Shown here piece after piece: positions 1-64,000 of a stretch of 64,000 nt of DNA. The notes below the pieces were generated by a model. The model made no database searches, had not been told where the DNA came from, and saw nothing but the letters and a program-made list of their open reading frames with translations. The number at the start of each line of letters is the position of its first letter. The stretch's first letter is position 1. This DNA is from Candidatus Izemoplasma sp. (GTDB lineage Bacteria > Bacillota_I > Bacilli_A > Izemoplasmatales > Izemoplasmataceae), in contig JAIPGF010000003.1 of NCBI GenBank assembly GCA_021736205.1, positions 7,772 to 71,771 on the forward strand, written 5' to 3'. The translations under genes were made by a program, and so were the position numbers.

Positions 1-348
1 ATCAATTAGACGGTCATAAGCAATAACTTTTACACCTTCATCAATTGCATTTTGTACGGCAGTTTTAGCAGCTTCACTATCATGAGCAGTAATTATTAAT
101 ACATCCATCCCTTTTGAGATTAATGTATCAATATTTGATGCTTCAACTTGTGAATCTCCTTCTGAGAATAAGATTTCATAACTGTAATCTGTGTCGTCTA
201 AATACGATTTGAAACGTTCTTGATCTTGTGTCCAACGTTCCTCATTTTGAGTTGGTAATACGATACCAATGTCAACTTGGTTACCACCACATGCGCTTAA
301 TGACGCAACAAATAGAGCGGCAACAAATAATAAAAATAATTTTTTCAT
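1..348 (-). CDS. sugar ABC transporter substrate-binding lipoprotein, N-terminal 116 codons (gene runs off the left edge)
   Basis: Absent from the ORF track because it has no stop in the window. The minus-strand ATG at 348 follows AGGAGGAA (351-358). The translation is MKKLFLLFVAALFVASLSACGGNQVDIGIVLPTQNEERWTQDQERF...GVKVIAYDRLID. It has a lipobox (LSAC) and a XylF/ChvE-type periplasmic binding protein N-terminus. Confidence 0.7.
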   Translation of the reverse strand, partial: MKKLFLLFVAALFVASLSACGGNQVDIGIVLPTQNEERWTQDQERFKSYLDDTDYSYEILFSEGDSQVEASNIDTLISKGMDVLIITAHDSEAAKTAVQNAIDEGVKVIAYDRLID

Positions 349-450
349 AATTCCTCCTATTTTTTTAAAACCATTTTTGTTACATACAGTCTATCATGAA
401 AACGCTTTTAAGTTAATGTGTTTATATATGATGTTTTTTATAGATTTTTA

Positions 451-1479
451 TTATTTGTCATTTGGCGTATATTTTTTATAATCAATCCAAATGTATTTAT
501 CATCCTCTAAATCACTCATAATATCGCTTAGTTTTTCTCCAGTCACTAAGGCATTTGTAAGCTCATTAATTGCTAATGCCATTGATTTTGAATCATTTAA
601 GACTGTCCCTGAGAGATACCCTTGATCAATTAACTCTAAGGCAATTGGTAGCCCATCAATCCCTACTACTGGCATCCAAGTTTCTGTGTCTCTATCTATC
701 ACACCATTATCATTCTCATCAACAAAATACCCTTCTTCTTTTAAGACTTCAATAGCGCCAATGGCCATCGCATCATTATTTGAAATGACTAATTCTATTG
801 TATTACCAAATTCAACTAATAAATCTGTCATCTTTTCTTTTGCTATCTCTTGTGAAAAATAGGCTTCTTCAATAATTAGTATGTCTATATGGAATCCGCG
901 GTCAGTTAATTCTTGAACAACTCTTTCCGTTCTTATTTCTGCATCTTGGTGACCAGGTTCTCCTTTTAAAATAACACATTGGATATTATTATCATTGTTT
1001 TTATCTAGTTCATTTAAATAATAAGAATTTCCTCCGAATAAATCAATAATAATATCTGCTTGAAAAATAGCTGATTGTTCTGGTTTAGCGCCAACATAAA
1101 ATAGTTGATCGTAAGAATACATATCTTCTTTCAGTGGTTCTCTATTAATAAAAATAATAGGCACATCTTTTTCTTTTGCTTTTTCAATTATTGGATAAAC
1201 ACCTAGACGATCTACAGGATTAACAATAATAACACGTGGGTTATCCAAAAAGACATCATTTATGATATCGTTTTGAATGATTTGTGAGTTTTTTGAATCA
1301 TATGATTCAAAACGATATGAATTATAATTTTTATTATCATAAATTAGCTCTTCAAATTGCTGCATATAAAGATCATCGTAGTCGTAAATAATAAGTGGAA
1401 CTTCGACTTCTTTTGTTCTGCAACCTGTTAGAAATAACCCAAGTGATATAAATAGAAACGCTATAATTAACTTTTTCAT
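451..1479 (-). CDS. periplasmic sugar-binding-protein-fold lipoprotein, probable ligand-sensing partner of the adjacent kinase
   Basis: 342 aa ORF with a lipobox (LTGC). It has a type-1 periplasmic binding protein pattern (VIIVNPVD, DVPIIFINRE, ISNNDAMAIGA). It lies 4 nt downstream of the kinase gene. Confidence 0.7.
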   Translation of the reverse strand: MKKLIIAFLFISLGLFLTGCRTKEVEVPLIIYDYDDLYMQQFEELIYDNKNYNSYRFESYDSKNSQIIQNDIINDVFLDNPRVIIVNPVDRLGVYPIIEKAKEKDVPIIFINREPLKEDMYSYDQLFYVGAKPEQSAIFQADIIIDLFGGNSYYLNELDKNNDNNIQCVILKGEPGHQDAEIRTERVVQELTDRGFHIDILIIEEAYFSQEIAKEKMTDLLVEFGNTIELVISNNDAMAIGAIEVLKEEGYFVDENDNGVIDRDTETWMPVVGIDGLPIALELIDQGYLSGTVLNDSKSMALAINELTNALVTGEKLSDIMSDLEDDKYIWIDYKKYTPNDK

Positions 1480-1483
1480 TGTA

Positions 1484-3199
1484 TCATCCTTTTTCTAGTG
1501 GGAAGTATATCTGAATCGTTGTACTTTCATCTAAAACACTCTTTATATGTATTCCTGAGCGTTCTCCATAATATAACTTTAGACGCTGTACAACATTTTT
1601 AAGACCAATACTTTCATGGTTATCATTCTGTATCTTTTCATAAATCTCTTCTATTTGTTCATCAGTTAATCCATACCCATTATTCATAACCTCGAAATAG
1701 ATAAACCCATCTTTTTTATATACAGAAATATCAATTTGACCTTTAAACTCTGTGCTAATTCCATGATGTATGGCATTTTCGATAATAGGCTGCAATATAA
1801 GTTTAACAACTTTTTTATCTTTGATTGATTCTTCAACGTTTACAGTATATTCAAATTTATTAGAATATCTAATTGTTTGAATTTTTAAGTAATATTTGGC
1901 ATGTTGAATTTCTTTATCAATCGTAATAATATCTTTTCCTCTTGAAATACTTATTCTGAAGAAGCGACTAAGTGCCATAACCATTTCTATAACATGTTCG
2001 TTATCATTTTGTTCTGAAAGCCAAATAATAGAATCAAGTGTGTTATATAAAAAGTGTGGATTAATTTGTGTTTGAAGCGCAATCAATTCTGTTTTACGTT
2101 TTTCATTTTGTTCATCAACAAGTTGATTCATTAATCCTCTAATTTCTTTAATCATCTCATTATAAGCCGCAGCTAAGATTACAACTTCTTTTTGTCCACG
2201 TACTTCAACTTCTTTATATAGATGATCACTATGTTGTATATCAGTCATGTGCTCTTTTAATTTATTTAAGGGTCTTGTTATTTGCTTTGTTAATATAGAA
2301 GCTATTAATGTTGAAATGAAAATTGTTACAACCAAGACGGTTGATAAAAGAAAAAATATCGATATTTTTGAACTTCCAATCAAATCAACATTAATAAACG
2401 TCGCGATACGCCACCTTGTTCCATGTATCGTATTAATACTCACATACATATCTGTACCATCAATTGATACAAAATCGCCACCGATAATGATTTTTCTAGC
2501 TATAACGTTACTATCACAGGTAGAATTTTGACATTTGTCTGTCGAAGAATAAATCAATTGATTTTTATCGCTAATAATAATTAGATGTCCATTTTCACCT
2601 AAATTGGTTTGTTTAGCAAGGGTGTCTATTTGTTCAGTACTTAATTCAATTAATAAAACACCTGAGTATTTTTGTGAATATTCATAATAATCAATTTGTT
2701 TAGATACACTAATTACTTGTTCATTACTATCAACAAAGACATCTTGTGGATGGGGTGTTGAAAAGAAATACACTTCTTCGTTATCAATTGCCCGATCAAA
2801 CCAATAACGTTCTGTTAAATCCTCATAAGCTGAATAGTTTAGTTTACTTGTTGCAGCAATTGTACCATCCATCTTTACTAAACTAATCGTAATTGTGTCA
2901 CTATTTAATGTTGCAACATTACTATATATTTCATGTAAACTTTCTTGATTCGCAATTTCAACTTCTTTGGTTTTTAATTCAATGTAATTCGCAAGATCTC
3001 TAACATCATTAAAATAGTTTTCATAATTTAAAATGATTTGTTTATTAATCTCTTTAGAGTTTGCTTCTACAATTTCATCAACTGTATTGTATGTATTTAT
3101 ATAGATAAACGCGCTCGCGAACAACAATGCGGTAGACAACAATAAAATTACAGCATAATTAAGCTTTCTGTCAATGCTTAATTGTTTAAACCATTTCAT
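1484..3199 (-). CDS. sensor histidine kinase, YesM/LytS-type (two TM segments, extracytoplasmic domain, HAMP, His_kinase, HATPase_c)
   Basis: 571 aa. The INPHFLYNTLDSI motif marks the PF06580-type phosphoacceptor region. The C-terminal ATPase part contains ENAIHHG and GYGL. It overlaps the regulator gene by 14 nt. Confidence 0.85.
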   Translation of the reverse strand: MKWFKQLSIDRKLNYAVILLLSTALLFASAFIYINTYNTVDEIVEANSKEINKQIILNYENYFNDVRDLANYIELKTKEVEIANQESLHEIYSNVATLNSDTITISLVKMDGTIAATSKLNYSAYEDLTERYWFDRAIDNEEVYFFSTPHPQDVFVDSNEQVISVSKQIDYYEYSQKYSGVLLIELSTEQIDTLAKQTNLGENGHLIIISDKNQLIYSSTDKCQNSTCDSNVIARKIIIGGDFVSIDGTDMYVSINTIHGTRWRIATFINVDLIGSSKISIFFLLSTVLVVTIFISTLIASILTKQITRPLNKLKEHMTDIQHSDHLYKEVEVRGQKEVVILAAAYNEMIKEIRGLMNQLVDEQNEKRKTELIALQTQINPHFLYNTLDSIIWLSEQNDNEHVIEMVMALSRFFRISISRGKDIITIDKEIQHAKYYLKIQTIRYSNKFEYTVNVEESIKDKKVVKLILQPIIENAIHHGISTEFKGQIDISVYKKDGFIYFEVMNNGYGLTDEQIEEIYEKIQNDNHESIGLKNVVQRLKLYYGERSGIHIKSVLDESTTIQIYFPLEKG

Positions 3200-4775
3200 G
3201 ATTACGATACTCCCTTGGAGATGAACCAGTTACTTTTTTAAAACTATGACTAAAATAATAAACATCTTTATACCCTACCTTAACTGAGATATCGACAATC
3301 TTTAAGTCGGATGTTTTAAGAAGTTCTTTCGCCTTATCCATTCGCATTTTTATTAAGTACTTACTAAACGTGTATCCACTATGCTTTTTAAACAACATGC
3401 TTAAATATGATATTGAAACATTTAATTCCTGGCTTAATTGTTCAAGCGACATAGATGGATCTGGGTAATTTTGCTTAATGTAATCTATCGCTCTTTGTGT
3501 TAATTCCTCACTATGTGATAGTTGCTTACGTGTATCCTGTTCACGAATCTTTAAAATGATATCAAGGAAATAATCAATCATTTCTTCATAACGCGTATAA
3601 ATGTTTAACTCGCTTACTAAATCAATATTTGTTATTTCATCCAACGGAATTTTTGCTTGTTCAGCTAAATTAATTAATAAACTTGATAATTCAATTATGA
3701 CATATTCTCTAATATATTTACTTTTATCTTGTATAATACGTTCTTTTAACTCATTTGTTTTCTCTTTAATCATTTCTTCTTTACCATACTGAATCAAACG
3801 ATCAAATGAATTAAAATCACTTATAGAAATAAATGATTGTTTAATCTCAGCGTTATACAGTTCTTCAGCGAAAACAATGTTGTTATAATTAAATAAATTC
3901 GCATAACTTAACGCTCTTTTAGCTTGATTGTAGGATTTGGGAAATGCTTCAAAATTGGAATACTTATTTGACACACCTATAAGTAGTCCTGATTCTAAAA
4001 ATTCTTTAGAGGATTGTGATAATTCAAATAATAATTCATCAGCTTTGTTTTTTTCATATGTTTCAAGAGAAAAAATAAACACAATCCCGTCTGCTACTAG
4101 TAACGTATGTTTAAAGGGGATTGATTTGAACACCTTTTTAAACATTTCATTTGTATTAATTTTAATTCTCTCTATAGATTTTAAAGAAGTCTTTTTTGAA
4201 TTAACACTGACTAAAGCAGTAGTAAAATTTGATTGATTTGATACATCAATCCCATATAAACTTAACTTTTTAATCCCTTCTTCACTAATTTTATCTAAAT
4301 TAATCAAAGAACTTAAATAACTATCCCCAATAATTGGTAGTAGTTCTTCATATTTCTCTTTCATAACCATAATGTCTTTCATTTGTTTATAATCACTATC
4401 AAGATTCTTTTTTAAATCTTTTAAAAACATATTAATTTCTTTTGAGCTGATGGGTTTCATGATATAATTATCAACTTGTAGAGAAACAGCTTCTTTTGCA
4501 TAATTAAATTCATCATACCCCGTAATAAATGCCACCTTGATCATCGGATAATCACGACGAATAATCCTTGTTAACTCAATCCCATCAACAAAAGGCATTT
4601 TAATGTCTGTTAAAACAACATCGACATCTTTCTCTTCAATAAGTTCTAATGCATCATGACCATTCCCTGCAGATCCAACTATATTAAATCCTATATCCGA
4701 TGATATTTTTGAAGCAATTCTACCTCTAATTTCATCTTCATCATCAACTAATATAATGTTATATGTTTTTGCCAT
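3186..4775 (-). CDS. response regulator, CheY receiver + AraC-type HTH (YesN-like)
   Basis: 529 aa. The N-terminus ILVDDEDEIR...DVVLTDIKMP is a receiver domain. The C-terminal part (SISYLSMLFKK...GYKDVYYFSHSFKK) is an AraC HTH. Confidence 0.9.
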   Translation of the reverse strand: MAKTYNIILVDDEDEIRGRIASKISSDIGFNIVGSAGNGHDALELIEEKDVDVVLTDIKMPFVDGIELTRIIRRDYPMIKVAFITGYDEFNYAKEAVSLQVDNYIMKPISSKEINMFLKDLKKNLDSDYKQMKDIMVMKEKYEELLPIIGDSYLSSLINLDKISEEGIKKLSLYGIDVSNQSNFTTALVSVNSKKTSLKSIERIKINTNEMFKKVFKSIPFKHTLLVADGIVFIFSLETYEKNKADELLFELSQSSKEFLESGLLIGVSNKYSNFEAFPKSYNQAKRALSYANLFNYNNIVFAEELYNAEIKQSFISISDFNSFDRLIQYGKEEMIKEKTNELKERIIQDKSKYIREYVIIELSSLLINLAEQAKIPLDEITNIDLVSELNIYTRYEEMIDYFLDIILKIREQDTRKQLSHSEELTQRAIDYIKQNYPDPSMSLEQLSQELNVSISYLSMLFKKHSGYTFSKYLIKMRMDKAKELLKTSDLKIVDISVKVGYKDVYYFSHSFKKVTGSSPREYRNHEMV

Positions 4776-4835
4776 GTTCTCACCACCTAATATAAATTAA
4801 TTATACAACAAATTATTAATTATTAAATACAATAT

Positions 4836-4872
4836 AGAAAAAGACAACATTTCAAAATTGAAATGTTGTCTT
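4836..4872 (-). terminator. rho-independent terminator after the heliorhodopsin gene
   Basis: Near-perfect inverted repeat AAGACAACATTTCAA / TTGAAATGTTGTCTT (4841-4872), followed on the minus strand by a T-run (plus-strand A-run 4837-4842). Confidence 0.7.
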
Positions 4873-4896
4873 ATCAAATTTAAATGATGCTAATTA

Positions 4897-5700
4897 TTAT
4901 GGCTGTAATGCACCAACTAAAACCAACCATGCTAAGACTGATTTAGCTACCAAACTTAAAATAATGTATCCGCGTTCTCCGTATAAATAATTTTTCCATT
5001 TTCCTTTTTTTAAATATTGGAAAATCATATTTACAGGAAATGAGTTAAATGCAATGAAGTACGTAATAACAATCGCCCAGACAAACCAAGGTGTCTCAGC
5101 GGTTGCTTCTGGTGAAGCGCCTGTCATATACAAAATAATAGCTATCCATGGTGCCAAGCCTGCAATGCTTCCCCAAATAAATGGTCCCCAATTAACATCT
5201 TCTTTTTCTTTACCTGAGTTTAATTGTTCCATCACAAGACCAAATAAATTCATTGATGCATTAACAAGAAAAATCAAAATAAGTGATGCGATATCCCATA
5301 CACCAAATAAATATGCTATAAGGACTATCATAATTGATGAACTAAGTGCATACTCAAACCATCTAAATCTATTAATACCTTTTTCTAGATCTTTATTATA
5401 GATAGTATTAAATTTCTCTGGCAGTGAGATTAAAGCATGTGCTATTGCAGAAATTAATAGAAACATAGCAACTAAAACAAAAAATGGTAACGTAAATGCC
5501 TCGGTTCGTGCAAAAGCTAAGTATCCTTGTCCAGGTCCTGTTTCAACAAATGTTAAATAATGCTGATAAAGTTGCATTTTAAAATCTCCAAGATCACTAA
5601 GAACTAATCCAAGAATAATCATAAGAATACCTTGAACTAAATGAAATGCACCCATAATGATATTGAATTTTCTTAAACTTTTTAAAGATGTTTTTTCCAT
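4897..5700 (-). CDS. heliorhodopsin (7-TM retinal protein with inverted topology)
   Basis: 267 aa. It aligns by eye with heliorhodopsin 48C12 along its whole length: FNIIMGAFHLVQ, FRWFEYALSSSIMIVLIA (counterion Glu), VNASMNLFG, and GERGYIILSLVAKSVLAW (Schiff-base Lys in SLVAKS). Confidence 0.85.
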   Translation of the reverse strand: MEKTSLKSLRKFNIIMGAFHLVQGILMIILGLVLSDLGDFKMQLYQHYLTFVETGPGQGYLAFARTEAFTLPFFVLVAMFLLISAIAHALISLPEKFNTIYNKDLEKGINRFRWFEYALSSSIMIVLIAYLFGVWDIASLILIFLVNASMNLFGLVMEQLNSGKEKEDVNWGPFIWGSIAGLAPWIAIILYMTGASPEATAETPWFVWAIVITYFIAFNSFPVNMIFQYLKKGKWKNYLYGERGYIILSLVAKSVLAWLVLVGALQP

Positions 5701-5731
5701 ACATATCGCTTCCTTTCATTTTTATAATTAT

Positions 5732-5740
5732 ATTATATCA
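5732..5740 (-). promoter_or_regulatory. extended -10 promoter element (TGaTATAAT) for the heliorhodopsin gene
   Basis: The minus strand reads TGATATAAT about 32 nt upstream of the ATG at 5700, with the RBS-like AAAGGAAG in between. No good -35 element is present. Confidence 0.4.
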
Positions 5741-5891
5741 TTTTTTTTAATAAAAATAACATCTTACACAAAAATATAATTAATAAAAATCTTTCGAAAC
5801 TTTTATTATTACCATTAAACAAACCAATTAGAGTACTTTAAGAGTTAAAGGAATATCCCTTATATCAGCAATATCCCAGCAAGTAAAAAAA

Positions 5892-5920
5892 TTGACCACT
5901 TTTGTTATTTTTTTTATAAT
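5892..5920 (+). promoter_or_regulatory. near-consensus sigma-A promoter (TTGACC-17-TATAAT), upstream tandem promoter
   Basis: TTGACC at 5892-5897, an exact 17-nt spacer, and TATAAT at 5915-5920. Confidence 0.45.
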
Positions 5921-6031
5921 CTTTATATTTAAGTAATAATGATTACTATTATAAGGGAAATAAATATTGTTTGATACGTCTCTTGTCAATACTCAAATAA
6001 ATTTTTTATTGACTTTTTTTATTTAAAGTCC

Positions 6032-6060
6032 TTGACATTTATATTATTCTACCCTATAAA
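6032..6060 (+). promoter_or_regulatory. sigma-A promoter (TTGACA-17-TATAAA) for the riboswitch-led fibre-subunit operon
   Basis: TTGACA at 6032-6037, a 17-nt spacer, and TATAAA at 6055-6060. It sits about 20 nt upstream of the aptamer-like element. Confidence 0.55.
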
Positions 6061-6079
6061 CATAATGAACAAAAAATTA

Positions 6080-6158
6080 AAGAAGGAAAAGGCATTCTTG
6101 AAGAAATTCAAGCGATCGCAAAACTATAGGGCCTGTAAAATGGTAGCCAGTTACCACG
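6080..6158 (+). promoter_or_regulatory. c-di-GMP-I (GEMM-I) riboswitch-like aptamer, copy 1
   Basis: A GNRA-capped hairpin TTGAA-GAAA-TTCAA (6098-6111) is followed by GATCGCAAAACTATAGGGCC, a short hairpin, and TAGCCAGTTACC (6144-6155). This matches the remembered GEMM-I core (GACGCAAAGC..GGG ... AGC.G.UUACC of Vc2). It shares CTATAGGG and TAGCCAGTTACC exactly with copy 2 on the other strand. Confidence 0.65.
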
Positions 6159-6183
6159 TATTTTTATGGTAGCTGGTTTTTTT
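6147..6183 (+). terminator. intrinsic terminator forming the expression platform of riboswitch copy 1
   Basis: A 10-bp stem CCAGTTACCA (6147-6156) / TGGTAGCTGG (6167-6176) contains one G-U pair. It has a 10-nt loop and then TTTTTTT (6177-6183). The 5-prime arm is the conserved 3-prime strand of the aptamer. Confidence 0.7.
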
Positions 6184-6224
6184 ATTGCTATATACAGACT
6201 TTAATTATGATTGGAAGTGATCAG

Positions 6225-6827
6225 ATGATTACACGGAGATTTGTTCAGATCAGTACAGTAGCTATATTATTAATAGGGTTTATCTTTACATCAGGTTCTG
6301 CGTTTGCTTATTGGAGAGAAGTTAATGTTTCCAGAGATGTAGAAATCGTAAAGATAGGAGAACCTATTGAAATAATAGTTGACGATATCTATTCTGAAAG
6401 TAATCTTCATTTAGTCCCAGAAGGATACATTATAAGTGTTCAAGATGTTGAAGAAGTCCAACTTGAATATGAAGTAAGTGTTTCTCGAGAACTAATAAAT
6501 ACTGTTAATTTAAATATACGAGCTGTTGATATTTTAATTGATGGTTCTGATACTTATAGCCATCTTGTAGATATATCAATTATGGGTTTAGGTAGCGAAG
6601 CTCAGTTAGATCTCTTTAATGAAGCTTTAACAATTTATGTTACAGTAAGACTAGAAGAACCATTTGATGAAGAAGAAGTTGTAGGGAAAAACTTAGATGA
6701 ATCCCTTGTGAATGTGGAAGACTCTGAGTTAGCTTATCAAACAATAACAGGTAAGACCATAACATTCACACTAAATTTTGAATTAGAAGTAAAAGAAATT
6801 TCTAGCAACGACAATTCACAGAATTGA
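6225..6827 (+). CDS. secreted protein with a SipW-cognate-type signal peptide (paralogue A of the fibre-subunit family)
   Basis: The ORF track starts at 6207. The ATG at 6225 (MITRRF...) follows GGAAGTGA and is the likelier start. The hydrophobic N-terminus ends in GSAFAYWRE. The C-terminus ITGKTITFTLNFELEV matches the ends of the 6873 and 9627 proteins. Confidence 0.7.
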   Translation: MITRRFVQISTVAILLIGFIFTSGSAFAYWREVNVSRDVEIVKIGEPIEIIVDDIYSESNLHLVPEGYIISVQDVEEVQLEYEVSVSRELINTVNLNIRAVDILIDGSDTYSHLVDISIMGLGSEAQLDLFNEALTIYVTVRLEEPFDEEEVVGKNLDESLVNVEDSELAYQTITGKTITFTLNFELEVKEISSNDNSQN

Positions 6828-6872
6828 TAAAATATAAAAAATAAATTAAAAAAATTAAAAGGAGAATAAAAA

Positions 6873-7403
6873 ATGAAAACAAAAAAATTAGGAATAGCGT
6901 TATTAGTAATGTTAGCGCTAGTAGTTACAACCGGAACATTTGCTTATTGGGCAAGTAGTGTAACAGACGGAACTAATACTGTTGGTGGGACTGTTACTGT
7001 TGGTACTGGTGAACAAGTTACAACTACTGTAACGGTAACTGCTCAATCTGATTTAAACGGCAATTTGGTACCTGTTGGATTTGAAGATGCAACAAAAGTT
7101 AATAATCTTGACTTAACGTTCCCAGTTACTTGGACTGCCGATCAAGCAGGTGCAGATGGAATCGTCGGAAATTTAAATGTAACAATTTCCAATTATGCTA
7201 TTGGTACACTTACTGGGACTGCTGTAACAGATATGTTTACAGTAACAATAACATCAGGTTCCGGAGCAATCACTGAAGGTGTATCACAAAATGTTATTAT
7301 CAATGTTGAATTTACAAATGAACCAACTGATTCAACTACATACAGCCAAGTTGCTGGAAACGACTTAACATTTGATGTTACATTTACAGCATCAGCCAAC
7401 TAA
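6873..7403 (+). CDS. secreted Thr/Val/Gly-rich protein with a SipW-cognate-type signal peptide, candidate major TasA-like fibre subunit (paralogue B)
   Basis: Strong RBS AAAGGAGA. The signal peptide ends in TGTFAYWASSV. The body is T/V/G-rich (TVGGTVTVGTGEQVTTTVTVTAQ) and has no Cys. The C-terminal motif is EPTDSTTYSQVAGNDLTFDVTFTASAN. Confidence 0.75.
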   Translation: MKTKKLGIALLVMLALVVTTGTFAYWASSVTDGTNTVGGTVTVGTGEQVTTTVTVTAQSDLNGNLVPVGFEDATKVNNLDLTFPVTWTADQAGADGIVGNLNVTISNYAIGTLTGTAVTDMFTVTITSGSGAITEGVSQNVIINVEFTNEPTDSTTYSQVAGNDLTFDVTFTASAN

Positions 7404-7442
7404 TAATTAGAAAATAAACTTAATATTTAAGGTGGTGATAAA

Positions 7443-7754
7443 ATGAGTATTAAAAAGAAATTACTGTTAGTATCTACTTTGCTACTGACACTTTTTGGTG
7501 CTACGTTTGTCACTGATAATTCTTATGCGTATTGGGCTTCAAGTATTTCATCTACTCAACAAACTACTACTGGTACTGTAACAGTTAGCTCATGGAATTT
7601 TATTCCAATTTGGGACAGTACAACAACCTATTATTCAGGTGATGTTGTTGAGTATAACGGATCTTATTATGAAGCTAAAAAGACAAATACAAATGAAGAA
7701 CCAGAAATTGCTAAAGGTTGGAGAAGTAACTGGACTCAAACTACAGTTAACTAA
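7443..7754 (+). CDS. small secreted protein: SipW-cognate-type signal peptide fused to a CBM5/12 (chitin-binding type) module
   Basis: RBS AAGGTGGTG. The signal peptide ends in NSYAYWASSIS. The tail WDSTTTYYSGDVVEYNGSYYEAKKTNTNEEPEIAKGWRSNW fits the W..Y..GD.V.Y.G..Y.A...P...W pattern of CBM5/12. Confidence 0.7.
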   Translation: MSIKKKLLLVSTLLLTLFGATFVTDNSYAYWASSISSTQQTTTGTVTVSSWNFIPIWDSTTTYYSGDVVEYNGSYYEAKKTNTNEEPEIAKGWRSNWTQTTVN

Positions 7755-7764
7755 ATACACAAAT

Positions 7765-7803
7765 AAATAGGCACATATAAATCCGTGCCTATTTATTTTT
7801 TTT
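7765..7803 (+). terminator. rho-independent terminator ending the fibre-subunit transcript
   Basis: Perfect 10-bp stem AAATAGGCAC (7765-7774) / GTGCCTATTT (7785-7794), then a T-run to 7803. Confidence 0.85.
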
Positions 7804-7804
7804 A

Positions 7805-7813
7805 TGCTATAAT
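7805..7813 (+). promoter_or_regulatory. extended -10 element (TGcTATAAT) for the signal-peptidase genes
   Basis: TGCTATAAT lies immediately after the terminator and 16 nt before the AGGAGG at 7830-7835. Confidence 0.4.
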
Positions 7814-7841
7814 ATCCTTAAAGAAACTTAGGAGGTCCTTA

Positions 7842-8393
7842 ATGATGAAAAATTCACAAATAAAAGAAAATATAACTATATTTGGATCAGCTATTTTAAT
7901 CGCAATATTGATCATATATATTCTTTTTCAATTGTTTATGCCTAAACTTACTATAAAAGTCTTTGGTGCTAAGCCCTATAACGTTATTACTGAAAGTATG
8001 GAACCTGTATTAGATGTAAATGATATCGTTGTTGTGAAACGCTTTAAAATAGATAACGCAGAAGAAGGCGATATTATAACTTTTAATGCAGATATTAATT
8101 ATGATGGCACAAAAGAAATTGTAACCCATTATATTTATTCTATAACTGGAACTGATGAAAATAGAGTTATTAGGACGAATAGACATTATGACAACATGAA
8201 CAATGCCGTTCCTGACACATGGTTCCTTAATGAGGACGATGTAATTGGTACTTACTGGTTTCATATTCCAAAATTAGGTTATGTTAGTGAGTTTTTAAAA
8301 AGTCCTTTTGGTATTGCTGCAATGATAGTCAATATAGGCGTTATTGTTGGTGTCGTATATCTAATTAAACAAGGGAATGAAGTTAAGGAATAG
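7842..8393 (+). CDS. sipW: signal peptidase I, SipW / ER-archaeal type (paralogue 1)
   Basis: The ORF-track start at 7785 lies inside the terminator. ATGATG at 7842 follows AGGAGG. Motifs match B. subtilis SipW: VITESMEP (nucleophile Ser), GDIITF, VTHYIY (His), GTYWFHIPKLGYV, and a C-terminal TM. Confidence 0.8.
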   Translation: MMKNSQIKENITIFGSAILIAILIIYILFQLFMPKLTIKVFGAKPYNVITESMEPVLDVNDIVVVKRFKIDNAEEGDIITFNADINYDGTKEIVTHYIYSITGTDENRVIRTNRHYDNMNNAVPDTWFLNEDDVIGTYWFHIPKLGYVSEFLKSPFGIAAMIVNIGVIVGVVYLIKQGNEVKE

Positions 8394-8402
8394 GTTTTTA
8401 AA

Positions 8403-8981
8403 ATGTCTAAAAATAAAAATAATATCAAGCAAAAACTTAAATTATTATACTTAAAAATAAAAAAGACCAAAACTACCCATTTTATATTTTTAGGTATTTT
8501 AGTACTCTCAGTCGTAAATATTTCTATTATGAGCTTATTTTTTTATGATAACGATTATAATTATAAAATAATGAACATATCTTATATAAGCGCCATCACA
8601 CCTGAACAAGATGTGAATGAAACATTGTATACCAACGTTATTAAAATCAAGGAATTCAACTTAAATAACGCAACTATTGGTGATTTAGTCATAATCTATG
8701 ATGATTTTAGTACCAATGAATACTGGGTAGAGAAAATCATCGATATAAATGAAACAACCAAAGAAATAACAGTCACTTATGATGAAGTTTCAAACAACAA
8801 CATTTCTTATAACAATATATATGGAACATACATTAAGAAAGCAAATATCTTTGGAACAATTTATCACACAGCTATGTTTACTAGAGGATATATCTTACTT
8901 GTGTTTAGTCACATTTTTATTCTAGCGGCTTATTATACTTATTTTATCCTCCATGTAAAGGAACCAAAAAAGCGAATTTGA
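8403..8981 (+). CDS. SipW-fold paralogue lacking the catalytic residues (predicted pseudo-peptidase)
   Basis: It has the same architecture as its neighbours: N-terminal TM, GDLVIIYDD, IYGTYIKKANIFGTIY, C-terminal TM. SAITPE replaces S(D/E)SMEP, and EYWVEKII replaces VTHY. Confidence 0.6.
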   Translation: MSKNKNNIKQKLKLLYLKIKKTKTTHFIFLGILVLSVVNISIMSLFFYDNDYNYKIMNISYISAITPEQDVNETLYTNVIKIKEFNLNNATIGDLVIIYDDFSTNEYWVEKIIDINETTKEITVTYDEVSNNNISYNNIYGTYIKKANIFGTIYHTAMFTRGYILLVFSHIFILAAYYTYFILHVKEPKKRI

Positions 8982-8990
8982 GGTGTCTAG

Positions 8991-9557
8991 ATGAAAAAAC
9001 ACATTGGTAAGTTCTTCATATATTTAATTTACACACTATTAATTAGTTATATTGTCATTACAGTGTTTTTTCCAAATAAAAGTACAGATATATTAGGCTT
9101 TCGTACATTCGTTGTTATATCAGATAGCATGGAGCCTAAAATAAATGTGTATGATATGGTTGTTATTAAAAAGGTCGATAAAGAAGACATACAAGTATCT
9201 GATATCATTACGTTTAAAGTCTATATTCCAGAAGTTGATTCAAAAAGTTATGTAACGCACTATGTTGACGAAATAATTATTAATTCTGAGAATGAGACAA
9301 TCTACAAAACACAGGGTGAATCGACTGCCGAAAATCCTGATGTTTGGACTGATGCAGATGGCAATGTTATAGATATCAGCTACAATGATGTCGAAGGAGT
9401 TTATCTTTTTAAGATTCCTAAAATTGGTCGGTTAATATATCTGTTAAGGGATCCTATCTTTGTCGGATTACTAATAGTAAATGGTTTCGTCATTTACTTT
9501 GTGTACAAATATATTAAAAAGTTACTATTTGATGCTAAAAATGAGAAAAAGGACTAG
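8991..9557 (+). CDS. sipW: signal peptidase I, SipW / ER-archaeal type (paralogue 3)
   Basis: RBS GAGGTG. Motifs are VVISDSMEP, SDIITF, YVTHYVDE, KTQGEST, GVYLFKIPKIGRL and a C-terminal TM. Confidence 0.8.
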   Translation: MKKHIGKFFIYLIYTLLISYIVITVFFPNKSTDILGFRTFVVISDSMEPKINVYDMVVIKKVDKEDIQVSDIITFKVYIPEVDSKSYVTHYVDEIIINSENETIYKTQGESTAENPDVWTDADGNVIDISYNDVEGVYLFKIPKIGRLIYLLRDPIFVGLLIVNGFVIYFVYKYIKKLLFDAKNEKKD

Positions 9558-9579
9558 ATTTTAAAATCTAGTCCTTTTA
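9550..9579. terminator. bidirectional terminator between the convergent peptidase and paralogue-D genes
   Basis: Perfect palindrome AGGACTAGATTTT / AAAATCTAGTCCT (9550-9575). It is flanked by A-rich sequence on the left and TTTTAA on the right, and it overlaps the TAG stop at 9555-9557. Confidence 0.7.
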
Positions 9580-9626
9580 ATATAAAGAAATAATATATAT
9601 TTAGAGAATACTCTTAAAGAATTAGG

Positions 9627-10133
9627 TTAATTTGCATAAAATGATACATTAAACATCAGTTGTCCACCAGCCAGTTGTTGGTACAACTCGTGGGTGCTTG
9701 GCTCGTTCATGGAAATACTTAATGAAACAATCACACGGATTGCTGATTCTTTACCCTCAAAAAGATGCTCTGAATAATCTAATGATTCTACTGTTTCTAT
9801 GTCGATATGGAAATTGAAAATAGCTTCAAGATTAGCTTCTGTTACAGTTGAATTAGAAAATACTAAATCAATTATTTCAGCATCCAACACCAAACCATCT
9901 TTAACAATCAGTTCATATTCATACTGTATAGTATGTACATCATTCACTGTACGAACTTGATTAGAAGGGATCAACGTGCTCTTGCTATCACTAATTAATG
10001 TTTCATTGATAATGTAGCTATCAGATGTTTCATTGATATAAACATTATCATCTTTTACAACACTTGCATAAATAGATGTTGTTGTTGAAAAAATTAAAAA
10101 AATCAAAACTAGACTTTTTAAGATGTTTTTCAT
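9627..10133 (-). CDS. secreted protein, paralogue D of the fibre-subunit family
   Basis: The ORF-track start at 10160 is unlikely. The ATG at 10133 (MKNILKSLVLIF...) follows AGGAG (10142-10146). LIPSNQVRTVNDVHTIQYEYELIV and EPSTHELYQQLAGGQLMFNVSFYAN parallel LVPEGYIISVQDVEEVQLEYEVSV and ITGKTITFTLNFELEV of paralogue A. Confidence 0.7.
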   Translation of the reverse strand: MKNILKSLVLIFLIFSTTTSIYASVVKDDNVYINETSDSYIINETLISDSKSTLIPSNQVRTVNDVHTIQYEYELIVKDGLVLDAEIIDLVFSNSTVTEANLEAIFNFHIDIETVESLDYSEHLFEGKESAIRVIVSLSISMNEPSTHELYQQLAGGQLMFNVSFYAN

Positions 10134-10160
10134 CTTAACCACTCCTATGGGGGTTAACAT

Positions 10161-10245
10161 CAGGTAACTGGCTATCTCGGTGAGATCCTTCTCAGTGAGA
10201 CCCTATAGCTTTCCGTCACAAGATTGCTCCTGCTTTGGCTTTATC
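10161..10245 (-). promoter_or_regulatory. c-di-GMP-I (GEMM-I) riboswitch-like aptamer, copy 2
   Basis: The minus strand reads GCCAAA-GCAGGA-GCAA-TCTTGT-GACGGAAAGCTATAGGGTCTCAC..GAGATAGCCAGTTACC. That is a GNRA (GCAA) tetraloop hairpin, a GACG.AAAGC core, a long P3-like hairpin and a 3-prime AGCCAGTTACC. The element order matches the Vc2 c-di-GMP-I aptamer as I remember it. Confidence 0.7.
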
Positions 10246-10297
10246 AAATATCAACACCATAGAAATGAAATCTCTATAGTTTTGATTTGATACTTTA

Positions 10298-10325
10298 ATT
10301 ATACTACATCTATGGTATTTGTCAA
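10298..10325 (-). promoter_or_regulatory. consensus sigma-A promoter (TTGACA-16-TATAAT) for riboswitch copy 2
   Basis: On the minus strand, TTGACA is at 10325-10320, followed by a 16-nt spacer and TATAAT at 10303-10298. Confidence 0.6.
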
Positions 10326-10364
10326 ACAAACAACGGTAATGACTTTTAAATAATCTTTTGGTTT

Positions 10365-11603
10365 CTATCTAATTATATCCAAAAAGACATCTACAATAGC
10401 CGGATCAAATTGTTTTCCACGATTATCAATTAATTCTTGAATTGTTTTTTCTTCAGATAATGCTTTTCGATAAATACGATCATTAGACATTGCATCATAC
10501 GCATCTACAACAGCTAAAATTCTAGATAATAATGGAGTTTCTTCCCCTTTTAGTTCTTTTGGATACCCTGTCCCATCCCACCGTTCATGGTGTGTTAATA
10601 TATAATAAGAAATAGCTTCTAATTGGGGCACACCGCTTGCGATTTTATATCCAATAATAGGATGCTGTTTCATTTTATTATATTCTACTTTAGTCAGTTT
10701 TCCAGGCTTTTTTAAAATACTATCATCAATACCAATTTTACCTATATCATGTAAGATAGCAAATAATTTTAAATCATTGATGTCATTTGTTTTTAAATCT
10801 AATTTATACCCTAATTGTGCGCAAAGTTTTTCCATTCGTGATGCGTGTTGCTCAGTTTCATCACTACGCTCAAACAAGGATGTTTTTAAAGATTTAACAA
10901 GTGAACTACTCGCACTTTTAACTAATAACAATTTATTTTTAAGCATACTATCTTCAGCATATGACAGCGTAGAATAAATATTTTTAGAATCAGACGTCGT
11001 ACTAAATCCCATAGCTACAGTCAGTTCTATATCTTTGAATATATTATAATCTAAATTTTTTCTAATTTTTTCAATCATATTTTCGATATGTTTTTTCTTA
11101 GTATGATAAAAAATGACACAAAACTCATCGCCGCCAACGCGCGCAATGAAAGTCTCATCAGATAAGCTATCTTTTAAGATTTCTGCATAACTTGAAAGTA
11201 GTTTGTCCCCATATTCTGAGGAATAAAACTCATTTATTAATTTTAACCCATTAATATCAGTAATAAGAATAGATGCTTCAATCTCCTGTGAATAAATACG
11301 GTTTAATTCTTGATCAAAACTACTTCTATTATGTACCCCTGTAAGTAAATCAAAGTTTTCTAACTGCACTATATTATCTTCAGCTTTTTTTATAAGAGAA
11401 ACTTCTCTTTTTACCAAATAATAGATAATCAAAGCAGAAATCACGATAAAAAATAACCCTTTTATTGTTGATGTATATCTATATTGATAAACATCATCGA
11501 TCACAACCAATAAGATATAATCTGATAAAAAAATCCAAGATGCGCTAAATAATAGGTAAATGATTGAAACTCTAAAGGCAGATGTAATATTTTTATTTTC
11601 CAT
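10365..11603 (-). CDS. membrane-anchored GGDEF diguanylate cyclase fused to an HD-GYP phosphodiesterase domain
   Basis: It has N-terminal TM helices and a literal GGDEF (ARVGGDEFCVIF). HD-GYP signatures are HDIGKIGI and HHERWDGTGYP. The ORF track starts at a GTG at 11612; the first ATG is at 11603. Confidence 0.9.
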   Translation of the reverse strand: MENKNITSAFRVSIIYLLFSASWIFLSDYILLVVIDDVYQYRYTSTIKGLFFIVISALIIYYLVKREVSLIKKAEDNIVQLENFDLLTGVHNRSSFDQELNRIYSQEIEASILITDINGLKLINEFYSSEYGDKLLSSYAEILKDSLSDETFIARVGGDEFCVIFYHTKKKHIENMIEKIRKNLDYNIFKDIELTVAMGFSTTSDSKNIYSTLSYAEDSMLKNKLLLVKSASSSLVKSLKTSLFERSDETEQHASRMEKLCAQLGYKLDLKTNDINDLKLFAILHDIGKIGIDDSILKKPGKLTKVEYNKMKQHPIIGYKIASGVPQLEAISYYILTHHERWDGTGYPKELKGEETPLLSRILAVVDAYDAMSNDRIYRKALSEEKTIQELIDNRGKQFDPAIVDVFLDIIR

Positions 11604-11960
11604 ATAAATCACTTAAGGGGTTTTAGATAACTACTACTCCCTTAACCTCCTATATATAATTATATCATTTAAATCACATATAAAAAGCAATATAAGTTTA
11701 CAGAAAACTTTTTTTATTGTTTTCTTTGTTAAATAAAAACAATACAGGTTGTTTAAAATCTGTATACTCTCTTATCGATGTAATTTTTATACTCATCTAT
11801 GAAATTTATAACTTTTTTTGATATATCTCTTATTTCTTATTATTTTTCCGAAAATACCATCATTAAGACAATTATATAATTAACTACAAATCATATAGAA
11901 AAAAATCCCAGAAACACCTACAACTTTTAGTAGATATGTTTTCTAGGATATGAATTTTAC

Positions 11961-12036
11961 TGGTGGAGAATACTGGGCTCGAACCAGTGACCCCTTGCTT
12001 GTAAGGCAAGTGCTCTCCCAACTGAGCTAATCCTCC
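11961..12036 (-). tRNA. tRNA-Val (anticodon TAC)
   Basis: The minus strand reads GGAGGATTAGCTCAGTTGGGAGAGCACTTGCCTTACAAGCAAGGGGTCACTGGTTCGAGCCCAGTATTCTCCACCA. It folds as a cloverleaf, the anticodon loop is CTTACAA, and the CCA end is encoded. Confidence 0.95.
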
Positions 12037-12089
12037 AGACCATACATATCTTATCAAAAAAGATGTGAAAAGTCTATCAAATTCTTATT

Positions 12090-13073
12090 TTATCTTTTAA
12101 TAATTTGAATGTAATCTAAAACTGTTACACTTGGCGATTCTTCCATTGGGACATGCCCTAATGATGAATAGATATAAATATGACTACTAGGAATGTCACA
12201 GGTCTCCTTAAACAAAGAAACTGTATCTATTGGAATCCAACTATCTTGTTTTCCCCACATAAGAAAAATAGGCATCGATAATGATTCTAAACGTTCTACA
12301 TACGTAAAGGATGGTTCAGGTTCTCGTTGGATGGTCATAATTGCTTTTCTAGTCCCGCTTTTTCTTAATAAATTATAATAACGGTCTAATGTTTCATCCT
12401 TCAGACGATTAGGATTACCATATGCACTTTCTAAAGCTTTTCTTACTAAAAATTTAGGGGTTAATTTACTGAGAGGATTGGCTACAATATTATATTGTGT
12501 AATTTTAGACAATCCTTCTCTTCTTGTCTCTTCAACTTCGCGATTTGGATATACAGCATCAATCAAAGTAAGGGTATTGATACGACTAGGATGCTCACTC
12601 GCTAAAAACCAAGCAACAGCTCCCCCAAGCGAGTTACCAGCAAGATGAAATTCTGTAACTTCTAGATGATTTAACAATGCAATAATTGTTTCAGAACTTC
12701 GTCTATAACTTGTAATATTGTCATTGAATTTACTAGATAACCCATAATAAGGTAAATCAGGTATCACAACCCTATACCCCTCTTCAACAAGTTTCTCAGC
12801 CCATACAGAAAAGGTATGTGATGAGGAAAATGTCCCATGTATAAGAACGACAACTGGATCAGTTGTTTCTCCTAAATCTTGATAATGTAATTGTATTGAA
12901 AGAGGTTCATCATTTAAATCACTAATTGTCAAATCAATGTAGTTTGAATGTTTTGTAAAATATAATGCTTCTAGCTTACTTGTAGGAATATCAAACCTCA
13001 CAAAAACAACTAAGAAAACAGAAAACAAAATTATTAATACAACTAATAACTTTTTAATTATTGTTTTAAGCAT
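12090..13073 (-). CDS. alpha/beta-fold hydrolase with an N-terminal membrane anchor
   Basis: It has HGTFSS (oxyanion region), the nucleophile elbow GNSLGG and a C-terminal SLGHVP. The ORF track begins at a GTG at 13082, and an ATG at 13073 lies behind GAGGTG. Confidence 0.8.
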   Translation of the reverse strand: MLKTIIKKLLVVLIILFSVFLVVFVRFDIPTSKLEALYFTKHSNYIDLTISDLNDEPLSIQLHYQDLGETTDPVVVLIHGTFSSSHTFSVWAEKLVEEGYRVVIPDLPYYGLSSKFNDNITSYRRSSETIIALLNHLEVTEFHLAGNSLGGAVAWFLASEHPSRINTLTLIDAVYPNREVEETRREGLSKITQYNIVANPLSKLTPKFLVRKALESAYGNPNRLKDETLDRYYNLLRKSGTRKAIMTIQREPEPSFTYVERLESLSMPIFLMWGKQDSWIPIDTVSLFKETCDIPSSHIYIYSSLGHVPMEESPSVTVLDYIQIIKR

Positions 13074-13108
13074 AACCTCCACCTCTACCTTAATAATACA
13101 AAGAAAAA

Positions 13109-13137
13109 TTAAAAAAACAAGTCATAAAGACTTGTTT
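13109..13137 (-). terminator. terminator after tRNA-Glu
   Basis: Stem AAACAAGTC (13115-13123) / GACTTGTTT (13129-13137). On the minus strand it is followed by a T-run (plus-strand A-run 13111-13117). Confidence 0.65.
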
Positions 13138-13149
13138 TAGGTTATAATC

Positions 13150-13225
13150 TGGTGACCCGTACGGGGTTCGAACCCATAAGTGCATGCGTGAAAGGCATGT
13201 GAGTTAACCATTTCTCCAACGGGCC
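13150..13225 (-). tRNA. tRNA-Glu (anticodon TTC)
   Basis: The minus strand reads GGCCCGTTGGAGAAATGGTTAACTCACATGCCTTTCACGCATGCACTTATGGGTTCGAACCCCGTACGGGTCACCA, with anticodon loop CTTTCAC. Confidence 0.95.
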
Positions 13226-13277
13226 AGATTTGACTGCTTTTTAATTATAACAAAATTATTTTTAATTTGTCAACCAA

Positions 13278-13308
13278 TAAAAAAAACGGACAAAAAATTG
13301 TCCGTTTT
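13278..13308 (-). terminator. terminator after tRNA-Ser
   Basis: Stem ACGGACA (13286-13292) / TGTCCGT (13299-13305). It has T-runs on both strands. Confidence 0.6.
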
Positions 13309-13318
13309 AAATTTAAAC

Positions 13319-13409
13319 TGGCGGAGTAGGAGAGATTTGAACTCTCGCGCCGCGTAAACGACCTATACCCTTAGCAGGGGCACCTCTTAAGCCACTTGAG
13401 TACTACTCC
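13319..13409 (-). tRNA. tRNA-Ser (anticodon GCT), long variable arm
   Basis: The minus strand reads GGAGTAGTACTCAAGTGGCTTAAGAGGTGCCCCTGCTAAGGGTATAGGTCGTTTACGCGGCGCGAGAGTTCAAATCTCTCCTACTCCGCCA, with anticodon loop CTGCTAA. Confidence 0.95.
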
Positions 13410-13479
13410 ATAAGTTAGCCCTTATATAATATAATATTTTGAGCTAACTGTCAATGCTATTAAGCTATTAATTCAATAA

Positions 13480-15678
13480 TTATTGAGGTACATTTTCTCT
13501 AATCATCGTTAGTTGGAGGCGATGTCTTTTTAAGTCAATATCTTTTACCCAAACAATAACAATTTGGCCAACAGAAACAACATCTAGAGGATGTTTTACA
13601 AATCCTTTTTGGAGTTGTGAAATATGCACAAGTCCATCGTCTTTTACACCCACATCAACAAATGCACCAAAATCAACAACATTACGTACCGTTCCTTTTA
13701 ATTCCATACCTACTTTTAAATCATTCAGTTTTAATACGTCATTGCGTAAGATAGGTTTAGGAACATCATCACGAGGATCTCTTAGTGGTGCTACAAAAGA
13801 CTGGATAATATCATCTATTGTATGTTCACCCGCATCTAATTTAAGCGATAATGTTTTAGAGCTTATGTCCCTTAATTTAAGTTTAAGAATGGGATCTCCT
13901 ATATCTTGTGCTTCAAGATTTAATTCGTCCATCACGCGTTTAGCTAACTCATAACTTTCAGGGTGAATTTCAGTTTTATCAAAAGGATTGTCACTATCAA
14001 TAACACGCAAAAATCCAATGGCTTGTTGGTATGACTTATCTCCTAGGTAAGGAACTTCTTTTAATTCTTCACGACTTTTAAATTCACCATTTTTTTCACG
14101 ATATTCGACAATATTCTTAGCTTGTCTTGAATCAAGACCTGCCACGTATTTCAGTAACTGTTCACTAGCTGTATTGACATTAACACCTACACGGTTAACA
14201 GCGGTCTCAACAACAAAATCTAGTGAATCACTTAAATTTGTTTGATTAACATCATGCTGGTATTGCCCAACACCAATACTTTTTGGATCGATTTTTACAA
14301 GTTCACTTAGTGGATCTTGTAATCTTCTAGCAATACTGACAGCGCTACGTTCTTCAACTTCTAATTTAGGAAATTCTAGTTTAGCAAGCTCACTTGCACT
14401 GTAAACAGAAGCGCCTGCTTCATTAACAATTAAATAATAAATTTGTTTTTTCATTTCTTTTTCAACAAATTTTATGACATTTATCATGAATCGTTCAGTT
14501 TCTCGTGAAGCAGTCCCATTCCCGATAGCCACGATATCAACATCATACTTCTTAATCATGTTTGCTACTTTGAAGCCAGCTTTATTACGACGTTCTTGTG
14601 ACACTTTTTCACCTTTGTGTTTTTGATGTGGATATATAACATCTTTGTTTAGAAATTTACCCATTTCATCTACAACGGCAAGTTTACATCCTGTTCTAAA
14701 GGCAGGATCGACACCTAAGACCATTTTCCCCTTCATTGGAGGTTGTAATAACAGACTTCTTAAGTTTTCACTAAAGATGTGTATCGCATTATCATCTGCA
14801 CGTTCTGATAAATTACTTCGTAATTCACGTTCAATAGATGGTGCTATTAGTCTTTTATACGCATCTTGTATAGCTTCTTTAACATAATCAACAACAATTG
14901 AATCATTATTCTTAATATATTGTCGTTCTAAATAATTAAAAAATGCCTCTGTATCAATGTCAACTTTGACTGTAATTATTTTTTCTTTTTCTGCCCGATT
15001 AATAGCTAAAGCACGATACAACTTTACGCGCTTTAATGGTTCTTCATAATCGTAATACATCTTGTATGTATTGCGAGGATCATCTGCTTTTTTCTTTTTC
15101 TTAGTAATGAGTTGTGCATTGTTGTATGTATAGCGTCTAATCCATTTACGATAATCACTATTATCACTAATTTCTTCAGCAACAATAAACAATGCCCCTT
15201 CAATTGCTTTTTCAACACTTGGAACATCTTCTGTAATGAATTCTGTCGCTTTCTCTTTAAGGTCGCCTTCTTCTGGGAAGGTAACAATATAGTCTTTTAG
15301 TGGTTCTAATCCTTGTTTGATTGCTTCGGTTGCTTTTGTTTTTTTCTTTTCTTTGAATGGACGGTATAAGTCTTCAACATCAACCAATTTTTTTGCAGCA
15401 AGAATTTCTTGTTTTAATTCCTCTGTTAACATACCTTTTTCATCAATTAATCTAATAACATCTTCTTTACGATCTAGTAAGTTAACTTTATATTCATATT
15501 CTTTATTGATATCTCTAATTTGTTCTTCATCTAAAGCACCGGTTTGTTCTTTACGATAACGTGCAATAAATGGTACTGTATTCCCCTCGTCTAAAAGATT
15601 TAAAACAGTTCTAACTTGCTTGTTAGTGATATCAAGTTTGTTCGTTATTTCTAATACTAATTCATTATTAATTTCCAT
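13480..15678 (-). CDS. tex: Tex-family transcription accessory protein (YqgF/HHH/S1 domains)
   Basis: 732 aa. The N-terminus VPFIARYRKEQTG and the C-terminal S1 domain GMELKGTVRNVVDFGAFVDVG are typical of Tex. Confidence 0.9.
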   Translation of the reverse strand: MEINNELVLEITNKLDITNKQVRTVLNLLDEGNTVPFIARYRKEQTGALDEEQIRDINKEYEYKVNLLDRKEDVIRLIDEKGMLTEELKQEILAAKKLVDVEDLYRPFKEKKKTKATEAIKQGLEPLKDYIVTFPEEGDLKEKATEFITEDVPSVEKAIEGALFIVAEEISDNSDYRKWIRRYTYNNAQLITKKKKKADDPRNTYKMYYDYEEPLKRVKLYRALAINRAEKEKIITVKVDIDTEAFFNYLERQYIKNNDSIVVDYVKEAIQDAYKRLIAPSIERELRSNLSERADDNAIHIFSENLRSLLLQPPMKGKMVLGVDPAFRTGCKLAVVDEMGKFLNKDVIYPHQKHKGEKVSQERRNKAGFKVANMIKKYDVDIVAIGNGTASRETERFMINVIKFVEKEMKKQIYYLIVNEAGASVYSASELAKLEFPKLEVEERSAVSIARRLQDPLSELVKIDPKSIGVGQYQHDVNQTNLSDSLDFVVETAVNRVGVNVNTASEQLLKYVAGLDSRQAKNIVEYREKNGEFKSREELKEVPYLGDKSYQQAIGFLRVIDSDNPFDKTEIHPESYELAKRVMDELNLEAQDIGDPILKLKLRDISSKTLSLKLDAGEHTIDDIIQSFVAPLRDPRDDVPKPILRNDVLKLNDLKVGMELKGTVRNVVDFGAFVDVGVKDDGLVHISQLQKGFVKHPLDVVSVGQIVIVWVKDIDLKRHRLQLTMIRENVPQ

Positions 15679-15706
15679 ATTAACTCCTCCAATACATGAG
15701 TAATGG

Positions 15707-16153
15707 TTAATTCGCTAAAAACGGATATGTTCCATTATTTATTTGTTCCATCATTAATAAGACTTTGTCAGAACCCACTTGCAAATCAATTACCACGTTG
15801 TTTCTAACAAATATCATTGTGGGTGTTCCCGTTAATGTTATGCCATCAAACGGATCTAATACCGAACTGGGACTCCCCGCAGTTGAACTGCTTTCAGATA
15901 AATAAACTTTTAAATCAGCTTGGTTACTATCTGCAAACTCTAACACATCAACTTTGATTTGGGTACAATAGCCACAATTTTCCCCATACCAATAAATAAC
16001 ATAGGTCTCTTCTGGCATTTGTGGAAACTCTTCATAACTTGAAATGTGTTTAAATGAATCATAGTCTAGCGAATCATCTACTGCATTGAAAATAAAAACA
16101 CTTGCGATTAATGCAATAAATATCCCGCCAAATCCATATATTAAATACTTCAA
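15707..16153 (-). CDS. membrane-anchored thioredoxin-like protein
   Basis: 148 aa with an N-terminal TM, a CGYC redox motif (WYGENCGYCTQ) and a TPTMIF cis-Pro region. Confidence 0.6.
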   Translation of the reverse strand: MKYLIYGFGGIFIALIASVFIFNAVDDSLDYDSFKHISSYEEFPQMPEETYVIYWYGENCGYCTQIKVDVLEFADSNQADLKVYLSESSSTAGSPSSVLDPFDGITLTGTPTMIFVRNNVVIDLQVGSDKVLLMMEQINNGTYPFLAN

Positions 16154-16297
16154 AATTTATCTCCTTGTTTATTTCTTGATGAATTTCTTGGTGTCATTAT
16201 TATCACTCCTATTTCTTAACTATTTTAATAAAGATACGGCTTAAATGCAAGTGATTAAATCATTTAAAAAGAAAAGAGAGAAACACAAAGGTTTACT

Positions 16298-16648
16298 CTA
16301 CTCTTCAATACTACACATAGCGACTGCAAAGTTTCTTGAATGACTAATACTAATTAAGACAGTATCTTTTGGTCGATATGTCGAAACTATATAAGGTGCC
16401 CCTGTTTGATCGTTTAAAACTGTTACATCTTTAAAATTTAACGGTGTGTCAAATTGCTTGTAAGCCTTAGTATATGCTTCTTTAGCTGCAAAACGACCAG
16501 CTAAATATGATATTTTACGTTTTGTATGTGTGATTGAATTGTACTTTTCAAGTTCTCTTTCACTTAAAATCCTATGGATAAATTTATCACTTAAACGTTC
16601 CTTAATTTCTTCAAATTCTACAATATCAATTCCAATAGAACTACTCAT
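16298..16648 (-). CDS. acpS: holo-[acyl-carrier-protein] synthase
   Basis: 116 aa. IGIDIVEFEEI, FAAKEAYTKA and ISISHS are AcpS hallmarks. It overlaps whiA by 8 nt. Confidence 0.85.
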   Translation of the reverse strand: MSSSIGIDIVEFEEIKERLSDKFIHRILSERELEKYNSITHTKRKISYLAGRFAAKEAYTKAYKQFDTPLNFKDVTVLNDQTGAPYIVSTYRPKDTVLISISHSRNFAVAMCSIEE

Positions 16649-17582
16649 TTAAATCACGGATAATTTTTTCTGCTAACTCATGAATATTTCTAAATCGATG
16701 ATTTAATGCCGACTTTGAAATCGTTTTATTAAACATATCCTCACTTTTTTCTGAGAGTTCTCTCAAACTTGATTCTGGGTATTTCTTTCTTAATTTAATA
16801 GCTTCTTGAAGGGTTTTTGGTAGTTTTTCAACTTCCATCATGTTTTCTAACACACTAATACTTCTTAAATGCTTAGCTGCAGCTTCTAATGTTTTATTTT
16901 GATTAGCAATGTCCATATTCATCACGCGTGTAATACTATTAACAAAATCACGTTTTATTCGTTCATCTTCATACGATAACAAGGCATTATGTGCTCCAAC
17001 TAATCTTAAAAAGTCACTTATTCTTTCGGCTTCTTTAATATAAGCAATAAACCCTTTTTTACGGCTCAAAAACTTAGCATTTAATTCAAAATAATTGAGT
17101 AAATCAACAATATTATCTGCATCTGATTCTCTATCTGTATGAATCTCAAAATGATAACCACTACTTTTAGGTGAATTAATTGATCCACTAGCTAAGAAAG
17201 CACCACGTAAAAATGATACTTTACAACACTCTCTAACTAATAATGGGTCACTTAAAATGTTCGTTGTTTCTTCTAATAAATTAAGTTCTCCTACAATCTT
17301 GGATGATTGATCATGAATACCTACTATAATTGAATCATGTTGATTTAATTTCGTTTGTTTTTTTCGTTTTACTTCAACCTCAATTTGATACATCCGTTTG
17401 ATAAATGCAATAACACGACGGCTGATAGATAAATTGGTACTTTTAAATTCAACACTTAATCCTTCACTTGTAATATGTAAATCGCCATTTATTCTTAAGA
17501 GTGCAGCAAGTTCAGATAAAACGCAACAATCTGATAATTTAACGTTTAATAATTCACTTTTTACATCGCCAGCAAAACTCAT
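16641..17582 (-). CDS. whiA: DNA-binding sporulation/cell-division regulator WhiA
   Basis: 313 aa. It has the MSFAGDVKSEL start, a LAGLIDADG-like core and a C-terminal HTH (ISKSALNHRFRNI). Confidence 0.9.
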   Translation of the reverse strand: MSFAGDVKSELLNVKLSDCCVLSELAALLRINGDLHITSEGLSVEFKSTNLSISRRVIAFIKRMYQIEVEVKRKKQTKLNQHDSIIVGIHDQSSKIVGELNLLEETTNILSDPLLVRECCKVSFLRGAFLASGSINSPKSSGYHFEIHTDRESDADNIVDLLNYFELNAKFLSRKKGFIAYIKEAERISDFLRLVGAHNALLSYEDERIKRDFVNSITRVMNMDIANQNKTLEAAAKHLRSISVLENMMEVEKLPKTLQEAIKLRKKYPESSLRELSEKSEDMFNKTISKSALNHRFRNIHELAEKIIRDLNE

Positions 17583-17680
17583 TCAAATCACCTCAAAACT
17601 GTGTATTAAGTATAACAAATATCGATTAAAAAGTCTATCTAATGAAAAAAATGCATCCTTTAAAGGATGCATTAATTCAA

Positions 17681-18607
17681 TTATTCTTTATTTGATTTTT
17701 CTAAATACTTCGAAGCTTGAACAGCAGCAATACTTCCATCAGAAGCGGCTGTTACAATCTGGCGCAACTCTTTGTCAACAACATCTCCAATCGCGAAGAC
17801 ACCCGGTACATCAGTTTCCATATGTGCATTTACATTGATGTATCCCCATTTATTTAAAATACCTAACTCTTTAGCAAATTCTGCTTTCGGTACTTGTCCA
17901 ATAAATACAAAGGTTCCTTCAACATCTAACTCTTCTGTTTCACCTGTTTTGACATTCTTAAGTGTTAGTCCATTTAATGAATCTTCTCCATTAAATGAAG
18001 CAACTTCGTATCCTAATTTAAAGTCCATTTTACCAGTTTCTTTAGCATCTTCGACTGCTACTTGATCCGCTTGAAGTGACGGTAAAATATTAACAACTGT
18101 AATATGCTTTACTGTTTTTGCTAGATAAACAGCTTCTTCAATCGCACTGTTTCCCCCACCAATAACAGCAATTTCTTTATCATTAAAGAATGCACCATCA
18201 CATATCGCACAATAACTAACACCTTTCCCTGAAAGTTTTTCTTCTCCAGGTGCTCCAGTTTTACGCGGTATCGTTCCAGACGCAATTATAACTGCCCCTG
18301 CTTCATACACATCACCACTAGCAGTATGAACTTCTTTGGTCTTTCCTTTATCCTCTATTTTTGTCACATCACCGTATTTATATCCTACACCAAGTTCTTG
18401 TGTATGATCAAACATTTGTTGACTTAAGTCAAATCCACTAATCGTTCCAGACCCTGTCCAGTTTTCAATTTCGTTGGTATTCATCATATTACCACCAGGT
18501 GCAGCTTTTTCTAGCATCACTGTCTTTAATCCAGAGCGTTGTGCATAGATCCCAGCAGTCATTCCACCAGGTCCTGCTCCTATAATAACAACATCATATT
18601 TTTCCAT
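17681..18607 (-). CDS. trxB: thioredoxin-disulfide reductase
   Basis: It has GAGPGG FAD and GGGNSA NADPH motifs and the redox CAICDG motif. The ATG at 18607 lies behind GAGGTG; the ORF-track GTG is at 18616. Confidence 0.9.
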   Translation of the reverse strand: MEKYDVVIIGAGPGGMTAGIYAQRSGLKTVMLEKAAPGGNMMNTNEIENWTGSGTISGFDLSQQMFDHTQELGVGYKYGDVTKIEDKGKTKEVHTASGDVYEAGAVIIASGTIPRKTGAPGEEKLSGKGVSYCAICDGAFFNDKEIAVIGGGNSAIEEAVYLAKTVKHITVVNILPSLQADQVAVEDAKETGKMDFKLGYEVASFNGEDSLNGLTLKNVKTGETEELDVEGTFVFIGQVPKAEFAKELGILNKWGYINVNAHMETDVPGVFAIGDVVDKELRQIVTAASDGSIAAVQASKYLEKSNKE

Positions 18608-18657
18608 TTTATTCACCTCGAATAGATTATAATATATTATAAAATTTATTTAAATAA

Positions 18658-19548
18658 TTATGCGTTTTTATGTTCTTTTAGTACTTCCACATATCGTTTT
18701 GGCTTTAATACCATACGGCTAAAGACTAAGAATCCAATCCCACCAAGTATCATTATAATTGAAATTATTTGTGCTGTTCTTAATCCCGTGTTTCCAATGT
18801 ATAAACTATCGGTACGCATTCCTTCAATAAAGAAGCGTCCGATACTATACCAAATAGCATATACAGCTAATAAATCACCACGTCTTGTGAATTTAAGTCG
18901 TCTTAAAATCAACATAATGCCAAATCCAACAATATTCCAGACACTTTCATAAAGAAATGTCGGATGATAATAATTAAGTCCATCTGGACCATATAGATAC
19001 ATGTTGTTCGTTATGAAGTCGGGTAGATAGAGTGTTTCTGATAAAAAGGCACGCTGCTTATCTAAACTTAAAACAGCATCTCCATTCATCACACCACCAA
19101 TAACACCACCATGAGCTTCTTGATTAAAGAAATTCCCCCAACGACCAAAAGCTTGAGCAATAATAAATCCAGGAGCCATAAGATCAAATGTACTTAGAAA
19201 ATTAATCCCTTTCCATTTGGTATAAAAGTAAGCACTAATAAAGGCAGTAAATATCCCACCATGAATGGCGAGACCGCCATCTGTAATACTAAAGATCTTC
19301 ACAATGTCCCACGCATAGCGCTCCCACTCAAAAATCACATACCAAAGACGTGTACCGACAATAGAAAGTGGCACAATAATCAATACACCATCAATAATAT
19401 CATCTGTTTTAATTCCTAGTTTTTTTCCTTCTTGTATAGCTAGTAAAAATGCCACAACAATTCCTGACATTATCATAAAACTGTATTTATACCATGTGAT
19501 AAAACCTAAATCTAAAAAGATATTGTTTATTGGGTCATATATATGCAT
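18658..19548 (-). CDS. lgt: prolipoprotein diacylglyceryl transferase
   Basis: 296 aa polytopic protein with HGGIF, GRWGNFFNQEA and HPTFLYES motifs. Confidence 0.9.
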   Translation of the reverse strand: MHIYDPINNIFLDLGFITWYKYSFMIMSGIVVAFLLAIQEGKKLGIKTDDIIDGVLIIVPLSIVGTRLWYVIFEWERYAWDIVKIFSITDGGLAIHGGIFTAFISAYFYTKWKGINFLSTFDLMAPGFIIAQAFGRWGNFFNQEAHGGVIGGVMNGDAVLSLDKQRAFLSETLYLPDFITNNMYLYGPDGLNYYHPTFLYESVWNIVGFGIMLILRRLKFTRRGDLLAVYAIWYSIGRFFIEGMRTDSLYIGNTGLRTAQIISIIMILGGIGFLVFSRMVLKPKRYVEVLKEHKNA

Positions 19549-19553
19549 TTATA

Positions 19554-20480
19554 TCATCCTTCGTTTTTGTCAGTGAGTACTTTCATCACTGAATCACTGA
19601 ATTCTTGTGCACTGTTTTCACCCAAGAATTTTAATCTAGCGTTAACAGCTGCGACTTCAATTAATGAAGCGACATTTCTACCTTCTGAAATGGGTAATTT
19701 AATATGAGCAACTTTCGTATCAAAAAACTCAATAGTCTTTTCATCTAGACCTAAACGATCATAATCTTTTTTAGAATCCCAGTGCTCTAAATCAATCACC
19801 AACATAATCTTTTTGTTTTCTTTAAATGCTCTTGCACCAAAAAGTTTAACAACATTAATAATACCTATCCCTCTGATTTCAAGATAACGTTGTGTAATCT
19901 CAGGCGCTTCCCCAACAACAATACCGATTTCACGTTGATACATATCAACGCGATCATCACTCACTAATTGATGTCCTCTACGAATTAACTCAAGCGCTGT
20001 CTCGCTTTTACCTAATCCACTTTTTCCACGGATTAAAACGCCAACCCCGTTAATATCAACCAACGTGCCATGTAATGTCATACGTTCTGCAAGTTTGGCA
20101 TTTAAGTATTGATATAAACTACTAATAAGTGCACTAGTACGTTTTGCTGATTTCAATACCGGGATTCCATAATCATGTCCTTTTTGAATAAAAATATCTG
20201 GTATTTCAGTATTTTTACTAAATACAAACATAGGGGGGTGTTTCTCAAATAACATATCAACGCGTATTTCTTGGTCGTTTTCATTTAACCAATGGAAGAA
20301 TGTTACTTCTTTAGATCCTAATACTTGTACACGTTCAAACTCATAGAAATCAAACAACCCTGCTAGTTCCATTCCTGGGCGCGAGACTTGATCCATCTTT
20401 ATTTCTGTATCTAATCCCTTTTCACCACTAACGACAGAAAGTTTAAATGCTTTTACTAAATCATTAACAATCAAAGACAT
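19554..20480 (-). CDS. hprK: HPr kinase/phosphorylase
   Basis: 308 aa with the Walker A motif GKSGLGKSE and the LEIRGIGIINV signature. Confidence 0.95.
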   Translation of the reverse strand: MSLIVNDLVKAFKLSVVSGEKGLDTEIKMDQVSRPGMELAGLFDFYEFERVQVLGSKEVTFFHWLNENDQEIRVDMLFEKHPPMFVFSKNTEIPDIFIQKGHDYGIPVLKSAKRTSALISSLYQYLNAKLAERMTLHGTLVDINGVGVLIRGKSGLGKSETALELIRRGHQLVSDDRVDMYQREIGIVVGEAPEITQRYLEIRGIGIINVVKLFGARAFKENKKIMLVIDLEHWDSKKDYDRLGLDEKTIEFFDTKVAHIKLPISEGRNVASLIEVAAVNARLKFLGENSAQEFSDSVMKVLTDKNEG

Positions 20481-20488
20481 ATAATCAC

Positions 20489-21076
20489 CTATTTCTTATG
20501 ACGCAAGTAACGTCTAATTCCCATACCGAGAAAATACCTTATCCCTGTAAAAATCAATACAAAGAACACAAGTAGTGTCTCGTTTATAAAGTTAAATTTA
20601 TCTATAAACACATATTTATCAATTAAATAAAATATCATGACATACCCAAAGTAGAAAATTGTTCCAAATGAGCGAAATATTAATTTGAAATGCCGTATAA
20701 AGATGTAAGATTTAAATAGTTCCTCAATAAACGTGTAGAAAAGAATGACTAATGCAAAAAACATAATCTCTCTATATTCAGCGAATTTAAACACTTCTAT
20801 GACAAGATAAGCGAGCGTAAAATTCAATATTAAATTGAATAAAAAATTAATAATTTTATTATGATGAAATACCGCTCCAAACTCGATCATGATGAGCCCT
20901 TTTTTCTTTTTGGGTTTCTTTTTTGACTTTTTTTCTTGCATTTCCTTAATTAATTTTTTTAAGTCATTAACTTGTTTTTGTTTTTTCTCGTCCTTTTTTT
21001 CACGATCTTCTTTATTTAATTTCTTGTCTGTCTTTTTAGACTCTTTTTCTTGATCATCGTTCTTCTTCCCCATCAT
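20489..21076 (-). CDS. hypothetical membrane protein with a Lys/Glu-rich N-terminal tail
   Basis: 195 aa. The first 60 or so residues are highly charged (KKSKKKPKKKKG), followed by 4 predicted TM helices. Its start overlaps the uvrA stop (ATGA). Confidence 0.5.
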   Translation of the reverse strand: MMGKKNDDQEKESKKTDKKLNKEDREKKDEKKQKQVNDLKKLIKEMQEKKSKKKPKKKKGLIMIEFGAVFHHNKIINFLFNLILNFTLAYLVIEVFKFAEYREIMFFALVILFYTFIEELFKSYIFIRHFKLIFRSFGTIFYFGYVMIFYLIDKYVFIDKFNFINETLLVFFVLIFTGIRYFLGMGIRRYLRHKK

Positions 21077-23889
21077 GACACCTCCAATACATGTTTAAGA
21101 TATTTTCCTGTATAACTAGTTGGATGTTTTGCTACTTCTTCAGGTGTTCCTGATGTAACTATCTCTCCACCTTTGTCGCCACCTTCAGGGCCTAGATCAA
21201 TAATATGATCTGCAACCTTTATCACATCAAGATTATGTTCAATAATAACAACAGTTGCTCCCTTATCTACGATAAAACCAATAACTTTAAGTAATCTTTT
21301 TACATCATCGCTATGAAGACCCGTTGTTGGTTCATCTAATATATAAAGTGTATCTTTTGTTATACGTTTATGAAGTTCACTGGCTAACTTAACCCGTTGT
21401 GCTTCTCCACCACTTAGTGTCGTTGCTTGTTGGCCAATTTTTAAATACCCCAGCCCAACATTTACCAATGTATCAAGTTTACGTTTTGCTTTAGGGATAT
21501 TCTTAAAGAATTCACTTGCTTCATCAATTGTCATATTTAAAACATCACTGATGTTTTTACCTTTGTATTTAACTTCAAGTGTTTCAGAGTTATAACGGGT
21601 TCCATGACACACTTCACAAGGTACATACACATCAGGTAAAAAATGCATCTCAATCTTGTTAACACCGCCACCAGAACAGGCTTCACAACGTCCACCTTTA
21701 ACATTAAAACTAAAGCGACCTTTTTTATACCCACGTAATTTTGCTTCATTTGTTTTAGCAAAGATATCTCTAATATCATCAAATACTTTGGTATATGTTG
21801 CTGGGTTAGAACGTGGTGTTCGTCCTATAGGTGATTGATCAATATTAATAATCTTCTCAAAATGTTTAACATTTTTTAAAGAATCAAACTCTCCTTGCTT
21901 ACGTTTTTTACGGTAAATCATATTACTGAGTCCTTTATATAAGCACTCATTAACTAAACTAGATTTTCCACTACCGCTTACACCTGTTATAACATTTAAC
22001 ACACCTTTTGGGATTTCAACATTAATGTTTTTTAAGTTGTTTTGTCTTGCGCCATTTAACTTAATAAAGCCATTTCCCAGTTCTCTCCTTTTAGCAGGGA
22101 CAGGTACTTTTAAGACACCAGATAAATATTTACCAGTAATACTTTTTGTGTCTTTTAATATTTCATCATATGTTCCTTGGAATGTTACAGTACCCCCATA
22201 AAGTCCTGCTTTAGGACCAATATCTATAATTTGATCAGCCGCTTTCATTGTTTCTTCATCGTGTTCAACAACAATAAGTGTATTCCCAATATCACGCATA
22301 TGTTTAAGCGTTTTAATTAATCTTTTATTATCTCTTTGGTGCAGTCCAATGGTTGGTTCATCAAGCACATACAACACACCTGTTAGTTGTGAGCCAATTT
22401 GTGTCGCTAAACGAATACGTTGACTCTCTCCACCACTTAGTGTAGCTGCTTGTCTAGATAATGTTAAATATTCAAGTCCCACGTTTTCTAAAAACTTAAG
22501 ACGTTCTTTTACTTCTTTTAAAACCATTTCTGCAATTTTTTTATCTGTTTTATTTAATTTTAACTGATCAAAAAAGTCTAATGCATTGGCCACACTCTTA
22601 GTTGTCACATCTATAATGTCTAGTCCATCAATTTTTACACTTAATGCCTTATCATTTAATTTTTTTCCGTTACATTTCTCACAAGGTATTTCCGCCATTA
22701 GCTTTTCAATCCAGCCACGCATAAATCTAGAACTTGTCTCCATATAGCGTCGTTCTAAGTTATTTATAACACCTTCGTATTTTTTTGTGCTTGTATGTTT
22801 ATATGTCCCTTTTTTATTTTTTCCTAACTTAAATTCAATTTTGTCTTTTGAACCATATAATATAATATTTAAGTCTTTGGTTTTTAAATCTTTTATGGGT
22901 ATTTTTAAATCAATATTATAATAATCAGCAACTTGTCTAATCATTTGAAAAGCAAGGGTTGATGTGTTTTGCCAACCTTTGATTGCTCCATCAACGATAC
23001 TTAATGATTTATCTGGTATAAGTAAGTCCTTGTCAACACGTTTAGAATGTCCCAGACCATGACAAATTTCACAGGCACCATTTGGCGCATTAAATGAAAA
23101 TAGACGAGGTTCTAAGTCTCCAATACTAAAGTCACAATGGGGACATGAATAATGTTCGCTATATAAATGTTCTTTCCCATCAATTAAAACAACAACTTTT
23201 CCTTCACCAAGTAATGAAGCGGTTTCCAGGCTATCAAATAATCGACTTCTAATGCCTTTTCGCATTTTTAAACGATCGATTACAGCTTGAATTGTATGGC
23301 GTTTATTTTTTTCAAGATTAATCTCATCATCAATATCAATGATTTCACCATTAACGCGTAATCTTACATACCCTTCTTTTTTTAAATCTTCTATTAATTT
23401 CTTATGTGTCCCTTTTTTCTCTTTAACAAGTGGTGCAAGAATAATTAAGCGACCACTAGCTGATGTAAGTATACGATCTGTCATTTCTTCGACTGATTGA
23501 CTTGAAATTTGAATATTATGTGTCGGACATACAGGTTTTCCAATACGTGCAAATAATAATCTTAAGTAATCATAAATTTCTGTGACTGTCCCAACCGTTG
23601 ATCTTGGGTTGTTCGAAGTGGTTTTTTGATCAATGGAAATCGCTGGACTAAGACCTTCGATACTTTCAACTTTTGGTTTCTCCATATTGCCTAAAAACTG
23701 TCTTGCATAGGCACTTAAACTTTCCACATAACGACGTTGTCCTTCTTGGTATATTGTGTCGAATGCTAAACTAGATTTACCACTTCCACTAAGACCTGTC
23801 ATAACAATGAAACTGTTTTTTGGGATTCTTACATCTATATTTTTTAAATTGTTTTCTTTTGCACCTTTTACAAAAATGTCTTGTAACAT
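21073..23889 (-). CDS. uvrA: excinuclease ABC subunit A
   Basis: 938 aa with two ABC ATPase modules (GLSGSGKSS, GVSGSGKSS, two LSGGE motifs) and zinc-finger cysteines. Confidence 0.97.
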   Translation of the reverse strand: MLQDIFVKGAKENNLKNIDVRIPKNSFIVMTGLSGSGKSSLAFDTIYQEGQRRYVESLSAYARQFLGNMEKPKVESIEGLSPAISIDQKTTSNNPRSTVGTVTEIYDYLRLLFARIGKPVCPTHNIQISSQSVEEMTDRILTSASGRLIILAPLVKEKKGTHKKLIEDLKKEGYVRLRVNGEIIDIDDEINLEKNKRHTIQAVIDRLKMRKGIRSRLFDSLETASLLGEGKVVVLIDGKEHLYSEHYSCPHCDFSIGDLEPRLFSFNAPNGACEICHGLGHSKRVDKDLLIPDKSLSIVDGAIKGWQNTSTLAFQMIRQVADYYNIDLKIPIKDLKTKDLNIILYGSKDKIEFKLGKNKKGTYKHTSTKKYEGVINNLERRYMETSSRFMRGWIEKLMAEIPCEKCNGKKLNDKALSVKIDGLDIIDVTTKSVANALDFFDQLKLNKTDKKIAEMVLKEVKERLKFLENVGLEYLTLSRQAATLSGGESQRIRLATQIGSQLTGVLYVLDEPTIGLHQRDNKRLIKTLKHMRDIGNTLIVVEHDEETMKAADQIIDIGPKAGLYGGTVTFQGTYDEILKDTKSITGKYLSGVLKVPVPAKRRELGNGFIKLNGARQNNLKNINVEIPKGVLNVITGVSGSGKSSLVNECLYKGLSNMIYRKKRKQGEFDSLKNVKHFEKIINIDQSPIGRTPRSNPATYTKVFDDIRDIFAKTNEAKLRGYKKGRFSFNVKGGRCEACSGGGVNKIEMHFLPDVYVPCEVCHGTRYNSETLEVKYKGKNISDVLNMTIDEASEFFKNIPKAKRKLDTLVNVGLGYLKIGQQATTLSGGEAQRVKLASELHKRITKDTLYILDEPTTGLHSDDVKRLLKVIGFIVDKGATVVIIEHNLDVIKVADHIIDLGPEGGDKGGEIVTSGTPEEVAKHPTSYTGKYLKHVLEVS

Positions 23890-28073
<4,184 letters not shown>

Positions 28074-28132
28074 TTAAATCACCTAGAAAAATTATATCAA
28101 AAAAAGCCCTAAATTGATAGTGCTTTGTTTGT

Positions 28133-28435
28133 TTAATTAAATTTAAAACGGTATTCTCTCAAATTGATTTTATGATTTTTAAAAACAATACCTTCTTGTT
28201 CTAATAATCTTTTTTGTAAATGTCCGTATTCTCCTTTTAAAGAGATTTTTCCTTGGGCATTAATAACACGATGCCAGGGTAAATTATATTTATCACTCAT
28301 CGAATGAAGAATACGACTAACTTGTCTTGCTCCATGTAAATTACCCGCAACCGCAGCAATTTGACCATATGTCATAACGTTACCATAAGGTATGGACTGT
28401 ATAATATCTAAAACATCTTCTGTGAATTTCTTCAT
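28133..28435 (-). CDS. alkyltransferase-like (ATL) protein: MGMT DNA-binding domain without the acceptor Cys
   Basis: 100 aa. YGQIAAVAG is present, and the active-site PCHRV is replaced by PWHRV, the Trp variant seen in ATL proteins. Confidence 0.8.
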   Translation of the reverse strand: MKKFTEDVLDIIQSIPYGNVMTYGQIAAVAGNLHGARQVSRILHSMSDKYNLPWHRVINAQGKISLKGEYGHLQKRLLEQEGIVFKNHKINLREYRFKFN

Positions 28436-28550
28436 CGTATCACCTACATTAATTATACCATAATCTAATTTAATAATTACATCCTTTTGTTTTGAGGTTC
28501 AAATGTTTTTATTGTATAATGAAACCCATTAAAGATAAGGAGAAGATTAC

Positions 28551-29723
28551 ATGAAAAAAAATACAATTATCTATGTTGTGTCCGGAACATTATTAATGTT
28601 ACTACTTGGTAATGTCTATAGTTACAGTATGTTTAGAATTGAAATTGAGCATTATTTTGGTGTAAATGAATTGAAAAGTGGACTGCCCTATATGTTTATT
28701 CTCTTTTTTTATGCACTTTTTATGTTTGTTAGTGGCATTCTTTACCGTAAATTTGAAAGCGCATATATTGCTTATACAGGTGTGTTTTTAGTAAGTTTTG
28801 GTTACATACTATCTTACTTTGCTAGTTCTATCTTTCTACTAACACTAACATATGGTGTTTTAATAGGTAGTGGAATTGGTATTTTATACTTGTTACCTCT
28901 TAGAATAATATCAGAGTTAAACACGAATAAGCCCGGTTTTATTACCGGTATTGTGTTAATGGGGTTTGGCCTTTCTTCCTTAATTTTTGCGCCATTAATT
29001 AATAGTTCCATTAATTCAGTAGGTCTACATCACACATTTCTTTATTTAGGAGTAACTTATGTGTTTTTATTAAGCATCCTTGTCAACATTCTATTAAAAA
29101 AAGAATCTAAAGCTGAAGATTCTCATATCATTGATTTTCGGGTCGTAAAACAAAAGGCGTTTTATAAACTTTATACCTTATTCTTCATAGGAACTTTTAT
29201 TGGTCTTACCTTAATTGGATTAACGGCAAATATTGGTGTTAAAGTAGTGAACTTACAGGCAGCAGACGTCGCATTACTACTTGGATTATTTGCTATATTT
29301 AACGGTATAGGTAGGCCACTATATGGTCATTTAAATGATACATTTGGATTTAAAATGACGGGTTTAATCTCTTATACAACATTGATATTGAGTAGTGTTT
29401 TATCTTATTTATTAATTGAAAATTCATTTATTTTCATTGTTTCTTTCATTTTATTTTATATTAATTTTGGTGGTTGGCTAGCACTTGCTCCTGGAGCAAC
29501 TTTAAGACTGTTTGGAAAACCACACTATTCATTAAACTACGGCTTAATGTTCACCGCGTATGGACTAGGTGCACTAATTGGAACATTATTCTCAGGTTTT
29601 ATCATAACTTTTATTAACTTAGAATCATTATTCTTGATTATGATCTTCTTAGCTATTATTGGGATCATTATTACGCTCACAATTCCATATAATAAAAAAA
29701 CACTACTTTCTGAACGAAAGTAG
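28551..29723 (+). CDS. MFS transporter (oxalate/formate antiporter-like)
   Basis: 390 aa with about 12 TM helices and a GIGRPLYG loop motif. Confidence 0.7.
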   Translation: MKKNTIIYVVSGTLLMLLLGNVYSYSMFRIEIEHYFGVNELKSGLPYMFILFFYALFMFVSGILYRKFESAYIAYTGVFLVSFGYILSYFASSIFLLTLTYGVLIGSGIGILYLLPLRIISELNTNKPGFITGIVLMGFGLSSLIFAPLINSSINSVGLHHTFLYLGVTYVFLLSILVNILLKKESKAEDSHIIDFRVVKQKAFYKLYTLFFIGTFIGLTLIGLTANIGVKVVNLQAADVALLLGLFAIFNGIGRPLYGHLNDTFGFKMTGLISYTTLILSSVLSYLLIENSFIFIVSFILFYINFGGWLALAPGATLRLFGKPHYSLNYGLMFTAYGLGALIGTLFSGFIITFINLESLFLIMIFLAIIGIIITLTIPYNKKTLLSERK

Positions 29724-29739
29724 TGTTTATTAGATTTGG

Positions 29740-29937
29740 TTATGCGCTCTCTACATTTTCAGCTTGAGGACCTTTGTCGGTCTCAGTGATTTCAAATGTA
29801 ACGGCTTCTCCTTCATCTAAAGTTTTGAATCCGTCTTTCTGAATTTGAGAGTAATGTACGAAATAGTCATTACCTTCTTCATCAGTGATGAATCCAAACC
29901 CTTTTTCTGAGTTGAACCATTTTACTGTTCCAGTCAT
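29740..29937 (-). CDS. cold-shock protein (CspA family)
   Basis: [17 protein letters not shown] and DYFVHYS are the RNP1/RNP2 motifs. The ATG at 29937 follows GGAGG, and the ORF-track start at 29952 contains that RBS. Confidence 0.95.
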
Positions 29938-30092
29938 GTTTGTTACCTCCATATTTTAGTTTTGACATGCGAATACTACTGATTCTTTGATAAAAATATA
30001 AAAGTAACTAACTTCAATTTTTATTTTTTCAGATTCTTCTTTGTGCCTAACTATAATGATACATCTTTTTTAAAATAATGCAAGTGAAATAG

Positions 30093-31742
30093 TTAATTCT
30101 TACGTTTTTTTCGTTTATATGACGATCTGAGGGGTACAATACGGTTAAATACAAGCGTTTTGTCAGTTGAATCTTTATCAACAACATAGAACCCATTACG
30201 CATAAATTGAAATTTATCTCCAATTTCTGGTGACATTTTTTCTTCTATGACACCTTTTTTAATAACTAACGAGTTAGGATTGACTTTTTCTTCAAAAGAA
30301 GCATCTTTTTCATACTCTTCTTTTAATAAGTCTTCAAAAAGTCTAATCTCTACTTTTTTATAATGTGTTCCATCAACAAAATGAATATTTCCATTAGGTT
30401 TTCGACCTTTGAAACCAGAACCACTTTTAGTTTCTGGATCATACGTACAATGAACTTCAATAATACGCCCATTATCATCTTTAACAACTGAGTTAGCTTT
30501 AACAAAATAAGCATGCATTAGTCTAACTTCTTCACCAAGTGATAAACGACGCCATTTTCTGTTGGGCTTTTCTTCTAAGAAATCTGAACGTTCGATAAAC
30601 ACATGTTTACTAAATGGCACCATTCTAGACCCTAGTTCTTTATTACGTCGATGATTTGGAATTTTAACATATTCTACTTCATCTTCAGGATAATTGTCAA
30701 TCACAAGTTTTAAAGGCTCTACGATTGCATTTGTTACTGGTGCAGTCTCATTAAGATGTTCACGAACATGTTGGTACAACATCTCAATTTCTGTTTCTCC
30801 TTCACTTTTAGGAAGCCCTAAACTATGAATGAAATTATGGATTGCTTTTTTGGGGATTCCACGTCGTCTTAATCCACTAAGAGTTATAAGTCTAGGATCA
30901 TCCCATCCCATAACTTTATTTTCTTCAACTAACTCTCTAATATAGCGTTTTCCAGTTACTTGATTAGCAATTAATAATCTACCAAATTCAATTTGTCTTG
31001 GTTTGTTTTTCATTTTAGTATGCTCAACAACCCAATCATACAGTGGTCTGTGGTCTTCAAATTCTAAACTACATAAACTGTGTGTGATACCTTCAATAGC
31101 ATCTTCTAATGGATGTGCAAAATCATACATTGGATAAATAAGCCATTTATCCTTGGTATTATGGTGATACGCACGCTGAATTCTATAAATAACAGGGTCT
31201 CTCATATTCATATTAGAACTAGACATATCAATCTTAGCACGTAATACTTTTTCACCATCATCATATTTTCCGTTTTTCATTGCTTGAAACAATTTAACAT
31301 TCTCTTCAATTGAACGATCACGATGTGGACTGTTTTTTCCTGGTTCTTTTAATGTCCCACGTAAGGTTCTAATTTCTTCATTACTTAGGTCATCAACATA
31401 GGCTAATCCTTTTTCAACAAGCAACATTGCTCGGTTATACATTTCTTCAAAATAATCGCTTGCATAAAAGAGATTATCCCAGTGGCATCCTAACCATTCA
31501 ATATCCCGTTTGATTGAATCAACAAACATCGAGTCTTCTTTAATCGGATTTGTATCGTCAAAACGTAAATTAAAATGTCCACCATGTTTTTTTGCCATAG
31601 ACCAGTTTGTTATAATGGCTCTAGCATGGCCTAAATGTAAAAAACCATTAGGTTCTGGTGGGAACCGTGTAATAGCTTCCTTATGCTTTTTTGATTTAAT
31701 ATCATTTTCAATAATTGTATCAATGAAATGATTTATTTCCAT
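30093..31742 (-). CDS. glnS: glutamine--tRNA ligase
   Basis: Class I HIGH motif (PEPNGFLHLGHA), a KMSKS-like MSSS region and a GlnRS-type C-terminal anticodon-binding domain. The start at 31742 (MEINHF...) is preferred. GlnRS is uncommon among Firmicutes, most of which use GatCAB. Confidence 0.9.
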   Translation of the reverse strand: MEINHFIDTIIENDIKSKKHKEAITRFPPEPNGFLHLGHARAIITNWSMAKKHGGHFNLRFDDTNPIKEDSMFVDSIKRDIEWLGCHWDNLFYASDYFEEMYNRAMLLVEKGLAYVDDLSNEEIRTLRGTLKEPGKNSPHRDRSIEENVKLFQAMKNGKYDDGEKVLRAKIDMSSSNMNMRDPVIYRIQRAYHHNTKDKWLIYPMYDFAHPLEDAIEGITHSLCSLEFEDHRPLYDWVVEHTKMKNKPRQIEFGRLLIANQVTGKRYIRELVEENKVMGWDDPRLITLSGLRRRGIPKKAIHNFIHSLGLPKSEGETEIEMLYQHVREHLNETAPVTNAIVEPLKLVIDNYPEDEVEYVKIPNHRRNKELGSRMVPFSKHVFIERSDFLEEKPNRKWRRLSLGEEVRLMHAYFVKANSVVKDDNGRIIEVHCTYDPETKSGSGFKGRKPNGNIHFVDGTHYKKVEIRLFEDLLKEEYEKDASFEEKVNPNSLVIKKGVIEEKMSPEIGDKFQFMRNGFYVVDKDSTDKTLVFNRIVPLRSSYKRKKRKN

Positions 31743-31828
31743 AAATAAACACCTTCTTTTTATAATCACAATTAATAATAACATATATCTTTATAAAGTA
31801 AAAGATTACCGTTCTCCGTTTTTTAAAA

Positions 31829-31862
31829 CAAAAAAAGACGTGAAAAATTCCTCACGTCTTTT
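31829..31862 (-). terminator. terminator after the acidic exported protein gene
   Basis: Stem AGACGTGA (31836-31843) / TCACGTCT (31852-31859). It is followed on the minus strand by a T-run. Confidence 0.7.
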
Positions 31863-31876
31863 GATTATTTTAAGAT

Positions 31877-33763
31877 TTATTCCGGAATATCTTCGCTTGA
31901 AAATTCTCCGAATAAAGACTCATAATCTGCAAATATTGCAGGATCAATTAAATTTGTGATTGTCTCAACAAATTCAGTTTGCGTTTGTTCGTCTAGTTCT
32001 GAGAAATTATTAAATAATTCCTCAACATCTTCCGTTGCAATTGGTTCTTCGTTCAACAAGGCTTCTTGTAAACCTACTATACTATCATAGGTTGCTTGTT
32101 CTGCTCCACCATCTGTTGTGTCTAAAACGGCTTCTAGGTCAGTTGTGAACTGTTCTGAACCAATAACATTGTTTAATTCAGATTTAAAATCTTGTAAGAC
32201 ATCTTTTAACGTTGTAGAAGTAGGTTCAATAGCTAATTCAATACCGTCTTGAACTAAAATAATTTCTGTCACTTCTACAGAACCATCAACTGTTCCACCT
32301 TGTATTAAACTAGTTAAGCGGCTTGCAGAAATAATTAAATCTCCATCTTGGTTAAATTCACCAAACTCAACATCTCCAAAATCAGCAAATATTTCTTTGA
32401 AGACCTCAAGATCAGTTAACGCAGTATATTCTCCATCTGCTTCGCCTTCGTCTTTACCAATCGTAATTTTGGAAAACTCAAACTGTAATTCAGTAGGTGA
32501 TGTGCTAATTTCTTCAGCTGTAATAACAACTTCAGAATCTATATCATCAATTCTAAACAAAGCGTGTATATAGATATTATCTGGTGTGAATTCAAACCAA
32601 ATTGCTTTTAACCCAAACTCAATGGTTTTTGTTTCACCATTTCCAAGATCAATGGTTCTCATTTCTCTTGTATCAGCAAATCCGTCTGCTTCAGAATAAA
32701 TAAGTTTATTAAAGGCTTTTTCTTTTATGACAAAATTGTTATCAGTAAGCGCTAAATTAAAGAGATATTCGGTAAATAAGTCTTTTAAGTGTGTCTCTGG
32801 ATTGAAAAGCGTTGGATTAAATTCTCCATATACTACTTCGTCATCAACGACTTCTTGATCATGGAGCGTATATAAATAATCTGGCATATCTGTTCCTGCT
32901 TCATTTCTTAATTGACTTATACCAATAATAAACTGTAACTCTTTTTCTATGATATCAAATCGAATAAGCTGTTTTTCAAACGAAATCGATAATAGTTCTT
33001 GAGAAAGTTTTGCACCAACATCATTTTGTTCTTCGTCTGCGCTATTTAATTGTTGAAGAATTTCATCTTTAGACAATTTATAGGATAAATTTTGTAAATC
33101 AATATCTCCTAATTTCATCTCTCCTAATTCATTTTCAAAATTAATGCCAGCTTGGTTTTCAATAATACCTAAGGCACCAACAATCAGTGATTTAGGAACA
33201 GGCAAACGACCAATCTTCACTTTTTCAAACTCTAAATAATAATAATCTGGATCGTCTTCAAATGAAAAATGAAATTCAACGATCGTTTTGTAACGTAAAT
33301 TATTATTCGCTTCTACTTGTAAAAATAAATTGAGTGCTAATTGTCCAGCATCAGCAACATCGTTAGTATCATAGAACGATACCCATGCGCCAATAAGTCC
33401 TAATTCAACATCATACCCTTCAACCTGTTGCATTTCGCCAAAGGCAAAACATTCAGTTGTTGTTGAACAGTCCTCACCTGGGCTATAATCTGGATTCTCA
33501 TCCTTTATTGCTTGGTAAATCGCTGTATTTATTATGTCCTCATGAATATTATAAACCAAATCTTCATCGGGATTGGTTTCTATATCTGTGATAGATGCAT
33601 CTAATTCTGCATAAAGCATTTCAATGGCATCTGCGTCTTCTGTATAAAGATCGACAGGCATGTGTTCGTCTCCACTACCATCATACATTAATGATCCAAC
33701 AAGTGCTGGAGTACCTAAAATAACTAGTACAGGAATCATAAATGCTAAAAATAATCTTTTCAT
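31877..33763 (-). CDS. large acidic exported/anchored protein with two internally repeated modules
   Basis: 628 aa with an N-terminal signal/anchor and a very high D/E content. Two similar blocks occur (VELGLIGAWVSFYD...YYLEFEKVKIGRLPVP and IEFGLKAIWFEFTPD...LQFEFSKITIGKDEG), reminiscent of YpmS/DUF2140-type modules. Confidence 0.5.
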   Translation of the reverse strand: MKRLFLAFMIPVLVILGTPALVGSLMYDGSGDEHMPVDLYTEDADAIEMLYAELDASITDIETNPDEDLVYNIHEDIINTAIYQAIKDENPDYSPGEDCSTTTECFAFGEMQQVEGYDVELGLIGAWVSFYDTNDVADAGQLALNLFLQVEANNNLRYKTIVEFHFSFEDDPDYYYLEFEKVKIGRLPVPKSLIVGALGIIENQAGINFENELGEMKLGDIDLQNLSYKLSKDEILQQLNSADEEQNDVGAKLSQELLSISFEKQLIRFDIIEKELQFIIGISQLRNEAGTDMPDYLYTLHDQEVVDDEVVYGEFNPTLFNPETHLKDLFTEYLFNLALTDNNFVIKEKAFNKLIYSEADGFADTREMRTIDLGNGETKTIEFGLKAIWFEFTPDNIYIHALFRIDDIDSEVVITAEEISTSPTELQFEFSKITIGKDEGEADGEYTALTDLEVFKEIFADFGDVEFGEFNQDGDLIISASRLTSLIQGGTVDGSVEVTEIILVQDGIELAIEPTSTTLKDVLQDFKSELNNVIGSEQFTTDLEAVLDTTDGGAEQATYDSIVGLQEALLNEEPIATEDVEELFNNFSELDEQTQTEFVETITNLIDPAIFADYESLFGEFSSEDIPE

Positions 33764-33863
33764 CCTTATTCAACTCCTTTTTAATATAGTTTCGGATGTT
33801 CAACTTAAGTATACTATATTTATGTGAATATTTTATGAATAAGCTATTAAAATACTATGAATA

Positions 33864-34856
33864 TTATTTTAGTTCTACTCGTGATTTCCCGCTTAAACCC
33901 ATTGATTCATCTAACGTATATTTTTGGTATTGATAATATCCTGCGACTCCAATCATCGCCGCGTTGTCTGTACAATAAGAGAAATCAGGAATAATAACTT
34001 CAACTTGTTTAATTTGTTCTGTAATTTTTCTTCTCAAGTCTTTATTGGCTGCAACACCACCCGCAACTAAAAACATTTTCGCATCATATTCCTCAATTGC
34101 TTTTAGACTCTTTTGAAGTAAGACATCTGTTACTGTTTTCTGAAAAGAAGCACAGAGGTTCTCAACATTTAATTTTTCTTTACGTTGCGCTAAATTATGA
34201 ACCGTATTAATTATATGTGATTTAATCCCTGAAAAACTGAAATCATACGTGTCGCCCAACGAAATATCTGGCATATCATACGTGGGAGTTCCTTGTTGGG
34301 CTAAATTGTCAACCAAAGGTCCACCTGGGTAACCAAGACCCACTGTTCTTGCGACTTTATCATACGCTTCTCCCACCGCATCATCCAATGTTTCACCAAG
34401 TTTTTCAAAAGAGAAATGTTCTTTCATTAAAATCAGTTCTGTGTGTCCCCCGCTCACAACTAAGCAAACCAGAGGAAATTTAAACGTTTCTTTAATGGCG
34501 TTTGCATAAATATGACCTGCGATATGATGAACTCCTATAATAGGGATATTATTACTTAAAGCAAATGCCTTTGCCCCATTAATACCAACAAGTAAACTAC
34601 CTATTAATCCCGGTCCTTTAGTAACTGCGACTAAATCTATATCATGTTTATTTATGTTAGCTTTCATTAACGCTTCTTCAAACACATAAGTAATCCCTTT
34701 AATATGTTCTCTCGAAGCAATTTCGGGTACAACACCACCAAACGCTTTATGTATGTCTATTTGACTTAAAACAACATTAGATAAAACATTTGTTCCATCT
34801 TTTATAATACTAACACTTGTCTCATCACAACTGCTTTCAACACTAAGTACAATCAC
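33864..34856 (-). CDS. tsaD: tRNA N6-adenosine threonylcarbamoyltransferase
   Basis: 330 aa with SCDETS and GVHHIAGH motifs. Confidence 0.95.
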   Translation of the reverse strand: MIVLSVESSCDETSVSIIKDGTNVLSNVVLSQIDIHKAFGGVVPEIASREHIKGITYVFEEALMKANINKHDIDLVAVTKGPGLIGSLLVGINGAKAFALSNNIPIIGVHHIAGHIYANAIKETFKFPLVCLVVSGGHTELILMKEHFSFEKLGETLDDAVGEAYDKVARTVGLGYPGGPLVDNLAQQGTPTYDMPDISLGDTYDFSFSGIKSHIINTVHNLAQRKEKLNVENLCASFQKTVTDVLLQKSLKAIEEYDAKMFLVAGGVAANKDLRRKITEQIKQVEVIIPDFSYCTDNAAMIGVAGYYQYQKYTLDESMGLSGKSRVELK

Positions 34857-34860
34857 TCTA

Positions 34861-35301
34861 TCACTCCAACTCTAATAACATTAATTGTGCATCTTCGTTA
34901 TTACTGTAATATTTCTTCCGCTTTGCCACCTGTTTAAATCCCAAACTTTTATAAAATTCTTGAGCTGCTTTATTACTATCTCTCACTTCCAAAGTTAAGT
35001 TTTGAATGGCATTGCAAGTACAATAATCAATAACACTGTTTAACAGTTTTGTTGCTATGCCTTTACTTCTATAGGATTCTATAGTGAATAAATTTAATAT
35101 CTCAGCATTGGGAATTGTTAACCAAGATCCAATGTACCCAACTCTCTTATTCCCATCTAAAGCAATCAGGTAATAAGCTAAGTCATTGTACAACACTTCA
35201 TTATATAATGTTTTCTTACCTAAACTTTTGCCAAATATCTTTATCTCCTGCATATAAACAAACTGAACATCACTCATACCCATCTTTCTAATTTTAATCA
35301 T
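34861..35301 (-). CDS. rimI: ribosomal-protein-alanine N-acetyltransferase (GNAT)
   Basis: 146 aa GNAT fold (YRSKGIATKLL). It sits in the tsaB-rimI-tsaD context. Confidence 0.8.
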   Translation of the reverse strand: MIKIRKMGMSDVQFVYMQEIKIFGKSLGKKTLYNEVLYNDLAYYLIALDGNKRVGYIGSWLTIPNAEILNLFTIESYRSKGIATKLLNSVIDYCTCNAIQNLTLEVRDSNKAAQEFYKSLGFKQVAKRKKYYSNNEDAQLMLLELE

Positions 35302-35310
35302 TGGTCTGCC

Positions 35311-35925
35311 TTATTTATTAGTCTCAAGCGATTTTTCTGCTTGTGTTTTTCTCAAATAATTAGGCGTTAATGTATGAATATCTTTTACCTCTCTTAATAC
35401 CGATGAGTTTAAAATTTTCGTTATGTTCGGTTTTCCCTCTGAAAGTACTGTAAACTCACAAGTTAAATTAGTTTTATATGTTTCTAAGTTTGTTAGTTCT
35501 TCTTTTTCTATAAGCAGTAATTTGTTATCTTTATTTTTATATAGACCTAAAAATGAATTACCCCTACGGGCATCAATTTCAGGCAATATAAAGCCTTCTT
35601 GATCATACGAACTAGCAATTAATGCAAGTGAACTAACTTCTTTTACAGTTATATCTTGATCCCAACCAAACATCTTAGCTACAACAACCCCAATTCTTAG
35701 GCCGGTGTAACTTCCGGGACCAATACCGATAATTATTTCATCTAAATCACTAACTTGAATATTACTGGTGTCTAATTGTCTTTTAATTTCTGGCATAAGT
35801 TTTTCAGAATGATCATTATTCCCTTTTTTGTAGTAACTTGTTAATTCTTGATTCCCCTTATATAAACTTACATATAGATGTTTCGTGGCTGAATCAATTA
35901 TTAATCGCTTCAACAATTTTTTCAT
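35311..35925 (-). CDS. tsaB: tRNA threonylcarbamoyladenosine biosynthesis protein TsaB
   Basis: 204 aa with GPGSYTGLRIG and operon context. Confidence 0.85.
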   Translation of the reverse strand: MKKLLKRLIIDSATKHLYVSLYKGNQELTSYYKKGNNDHSEKLMPEIKRQLDTSNIQVSDLDEIIIGIGPGSYTGLRIGVVVAKMFGWDQDITVKEVSSLALIASSYDQEGFILPEIDARRGNSFLGLYKNKDNKLLLIEKEELTNLETYKTNLTCEFTVLSEGKPNITKILNSSVLREVKDIHTLTPNYLRKTQAEKSLETNK

Positions 35926-36343
35926 ATTGGTTGTCCCCCCATATTTTAAGTAATCGCTTTGTATCGCCTAGATGTTTGATTTCAATAACAAGCTTATCAT
36001 TTGGAATACTTTCAATAATGTGTTTGTACCACTCTATAACACATAATCCTTCTCCATAAATATAATCTTCTAATGAGTAATCTGCCCCTATACCGCGTAA
36101 TCTATAGGCATCTATATGGAATAAATCAAGTGTATTCTCATAAATCTTTAAAATTGTAAAAGTTGGACTATTAATGGTATCGGCAATCCCTATTGATTTT
36201 CCCAAAAATTTAGTAAATGTTGTTTTTCCCGCTCCAAGATCACCTTGTAAACAAAGAACAAATCCTTTAAAAACATGTTTTCCAACAGTTTTAGCAATTT
36301 GTTCCATTTCTGAAAGATTATTTACTTTTATTTCTTTATACAT
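35894..36343 (-). CDS. tsaE: tRNA threonylcarbamoyladenosine biosynthesis ATPase TsaE
   Basis: It has the Walker A motif GDLGAGKTT and SPTFT. The ATG at 36343 lies behind AGGTGG. It overlaps tsaB. Confidence 0.9.
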   Translation of the reverse strand: MYKEIKVNNLSEMEQIAKTVGKHVFKGFVLCLQGDLGAGKTTFTKFLGKSIGIADTINSPTFTILKIYENTLDLFHIDAYRLRGIGADYSLEDYIYGEGLCVIEWYKHIIESIPNDKLVIEIKHLGDTKRLLKIWGDNQYEKIVEAINN

Positions 36344-36447
36344 TAAAACCACCTAATTAAAAGTTTATTGATATATTTAGTATAACATACTTAAATTATA
36401 TATATAAAATTATATTTGTGATATAATTCGATTATAGGAGGAAGACT

Positions 36448-37314
36448 ATGGACTTAATACTATATAATCCAAAATCAAAGAATTCAAGAGGAAACATTGA
36501 AACACATCGCCTGATAAGGAAGTACCGTAAAAAAAATCAACCATTTAGGTTAAAAAGCGTACTAAAAGTTGAGGATTTAAAAAAGTTTTTAAATGATCGT
36601 CCTCATCTAGAAAATATAATTTTACTTGGTGGAGATGGAACTGTCAATCAATTAGTTAATAATTTGTATGATTTTACGTTAAAACAAGATGTATTTATTA
36701 AAAGAAATGGTAGTGGTAACGACTTTTTAAAAACACTCAAAACACAAGACAAAAAACCACAATATATTATTGAGGCTACCCTAAATAAATCTAGAAAAAA
36801 ATATTTTATAAATAGTATGGGATATGGCTTAGATGGTATGATAGTAAACTTTGTTGATACTTCTAAAAAAAAGGGGAAGTTAACCTACTTTTGGAGTTCA
36901 ATTAAAGGTATTATTAAGTACAAGCCAACGCCTCTTTCACTTGATATTGATGGAGAATCTTATAATTTTGACAAAACATACCTTGTTTCAATTAACAATG
37001 GTATGTTTATTGGTGGTGGTATGCATATTGCACCAGATGCAAAAATTTATACAAAAGATCTTGATGTCATTGTCGTACACTCGATAAATAAATTACTCTT
37101 GCTTTTTATTTTTTTATCTGTTTATTTTAAACAACACCTTAAATTTAAAAAGTATGTTTTTTTCAAAAAAGGCCGTCATATAAAAGCAACTTACAAAACG
37201 CCCCAGATAGCTCAATTAGATGGAGAAGTTGAAAAAAATATTAAGAAGATAAGGGTAAAAGCAACAAACAAACAAATCCACTTGCGAAGTTATCATAAGA
37301 AAAAATCAGCTTAA
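36448..37314 (+). CDS. diacylglycerol/lipid kinase family protein (YegS/BmrU-like)
   Basis: 288 aa with the GGDGT catalytic-domain motif and RBS AGGAGG. Confidence 0.75.
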   Translation: MDLILYNPKSKNSRGNIETHRLIRKYRKKNQPFRLKSVLKVEDLKKFLNDRPHLENIILLGGDGTVNQLVNNLYDFTLKQDVFIKRNGSGNDFLKTLKTQDKKPQYIIEATLNKSRKKYFINSMGYGLDGMIVNFVDTSKKKGKLTYFWSSIKGIIKYKPTPLSLDIDGESYNFDKTYLVSINNGMFIGGGMHIAPDAKIYTKDLDVIVVHSINKLLLLFIFLSVYFKQHLKFKKYVFFKKGRHIKATYKTPQIAQLDGEVEKNIKKIRVKATNKQIHLRSYHKKKSA

Positions 37315-37365
37315 AGCTGATTTTTTTATTTTCAATTTGCTACCCTAAATAATTTGCACTAAGAA

Positions 37366-37995
37366 TTAAATTTCTTTCACAAATCCTTTTCTACCTTTAT
37401 ATTTAGCTGAAACAAACCCCGTTTTATATAAATATTTAATATGGGTTGGATTTGAACTCTCGGTAAAAAACTTCTTATAGCCCAATTCTTTAAAATATTC
37501 ACGATTATTTTTAAAAATATGTCTCGCAATTTTTAAATCTCTATATCGAGGAATGGCATAATCGAGGACAATCTCTAAGGTTTTATTATCAAGTTTTTCT
37601 GCGATAAATATACCTGCAGGATTCATATTTCTAAGAATTAACATTTTTACTTCAGATCGTTTTACATCATCAATTGTAAAAGAAGATATTTTTTTAATGT
37701 CTTGTTTGTAAAATTTAATAAATTCATTTAAAAACTCATAATCTTGTTTAATATGCATTATTTTAAAATATTCTTTAGATGAATAAATTTTATATAGAAA
37801 ATAAATATCAACCAAAGCAATAGAGGCATTCATCAACCCTGTTGGTATAGAAGCAATCATAAATCCATAAAAAGAAAATAGAATCGCTCCAAATAAATTA
37901 ATCCATCTTAATTTTTTTATGGAACTCATTAATAAAGATATCAAGATAACAAGCGATGCAGTATATCCTATCCATTCAAGTATCATATCTGGCAT
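37366..37995 (-). CDS. hypothetical membrane protein (3 N-terminal TM helices plus a soluble C-terminal domain)
   Basis: 209 aa. The N-terminal hydrophobic part resembles YgjV-like proteins. The C-terminal half could be acetyltransferase-like. No decisive motif was found. Confidence 0.4.
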   Translation of the reverse strand: MPDMILEWIGYTASLVILISLLMSSIKKLRWINLFGAILFSFYGFMIASIPTGLMNASIALVDIYFLYKIYSSKEYFKIMHIKQDYEFLNEFIKFYKQDIKKISSFTIDDVKRSEVKMLILRNMNPAGIFIAEKLDNKTLEIVLDYAIPRYRDLKIARHIFKNNREYFKELGYKKFFTESSNPTHIKYLYKTGFVSAKYKGRKGFVKEI

Positions 37996-38004
37996 AATTA
38001 CCTC

Positions 38005-38910
38005 CTATGCTGATTCTTTCAATTGTTTGTTCTTTTTCTTTCTTATGGGGAATAGCTCAGAAATTAAAACTCCAGTTATTATAAGTAAGCCCCCAACGAC
38101 AATCTCAAGTGTCAAAATTTCTCCAATGATTAACACACTTCCAATGGCACCAAACAAACTCTCCATCGCAACAATAATACTAACACGTGTAGGAACACTA
38201 ATCTTTAACGCATAACTTTGAACTAAAAACCCAAGTGCAGTATTGAAAAACCCTAGGAAAATAAGTGGCCAAATATTACCAACTGTAATCGCTGGGATTG
38301 TATCGAATGAAAGCATCATAGTAAGCGATAGTATCGCAGAAATAAAGATATTCATCAACACAAATAGCGCTGGATCAAAGTCATATTTCTTTTGGTAATA
38401 ACTTCCTGTTACAACATGAAAGGCAACCATGATCGCACAAATAAACGTATAAAAATCGCCTATGTTAAAGGTGTTTAAATTAGATTTGCTAAACGATAAC
38501 AAATAAAGTCCAATTGTAGCAACTATAACACTTAAAACATTATATTTTGTAACTTTCTTTTTAAAGAAAAGATAATATAAATAAGGGACAAAAATAATGT
38601 TTAATTGAGTGATAAATCCATTCTTAGACGGCGTTGTATAAACATTTCCTAGTGTTTGAAAATAGAATCCTAAAAACAAAAATACACCTGTTAAAAGCCC
38701 ATAAAATATAATTTTCTTATTTAAAAACTTTAATTTCCTAAAATAAATTATGGTTAGAATAATGGTAGCTATCACAAATCTTCCCACCATAATTGTACTC
38801 GCTTGAAAACCTGATTCAATTGCTATCTTTGTTATCGGAAACCCAAGCCCCCATATAATTGTAATAAATAATAACGATACCTCAGCAAATAATACCTTCT
38901 TCTGCTCCAT
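38005..38910 (-). CDS. EamA/DMT-family transporter
   Basis: 301 aa with 10 TM helices arranged as two EamA-like repeats. Confidence 0.75.
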   Translation of the reverse strand: MEQKKVLFAEVSLLFITIIWGLGFPITKIAIESGFQASTIMVGRFVIATIILTIIYFRKLKFLNKKIIFYGLLTGVFLFLGFYFQTLGNVYTTPSKNGFITQLNIIFVPYLYYLFFKKKVTKYNVLSVIVATIGLYLLSFSKSNLNTFNIGDFYTFICAIMVAFHVVTGSYYQKKYDFDPALFVLMNIFISAILSLTMMLSFDTIPAITVGNIWPLIFLGFFNTALGFLVQSYALKISVPTRVSIIVAMESLFGAIGSVLIIGEILTLEIVVGGLLIITGVLISELFPIRKKKNKQLKESA

Positions 38911-38924
38911 GATGAAGCTCCTTC

Positions 38925-40250
38925 TTATTTTTTATTTTTTAATTTTTTTGTTAATTCTTCATAGCCTGGTTTTTCTAATAACGCAAACATATTATTTTTA
39001 TACGCCTCAACACCTGGTTGATTAAATGGATTAACACCGAGTAAATATCCGCTAATACCACAAGCTATTTCAAAGAAATAGACTAAATATCCAAAGCTAT
39101 AAGGACTGATTTCTGGAATGTTAACTACTATATTCGGTACGCCACCATCAGTATGTGCTAATAATGTTCCTAAAAATGCTTGCTTGTTAACATAATCAAT
39201 TGATTTACCTGCTAAATAATTTAATCCATCTAAATTTAACTCGTCTTTTTCAATAGTTAATTCTCTTCTTGGTGTGTTGACATTAATAACTGTCTCAAAT
39301 AAATGACGTTCACCTTCTTGAATGTATTGTCCAAGACTGTGTAAGTCAGTACTAAACGAAGCACTAGCAGGAAAAATACCGGAATGATCTTTTCCTTCAC
39401 TTTCACCAAATAGTTGTTTCCACCACTCACCAAAATAAAATAGCGAAGGTTCATAATTAATTAATAACTCTATTTTCTTACCGCTATCGTAAAGCGCATT
39501 GCGATAGATGGCATACTTATACGCTTCATTATCTTCTAATGTGGTATATTCATTCATTGCATCTTTCGCTCCGGTCATTACTTGATCAATATCTATTCCA
39601 CTTGCTGCAATGGGTAAAAGACCTACAGGCGTTAGTACACTGTATCTTCCACCTATATCATCTGGGACTATAAATGTTTCAAAGTTTTGCTCATCAGCCA
39701 ATTCTCTTAAAGCACCTTTATCTTTATCAGTCGTTGCAAAAATACGATCTTTAATTTCTGCTTTACTATATTTATCTAGCAAAATCTGCTTAAAAACTCT
39801 AAACGCAATTGCAGGTTCAGTTGTTGTTCCAGATTTGCTAATGACATTAATTGAGAAATCTTTACCTTGAACATAATCAACTAAATCATCAATATAAGAA
39901 CTACTAATATGATGCCCAACAAAGATAACTTCTAACTCCTTGTTTTTATCAAAGTGTTTGCTTAGAAGTTCTACAGCTGCTCTTGAACCTAAATAAGATC
40001 CACCAATTCCTATCACTAATAAGATATCTGATTGTTCTCTAATTTTTTTTGCCGCTTTTTTAATACGTAAAAATTCATCTTTATCAGACGATTTAGGTAA
40101 ATCAACCCATCCTAAAAAATTACTACCTTTGCCTGTTTTATCTCTTAGCTTGTCGTGTGCATCTTTAACTTTATCTTTAAACTTCTTTAACGTAGTTTCT
40201 TTTAAAAAACCTTTCGTTTTTTCTACGTCTACAGTGACATATTTACTCAT
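38925..40250 (-). CDS. pgi: glucose-6-phosphate isomerase
   Basis: 441 aa with [13 protein letters not shown] and ESEGK motifs. Confidence 0.95.
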
Positions 40251-40343
40251 CTATTTACCTCCTAAATATTTACGTGTAAATATTAACATAAATTATTATA
40301 AAAGTACATTTAAACCCGTAATAAAACAAAAAAAAGACAATGA

Positions 40344-40670
40344 TTATTCATTGTCTTCAAAATTAAATTCACTAATCCAGTGATCTAACTTTTCCTTCAA
40401 AGGAGAAAAGCCACTTTTTAGTTTTATATTGAGCCGTTTTTTATGTTTATGCAGTGCTTTAAAACTTAGCCCTAATTTATTATCATTTACCGATAATACT
40501 TTTAATGTTGTGACATCACCGATATCAACATAATCTTCGATATGTCTAACGTATCTATCACTAATCTCACTAATATGAATTAGCCCAACATACTCGTCAT
40601 TGATTTCTACGAAAGCTCCATAAGGCTTTATAGCAGTAATCTCTCCTTTGACAATGTTTCCTACTTTCAT
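40344..40670 (-). CDS. S1 RNA-binding domain protein (YugI/GSP13-like)
   Basis: VGNIVKGEITAIKPYGAFVEI..GLIHISE is a canonical S1 fold. The ATG at 40670 lies behind GAGGTG. Confidence 0.8.
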   Translation of the reverse strand: MKVGNIVKGEITAIKPYGAFVEINDEYVGLIHISEISDRYVRHIEDYVDIGDVTTLKVLSVNDNKLGLSFKALHKHKKRLNIKLKSGFSPLKEKLDHWISEFNFEDNE

Positions 40671-40765
40671 TTGAAACACCTCATTTAAGAATTACTTAAC
40701 TTTAGTATATCAAAAATAAAATATTAAACAAACAATAAAAAAAAGAAAATCTATAATAGATTTTC

Positions 40766-41002
40766 TTAAGTTATATTTTCGACACCTATAATACCGGGGA
40801 CTTCTTCAAGCAAGATTGCCTCAACCCCATCTGTTAAGGTTGTATCAATCATACTGCACCCAACACATGCCCCAAGCATACGAACATAGACAATCCCATC
40901 TTCATATTTAACATACTCAATATCTCCACCATCTCGTCTAACATATGGGCGGAGTTTTTTTATGACTTCTTTTATTTGTTTTTCTGTTGTATCAGTACTC
41001 AT
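40766..41002 (-). CDS. NifU-like (Nfu C-terminal domain) Fe-S assembly protein
   Basis: 78 aa with LRPYVRRDGGDIEYV and GACVGC motifs. Confidence 0.85.
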   Translation of the reverse strand: MSTDTTEKQIKEVIKKLRPYVRRDGGDIEYVKYEDGIVYVRMLGACVGCSMIDTTLTDGVEAILLEEVPGIIGVENIT

Positions 41003-41069
41003 ATAATCACCTCATATTTCGATAACAATTATATACCCGATGATTAAATACTTAAACCAAAATACTCAT

Positions 41070-41318
41070 TTATTTTTTTATACGTTTAAGTACAAAATAT
41101 GGAGCACTTGGCACACATGATTCCATTAAATAATCCGGTATTGTTTTATAGTTTTTTGTCGAAAACCCTTTTAATCTCAACATATCCGCACTATAATCCC
41201 CTACAATATACTTGTATCTGTTTAAATAATTAACATATTTATCATTAAATGTTTGAATCTCTAACGCTTCTTTGTACTCTTTAATTAATTCAAATTTTCC
41301 ATGTTCTGTTTCAATCAT
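41070..41318 (-). CDS. YutD-like (DUF1027) small protein
   Basis: 82 aa. The pattern FELIKEYKEAL...YIVGDYSADMLRLKGF resembles YutD. Confidence 0.5.
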   Translation of the reverse strand: MIETEHGKFELIKEYKEALEIQTFNDKYVNYLNRYKYIVGDYSADMLRLKGFSTKNYKTIPDYLMESCVPSAPYFVLKRIKK

Positions 41319-41474
41319 TTTGATTCTCCTTTGAAAATATCCTTTATATATCTAACTGTCCTTTTTTACACATACGATAAAATTAAAACTATAAACCCAT
41401 TATATAGATTATTTTTAATAAATAAAAGATATATAACTTATTATTAAAAAATAAACGCACAATGTGATAGAAAT

Positions 41475-41963
41475 CTATAAAAATTTAACTCCTGCTTTTC
41501 TCAGCAAGACTGTTGAATGTGTCTCTATAGCCTGTTCAGTCCCAATCGGTCCGACACCTTCATATGTAGTTGCTTTGATACTTACTTGGGAAATATGAAC
41601 ATTTAACAACGCAGCAATATTTTTTCGCATTGAATCTATATAACGCCTAATTTTAGGGGTTTCCAGGCATATCATACAATCGATATTACTAACTTTATAC
41701 CCCTTTTCCTTGACTTTTTCAAATGCTTTCTCAACAAAATAAGACGAATTCTGATTTTTAAATGCATCATTAGTATCCGGAAATAAACTCCCTAAATCTC
41801 CTAGCGCCAAAGCACCTAGTAAAGATTCAGCTACACTGTGAAGTAAACAATCCGCATCACTGTGCCCAACAATTCCCTTATAATGTTCAATTTTAACGCC
41901 TCCCAGGATAAAGTCCTCTTTAGGCTCTAACTTGTGGACATCAACACTATGGCCAATTCTCAT
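41475..41963 (-). CDS. ispF: 2-C-methyl-D-erythritol 2,4-cyclodiphosphate synthase
   Basis: 162 aa with MRIGHSVDVHKL, GHSDADCLLH and SIKATT motifs. Confidence 0.95.
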   Translation of the reverse strand: MRIGHSVDVHKLEPKEDFILGGVKIEHYKGIVGHSDADCLLHSVAESLLGALALGDLGSLFPDTNDAFKNQNSSYFVEKAFEKVKEKGYKVSNIDCMICLETPKIRRYIDSMRKNIAALLNVHISQVSIKATTYEGVGPIGTEQAIETHSTVLLRKAGVKFL

Positions 41964-42628
41964 AATATCACCTTTAAATAATCTAAATCTGATAAAGTAG
42001 TAAACTTATGCATTCTTACATCGCCTTTAACAATCTTTATTGGTTGATCTGAGTACTGTTTTACCAAAGAAGTATCATCTGTTCCTGTAAATCCATCCTT
42101 TTTAGCTAATCTATGAACCTCTATTAACAAGGATTTTTTAAAAGCTTGAGGGGTTTGTATTAACATATAGTCACTTCTGTTTAAGGTTTTTTCTAAGCGA
42201 TTTCCATCTGTTTTACATATACTATCTTTTAACTGCATTCCTAAGGTAGCAGCATCATAATCCACTAGTGCACCGAGTAAATCATCAACACAACGACCAT
42301 TAATAAACGGACGCGCGCTATCATGAACTAAAACATACTCTTCTTTCACATGCTTTAATGCCTGTTGAACGCTCTCTTGTCTTGTTAAACCACCTAAAAC
42401 AATTTTCCCCACCATCGAACTATACATTTTTTTAACTAGTGATTCGTCTGATTTGTTAACAACAAGAATTATTTCAACACAATCTTCACAATTAATAAAA
42501 TAATCTAAACTATAATCTAATAAGGATTTTCCATGAATTTTATAAAAAATTTTATTATAGTTTAACCCTGATCTTTTACCTGTTCCTGCAGCCAATAAAA
42601 TTATAGAAAATTTCATACGTTTTTTCAC
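41960..42628 (-). CDS. ispD: 2-C-methyl-D-erythritol 4-phosphate cytidylyltransferase
   Basis: 222 aa with LLAAGTGKR, VHDSARPF and QTPQAF motifs. It overlaps ispF by 4 nt. Confidence 0.95.
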   Translation of the reverse strand: MKKRMKFSIILLAAGTGKRSGLNYNKIFYKIHGKSLLDYSLDYFINCEDCVEIILVVNKSDESLVKKMYSSMVGKIVLGGLTRQESVQQALKHVKEEYVLVHDSARPFINGRCVDDLLGALVDYDAATLGMQLKDSICKTDGNRLEKTLNRSDYMLIQTPQAFKKSLLIEVHRLAKKDGFTGTDDTSLVKQYSDQPIKIVKGDVRMHKFTTLSDLDYLKVIL

Positions 42629-42856
42629 ATCTTTTCCGTGATTAATTTAGCATTTAATCCGTAATTAAATTTAAACTATGTTTGAAGTATTTTAAAAAGA
42701 TTTTTAGTTACAATTTTAATTCATTTTATGTACTTTGCTTTAAACTTTGTTGTATTTGTTTTTTCACATTCTTTTTATATATTCTGAATACATTAAAATG
42801 AATAATCTATTTAAAAAGTGTAAATAATGTACGTCAAAAATAAATTTAAGTGTACA

Positions 42857-44038
42857 TTATAATTTATCATAAAAACAAAAAGAACTTTCAAATTTTTCTT
42901 CTAGAGAAACACTTAATGCTTTGTTTGCCTCCTGATAGACTTTATCTGGGTTTTTACCTGAATAAGGCGATTCTGACAATCCTAAATTAGGATAAACAGA
43001 CTGCGTCACACCACCAAATTGCATTTTAAGTTTTAGTAACTCACCTGTGCCAGTTAGAGCACGATCAAGTAATTTGTATTTTCTATCATCTTTGATTATT
43101 AATCCAAATTTGATTCCCGATATTCTAAACAAACTATTATTATCTTTTATAAATTTAAAGCGAAGTTTTGATAAATATTCACCCATCATTAAATCACCAA
43201 AATCTCGACCATATTTTTGATTAATTTGTGGGATATTTGTTAGTTGAATAATAATTAAATGGTACGCTGTTTTCTTTCGTGTTAAACGTTGCATTTCATC
43301 AAACATATTTTTAAAGTTTTTCATCGTATTTAATGTATCTACATCGCTCTCAGGATACAATCTTATATCCATTGGTTTTACAATAGAAATGATTGTTTTC
43401 TTTTTATCAATTATTACAAGTTTTCCAGTTTCATTAATCCAGAGCATTCTCCCATTATTGTTAACACGGTATTTAATATTATACACCGGATTTCTTTTTG
43501 AGAGCTTATCAAGAATATTATTGTATTGATGCATATCATCTTTATGAATTTTCTGATTAAATTGTTCTATTTTAAACTCATTTTCTTTAAACCCTAAATA
43601 GTCGATATACTGATCTGTCCCAAAGATGTTTCCGTTTTCTCTAAACGCAATACCTTGGTCAGATAATTCCAAAATTGAAATGAACTTCTGGCGCATGTTT
43701 TCAGAACGTTTAGATAAATCAGCTATTTGTTTTTCTAAATTATAAAAGTCAAACTCATTAACATTCTTTTTAAATAATAATACCAAATTATCAATCAAAA
43801 TCCATCCCAAAAACAAAATTGGAACACTGATTAAAGTAACTTGAAAAAAGATTGAAGAATAATCTTTATAAAAATAGAAATACCCTATAACAAGTAAGAC
43901 TAAAAAAGATACAAAAAAACTATAATCATATTTTCGTTTCTTCATTAATTTAATAAATACACCATAAAGCATCCATATCGCATCTATCAATAGAAGAAAT
44001 ACAATTGCTGGCATGTTGATTATATTTTCTAAAAACAT
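42857..44038 (-). CDS. membrane protein with a PAS-like domain and a degenerate GGDEF domain
   Basis: 393 aa with 3 N-terminal TM helices and a PAS-like block (IKYRVNNNGRMLWINETG). The C-terminal GGDEF fold carries RISGIKFGLI where R.GGDEF is expected. Confidence 0.65.
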   Translation of the reverse strand: MFLENIINMPAIVFLLLIDAIWMLYGVFIKLMKKRKYDYSFFVSFLVLLVIGYFYFYKDYSSIFFQVTLISVPILFLGWILIDNLVLLFKKNVNEFDFYNLEKQIADLSKRSENMRQKFISILELSDQGIAFRENGNIFGTDQYIDYLGFKENEFKIEQFNQKIHKDDMHQYNNILDKLSKRNPVYNIKYRVNNNGRMLWINETGKLVIIDKKKTIISIVKPMDIRLYPESDVDTLNTMKNFKNMFDEMQRLTRKKTAYHLIIIQLTNIPQINQKYGRDFGDLMMGEYLSKLRFKFIKDNNSLFRISGIKFGLIIKDDRKYKLLDRALTGTGELLKLKMQFGGVTQSVYPNLGLSESPYSGKNPDKVYQEANKALSVSLEEKFESSFCFYDKL

Positions 44039-44052
44039 GAACTCACCTCAAT

Positions 44053-46389
44053 TTAATCTATGTAACCTCTAATATATGATGCAGGATAATAAAATGATAA
44101 ATACATTGCCAAGAAATTAACATAATAAAGCAATGATGAATAACTGGTATCAAGTGTAAAACTTGCGATTGTGAGAATCAAGAAGTTTACACCCCAAATG
44201 AATGTCAGCCCACCATTCATTTTTTCAAAAAGTTTTGTCCTAGTATAATCTTCTCGATAATCATGACGTATATAATTAAACGACACAGGGAAATTAAACA
44301 ACCACGTAGCTAGTAAATAAATGGATATAAAAGCCAATGTAAAGCTACTATCTTGCATTGTGTTAATGAATCCTATAAACAAACTAAATACGGTAATCAA
44401 TAAGTACATAGCGACGATAACAATCTCAAATACACTCGTTTTCCCTAATTTTTTATATTTAAAATACATTATCGCTCCAAATAACCCTGCAGTAATCGGG
44501 GCAATTATTAGATAATTATGATAATTTGCTAAAAGATTACTAAATCCTAAAATAGCAAACTGAAGTAGTAGTAATTTAATCCCCCATTTCCCTTGAACAA
44601 AATCATATCGACTTGGTTTAGATATCTCAATTCCCATATCGAACCCTTCAATAACCTCTTGTAACAAGTCTTCGTCACCAACAAATTCAAACGATTCTTG
44701 TTCTAAGACTTTTTCTAAGGAAATATTCCCAACACTTAAATCATATAAACACTCATTCGTTGCAATTATAATAATATCCGATATATCACTAACACCTTTA
44801 AACAGACGTTGATGTTTTCCTTTTGTACGAATATAAAAAGAGTCTTTACCAATAAAGAATTGAATATTTTTTTCTTTTTTTCCAAGTGAATACGGGATAA
44901 ACTGGTGTGCAATAATATTCATTAACTCCGCATGGTTAATAAAATAATCATCATCTTCTCCATGATATAAGCGATCATCAATAATATCTCCATATTCAAC
45001 ACCCAACTGAATCATTCCTGTAATTCCAGCTTCTTGTTTTACCCAAGACCCTATGAAATACGCATTATCTAGCTGATTCACATACGAGTAATCATCAATG
45101 TTAAATAAATCATTGATATTTTTATCTTCCCAAAACGCATCAGAAGCATGACTACCGAAATACGGACGTTTACGCCCTATACGTTTAAGCGTGTAATGAC
45201 CCTTCAATCCTGGGAAATAGTTTTCTAATTGGGTCATTATGTTTGTTAAAAGGGTTTCTTCATCACAATCATCCACATCTAGAAATTCTACTAAAATAGC
45301 CCCTTTACCATCTTTGCACACTTTTGAATAAATCATCTTATAATTCAACACACTTAAAAATCTAATTTCATCCTTTTCAACATCACTAAAAAGATATTGT
45401 TTGTTCGTTATCCCTAATTCCTCAACCGGTGTATCAAATCCAAAAAATGCTTGATTAACATATGTTTTTGATTGAATATCTGGATAAACCTCATAAAAAG
45501 AATCAATCAAGTCTTCTCTATCTGGTAAATACTTTTTAAAGAACTCATCGTTTCTCATATTAATTACATAATGTTTGGCTTTAATTTCATTATCATCTTG
45601 ATCAATCAATAAATCAATTTTATCGCCATCCATTTTGACTGCTTTAATACTTCTATTGTAGTGAATATTGTCTTTGGTTCTTGAAATTTCCTTGTTGAAT
45701 ATCTTTACGATATCATCAAAGGTAGTCGTAACAAAATGAGCTCCATCAACAAATGTATCAAGCCATTTAATAAAATAATTATAGGCATTTACCTTTTTAA
45801 GATCAAGCCCAATAGTATCATAGACTAACGAGAATTCCATTATTAAACGTTCATGATCAAAATATTTATTTAGTACATCATATAAACTTAAATCGCCCCA
45901 CTCTATAAGTAGTGAAGAGATTGTATACTCCTCATTTTTTAATCGCGCTAACTTTTGTTTATGATAATTATCATAATGACGGTATATATCATCAAAAAAA
46001 CGATAAATCGCATTTCTATTCTTAGGATAATGTCTAACTAGATATGTCTTAAAATTATGTGCATCATTCGGTCTTTTAACCAATTGGCGGTCCTGATCGA
46101 CAACCATCGCATAATTATTATCAATAAAGTCGAACTTATTTTCTAAGCCACACGCCGATAGATACGAAGATAGTAAATCTCCTTTATGAACACTTCCAAA
46201 ATCGTAATGATATGTTGCAAAATTAAATGGTGTCAAATCTTCATCTCTAAAACGATTCGCATACAAAGACAATTTAGCTTTATCTCCATCTTCAAAAACA
46301 GCGATATTTCTAAGTCGCTTTGATAAATACGTAGCAGTAGCTAAACTAGCTAATCCCCCACCAATAATGACTACATCATATTTCTCCAC
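44053..46389 (-). CDS. fusion protein: FAD/NAD(P)-binding oxidoreductase (phytoene-desaturase/amine-oxidase-like) + SCP2-like segment + C-terminal polytopic membrane domain
   Basis: 778 aa. The N-terminus is the dinucleotide-binding motif YDVVIIGGGLASLATATYL. The middle block DIIIIATNECLYDLSVGNISLEKVLEQESFEFVGDEDLL has an SCP2-like pattern. The last 180 or so aa hold 5-6 TM helices. Confidence 0.55.
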   Translation of the reverse strand: MEKYDVVIIGGGLASLATATYLSKRLRNIAVFEDGDKAKLSLYANRFRDEDLTPFNFATYHYDFGSVHKGDLLSSYLSACGLENKFDFIDNNYAMVVDQDRQLVKRPNDAHNFKTYLVRHYPKNRNAIYRFFDDIYRHYDNYHKQKLARLKNEEYTISSLLIEWGDLSLYDVLNKYFDHERLIMEFSLVYDTIGLDLKKVNAYNYFIKWLDTFVDGAHFVTTTFDDIVKIFNKEISRTKDNIHYNRSIKAVKMDGDKIDLLIDQDDNEIKAKHYVINMRNDEFFKKYLPDREDLIDSFYEVYPDIQSKTYVNQAFFGFDTPVEELGITNKQYLFSDVEKDEIRFLSVLNYKMIYSKVCKDGKGAILVEFLDVDDCDEETLLTNIMTQLENYFPGLKGHYTLKRIGRKRPYFGSHASDAFWEDKNINDLFNIDDYSYVNQLDNAYFIGSWVKQEAGITGMIQLGVEYGDIIDDRLYHGEDDDYFINHAELMNIIAHQFIPYSLGKKEKNIQFFIGKDSFYIRTKGKHQRLFKGVSDISDIIIIATNECLYDLSVGNISLEKVLEQESFEFVGDEDLLQEVIEGFDMGIEISKPSRYDFVQGKWGIKLLLLQFAILGFSNLLANYHNYLIIAPITAGLFGAIMYFKYKKLGKTSVFEIVIVAMYLLITVFSLFIGFINTMQDSSFTLAFISIYLLATWLFNFPVSFNYIRHDYREDYTRTKLFEKMNGGLTFIWGVNFLILTIASFTLDTSYSSLLYYVNFLAMYLSFYYPASYIRGYID

Positions 46390-46461
46390 AATATCACCCT
46401 TTTCTGACAGCTATCATTATATCATGAATATCAAGTATACTCCAAATAGTTTCAATACTAA

Positions 46462-46481
46462 GAAAAAAAGCCTTTCGGCTT
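46462..46481 (-). terminator. terminator after cdaA
   Basis: Stem AAGCC (46468-46472) / GGCTT (46477-46481) with loop TTTC. On the minus strand it is followed by T7 (plus-strand A-run 46463-46469). Confidence 0.6.
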
Positions 46482-47211
46482 ATTGTTGAAAATGTTGATC
46501 CATATATAAAAGCAAGGACTCTTTAGAAACATCTAAATCTAAATACCCATCAACTGCCACACTAATGCGGCCTGTTTGTTCACTCACAACAACAGTTAAT
46601 GAATCAGTAGATTCGCTAATACCAATCGCAGCACGATGTCTCGACCCAAGTTGTTTAGGAATATCAATTCTTTCAGTAGGCGTATAGTACGCACCTGCAC
46701 AAACAATCTCATCACCGCGAACAATTACGCCTCCATCATGCAAAGGTGTTCCAGGCACAAATATGGTAGATAGTAAATCACTATTCAATTTTGCACCAAT
46801 TTCAAACGCTGGATCAATAAAATCTTGAAGTGTTGTGTTTTTTTCAAACGTTATTAACGCACCAATTTTTTTATTTGATAAATAATCTAAACTTTTTATC
46901 AGTTCAATTTTAATTTTGTCTTCAACAGTATTCTTAAACAGCGCTGTTTTATTAAATCCTAATTTTTTTAACACCAAACTGACTTCCGTTTGAATTGTGA
47001 TAATAAATAAAATTAATAAAGGAAATCCCTTCAATAATACTTCTGTATATGGTAGACTTAATTGAAAAATCGCGTAAAAAGCATACCCAAATAAAACAAC
47101 TACGAACAACTTTAACGTTCGATAAATATACACATGTGTTTTTGTTTTTACAATATTTGCAAATATACTAATCAAATATATATTTATAATCAAAATATCA
47201 AACTTGGTCAT
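46480..47211 (-). CDS. cdaA: diadenylate cyclase CdaA (c-di-AMP synthase)
   Basis: 243 aa with 3 N-terminal TM helices. The DAC domain carries GALITFE, PLHDGGVI, GSRHRAA and VVSEQTG. Confidence 0.9.
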   Translation of the reverse strand: MTKFDILIINIYLISIFANIVKTKTHVYIYRTLKLFVVVLFGYAFYAIFQLSLPYTEVLLKGFPLLILFIITIQTEVSLVLKKLGFNKTALFKNTVEDKIKIELIKSLDYLSNKKIGALITFEKNTTLQDFIDPAFEIGAKLNSDLLSTIFVPGTPLHDGGVIVRGDEIVCAGAYYTPTERIDIPKQLGSRHRAAIGISESTDSLTVVVSEQTGRISVAVDGYLDLDVSKESLLLYMDQHFQQ

Positions 47212-47507
47212 AGTTATCGCTCCTTCAAAATTATTATATCATAGAAAACTTAGTCAGTGAATACATTTTGAGTTTATTTATTGATTTTTTTTAGTACATT
47301 TTGTGTTATTTATGTCTAAAAACATTTTTTATTTATTTATAATAAATTTCAAAAAGAACAATGCTATTTATTGCCTTTATTAAGGTCTAAACTGTAATTA
47401 TAGATACCTTAAAAACAATCTGAAATATGTCTTCAAAATTCAGTTAATCTAGTATATAATTAAATTACACGTATTTAAAAGAAAATTTCATAAAAGGGGG
47501 AAAAAAT

Positions 47508-50039
47508 ATGAAGAAATACGATAAATTATTAATCGAACGAATTAATCAAAATATAAAAGATGAATATCCTCATCTTTATCCAATTACAAATGATATGGAA
47601 AAAACCTTTACTGGTGTATCAAGATTGGTGATGTTAGATCGATATGCCCAAAAGGATTTATCTCACAAAACACTTACAACTGGTGATGTCGTTGTAACGA
47701 TTGTAAAAGATGATCCTAAGTTCCCAGCAAGAGGAATAGGTATTATTGAAGAAATAAATAAAGACTCAGTTAAAATAAAACTAGATAAAGAACATGTTTC
47801 GAGTGCTGAGGATTTAGATAGTGAAGGTTGTATAATAAGGGCAAAAGCTATCGTTGATAAGCCGTTAGAACTCTATTTTGAACAAATAGCTAAACGCTTA
47901 GCTTACCACTTAGGAGAAGACGAAAGTGAAGAATTAAAAGAACAATTTTATGATGAAGTTTCATCGCTAAATTTAGTGCCAGCCGGTCGTGTTCTTTTTG
48001 GGGCAGGTAGCCAAACCAATGTGACTTACTTTAATTGTTTTGTTATGCCTTTTATTCATGATTCACGAGGTGGTATTAGTGATCATCGTAAAAAGGTAAT
48101 GGAAATCATGAGTCGTGGTGGTGGTGTTGGAACCAATGGTTCTACACTTAGACCTAAAAATGCTCTTGCAAAAGGTGTTAATGGGAAATCAAGCGGTGCC
48201 GTAAGTTGGTTAAACGACTTAAGTTCTTTAACACATCTTGTAGAACAAGGTGGTTCAAGACGCGGTGCGCAAATGATTATGCTCGCTGATTGGCATCCCG
48301 ATATTATTGATTTTATAATATCAAAAATGCAAAATCCTCGAATTTTACAATTTTTAATTGATACAATCGATGAACCACTCATTGTAAAAGCTGCAAAAGA
48401 TAAACTGAAATTTATCCCCCTAAGTGATCAAGAAATTCAAATAAACGAATATATATTAGAACAAGCAAAAGAAAATCCAGATGCATTTAGCAAACAAATT
48501 GTCGACACAGCATTTGATCGTATAAATAAAGGTGGCCACTACGAAGTAAATGATGAAGAATTTTTATCAGGTGCTAATATTAGCGTTGCTATTACAAAAG
48601 AATTCATGGATGCCGTAGAAAATGACGATTCCTACGCTTTAAGATTCCCAGATGTTGATAACTATTCTGGTGAAGAAAAAGAAGCCTATGACAACAAATG
48701 GATGGATATCGGCGATGTAAGACAATGGGAGAAAATGGGCTATGGGATTAAAACGCATAAGACGATTAAGGCACAAGATTTATGGAATTTAATCAATATA
48801 TGTGCAACTTACTCTGCAGAACCTGGTATTTTCTTTATTGATAATGCCAATGAAATGACAAATGCTGTTGGATACAATCAAAAAGTTGTTTGTACTAATC
48901 CTTGTGGTGAACAACCACTCGCACCATATAGTGTTTGTAACTTAGCTGCAATTAACTTATCACAAATGGTTAATAAAGATACGAAAACAATCCAATGGGA
49001 TAAACTTAAACATACAATACAAACAGCTATTAAACTACAAGACAATGTAATAGATAAAACAAATTACTTCTTAGAAGAAAATAAAAAACAAGCCCTTGGT
49101 GAAAGACGTATTGGTCTAGGAATAATGGGGCTACATGACCTTCTTATTTGGGTTGAAAAACGCTATGGATCTAAAGAAGGTAATGCCCTGGTTGATAAAT
49201 TATTTGAATTTATTGCAACCAATGCCTATAAAACATCAATAGAACTGGCTAAAGTTAAAGGTTCATTTCCTTTCTTAGACTCTGAAGGGTCTCGTCAAAA
49301 ACTTATAGAATCTGGTTATATTAAAAAACTTCCTAAAGAAATCAAAGAAGGTATTTTAGAACACGGTATTAGAAACTCTCATTTATTAACCATCGCTCCA
49401 ACTGGTTCAACAGGTACTATGGTTGGTGTCTCAACAGGTCTAGAACCCTATTTTGATTTCACATACTTTAGAAGTGGTCGATTAGGACAATTTATTGAAG
49501 TGAATGCCCCAATTGTAAATGAATACTTAGACGCACATCCAGATCTAACAAAAGAAACACTCCCTGATACATTTGTTAGCGCAATGAAACTAAAACCTGA
49601 AGAACACGTCGATATTCAATGTACAATCCAAAACTGGGTAGACTCCTCAATATCTAAAACAGTGAATGCCCCAAAAGGCTATACAGTTGAAGAAGTTGAA
49701 GATGTGTATATGAGACTTTATCGTGGCGGAGCAAAAGGTGGTACCGTTTATGTAGACGGTTCAAGAGACTCACAAGTCTTATCTCTCTCACGTGATGACA
49801 AAGAAACTGTTAAACATCCAAAACAAGTAGATATCGAAGAACTTGGTGTAGAACTAGAAGAAGAGAAAAAACAACCAAAAGAAACAAAAGTTAAAGGAAA
49901 ACGTAAAGATAGACAAGATCGCAACATCGGTGTAGAAGCTGGTGACATTTGTCCAATCTGTTTAGAAGGTACTGTCGAGAAAATTGGTGGATGCCATACA
50001 TGTACAAACTGTAACGCACAGTTAAAATGCGGATTATAG
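47508..50039 (+). CDS. nrdJ: class II (adenosylcobalamin-dependent) ribonucleotide reductase
   Basis: 843 aa with the active-site motif TNPCGEQPL and the C-terminal four-Cys tail CPICLEGTVEKIGGCHTCTNC. The RBS is AAGGGGG. Confidence 0.85.
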   Translation: MKKYDKLLIERINQNIKDEYPHLYPITNDMEKTFTGVSRLVMLDRYAQKDLSHKTLTTGDVVVTIVKDDPKFPARGIGIIEEINKDSVKIKLDKEHVSSAEDLDSEGCIIRAKAIVDKPLELYFEQIAKRLAYHLGEDESEELKEQFYDEVSSLNLVPAGRVLFGAGSQTNVTYFNCFVMPFIHDSRGGISDHRKKVMEIMSRGGGVGTNGSTLRPKNALAKGVNGKSSGAVSWLNDLSSLTHLVEQGGSRRGAQMIMLADWHPDIIDFIISKMQNPRILQFLIDTIDEPLIVKAAKDKLKFIPLSDQEIQINEYILEQAKENPDAFSKQIVDTAFDRINKGGHYEVNDEEFLSGANISVAITKEFMDAVENDDSYALRFPDVDNYSGEEKEAYDNKWMDIGDVRQWEKMGYGIKTHKTIKAQDLWNLINICATYSAEPGIFFIDNANEMTNAVGYNQKVVCTNPCGEQPLAPYSVCNLAAINLSQMVNKDTKTIQWDKLKHTIQTAIKLQDNVIDKTNYFLEENKKQALGERRIGLGIMGLHDLLIWVEKRYGSKEGNALVDKLFEFIATNAYKTSIELAKVKGSFPFLDSEGSRQKLIESGYIKKLPKEIKEGILEHGIRNSHLLTIAPTGSTGTMVGVSTGLEPYFDFTYFRSGRLGQFIEVNAPIVNEYLDAHPDLTKETLPDTFVSAMKLKPEEHVDIQCTIQNWVDSSISKTVNAPKGYTVEEVEDVYMRLYRGGAKGGTVYVDGSRDSQVLSLSRDDKETVKHPKQVDIEELGVELEEEKKQPKETKVKGKRKDRQDRNIGVEAGDICPICLEGTVEKIGGCHTCTNCNAQLKCGL

Positions 50040-50048
50040 TTAACGATA

Positions 50049-50075
50049 AAAAGGCGTGAAAGCGTCTTTTTTTTG
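50049..50075 (+). terminator. putative terminator after nrdJ
   Basis: AAAAGGCG-TGAAAG-CGTCTTTTTTTT forms a short GC core with one G-U pair, followed by a T-run. Confidence 0.45.
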
Positions 50076-50184
50076 GCTATATAACCTCCGTTAAAATTTT
50101 TTTATCGTTTTTACTTGACAAAATTGTAATTAATCGTTAAACTATATTTGACGTTAAATTTTTTTTATAGTTGGAGGACTAATC

Positions 50185-51417
50185 ATGAAACGGTTTATAA
50201 TAATTAATAAGCGTTTTACAAAATTAATTATGGCTTCGACCATCTCACGTTTTGGTGATTCTGTTGATACAATAGCTTTTAGTTGGCTAGTGTATGTTAT
50301 AACGGGGTCAAAAGTTCTTATGGGGGCTGTATTTGCAGTTAGTTATATTCCAAATCTAATTGTGTTGCCTTTTGGCGGTGTAATCGCTGATTTATTTAAT
50401 AAAAAAGTCATTACAACAATTGGTGATTTTTTAAGAGCCTTTAGTGTATTACTTCTAGCGTTTATTTACTTTTATGGCCAATTAGAAGTCTATATGATAT
50501 TTATTTTTGTTGTTCTAAATTCTCTTTTCGAATCGTTTGCAAATCCATCAAGGAGATCAATGTTACAATCAATCGTAGATCAAAAAGACTACTTAAAAGG
50601 ATCTTCTTATTTATCAAGTGCAACTAATCTAGGTGGATTAGTCGGACTCGCTATTGCTGGTGGTGTTATTGCTATTGCTGGTATATCAGGTGCTTTACTA
50701 CTAGATGCTACAACATTTTTGGTTTCTGGTATTTTAATTCTTACTATTCGGTTCAAAGACAAACGTAAAACTGAGTCGAATAATAAGACTATTAAAAATT
50801 CTCTTTCAATGATAAAAGAAGGGGCGTTATATTTAAAAGGTAAAACATTACTTATCACAATACTAATTTTAGGTTCATTTATTAATTTTGCTTTCGTTCC
50901 TTTAAATGTATTACGTCCTATTTATGTCACAGAAGTAATGGAACTAGGCGTAGAAGGCCTTAGCTATTTAGCCTTTTCAATTCTATTTGGAATGACAATT
51001 GGTGGTTTGCTAATGGGCAAATTTGGAAAGAATGCAAATCCTATTCAATCAATTGGGTTTGGTATATTGTGCATTGGTTTAACCTATTCAGGTCTCGGTG
51101 TCATTAATTATATCAATTTAAGTTATAATCTAAATATAATAATCATATTACTTACAGCATTCACTTTTGGTTTATTTTTCCCAGTAGTTCAAGCACCTTT
51201 CCAATCGGTCATAATGACAAAAACTGACCCAAAAATGATTGGAAGACTATCTTCAATAATGGGGATGCTATCAATGATATCACTTCCATTAGGCGGTGCA
51301 GTTGTAAGTTTAGTGGGCGATGCAATAAGTGTATCAGTATTTTTCACAATAATGGGTACAATCACCATATTAATTTCAAGTATTTTTTGGTTTAAGTATA
51401 AACAAGCAACACTATAG
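50185..51417 (+). CDS. MFS transporter (MFS_3/efflux-like)
   Basis: 410 aa with about 12 TM helices and RBS GGAGGA. Confidence 0.7.
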   Translation: MKRFIIINKRFTKLIMASTISRFGDSVDTIAFSWLVYVITGSKVLMGAVFAVSYIPNLIVLPFGGVIADLFNKKVITTIGDFLRAFSVLLLAFIYFYGQLEVYMIFIFVVLNSLFESFANPSRRSMLQSIVDQKDYLKGSSYLSSATNLGGLVGLAIAGGVIAIAGISGALLLDATTFLVSGILILTIRFKDKRKTESNNKTIKNSLSMIKEGALYLKGKTLLITILILGSFINFAFVPLNVLRPIYVTEVMELGVEGLSYLAFSILFGMTIGGLLMGKFGKNANPIQSIGFGILCIGLTYSGLGVINYINLSYNLNIIIILLTAFTFGLFFPVVQAPFQSVIMTKTDPKMIGRLSSIMGMLSMISLPLGGAVVSLVGDAISVSVFFTIMGTITILISSIFWFKYKQATL

Positions 51418-51427
51418 GAGGTATGTT

Positions 51428-51529
51428 ATGATAACTTACACAACATTTACTACAATTGAATCAACCGATTCAATTAAAGAGTATTTAGACAGTTTAAAAG
51501 AAGAACAAGAACGTAAAAGAAGACATTAA
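51428..51529 (+). CDS. possible 33-aa small protein
   Basis: Not in the ORF track. AGGAGG (51416-51421) lies 6 nt before the ATG. The product is MITYTTFTTIESTDSIKEYLDSLKEEQERKRRH, and its stop lies in the terminator loop (51526-51532). Confidence 0.3.
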   Translation: MITYTTFTTIESTDSIKEYLDSLKEEQERKRRH

Positions 51530-51545
51530 CATTGTCTTCTTTTTC
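51518..51545 (+). terminator. rho-independent terminator
   Basis: Stem AGAAGACA (51518-51525) / TGTCTTCT (51533-51540), then TTTT. Confidence 0.7.
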
Positions 51546-51608
51546 ATATTAAGTTGTAAACTACGTATTTGACATGCTATAATCTAATCAGTAAGGAGGC
51601 AGATTAAT

Positions 51609-52193
51609 GTGGATAATAGATTGAAAATCATTGAAACAGATGAAGAAATAAAGGTCTTTACAGACCCTTATCGAAACAAAATAATTAATACGTTTTTGTC
51701 TGAGGATAGACCTCTTACAGTTAAGATGGTCGCTGATATTTTAGGTGAAGTCCCTGCAAAAGTTCATTATCATGTGAAAAAAATACTAAAAATTAATCTT
51801 ATTGAACTTGACCATATAGAAGTAATAAATGGTATTAATGCTAAATACTATAAAATGCTTTATGATAACTTCAAATTAAAAATTAATCAAAATCAAGATG
51901 AGCGACTAATAAATACACAACTCGATCATGTGACTAAAATGCTCGTTAGTATTATTGACGAATTCAAAAGTGATGTGTTGAACAGAGTTGAAGATTTAGA
52001 AGACAATTTTCATAATTCTGATTATGAGGGCTTTATAAGTCAAATCAAATTAACGCTAACTGAAGAAAACTATGATGAATTTAATAATGAGTTTAAAACA
52101 CTTATCAAAAAATATACATCAAAAAAGAATGAAGGAACGTCATATTCTTTTCTCCTTGGACTTATTAGAAAAGACAAAGAAAAGGATGAATAA
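51609..52193 (+). CDS. ArsR-like winged-helix transcriptional regulator
   Basis: 194 aa. The GTG start lies 9 nt after AAGGAGG. The N-terminal wHTH is LTVKMVADILGEVPAKVHYHVKKI. Confidence 0.6.
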   Translation: MDNRLKIIETDEEIKVFTDPYRNKIINTFLSEDRPLTVKMVADILGEVPAKVHYHVKKILKINLIELDHIEVINGINAKYYKMLYDNFKLKINQNQDERLINTQLDHVTKMLVSIIDEFKSDVLNRVEDLEDNFHNSDYEGFISQIKLTLTEENYDEFNNEFKTLIKKYTSKKNEGTSYSFLLGLIRKDKEKDE

Positions 52194-52196
52194 TAC

Positions 52197-53441
52197 ATGC
52201 AAAAAACCTTATTAGTAGGTGCAAACATTAATAATGACCCATTATTTGATTATTTAATGGATGAACTTAAAAGCCTTGCAGAAGCAAGAAACTTTGTCGT
52301 TAAAAAAACAATAACACAAAAAATTAATTCAATTTCACCAACTTATTTTATAGGATCAGGTAAGTTAAACGAAATTAAAAAAGAAATTGAAATTAATGAT
52401 ATCAATCTTGTTATATTTAACGATGAGTTAAGTGGCTCGCAAATAAGAAACATAGAAGAGGTACTTGATTGTAAAACGATTGATCGAACACTTCTAATAT
52501 TAGATATTTTTTCAAAAAGAGCAAAAACAAAAGAGGCGATGCTACAAGTTGAAATCGCTCAACTAGAGTATATGCTCCCTAGATTAGTTGGTCTTGACGA
52601 TTCTTTTAGTCGACAAACTGGTGGAGGTTTCAAACTTAGAGGTCCTGGTGAAAAGAAACTAGAACTTGATAGACGTCATATTAGAGACGAAATTAACACC
52701 TTAAAAAAAGAACTAAAAAGAGTGGAAAACACTAGAGAATTACAACGAAAACATAGAAATAAATCATTGATGAAAAAAGTAGCTATTGTCGGATATACAA
52801 ATGCTGGCAAATCAACACTTTTAAACGGTCTTGTAAACTATGAAAAAAATACAAAGTCCAAAAATGTATTTGTTAAAAATATGTTGTTTGCAACACTTGA
52901 TACAGCGACTAGACAAGTGAAAATTCCAAACAAACGAGAGTTTTTAGTGACTGATACTGTTGGATTTGTTTCGAATTTACCCCATGATTTAGTAGAAGCC
53001 TTCAAATCAACACTAGAAGAAATTACTGATGCTGACTTAATTGTTCATGTAGTTGATGCTTCTAACCCGTATTACCAAGAACAAATAGATGTCACTAATA
53101 CTACGCTAAAAGAGATTGGTGTGCATGATATTCCCACATTGTATGTTTATAATAAAGCAGATTTACTAAAAACTACTATAACACCCACTAATTATCCAAA
53201 TAGTATAGTGTCACTACTTGATAATGAAGATATTCAAGATGTTGTAGCACTTATTGAAGAACACTTATTTCAAAACTATGAAACAAAAACTCTTCTAATT
53301 CCTTTTGATAAAGGAGATATTGTGTCTACTATCAATTCACACAATACAGTCCTTGAACAAAAATATGAAGATGGCGGTACCAAAATTAAAGCAACCTTAT
53401 CTCCAAGACAATTAAAAGAATATACTCAATACATTATTTAA
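52197..53441 (+). CDS. hflX: GTPase HflX
   Basis: 414 aa with G1 GYTNAGKST, DTVGF and NKAD motifs and the HflX N-terminal domain. Confidence 0.9.
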   Translation: MQKTLLVGANINNDPLFDYLMDELKSLAEARNFVVKKTITQKINSISPTYFIGSGKLNEIKKEIEINDINLVIFNDELSGSQIRNIEEVLDCKTIDRTLLILDIFSKRAKTKEAMLQVEIAQLEYMLPRLVGLDDSFSRQTGGGFKLRGPGEKKLELDRRHIRDEINTLKKELKRVENTRELQRKHRNKSLMKKVAIVGYTNAGKSTLLNGLVNYEKNTKSKNVFVKNMLFATLDTATRQVKIPNKREFLVTDTVGFVSNLPHDLVEAFKSTLEEITDADLIVHVVDASNPYYQEQIDVTNTTLKEIGVHDIPTLYVYNKADLLKTTITPTNYPNSIVSLLDNEDIQDVVALIEEHLFQNYETKTLLIPFDKGDIVSTINSHNTVLEQKYEDGGTKIKATLSPRQLKEYTQYII

Positions 53442-53461
53442 TTACACTATTATTTACACTT

Positions 53462-53498
53462 AAAAGGCCTATTAAAATAATAGGCCTTTTATATTTTT
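53462..53498 (+). terminator. rho-independent terminator after hflX
   Basis: Perfect 12-bp stem AAAAGGCCTATT (53462-53473) / AATAGGCCTTTT (53479-53490), with T-rich sequence after it. Confidence 0.8.
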
Positions 53499-53661
53499 CA
53501 TTGTATTAAATATATATAATTAAGGAAAAAATGATATAATTAACTGAGGTGATAGTATCGGAAAAAAGAGAATATTTATTTATATTGCATTATTTGTAAT
53601 AACTCTTGCAATTGCAACACAAGGATTTAGAAATTTTAAAACAGATGGATTACTTATTCCA

Positions 53662-54429
53662 ATGTTGGTCACATTAGGCTATTTTACTGTCTTTTTCATT
53701 GTTGCTCAAATAATTAAAGACAACTCTATTGTCGATATGGGGTGGGGATTAGGATTTGTTTTTGGTAGTGTTTCAACCCTTCTAATTACCACAGATCCAA
53801 CTATCCTATCTTATATTATCGTTGGGTTCATTACCCTGTGGGGCGTTCGTCTTTCGGGTAGAATTATTAAAAGAAACTGGGGAAAACCCGAAGATTTCAG
53901 ATACGCACAATGGCGAAAAGAATGGGGAGACAAAGTCATGATTATCGCTTTCTTTAGAGTCTTCATGGTTCAGGGAATAATTAATTTCATTGTTGGCTCG
54001 GCAAGTTATGTGGTTATTAAATTTAATAATTTTGCATTTACAGGTGCAGTTCAATACATTGTACTAGTTGGTCTTATAATTGCTCTTATTGGTTTATTAT
54101 TTGAAGTAGTCGGAGATGAACAATTAAGAAAACACATTGAACAAGGAACAAAAACATTAATGAACAAAGGACTTTGGTCGATTACGAGACATCCAAATTA
54201 CTTCGGAGAAATCCTAATATGGACAGGACTTTACTTAACAGGCGCAGCTGTTTTATCGTCAGTAAATACTATATATTATGCATTATTAATCGTTTCACCC
54301 GTATTAATGAGTCTTGTAATAATTAAAGTCTCTACTCCTCTTTTAGAAAAACACATGGCCAAATATGATGGTTGGGAAACATACACAAAAAGGACACCAA
54401 TGATTTTCCCATGGGGAAAAAAAGATTAA
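53662..54429 (+). CDS. DUF1295 / steroid 5-alpha-reductase-like membrane protein
   Basis: It has the C-terminal signature GLWSITRHPNYFGEILIWTG. The reading frame is open upstream back to 53548 and encodes another TM helix, but no canonical start codon is present there (see findings). Confidence 0.75.
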   Translation: MLVTLGYFTVFFIVAQIIKDNSIVDMGWGLGFVFGSVSTLLITTDPTILSYIIVGFITLWGVRLSGRIIKRNWGKPEDFRYAQWRKEWGDKVMIIAFFRVFMVQGIINFIVGSASYVVIKFNNFAFTGAVQYIVLVGLIIALIGLLFEVVGDEQLRKHIEQGTKTLMNKGLWSITRHPNYFGEILIWTGLYLTGAAVLSSVNTIYYALLIVSPVLMSLVIIKVSTPLLEKHMAKYDGWETYTKRTPMIFPWGKKD

Positions 54430-54475
54430 TTTATATAATTATATATATATAAAAAGACACTTTAGATGTGATATA

Positions 54476-55465
54476 TCACTCTAAGGTGTCTCTTTCTTTT
54501 AAATAATCTTTGTAGTTTTCAATAATCGTAATTAATTCATCTAATTTACTAATTTGTGCTAACTTAATCTTAATTGTTTTTGCACCATGCAAGCCTTTGA
54601 CATAATAGGGTGCTTGCCCTCTCATTTCAAGCAGTGCAAGGTGCTCACCTTTAACCTTAACAAGTCGCTTAGCATGTTCAATTAGCATATCTAATTTATC
54701 ATATTTTGAGTAGTCTTTAGTATATTCTCCTGTTGAAAGGAATTCAACCGTCTGTCTTATAACAAAGGGATTTCCCAATAATCCTCTACCAATCATAATA
54801 GCATCACAGCCCGTTTCATCTAACATTTTCTTTGCGTCCTCAGGTGTCTTAATATCTCCGTTTCCTATAACTGGAATATCAACTGCATCTTTTACATCTT
54901 TAATGATTCTCCAGTCTGCTTCACCCCGATAAAGTTGTGATCTTGTACGTCCATGTACTGCAATGGCTTTAGCTCCTGCTTTTTCTACAATTTTAGCAAT
55001 TTCAACAGCATTTATATTATCCTGATTCCACCCTGATCTGATCTTTACCGTGACTGGTACAGAAACATTTGAGACAACGTTATTCACAATATTATAAAGT
55101 TTTTCAGGTGTCGTCATCAATTTAGAGCCTGCTCCGTTTTTAACAATCTTCTTTACAGGGCAACCCACATTAATATCTATAATATCGCAATCAGATTGCT
55201 TCTCAATTATTTTGGCTCCATTTACCATCATTTCCGTGTCTGATCCAAATATTTGCATAACTAAAGGACGCTCTTCATCGACTATTTTTAACATTTTAAA
55301 TGTTTTTTCGTTTGCATAAACAAGCGCATTATTACTTACCATTTCTGAATAAATGAGTCCCGCACCAAATTCTTTCATCAGCGTTCGAAAGGCTACATTA
55401 GAAACCCCTGCCATAGGTGCAACAACAACCTGGTTTTTAATTTCTATATTTCCAATTTTAAACAT
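54476..55465 (-). CDS. dusB: tRNA-dihydrouridine synthase
   Basis: It has VVAPMAGVSN, DINVGCP and HGRTR motifs. The ATG at 55465 lies behind GGTGAT; the ORF-track GTG is at 55477. Confidence 0.9.
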   Translation of the reverse strand: MFKIGNIEIKNQVVVAPMAGVSNVAFRTLMKEFGAGLIYSEMVSNNALVYANEKTFKMLKIVDEERPLVMQIFGSDTEMMVNGAKIIEKQSDCDIIDINVGCPVKKIVKNGAGSKLMTTPEKLYNIVNNVVSNVSVPVTVKIRSGWNQDNINAVEIAKIVEKAGAKAIAVHGRTRSQLYRGEADWRIIKDVKDAVDIPVIGNGDIKTPEDAKKMLDETGCDAIMIGRGLLGNPFVIRQTVEFLSTGEYTKDYSKYDKLDMLIEHAKRLVKVKGEHLALLEMRGQAPYYVKGLHGAKTIKIKLAQISKLDELITIIENYKDYLKERDTLE

Positions 55466-55575
55466 TATTATCACCACAAATTAAACTACTTTACATTTTA
55501 CACAAATATCGTTATAATTGCAAAGTAAACTCATTTAATAATATTTAGGTATAATAAAATTACGCAGGTGATACG

Positions 55576-56478
55576 ATGAATGATTATTTAAAAAAAGCAT
55601 ATGCTTTTGATGGAACAGTTAGAATATATGCTGCTAACACAACAAATTTAGTAGAAGAGGCTCGTGAGATTCACGACCTTTGGCCTACCAGTACATCAGC
55701 TTTAGGGCGCTTATTAACAGTAAGTGTTATAATGGGAGCAATGTATAAAGGAGAGCAACAACTAACAATCAGAGTTGAATCTGATGGTCCAATTAAAGGT
55801 ATGATAACAACTACCAACCCCCATGGTGAAGTAAGGGGACAAATTGGTAACCCTCATATATTTTTAGATTATAATGATAAAACATTAAAGGTTGGACAAG
55901 CAGTTGGAAACGGCTCAATACATGTAACAAAAGACTTAAAGGTTCGTGATATGTTTACCTCAACTGCTCAAATACAAACCGGTGAAATTGCTGAAGATTT
56001 TGCGTACTATTTTACAAAGTCAGAACAAATACCTAGTGCTGTTGGCTTAGGAATCCAAGTAGACGAAGACAACTCAGTAAATGCTGCTGGCGGATTTATT
56101 TTACAAATTATGCCAGGATGCACAGAAGAAACAATAAAGTTAATTGAACAACGACTAAATGAAATACCAAAAGTAAGTGAGATGCTCAAAGACAAAAAAA
56201 CGCCAGAAGAGATGATTAATTTAATAACTCAAGGTAATCATAAGTTTTTAGAAGAAATGCCGTTAAACTACAAATGTAACTGCTCAAAAGAGAAATTTGA
56301 ATCAAGTTTATTAACACTTGGAGTAAGAGAACTCGAGGAATTATTAGAAGAAGACGGTAGAATAGAAACCACTTGTCATTTCTGTAATACAAACTATCAG
56401 TTTAATAAAGAAGAAATAAAAAATTTAATTGAGTTAGCAAAAGACAACACTACAACAGATAAAAAAGAAACTTCTTAA
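55576..56478 (+). CDS. hslO: Hsp33 redox-regulated chaperone
   Basis: 300 aa with the C-terminal zinc centre CNCSKEKF...CHFCNTNY. Confidence 0.9.
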   Translation: MNDYLKKAYAFDGTVRIYAANTTNLVEEAREIHDLWPTSTSALGRLLTVSVIMGAMYKGEQQLTIRVESDGPIKGMITTTNPHGEVRGQIGNPHIFLDYNDKTLKVGQAVGNGSIHVTKDLKVRDMFTSTAQIQTGEIAEDFAYYFTKSEQIPSAVGLGIQVDEDNSVNAAGGFILQIMPGCTEETIKLIEQRLNEIPKVSEMLKDKKTPEEMINLITQGNHKFLEEMPLNYKCNCSKEKFESSLLTLGVRELEELLEEDGRIETTCHFCNTNYQFNKEEIKNLIELAKDNTTTDKKETS

Positions 56479-56494
56479 AGAAGTTTCTTTTTTT
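56464..56494 (+). terminator. rho-independent terminator after hslO
   Basis: Palindrome AAAGAAACTTCTT / AAGAAGTTTCTTT (56464-56490) followed by a T-run. It overlaps the stop codon. Confidence 0.75.
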
Positions 56495-56813
56495 GTCCCA
56501 CACTTTTACACCTTTGGTTTTCACTAATATCAGCGCATTTTTTTGTTCTTACTATCCGTGGGAAATCGTTTATTTTAGATAATAACCTATAATTGATCTT
56601 TGTTTTGATAAGCTTTAAATCAATTAGAAAATACGTGTTTAAAATAAATAAAATATTGACCGAAATTTAGTCTATTAATTCTTATTTATAATAATCGAAT
56701 TATCTAGAGTACTATTTATAATATGGATGACTTGGATAACCTTTTTACAGATGAGTAAAAAGAATTTAAATTGACTGTTTTTATAATTTTTACAAAATAT
56801 TTAATTATTTCTC

Positions 56814-58145
56814 TTATTTAACTTTTAGATATCGATCAATTTCCCATTTTGAAATATAGATTCTATAATCATTCCATTCAGCCTTTTTAAGTTCAATAAA
56901 CATTTTTGTAATATGTTCTCCTAACGCATTTTTTATAACATCGTTTTTCTCTAATTCTTCACACGCTTCTTTTAAATTCTCAGGTAAATGCTCAATACCA
57001 TTTTCTTCTAACTTTGAAAAACTATAACTATATAAATTATCCTTTATACGTTCTTGTGGTTCTAGTTTTCCTTCAATACCTTTAAGACCGCTGGCTAATA
57101 TAGCACTAAATGCTAAATAGGGATTAGCTGAAGGATCTGCACTTCTTATTTCTGTTCGTGTCGCTTTACCTCGTTTAGCAGGAATGCGAATTAATGCCGA
57201 TCTATTTGCATCGCTCCAAGATACATAACATGGCGCTTCGTAACCAGGAACTAATCGTTTATATGAATTAACTGTAGGGTTTGTAACCGCAGTAAATGCT
57301 CGTGCATTTTCCATTATCCCAGCAATCCAGTATTTTGCAATTTTACTAAGTCCTAAGTACCCCTCTTTATCAGCAAACATATTGTTATGGTCTTTGTCGC
57401 TTAAAGAACAGTTTATATGCATCCCTGAACCATTTATAGTACTGATTGGTTTTGGCATGAAAGTTGCATGTAATCCATGTCTTTTAGCGATATTTTTAAC
57501 AACTAATTTAAAAATTTGCAGACGATCACTAGCATTAACCGCATTATTAAATTCGAAATTAATTTCATGTTGCCCGGGTGCTACTTCATGATGAGATGCT
57601 TCCATATTAAACCCAAGTTTTTCTAATTCAAGTACGATATCACGTCGACAATCTTCAGCACCATCAACAGGGGCTAAATCAAAATACCCGCCATTATCAT
57701 TAAAGTCTAAAGTTGGACGTTCATTATCGTCTAATTTAAATAAGAAAAACTCTGGCTCAACACCGATATTAAAATACGGAAATCCCATTTTTTCTGCTTT
57801 TTCCATGTTTTTCTTTAAAACAAAACGTGGATCTCCTTTAAAAGGTGTTCCATCTGGTAAATATACATCACAAATTAAAATACCCACATTGCCATAAGTT
57901 GTTCTTTCCCAAGATGAAATCATCCAAGTATCTAAGTCTGGATGTAGATACATATCAGCCTCATGAATACGAGCAAATCCATCAATACTCGATCCATCAA
58001 ACATCACCCCATTGTCAAGTGCTTCCTCCAATTTCGTATCAGGAACTTCAACGTTTTTAATCACACCATCAATATCAGTAAAACATAGTCGAACATATTT
58101 AACGTTTTCTTCTTTTGCATTCTTTAAAATTTCTTCTCTGTTCAT
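56814..58145 (-). CDS. glnA: glutamine synthetase, type I
   Basis: 443 aa with [20 protein letters not shown] and RIP motifs. The RBS is AGGGAGGAA. Confidence 0.95.
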
Positions 58146-58162
58146 AATTCCTCCCTTTCTTT

Positions 58163-58204
58163 AACTAAAAAATGGTGTGTTACCAAAAAAGGTAACGCAC
58201 CATT
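58163..58204 (-). terminator. intrinsic terminator inside the glnA leader (attenuator)
   Basis: On the minus strand, a 14-bp stem AATGGTGCGTTACC / GGTAACACACCATT with one C-A mismatch and loop TTTTTT is followed by TTTTT. It ends only about 25 nt before the glnA RBS. Confidence 0.75.
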
Positions 58205-58247
58205 GTGTTTAAACTCATTTTTTAAGACGCCTTCGTCTACATAAAAA

Positions 58248-58276
58248 ATTATAAAGTCCTAATTACTTGATGTCAA
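58248..58276 (-). promoter_or_regulatory. consensus sigma-A promoter (TTGACA-17-TATAAT) for the glnA leader
   Basis: On the minus strand, TTGACA is at 58276-58271, followed by a 17-nt spacer and TATAAT at 58253-58248. It overlaps the last codons and the stop of the ANTAR gene. Confidence 0.6.
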
Positions 58277-58817
58277 TCTTTTTTTTAATGATAAGGTTTA
58301 CAATATAATTCTTTGCTTTTCTTCTTTGCATTGCTTCATCAATAATAAACCGGTGTGCTTTTTCTTCGGTTAAACCACTTTTCATCAGTATTCTCTTTGC
58401 TTTGTTTTCATTTCTAAGATGATTAAATTTCTCTTTAAAGTCTTGCTTTTCTTTAGAAAGATCCATTATTTTTCTTAGATATTTATGTGTCTGATTAATC
58501 AAAGAGCCAAGTTGCAATGCCATATTTATCTCAAGTATTGGTAGATAAAATAAATCCTGTTGTAAATTATAAAATAATCCAACATGTTTATTTTTCTTAA
58601 TATGTATTATTAATGACTTTTTCTCTAATACTAGTTGTTCAAGTAATTTTGGTAAATTAGGAATAGCATTTTTATAAGTAAAAATTATAACATCATAACG
58701 CATAAGTGCATACTGATTACATTTTTGAATAATATCACCATTGATATTTTTTTCTTTTAATATCATCATAATTTTCTTATCTAAATAACTACCCGATTTA
58801 ATTACTGCAACTTTCAT
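58263..58817 (-). CDS. ANTAR-domain RNA-binding antiterminator with a receiver-like N-terminal domain
   Basis: 184 aa. The C-terminus AKRILMKSGLTEEKAHRFIIDEAMQRRKAKNYIVNLII fits the ANTAR helix pattern. The N-terminal half looks like a divergent receiver/pseudo-receiver. Confidence 0.75.
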   Translation of the reverse strand: MKVAVIKSGSYLDKKIMMILKEKNINGDIIQKCNQYALMRYDVIIFTYKNAIPNLPKLLEQLVLEKKSLIIHIKKNKHVGLFYNLQQDLFYLPILEINMALQLGSLINQTHKYLRKIMDLSKEKQDFKEKFNHLRNENKAKRILMKSGLTEEKAHRFIIDEAMQRRKAKNYIVNLIIKKKIDIK

Positions 58818-58847
58818 ATAATCACTCCTTTGTGATCGATAAGTCTT

Positions 58848-60089
58848 TTAGTAACTTAAGGGATATTTAGTAGTTAATTCTTCTACACGCTTTTTAACTT
58901 CTTTCATTATATTTTCATTGTCTGGATTCATTAAAACATCATGAATCAATTGTGCAATAATGTCCATATCTTCTTCTCTAAACCCTCTTGTAGTAATAGC
59001 GGGTGTTCCCAGACGAATTCCGCTTGTAATAAAGGGTTTTTCTTCATCGTTTGGAATCGTATTCTTATTGCAAGTAATGTTTACATCATCAAGTAATTTT
59101 TCTGCGTCTTTCCCTGTTAACTTAGTTAATGATTTAACATCAACTAACATTAAATGATTATCGGTTCCGCCAGAAACAATATTAAATCCTAACTCTGATA
59201 ATTTATTAGCTAAACGTATTGCATTTTTTATAACTTGTTTTTGATATGATTTAAATTCAGGCAACAACGCCTCTTTAAAGGACACAGCTTTTGCTGCAAT
59301 TACATGCATCAATGGACCGCCTTGAATACCAGGAAAAATAACACGATTTATTTTTTTATATATTTCTTTCGAATTCGTTAAAATCAGTCCACCACGAGGT
59401 CCCCGTAATGTTTTGTGAGTCGTAGAGGTTACTATGTCTGCATAATCACATGGGTTAGGATGAAGTCCTGCAGCTACAAGTCCTGCAATATGTGCCATAT
59501 CAACCATAAATAAGGCATCTACTTCATCGCAAATTTCCTTAATTTTATCAAAATGAATAATTCTTGAATAAGCACTTGCTCCTGCAACAATTAACGTTGG
59601 TTTTGTTTCTAAGGCAATTTCTCTTAATTTCGTATAATCAATGCGTTCTGATTTTTCATCTACACCATAACTTACAAAGTTATAGTCAATGCCACTAAAA
59701 TTCAGGGGATGTCCATGGGTTAAATGTCCTCCGTGATCTAAACTCATACCTAAGACAGTATCTCCATGTTTTAACACAGCTCTATATGCCCCCATGTTTG
59801 CTGTAGAACCACTATGTGGTTGTACATTAGCATACTTTACATTAAATAGTTTTTTCAATCTGTTTCTAGCTGCTTTTTCAGCAATATCCACATATTCACA
59901 CCCACCATAATAACGACGGCTAGGGTATCCTTCAGCATACTTATTTGTCAAGACACTCCCTTGTGCTTCAAGCACAGCTTTACTGACAAAATTTTCACTT
60001 GCAATCAACTCAATATGTGTTTTTTGTCGATTTGTCTCTGAAGTAATCGCATCATATAGTTTACGATCTACATTTTTTACATGCTCCAT
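58848..60089 (-). CDS. glyA: serine hydroxymethyltransferase
   Basis: 413 aa with the PLP-lysine motif [12 protein letters not shown]. Confidence 0.97.
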
Positions 60090-60090
60090 C

Positions 60091-60600
60091 TTATTTCTCC
60101 TTCAATTGTTTAATAAATACGCCTTTATCATCTGTAAAATTCACAACAATCTTTTCATTGATATTTGTTGGAATATTTTTACCGACAAAATCTGCTCTTA
60201 TTGGTAATTCTCTATGTCCGCGATCTACTAAAATACACAGTTGAATTTTTTTAGGCCTCCCCAAATCAATACATGCATCCATACTAGCTCTTGCTGTACG
60301 TCCTGTAAATAAAACATCATCTATCACTACAACTATTTTCTCAGATAAATCCAGATTCAATTGATCATAATCGTCAATGACAACATCATCTCTATACCCA
60401 GAAATATCTAGTTCATGCATTGGAACTTTAATGCCTTCAATATGCATAATGTTCTTTTGAATCATACTTGCTAGTGGTGTCCCATTATGTTTAATCCCTA
60501 GAAGAACTAAATCATCTAACGCTATATTTCTTTCAACAATTTCATGTGATAACCGCCTTATTGTCCGCGTCATCTTTGCTTCATCAATTAACTTTTTCAC
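60091..60600 (-). CDS. pyrR: bifunctional pyrimidine operon regulator / uracil phosphoribosyltransferase PyrR
   Basis: 169 aa with the [15 protein letters not shown] motif and [18 protein letters not shown]. Confidence 0.9.
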
Positions 60601-60694
60601 ACTATCACCTCATATGTATACAAACATTGTATTAAATTTTTTAGTTGTTGTAAACCCTTTCTTTAAGTATTATAATTTAAATTAGGTGGTTTCC

Positions 60695-61375
60695 ATGAAT
60701 AATTTAAAATTCAAGTTCATTTTATCATCAATATTATTATTTAATACAATCATATTGGTTTTCTTTTTTAAAGAACTCATTTATAAATATGAGTATATCT
60801 TGTTTGTCCTATTTTTTATCTACTTCTTAGTTGATTCTTTTTCAATTATTATACCACAATTTAACAAACATACATACTCTTCTAAGATGCTTAAAAAAGA
60901 CTACAAAGAAGTTCCGGGGTATTCTATTGATAAATTAAAAAAACTAACTAAAATAGCAAATAAAAGAGCCTTAATTGTTTTTATACTATATTTTGGACTA
61001 ATTGCTTTAATAGGTGTCAGTTATCTATATTTTGATTGGTTTACAAGAGTTTATCTATATCTTATATTTTTTATAATCAACTTTTCTGATTATTTTTGTA
61101 TTTTAGTTTGGTGTCCTTTTAGCAAGCTACTTCTAAGAAATAAATGCTGTAATTCTTGTCGCATTAGTAATTGGGATCGATTGATGAAGTTTTCCATATT
61201 AATATTTGTTCCAAACACCTTTACAGTTACAATTTTTGTAATTGGAACGTTAATCTTCCTCCAATGGGAATATCACCATTTCAAACATCCAGAAAGATTT
61301 TATGAATTATCAAATGCAAATATTCAATGTCGATTATGTGCTTCTAATTGTACAAAAAAAAGCAATAGCAATTAA
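60695..61375 (+). CDS. hypothetical polytopic membrane protein with a Cys-rich loop and tail
   Basis: The ATG at 60695 lies behind AGGTGG. It has 5-6 TM helices and CCNSCRISNW and CRLCASNC motifs. Confidence 0.5.
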   Translation: MNNLKFKFILSSILLFNTIILVFFFKELIYKYEYILFVLFFIYFLVDSFSIIIPQFNKHTYSSKMLKKDYKEVPGYSIDKLKKLTKIANKRALIVFILYFGLIALIGVSYLYFDWFTRVYLYLIFFIINFSDYFCILVWCPFSKLLLRNKCCNSCRISNWDRLMKFSILIFVPNTFTVTIFVIGTLIFLQWEYHHFKHPERFYELSNANIQCRLCASNCTKKSNSN

Positions 61376-61400
61376 GCTATTGCTTTTATTATAGATTTTT

Positions 61401-62768
61401 TTAAACTAATCCAAGAGCAAATCCTAATATAAATAATGCAGCAAGTACATACATTACAACATTAACTTCTTTTGCTTTTCCTTGAGATACCATTACAATC
61501 GGATAGAAAACAAATCCAACAGCAATCCCAGTCGCAATACTAAATGTTAATACCATCATAATGATCGTTAAGAATGCTGGAATAACAATTGCTTTATCTG
61601 ACCAATCAATATCTTTTAATTGAGTAACCATTAATGTTCCTACCATCACGAGTGCCATTGCTGTTACTGGACTATAAGCAACACCGCCAATAATAACACC
61701 ATTAACAATACTCAGTAGTGGGAAAACAAACAATGAGAGAATAAATAATCCTCCAACAACTACACTAGATAATCCTGTTCTAGACCCTTGTTCAATTCCT
61801 GTTGCACTTTCAATGTAAGATGTAACATTTGAAGTACCTAATAATGCACCTGTCATCGTACCAACACTATCTACGATTAATGCTTTGTCAGATCCAATAA
61901 TTTCTCCATCTTCATCAATTAACCCAGCTTGCGTTCCTACAGCCATTAATGTTCCTGCTGTATCAAAGAAATCAACAAATAATAACGCAAATATAATTCC
62001 AAATGTTTCAGGATGTTGGAACAATTCTCCAAATCCACTAAATGCTGCAAAGAATGTTTTTCCTATATCTCCCCAAAAATCAATGCCAGACGCAGTATAC
62101 GAAGGCATTTGAGCAGTTAAACTTGGAAAAATAGTTCCCAGTAGTAATCCTACTATAGCTGTCACGAAAATAGATATAATTAAGGCAAATCTATTTCCTA
62201 GAGAATGTAGAATGACAACAAGTATGATTCCAAAAATGGCTAGCAATACAATTGGTTGTGTTAAATCACCAAGTGCAACAAATGTCGCTGGATCCGCTAC
62301 AACAATACCAGCATTTTTAAGACCGATAAAGGTAATAAAGAATCCAATCCCTGCTCCAACAGCATATTTTAATCCAACTGGAATTGCATTAATAATCCTT
62401 TTTCTTAATCCTGTTATTGAAATAACAAAGAATAAGAATCCAGAAATTAATACTGCTGCAAGTGCTGCTTGCCAAGATAGTCCTAATGTTAAAACTAAGA
62501 AGTAAGTGAAAAATGCGTTAAGACCCATTCCTGGTGCCAAAGCAACTGGTAAGTTTGCCAGTAACCCCATTAATATTGATGCGATTGCTGCAGCAACTGC
62601 AGTTGCAAAGAATACCCCACCGAGTGGTATACCTGCATCAGCAAGCATATATGAGTTAACGGGTAAAATGTATGCCATTGCTAAAAATGTTGTTAATCCA
62701 GCAACCAATTCTGTACTGATTGAAGAACCGCGTTCTTCAAGCTTGAAATAAGATTTAATAAATTCCAT
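61401..62768 (-). CDS. NCS2/AzgA-family purine (guanine/hypoxanthine/adenine) permease
   Basis: 455 aa. The N-terminus FKLEERGSSISTELVAGLTTFLAMAYILPVN is typical of PbuG/AzgA permeases. It lies behind a guanine riboswitch. Confidence 0.9.
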   Translation of the reverse strand: MEFIKSYFKLEERGSSISTELVAGLTTFLAMAYILPVNSYMLADAGIPLGGVFFATAVAAAIASILMGLLANLPVALAPGMGLNAFFTYFLVLTLGLSWQAALAAVLISGFLFFVISITGLRKRIINAIPVGLKYAVGAGIGFFITFIGLKNAGIVVADPATFVALGDLTQPIVLLAIFGIILVVILHSLGNRFALIISIFVTAIVGLLLGTIFPSLTAQMPSYTASGIDFWGDIGKTFFAAFSGFGELFQHPETFGIIFALLFVDFFDTAGTLMAVGTQAGLIDEDGEIIGSDKALIVDSVGTMTGALLGTSNVTSYIESATGIEQGSRTGLSSVVVGGLFILSLFVFPLLSIVNGVIIGGVAYSPVTAMALVMVGTLMVTQLKDIDWSDKAIVIPAFLTIIMMVLTFSIATGIAVGFVFYPIVMVSQGKAKEVNVVMYVLAALFILGFALGLV

Positions 62769-62821
62769 TAAAAAAATCCTCCATTTTTTAGTTTTCTGTC
62801 CGGTTTGACATCATAACAACC

Positions 62822-62847
62822 AAAAAAATAGAGAATTACCTCTGTTA
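62822..62847 (-). terminator. weak putative terminator (expression platform of the guanine riboswitch)
   Basis: The minus strand reads AACAGAG-GTAATT-CTCTATTTTTTT, a short AT-rich stem plus T7, directly after the P1 3-prime strand. Confidence 0.4.
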
Positions 62848-62849
62848 TT

Positions 62850-62919
62850 ATATCATAGTCCCAAATGTTACGGTCTGGGGTAGAGACAATCGAACCTTAT
62901 TTTCGATCATATATGATAT
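62850..62919 (-). promoter_or_regulatory. purine riboswitch, guanine-type (C at the specificity position)
   Basis: The minus strand reads ATATCATA-TAT-GATCGAA-AATAAGG-TTCGATT-GTCTCTAC-CCCAGA-CCGTAACA-TTTGGG-AC-TATGATAT. P1, P2 and P3 and the junctions match the B. subtilis xpt aptamer (UAUAAU..GUUUCUACC..CCGUAA..GACUAUG). The junction 3/1 reads AC, so it is guanine class. Confidence 0.85.
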
Positions 62920-62979
62920 CAACCAACTTCAATAGTATCAGAAATTATCCTAAAACACAATAAAATAAAAACACTTTCA

Positions 62980-63003
62980 CAAAAAAAGCACCAAATGGGT
63001 GCT
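62980..63003 (-). terminator. terminator after the DUF1461 gene
   Basis: Stem AGCACC (62987-62992) / GGTGCT (62998-63003). On the minus strand it is followed by T7. Confidence 0.7.
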
Positions 63004-63004
63004 T

Positions 63005-63637
63005 TTATTTACTTATTCGTCTGATTAAAATGTTGATTAGTCCTAACGTGAAGCCTAATCCTAATAATACAATCAATCCACTAACCAACCAAAAGTTAGA
63101 GGGTAAAAGTAAAATTAATACATCATCATAGCGTAATAACCAATCATTGTTATCAAAAAACAGCTGATGAAATAGGGTAAATGTCAGATTGAAATCAATG
63201 ATTAAAGCTGCTCCAACAATACCAATAAATATAAGGGGTCCTTTATATAAATTTTTAAATGTTTCTTTTAAAAATTCTTTATCTTTCCGTAATAAATATA
63301 AAGCAATTCCAACAGAAATTAATAAACATCCTATCGTAATAACTCTCAATTCAGTATAGACATCTAATACATCTTTCATATGTCTGATTTCTACATCACG
63401 CATTATGACTGAATTGTCATCTTCATTTAGTCCAAAATACAATGTGTCATACTCATAATTTAAATAACCAATAATACGCTCTATGGCATAATCATGATCA
63501 TAATAAATATCGTCATGAGAGGCATAGAGTCCTTTTGAAAGTGTTAAATATGGTTTTGATGTTAGTAAGGTAACAATCAACATAACAACGACAACAGGCA
63601 CAGTGATGCTTAGTAAAACCTTACTTGTCTTTTTCAT
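63005..63637 (-). CDS. DUF1461/TIGR01906-family integral membrane protein (Lit-like lipoprotein intramolecular transacylase candidate)
   Basis: 210 aa with an N-terminal TM, a conserved E..HM.DV block (EIRHMKDVLDV) and three C-terminal TM helices. Confidence 0.55.
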   Translation of the reverse strand: MKKTSKVLLSITVPVVVVMLIVTLLTSKPYLTLSKGLYASHDDIYYDHDYAIERIIGYLNYEYDTLYFGLNEDDNSVIMRDVEIRHMKDVLDVYTELRVITIGCLLISVGIALYLLRKDKEFLKETFKNLYKGPLIFIGIVGAALIIDFNLTFTLFHQLFFDNNDWLLRYDDVLILLLPSNFWLVSGLIVLLGLGFTLGLINILIRRISK

Positions 63638-64000
63638 CTAATAGCCCCACTCTTTTAAAGATTGTATCAACATTTCTTAAAAAATAGTCTGTATCAAAGG
63701 CATCTTCAATTTCTCTGTTATTTAATAAAGATGTAATCGTTGAATCTTTTTTTAGTAAGTCTTCGAATAGATACCCTTTTTTAAAACTCTTCATAGCAAG
63801 TGGTTGAACTGTATCATATGCTTTTTCTCTTGATAATCCTTTATCGATTAGTTTTGTTAGAATACGTTGTGAAAAAATAACACCTTTAGTCAAATAAATA
63901 TTTTCTAACATACGCTCTTCAAAGACAGTTAATTTATCTAGAACTTTCATATATCTATTAAGCATATAATCAAGAAGCATCATTGCATCGGGAATAACAA
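63621..64000 (-). CDS. purB: adenylosuccinate lyase, C-terminal part (gene continues beyond the right edge)
   Basis: The frame is open to the window edge (VIPDAMMLLDYML...). The C-terminal ADSL domain contains GVIFSQRILTKLIDKGLSREKAYD. Confidence 0.85.
   Translation of the reverse strand, partial: VIPDAMMLLDYMLNRYMKVLDKLTVFEERMLENIYLTKGVIFSQRILTKLIDKGLSREKAYDTVQPLAMKSFKKGYLFEDLLKKDSTITSLLNNREIEDAFDTDYFLRNVDTIFKRVGLLDEKDK

Follow-up and report, generated by a model that had tools for sequence, protein, structure and literature searches.

A candidate c-di-GMP-I OFF switch from Candidatus Izemoplasma with an expression platform predicted to wrap around its aptamer

Two putative riboswitches of one class, the class I c-di-GMP riboswitches (GEMM-I), converge from opposite strands on a single locus in Candidatus Izemoplasma sp. 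(contig JAIPGF010000003.1). The second of them, which is read from the minus strand and is called copy 2 here, precedes the gene for a small secreted protein, and the question it raises is how the binding of a ligand to this RNA could be communicated to that gene. We have addressed the question entirely by computation, using as the window the 64,000 nucleotides of that contig in which the locus lies, together with related leaders from other genomes. The reading that we favour, with fair rather than strong confidence, is that copy 2 is an OFF switch whose expression platform is wrapped around the aptamer.

A sequence-only reading of the window had placed a TTGACA-16-TATAAT promoter on the minus strand, followed by a second c-di-GMP-I riboswitch, and we observed both at the expected place. 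The promoter is a 12/12 match and was the top promoter-like site within positions 5500-11500. From its position, transcription is predicted to start at approximately 10291-10293; in orthologues, the -10 box lies 5-8 nt to the 5' side of a conserved UAUCAAAUC sequence. In a cmscan search with RF01051, for which the gathering score is 35, copy 2 scored 56.4 bits (E = 2.4e-8) in an alignment that spans the full model (1-87), as against 42.8 bits for copy 1, and the sequence-only reading had likewise judged copy 2 to be the better representative of the family. The model alignment also agrees with the order of elements proposed in that reading, namely GCCAAA, a 6-bp P2 (GCAGGA/UCUUGU) with a GCAA GNRA loop, GACGGAAAGCUAUAGGG, an extended, bipartite P3 and UAGCCAGUUACC. 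P3 contains a 15-nt insertion in the window only, as none was seen among 21 orthologues. Copies 1 and 2 were the only matches to RF01051 in the whole genome, which comprises 1.56 Mb in 58 contigs.

The conservation of the aptamer among 22 orthologues is consistent with this assignment. P2 exhibits from 4 to 12 double changes per pair, and P3 is conserved. P1 is 83% paired, with 3 covarying pairs, including one position at which G-C is found 17 times and A-U 5 times and another (alignment columns 56:148) at which four pair types occur; its top pair, a G:C at columns 61:143, is invariant (22/22) and corresponds to G14-C93 of the Vc2 riboswitch. The ligand-contact roles of Vc2 G20, A47 and C92, and the reference pairs that include G14-C93, have been described (PMC11705072). 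Leader positions G54, A81-A83 and C129/C130, which are equivalent to Vc2 G20, A47-A49 and C92/C93, were invariant in 22/22 orthologues, and the G20 equivalent was thus G in every case and not A20 as in the cGAMP-sensing GEMM-Ib. Judged by all of the sequence-level features of the family, copy 2 is a genuine class I c-di-GMP riboswitch (GEMM-I).

The regulated gene encodes a 168-aa protein for which we found no Pfam or NCBIfam match. Its AlphaFold model is a beta-sandwich (pLDDT 76), and a fold search with this model detected a weak resemblance to TasA (E = 0.02, probability 0.77, TM ~0.35). The protein also matches the 206-aa product of the first gene of the operon behind copy 1 (E = 9e-5 over 42 residues), and by sequence it is a distant paralogue of that gene. 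The operon, which is convergent with the regulated gene and SipW/TasA-like, encodes three small secreted proteins, two SipW-type signal peptidases and a diverged third copy.

Copy 1 itself has a compact terminator, CCAGUUACCA-N10-UGGUAGCUGG followed by U7, in which the aptamer 3' strand serves as the 5' arm. Because the 2 structures share this strand, ligand should prevent termination, and the layout suggests an anti-termination ON switch of the Bc2 type. The suggestion that the 2 copies differ in mechanism was therefore sound. If copy 1 is ON and copy 2 is OFF, as their layouts predict, the operon and the separate paralogue would be driven in opposite directions by the same second messenger, and the locus does appear to be regulated in this way. 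The convergent arrangement had been regarded as unusual; we found the same 2 riboswitch types, convergent and ~4 kb apart, in at least 5 other genomes from three genera. Coordinates of the features discussed in this report are collected in Table 1.

Table 1. Positions, within the window, of the copy 2 leader elements and of neighbouring features
Feature	Position	Strand	Remarks
GGDEF + HD-GYP (HD_5) protein gene	10365-11612	-	directly upstream of the regulated gene
Promoter, sigma-70-type	10298-10325	-	TTGACA 10325-10320, 16-nt spacer, TATAAT 10303-10298
Segment a, transcript 5' end	10278-10292	-	UAUCAAAUCAAAACU; switching strand, partners c or a'
Hairpin H2 (b:b')	10256-10280	-	ACUAUAGAGA-UUUCA-UUUCUAUGGU; -9.9 kcal/mol, z = -3.1
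H2 3' arm (b')	10257-10267	-	CAUUUCUAUGG; anti-SD strand of the panhandle
Segment c	10242-10255	-	P1 5' strand (10247-10255) and start of J1/2; G at 10245 is the Vc2 G14 equivalent
c-di-GMP-I aptamer, copy 2	10160-10249	-	RF01051
P1 3' strand (c')	10153-10163	-	GAUGUUAAC (10153-10161) pairs with GUUGAUAUU; C at 10163 pairs with G at 10245 (top P1 pair)
SD region (d)	10140-10150	-	CCAUAGGAGUG; SD core AGGAG 10142-10146, pairs with the anti-SD strand
Start-codon hairpin	10118-10138	-	UUAAGAUG-AAAAA-CAUCUUAA; 8 bp, perfect; ATG 10131-10133
Segment a'	10100-10111	-	UAGUUUUGAUUU; last base of codon 8, codons 9-11, two bases of codon 12
U7 run	10096-10102	-	abuts H1, inside the coding region; candidate termination site
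Regulated gene	9627-10133	-	168-aa secreted protein with signal peptide; span assigned as 10133 to 9627 because the SD core sits 8 nt before the ATG at 10133
Terminator-like hairpin	9547-9578	-	A-tract and T-tract, 14 pairs, T-rich tail; between the convergent units
c-di-GMP-I aptamer, copy 1	6081-6158	+	RF01051

Two inverted repeats in the window involve the 5' end of the copy 2 transcript. The first is a perfect 12-nt repeat (10277-10288/10100-10111) in which AAAUCAAAACUA can pair with UAGUUUUGAUUU to give an outer helix, H1 (a:a'), that is followed directly by U7. The second (10285-10292/10242-10249) joins the transcript 5' end to the aptamer 5' flank, AUUUGAUA, and is designated a:c. Since a:a' and a:c share nucleotides, they are mutually exclusive. 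The minimum free energy (MFE) structure of the whole leader, which is ~200 nt long, is a single long helix or panhandle of about -57 kcal/mol (z = -4.76), an interrupted duplex of ~40 bp. In this structure GUUGAUAUU:GAUGUUAAC constitutes P1, CAUUUCUAUGG:CCAUAGGAGUG buries the Shine-Dalgarno (SD) sequence, with 5/5 SD bases within the duplex in the window, and AAAUCAAAACUA:UAGUUUUGAUUU constitutes H1. The panhandle was the MFE structure in ~19 of the 22 orthologues, and most orthologues also have a counterpart of hairpin H2 with a different sequence.

A more local structure had been proposed as the expression platform, a small UUAACC/GGUUAA hairpin with the SD in its loop. The inverted repeat exists (10132-10140/10152-10160), and the hairpin is predicted at -8.3 kcal/mol in the window. 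The corresponding regions of 21 orthologues gave values of -1 to -6 kcal/mol and unrelated shapes, and we have rejected this window-specific hairpin as a platform.

To what extent is the panhandle, and its competitor a:c, a conserved property of these leaders? By BLAST, the leader was found in many of 77 genomes of the same GTDB family. The 168-aa protein, used as query against the genome contigs, gave no match; a DNA pattern scan replaced the protein-based search for leaders, protein alignment being too divergent. The sample consisted of 22 complete orthologous leaders, and the pattern scan later raised the total to 43, from Izemoplasmatales and Acholeplasmatales-type bacteria, which have the wrap-around design in common.

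H1 was recovered independently by RNAalifold. Its columns are 95% paired, compared with 27-55% when the partner columns were slid, and three of its pairs are compensatory (A-U/G-C, 18 vs 4; C-G/U-A, 18 vs 3; C-G/U-A, 11 vs 6). Divergent leaders keep the helix with other sequences, as in AAACUAUUGC:GCAAUAGUUU, AAAGCUAUUGCC:GGCGAUAGCUUU and AAACCAAUGC:GCAUUGGUUU. The a:c helix is 88% paired, compared with 28-45% in slid columns; it has one A-U to G-C swap (13 vs 7), which is its sole covarying pair in the 22-sequence alignment and possibly the product of one or two evolutionary events.

Because the variable inner arms of the panhandle align poorly, these were tested without alignment, by swapping arms. 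The cognate inner arms, with H1 excluded, paired at -20.0 kcal/mol and the swapped arms at -12.6 kcal/mol (0 of 20,000 permutations). For the non-coding linker and SD alone, the respective values were -16.5 and -10.5 kcal/mol (0 of 20,000), and the result held with 17 dereplicated sequences. In 20/22 orthologues, the duplex contains 3 or more bases of the SD core. Arm swaps over all 43 leaders gave -13.7 kcal/mol for cognate and -9.4 kcal/mol for swapped a:a', and -6.9 and -5.7 kcal/mol, respectively, for a:c, where the advantage of 1.2 kcal/mol is small (0 of 20,000 permutations in each case). Both results hold after dereplication to 34 leaders, which was the sole correction for relatedness in the permutation tests.

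The complementarity might in principle have reflected a palindrome or operator in the DNA. That source was rejected on the counts of G·U and A·C combinations, which are 19 against 3 in H1 and 19 against 5 in a:c. Such an excess of G·U wobbles indicates selection on the RNA of the minus strand. From these sequence comparisons, we conclude that the transcript 5' end co-evolves with both of its partners, a' and c, and that the P1-extending inner helix which buries the SD also co-evolves.

Stepwise folding predicted an order for these pairings. A 5' self-fold, in which a:c encloses H2, forms first (-18.2 kcal/mol at 54 nt in the window) and stays the MFE structure until the box in the coding region that supplies a' has been transcribed. 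We compared SD accessibility in 39 coding-type leaders, using the exact SD cores, with either the 5' self-fold or the combination of P1 and H1 enforced. The mean unpaired probability of the SD was 0.41 in the 5' self-fold and 0.21 in the P1 + H1 state, the window values being 0.36 and 0.00; the SD was less accessible in the latter state in 33/39 leaders, and its partner there was the 5' arm (probability 0.75). An earlier accessibility model with a crude SD window discriminated weakly between the states. The models thus predict masking of the SD in the fold that is compatible with ligand, as is characteristic of a translational OFF switch, and the effect is a modest one, approximately two-fold. 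Start-codon accessibility showed no consistent difference between the 2 states (p = 0.63), and the start-codon hairpin does not discriminate between them. By eye, analogous start-codon hairpins could be seen in several orthologues.

Without ligand, the mean energies of the 2 states are -42.2 kcal/mol (5' self-fold) and -45.6 kcal/mol (P1 + H1). Modelled energies this nearly equal suit a switch that is tipped by ligand binding. Since the nearest-neighbour models give the panhandle a slight advantage before any ligand is bound, the unbound fold would need to be kinetically trapped or maintained by ribosomes.

The same models bear on a switch of the opposite sign, implied by the layout in the sequence-only reading, in which the SD would be masked locally without ligand, either by the small hairpin or by the aptamer 3' strand (...GUUACCU), and freed by binding. 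An ON switch is the usual expectation for a matrix protein, and the window alone would lend it some credit, since the unbound model there pairs the SD with the aptamer 3' strand at a probability of 0.47 and the local hairpin has the stability given above. However, the hairpin is not conserved, and pairing of the SD with the aptamer 3' strand averages 0.15 over the 39 leaders, so that this form of masking is not general and was rejected. Moreover, the SD partner with which co-evolution was detected is the 5' arm, which is contiguous with P1 and compatible with a ligand-bound aptamer, and in the fold that contains a:c, the aptamer's sole conserved competitor, the SD is more accessible. We therefore regard an ON switch as very improbable.

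The 3' strand of H1 lies in a box within the coding region, and the codons of this box carry marks of an RNA constraint. Its frame is the same in 22/22 orthologues, at codons about 9-13. Codon 10 is Leu-TTG in 22/22, although in the rest of these genes TTG accounts for 13% of the Leu codons; Phe at codon 12 is always TTT (22/22); and Ile at codon 11 is ATT in 17/17. Where codon 9 changes from GUU to GCU (Val to Ala), the change is matched by A to G in the 5' strand. In three leaders, from Paracholeplasma, from a member of the Acholeplasmatales and from a Bacillota MAG, the 5' end, aptamer, box and U-run are located wholly in the 5' UTR, ~40 nt before the strong SD and ATG of a 307-aa GGDEF protein. 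The presence of box and U-run in a UTR indicates an RNA element in its own right, independent of coding. We have accordingly rejected coding constraint as an explanation for the conservation of the box, given the synonymous-codon bias, the compensated Val-to-Ala change and the UTR copies.

The U-run is equally persistent. In 41/43 leaders H1 is followed by 5 or more consecutive U, and 6-8 U are found in some 8-nt window in 43/43. It had been suggested that copy 2 has no T-tract terminator; this is correct to the extent that no compact hairpin with a T-tract adjoins the aptamer, but it overlooked the conserved U-run that abuts the long-range outer helix. For the UTR-type leaders, a terminator is the most natural reading of the box and U-run sequences. 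In the window, U7 stands directly after the 3' strand of the helix, as in an intrinsic terminator. H1, with 2 G-C pairs in 12 and ~165 nt enclosed, is unlike a compact G+C-rich hairpin, and for this reason we have not filed it as a canonical terminator; a consensus terminator scan did not report it. We offer as a hypothesis that the U-run works as a terminator. The run codes for Phe and Leu in the signal peptide, and the genome is AT-rich.

How much of the platform actually switches can be weighed against these observations. In a simpler translational OFF switch of the Vc2 kind, only P1 and its anti-SD:SD extension would respond to ligand, H1 would be a constitutive clamp or scaffold, the U-run would represent no more than Phe/Leu codons, and no termination would occur. 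Pairing of the SD with the 5' arm is the best-supported output of copy 2, P1 formation in Vc2 represses translation (PMC11705072), H1 is a weak, AU-rich helix that would make a poor terminator stem, and U-rich codons are in keeping with a signal peptide in an AT-rich genome. This scheme nevertheless leaves the UTR-type leaders unexplained, as a box ~40 nt before the gene's own SD cannot mask that SD. It also does not account for a U-run that adjoins H1 in 43/43 leaders and of which 4 of the 7 U are unpaired yet conserved, and the conserved competitor a:c at the 5' end argues that H1 is not constitutive. We consider such a reduced switch unlikely.

Alternatively, the panhandle might act on the lifetime of the mRNA instead of on initiation or termination, either as a ligand-induced substrate of RNase III or through the state of the 5' end as it affects attack by RNase J or RNase Y. 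A ~40-bp interrupted duplex could serve in this way, and in the self-fold pairing begins at nt 1, whereas the panhandle leaves 4 nt free at the 5' terminus; also, control by Vc2 over the stability of an upstream sRNA has been reported (bioRxiv 10.1101/617340). Such a role does not specifically account for the invariance of the U-run or the position of the SD within the duplex, and we think it decidedly less probable than even the reduced translational switch.

The mechanism that we favour, an OFF switch with a platform on both sides of the aptamer, may be described as follows. Without ligand, the leader would fold on itself during synthesis, with a:c enclosing H2 (b:b'). P1 and the binding pocket would then be blocked, the latter because a:c covers the G14 equivalent and the start of J1/2, as deduced from the Vc2 contacts (PMC11705072); the 3' half of the leader would be open, and the gene would be transcribed and translated. 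Binding of c-di-GMP would close P1 (c:c') and free segment a. From P1 the helix would then grow outward, through pairing of the H2 3' arm with the SD region (b':d) and of a with a', until the whole 200-nt leader was a panhandle with the aptamer at its tip. As P1 is part of the panhandle, ligand should favour the latter; we infer the identity of the ligand-bound state from the geometry of P1 and by analogy with Vc2.

Two outputs would result, occlusion of the SD and probably also intrinsic termination at the U-run beside H1. SD occlusion is the better-supported of the two. Termination is no more than plausible, since H1 is AU-rich and encloses ~165 nt. Acting together, the 2 outputs would be complementary, as a terminated message, which lacks a stop codon, would also be kept from translation by the masked SD. 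An OFF direction also suits the UTR-type relatives, where the location of box and U-run in the 5' UTR of a GGDEF diguanylate cyclase gene, in the three leaders described above, implies negative feedback.

A stronger version of the favoured mechanism, to which we give only tentative credence, is that copy 2 has a permuted, inside-out riboswitch architecture, with the aptamer, SD and start codon all situated within the 'loop' of a terminator. The 5' strand of this terminator would be the first 15 nt of the transcript, and the antiterminator would be the same 15 nt paired with the P1 5' strand. The terminator 3' strand and U-tract would be written in signal-peptide codons 9-13, forcing codon choice at synonymous and even non-synonymous positions. 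Ligand would then stop transcription 40 nt into the gene and, at the same time, hide the SD of the resulting stub. Were this true, the diguanylate-cyclase version of the element would be a direct, RNA-level c-di-GMP negative-feedback loop in Acholeplasmatales-type genomes, and, with its ON partner, the OFF copy would subject two paralogous fibre subunits to control of opposite sign in wall-less bacteria.

Comparison with known c-di-GMP-I riboswitches indicates which parts of copy 2 are ordinary. Vc2, from the Vibrio cholerae tfoY leader, is an OFF switch in which ligand-induced formation of P1 represses translation (PMC11705072). Copy 2 resembles it in having an RF01051 aptamer, a P2 with a GNRA loop, a P3 and the G20/A47/C92 pocket, in the link between P1 formation and repression, and in the top pair, Vc2 G14-C93, which is the invariant G:C. 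Unlike that of Vc2, the P1 of copy 2 continues into the ~40-bp panhandle, at the far end of which the 5' terminus meets codons 9-12; the competitor of the aptamer is found on its 5' side and sequesters the P1 5' strand, in place of a downstream competitor for the 3' strand; and a U-run abuts the outer helix. Cd1, from the Clostridioides difficile flgB leader, and Bc1, from Bacillus thuringiensis, have been described as OFF switches that act by intrinsic termination (PMC9262584, PMC11218506, PMC10907184). They share with our proposal for copy 2 the Firmicute-type c-di-GMP-I aptamer and a ligand-bound state that favours the terminator. However, the terminators of Cd1 and Bc1 are compact and wholly downstream of the aptamer, whereas the putative stem of copy 2 is composed of the 5' end and the coding-region box, and its 'loop' would hold the entire aptamer, the SD and the start codon. 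Copy 1 is alike in aptamer class, in locus and in belonging to the two-riboswitch arrangement seen in relatives, but is predicted by its wiring to have the opposite sign.

Two systems without any ligand sensor, controlled by long-distance pairing and delayed folding, also resemble copy 2. In the maturation-gene leader of phage MS2, a complementary sequence upstream pairs with the SD, and hok mRNA combines 5'-3' pairing with metastable 5' hairpins. With these, copy 2 has in common an SD masked from far upstream across a structured insert and a metastable 5' fold that comes first in transcription and would decide the outcome; it differs from them in carrying, at the tip of the panhandle, a second-messenger aptamer that would determine the winning fold.

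The usual description of a riboswitch platform places it downstream of the aptamer, with the P1 3' strand as the switching strand. A keyword search of the literature, a recent platform review included, found no arrangement like that of copy 2. That 2024 review groups platforms into direct occlusion, interdomain docking or strand exchange (PMC10907184). The literature search likewise yielded no paper that dealt with c-di-GMP riboswitches of Izemoplasma or Acholeplasma. The sensor of copy 2 is an ordinary member of RF01051, and its platform, as read from the sequence, differs from those of Vc2, Cd1 and Bc1 in flanking the aptamer on both sides, in switching via the P1 5' strand and the 5' terminus, and in reaching into the open reading frame. 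If confirmed, this arrangement would widen the space in which platforms are sought during genome annotation, since in leaders that seem to lack a platform it may lie upstream or within the reading frame. It would also be a clear case of RNA structure constraining signal-peptide codons, and would establish c-di-GMP RNA switches of opposite sign in the Izemoplasmatales, a little-studied, wall-less lineage.

In a pattern scan of one genome per species, the aptamer subtype was almost confined to Izemoplasmatales, Acholeplasmatales-type genomes and other Mycoplasmatota. Relatives are available in culture (strains zrk2 and WC30; Liberiplasma polymorphum), and the model is therefore testable.

We observed that the gene for a GGDEF + HD-GYP (HD_5) protein lies on the same strand as the c-di-GMP-I riboswitch and ends 40 nt upstream of the riboswitch promoter (coordinates of this and other features are collected in the table). 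No terminator-like site was found between this gene and the promoter, and therefore read-through transcripts with added 5' sequence are possible; such transcripts would keep segment a, the 5' end of the riboswitch transcript. Within the aptamer, a 15-nt insertion at 10176-10190 (minus strand) lengthens the hairpin of P3, the second aptamer hairpin. This insertion, which is missing in all 21 of the aligned orthologous leaders, has no counterpart in the Rfam consensus, and posterior probabilities are reduced at that site. A single hairpin located between the two convergent units, with an A-tract on one side and a T-tract on the other, is probably a bidirectional terminator for both of them.

Three leader-bearing sequences from the pattern scan (L099, L122 and L094) contain the box and U-run of the panhandle-type leader within the 5' UTR of a gene whose product is a GGDEF diguanylate cyclase of 307-309 aa with an uncharacterised N-terminal domain. 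This arrangement looks like an RNA-level negative-feedback loop at the 3 genes.

Aptamers of the same subtype were also observed with a hairpin of the GGCAAC-U6-GUUGCC type directly to the 3' side, which takes over the aptamer's own GUUGCC strand (L124, 6588-6740; second matches in L097 and L126; L128, L135 and L118). These hairpins are compact terminator or sequestrator platforms, and are found together with the panhandle type within the same genomes.

Relatives belonging to the same family carry 2-4 RF01051 aptamers in tandem, spaced ~90-120 nt, an arrangement similar to the triple-tandem Bc3-5 of Bacillus thuringiensis. In the window, the c-di-GMP locus is adjoined by a heliorhodopsin gene.

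Coordinates of features in the window and in related sequences
Feature	Location	Strand	Remarks
GGDEF + HD-GYP (HD_5) gene	window 10365-11612	-	
Intergenic hairpin	window 9547-9578		
Heliorhodopsin gene	window 4897-5700	-	PF18761, E = 2.4e-92
tRNA genes (3)	window 11964-12036, 13153-13225, 13322-13409	-	same Rfam scan as the c-di-GMP-I aptamers
Purine riboswitch aptamer	window 62836-62936	-	RF00167, 66.9 bits
GGDEF gene behind panhandle-type c-di-GMP-I leader	L099:856-1776	+	Paracholeplasma
GGDEF gene behind panhandle-type c-di-GMP-I leader	L122:180-1100	-	Acholeplasmatales
GGDEF gene behind panhandle-type c-di-GMP-I leader	L094:201-1127	-	Bacillota MAG
Tandem RF01051 aptamers	G004:C71 11664-11990		
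Tandem RF01051 aptamers	G022:C9 6445-6742 and 8839		
Tandem RF01051 aptamers	G045:C21 86476-87565		
Tandem RF01051 aptamers	G048:C86		
Tandem RF01051 aptamers	G056:C7
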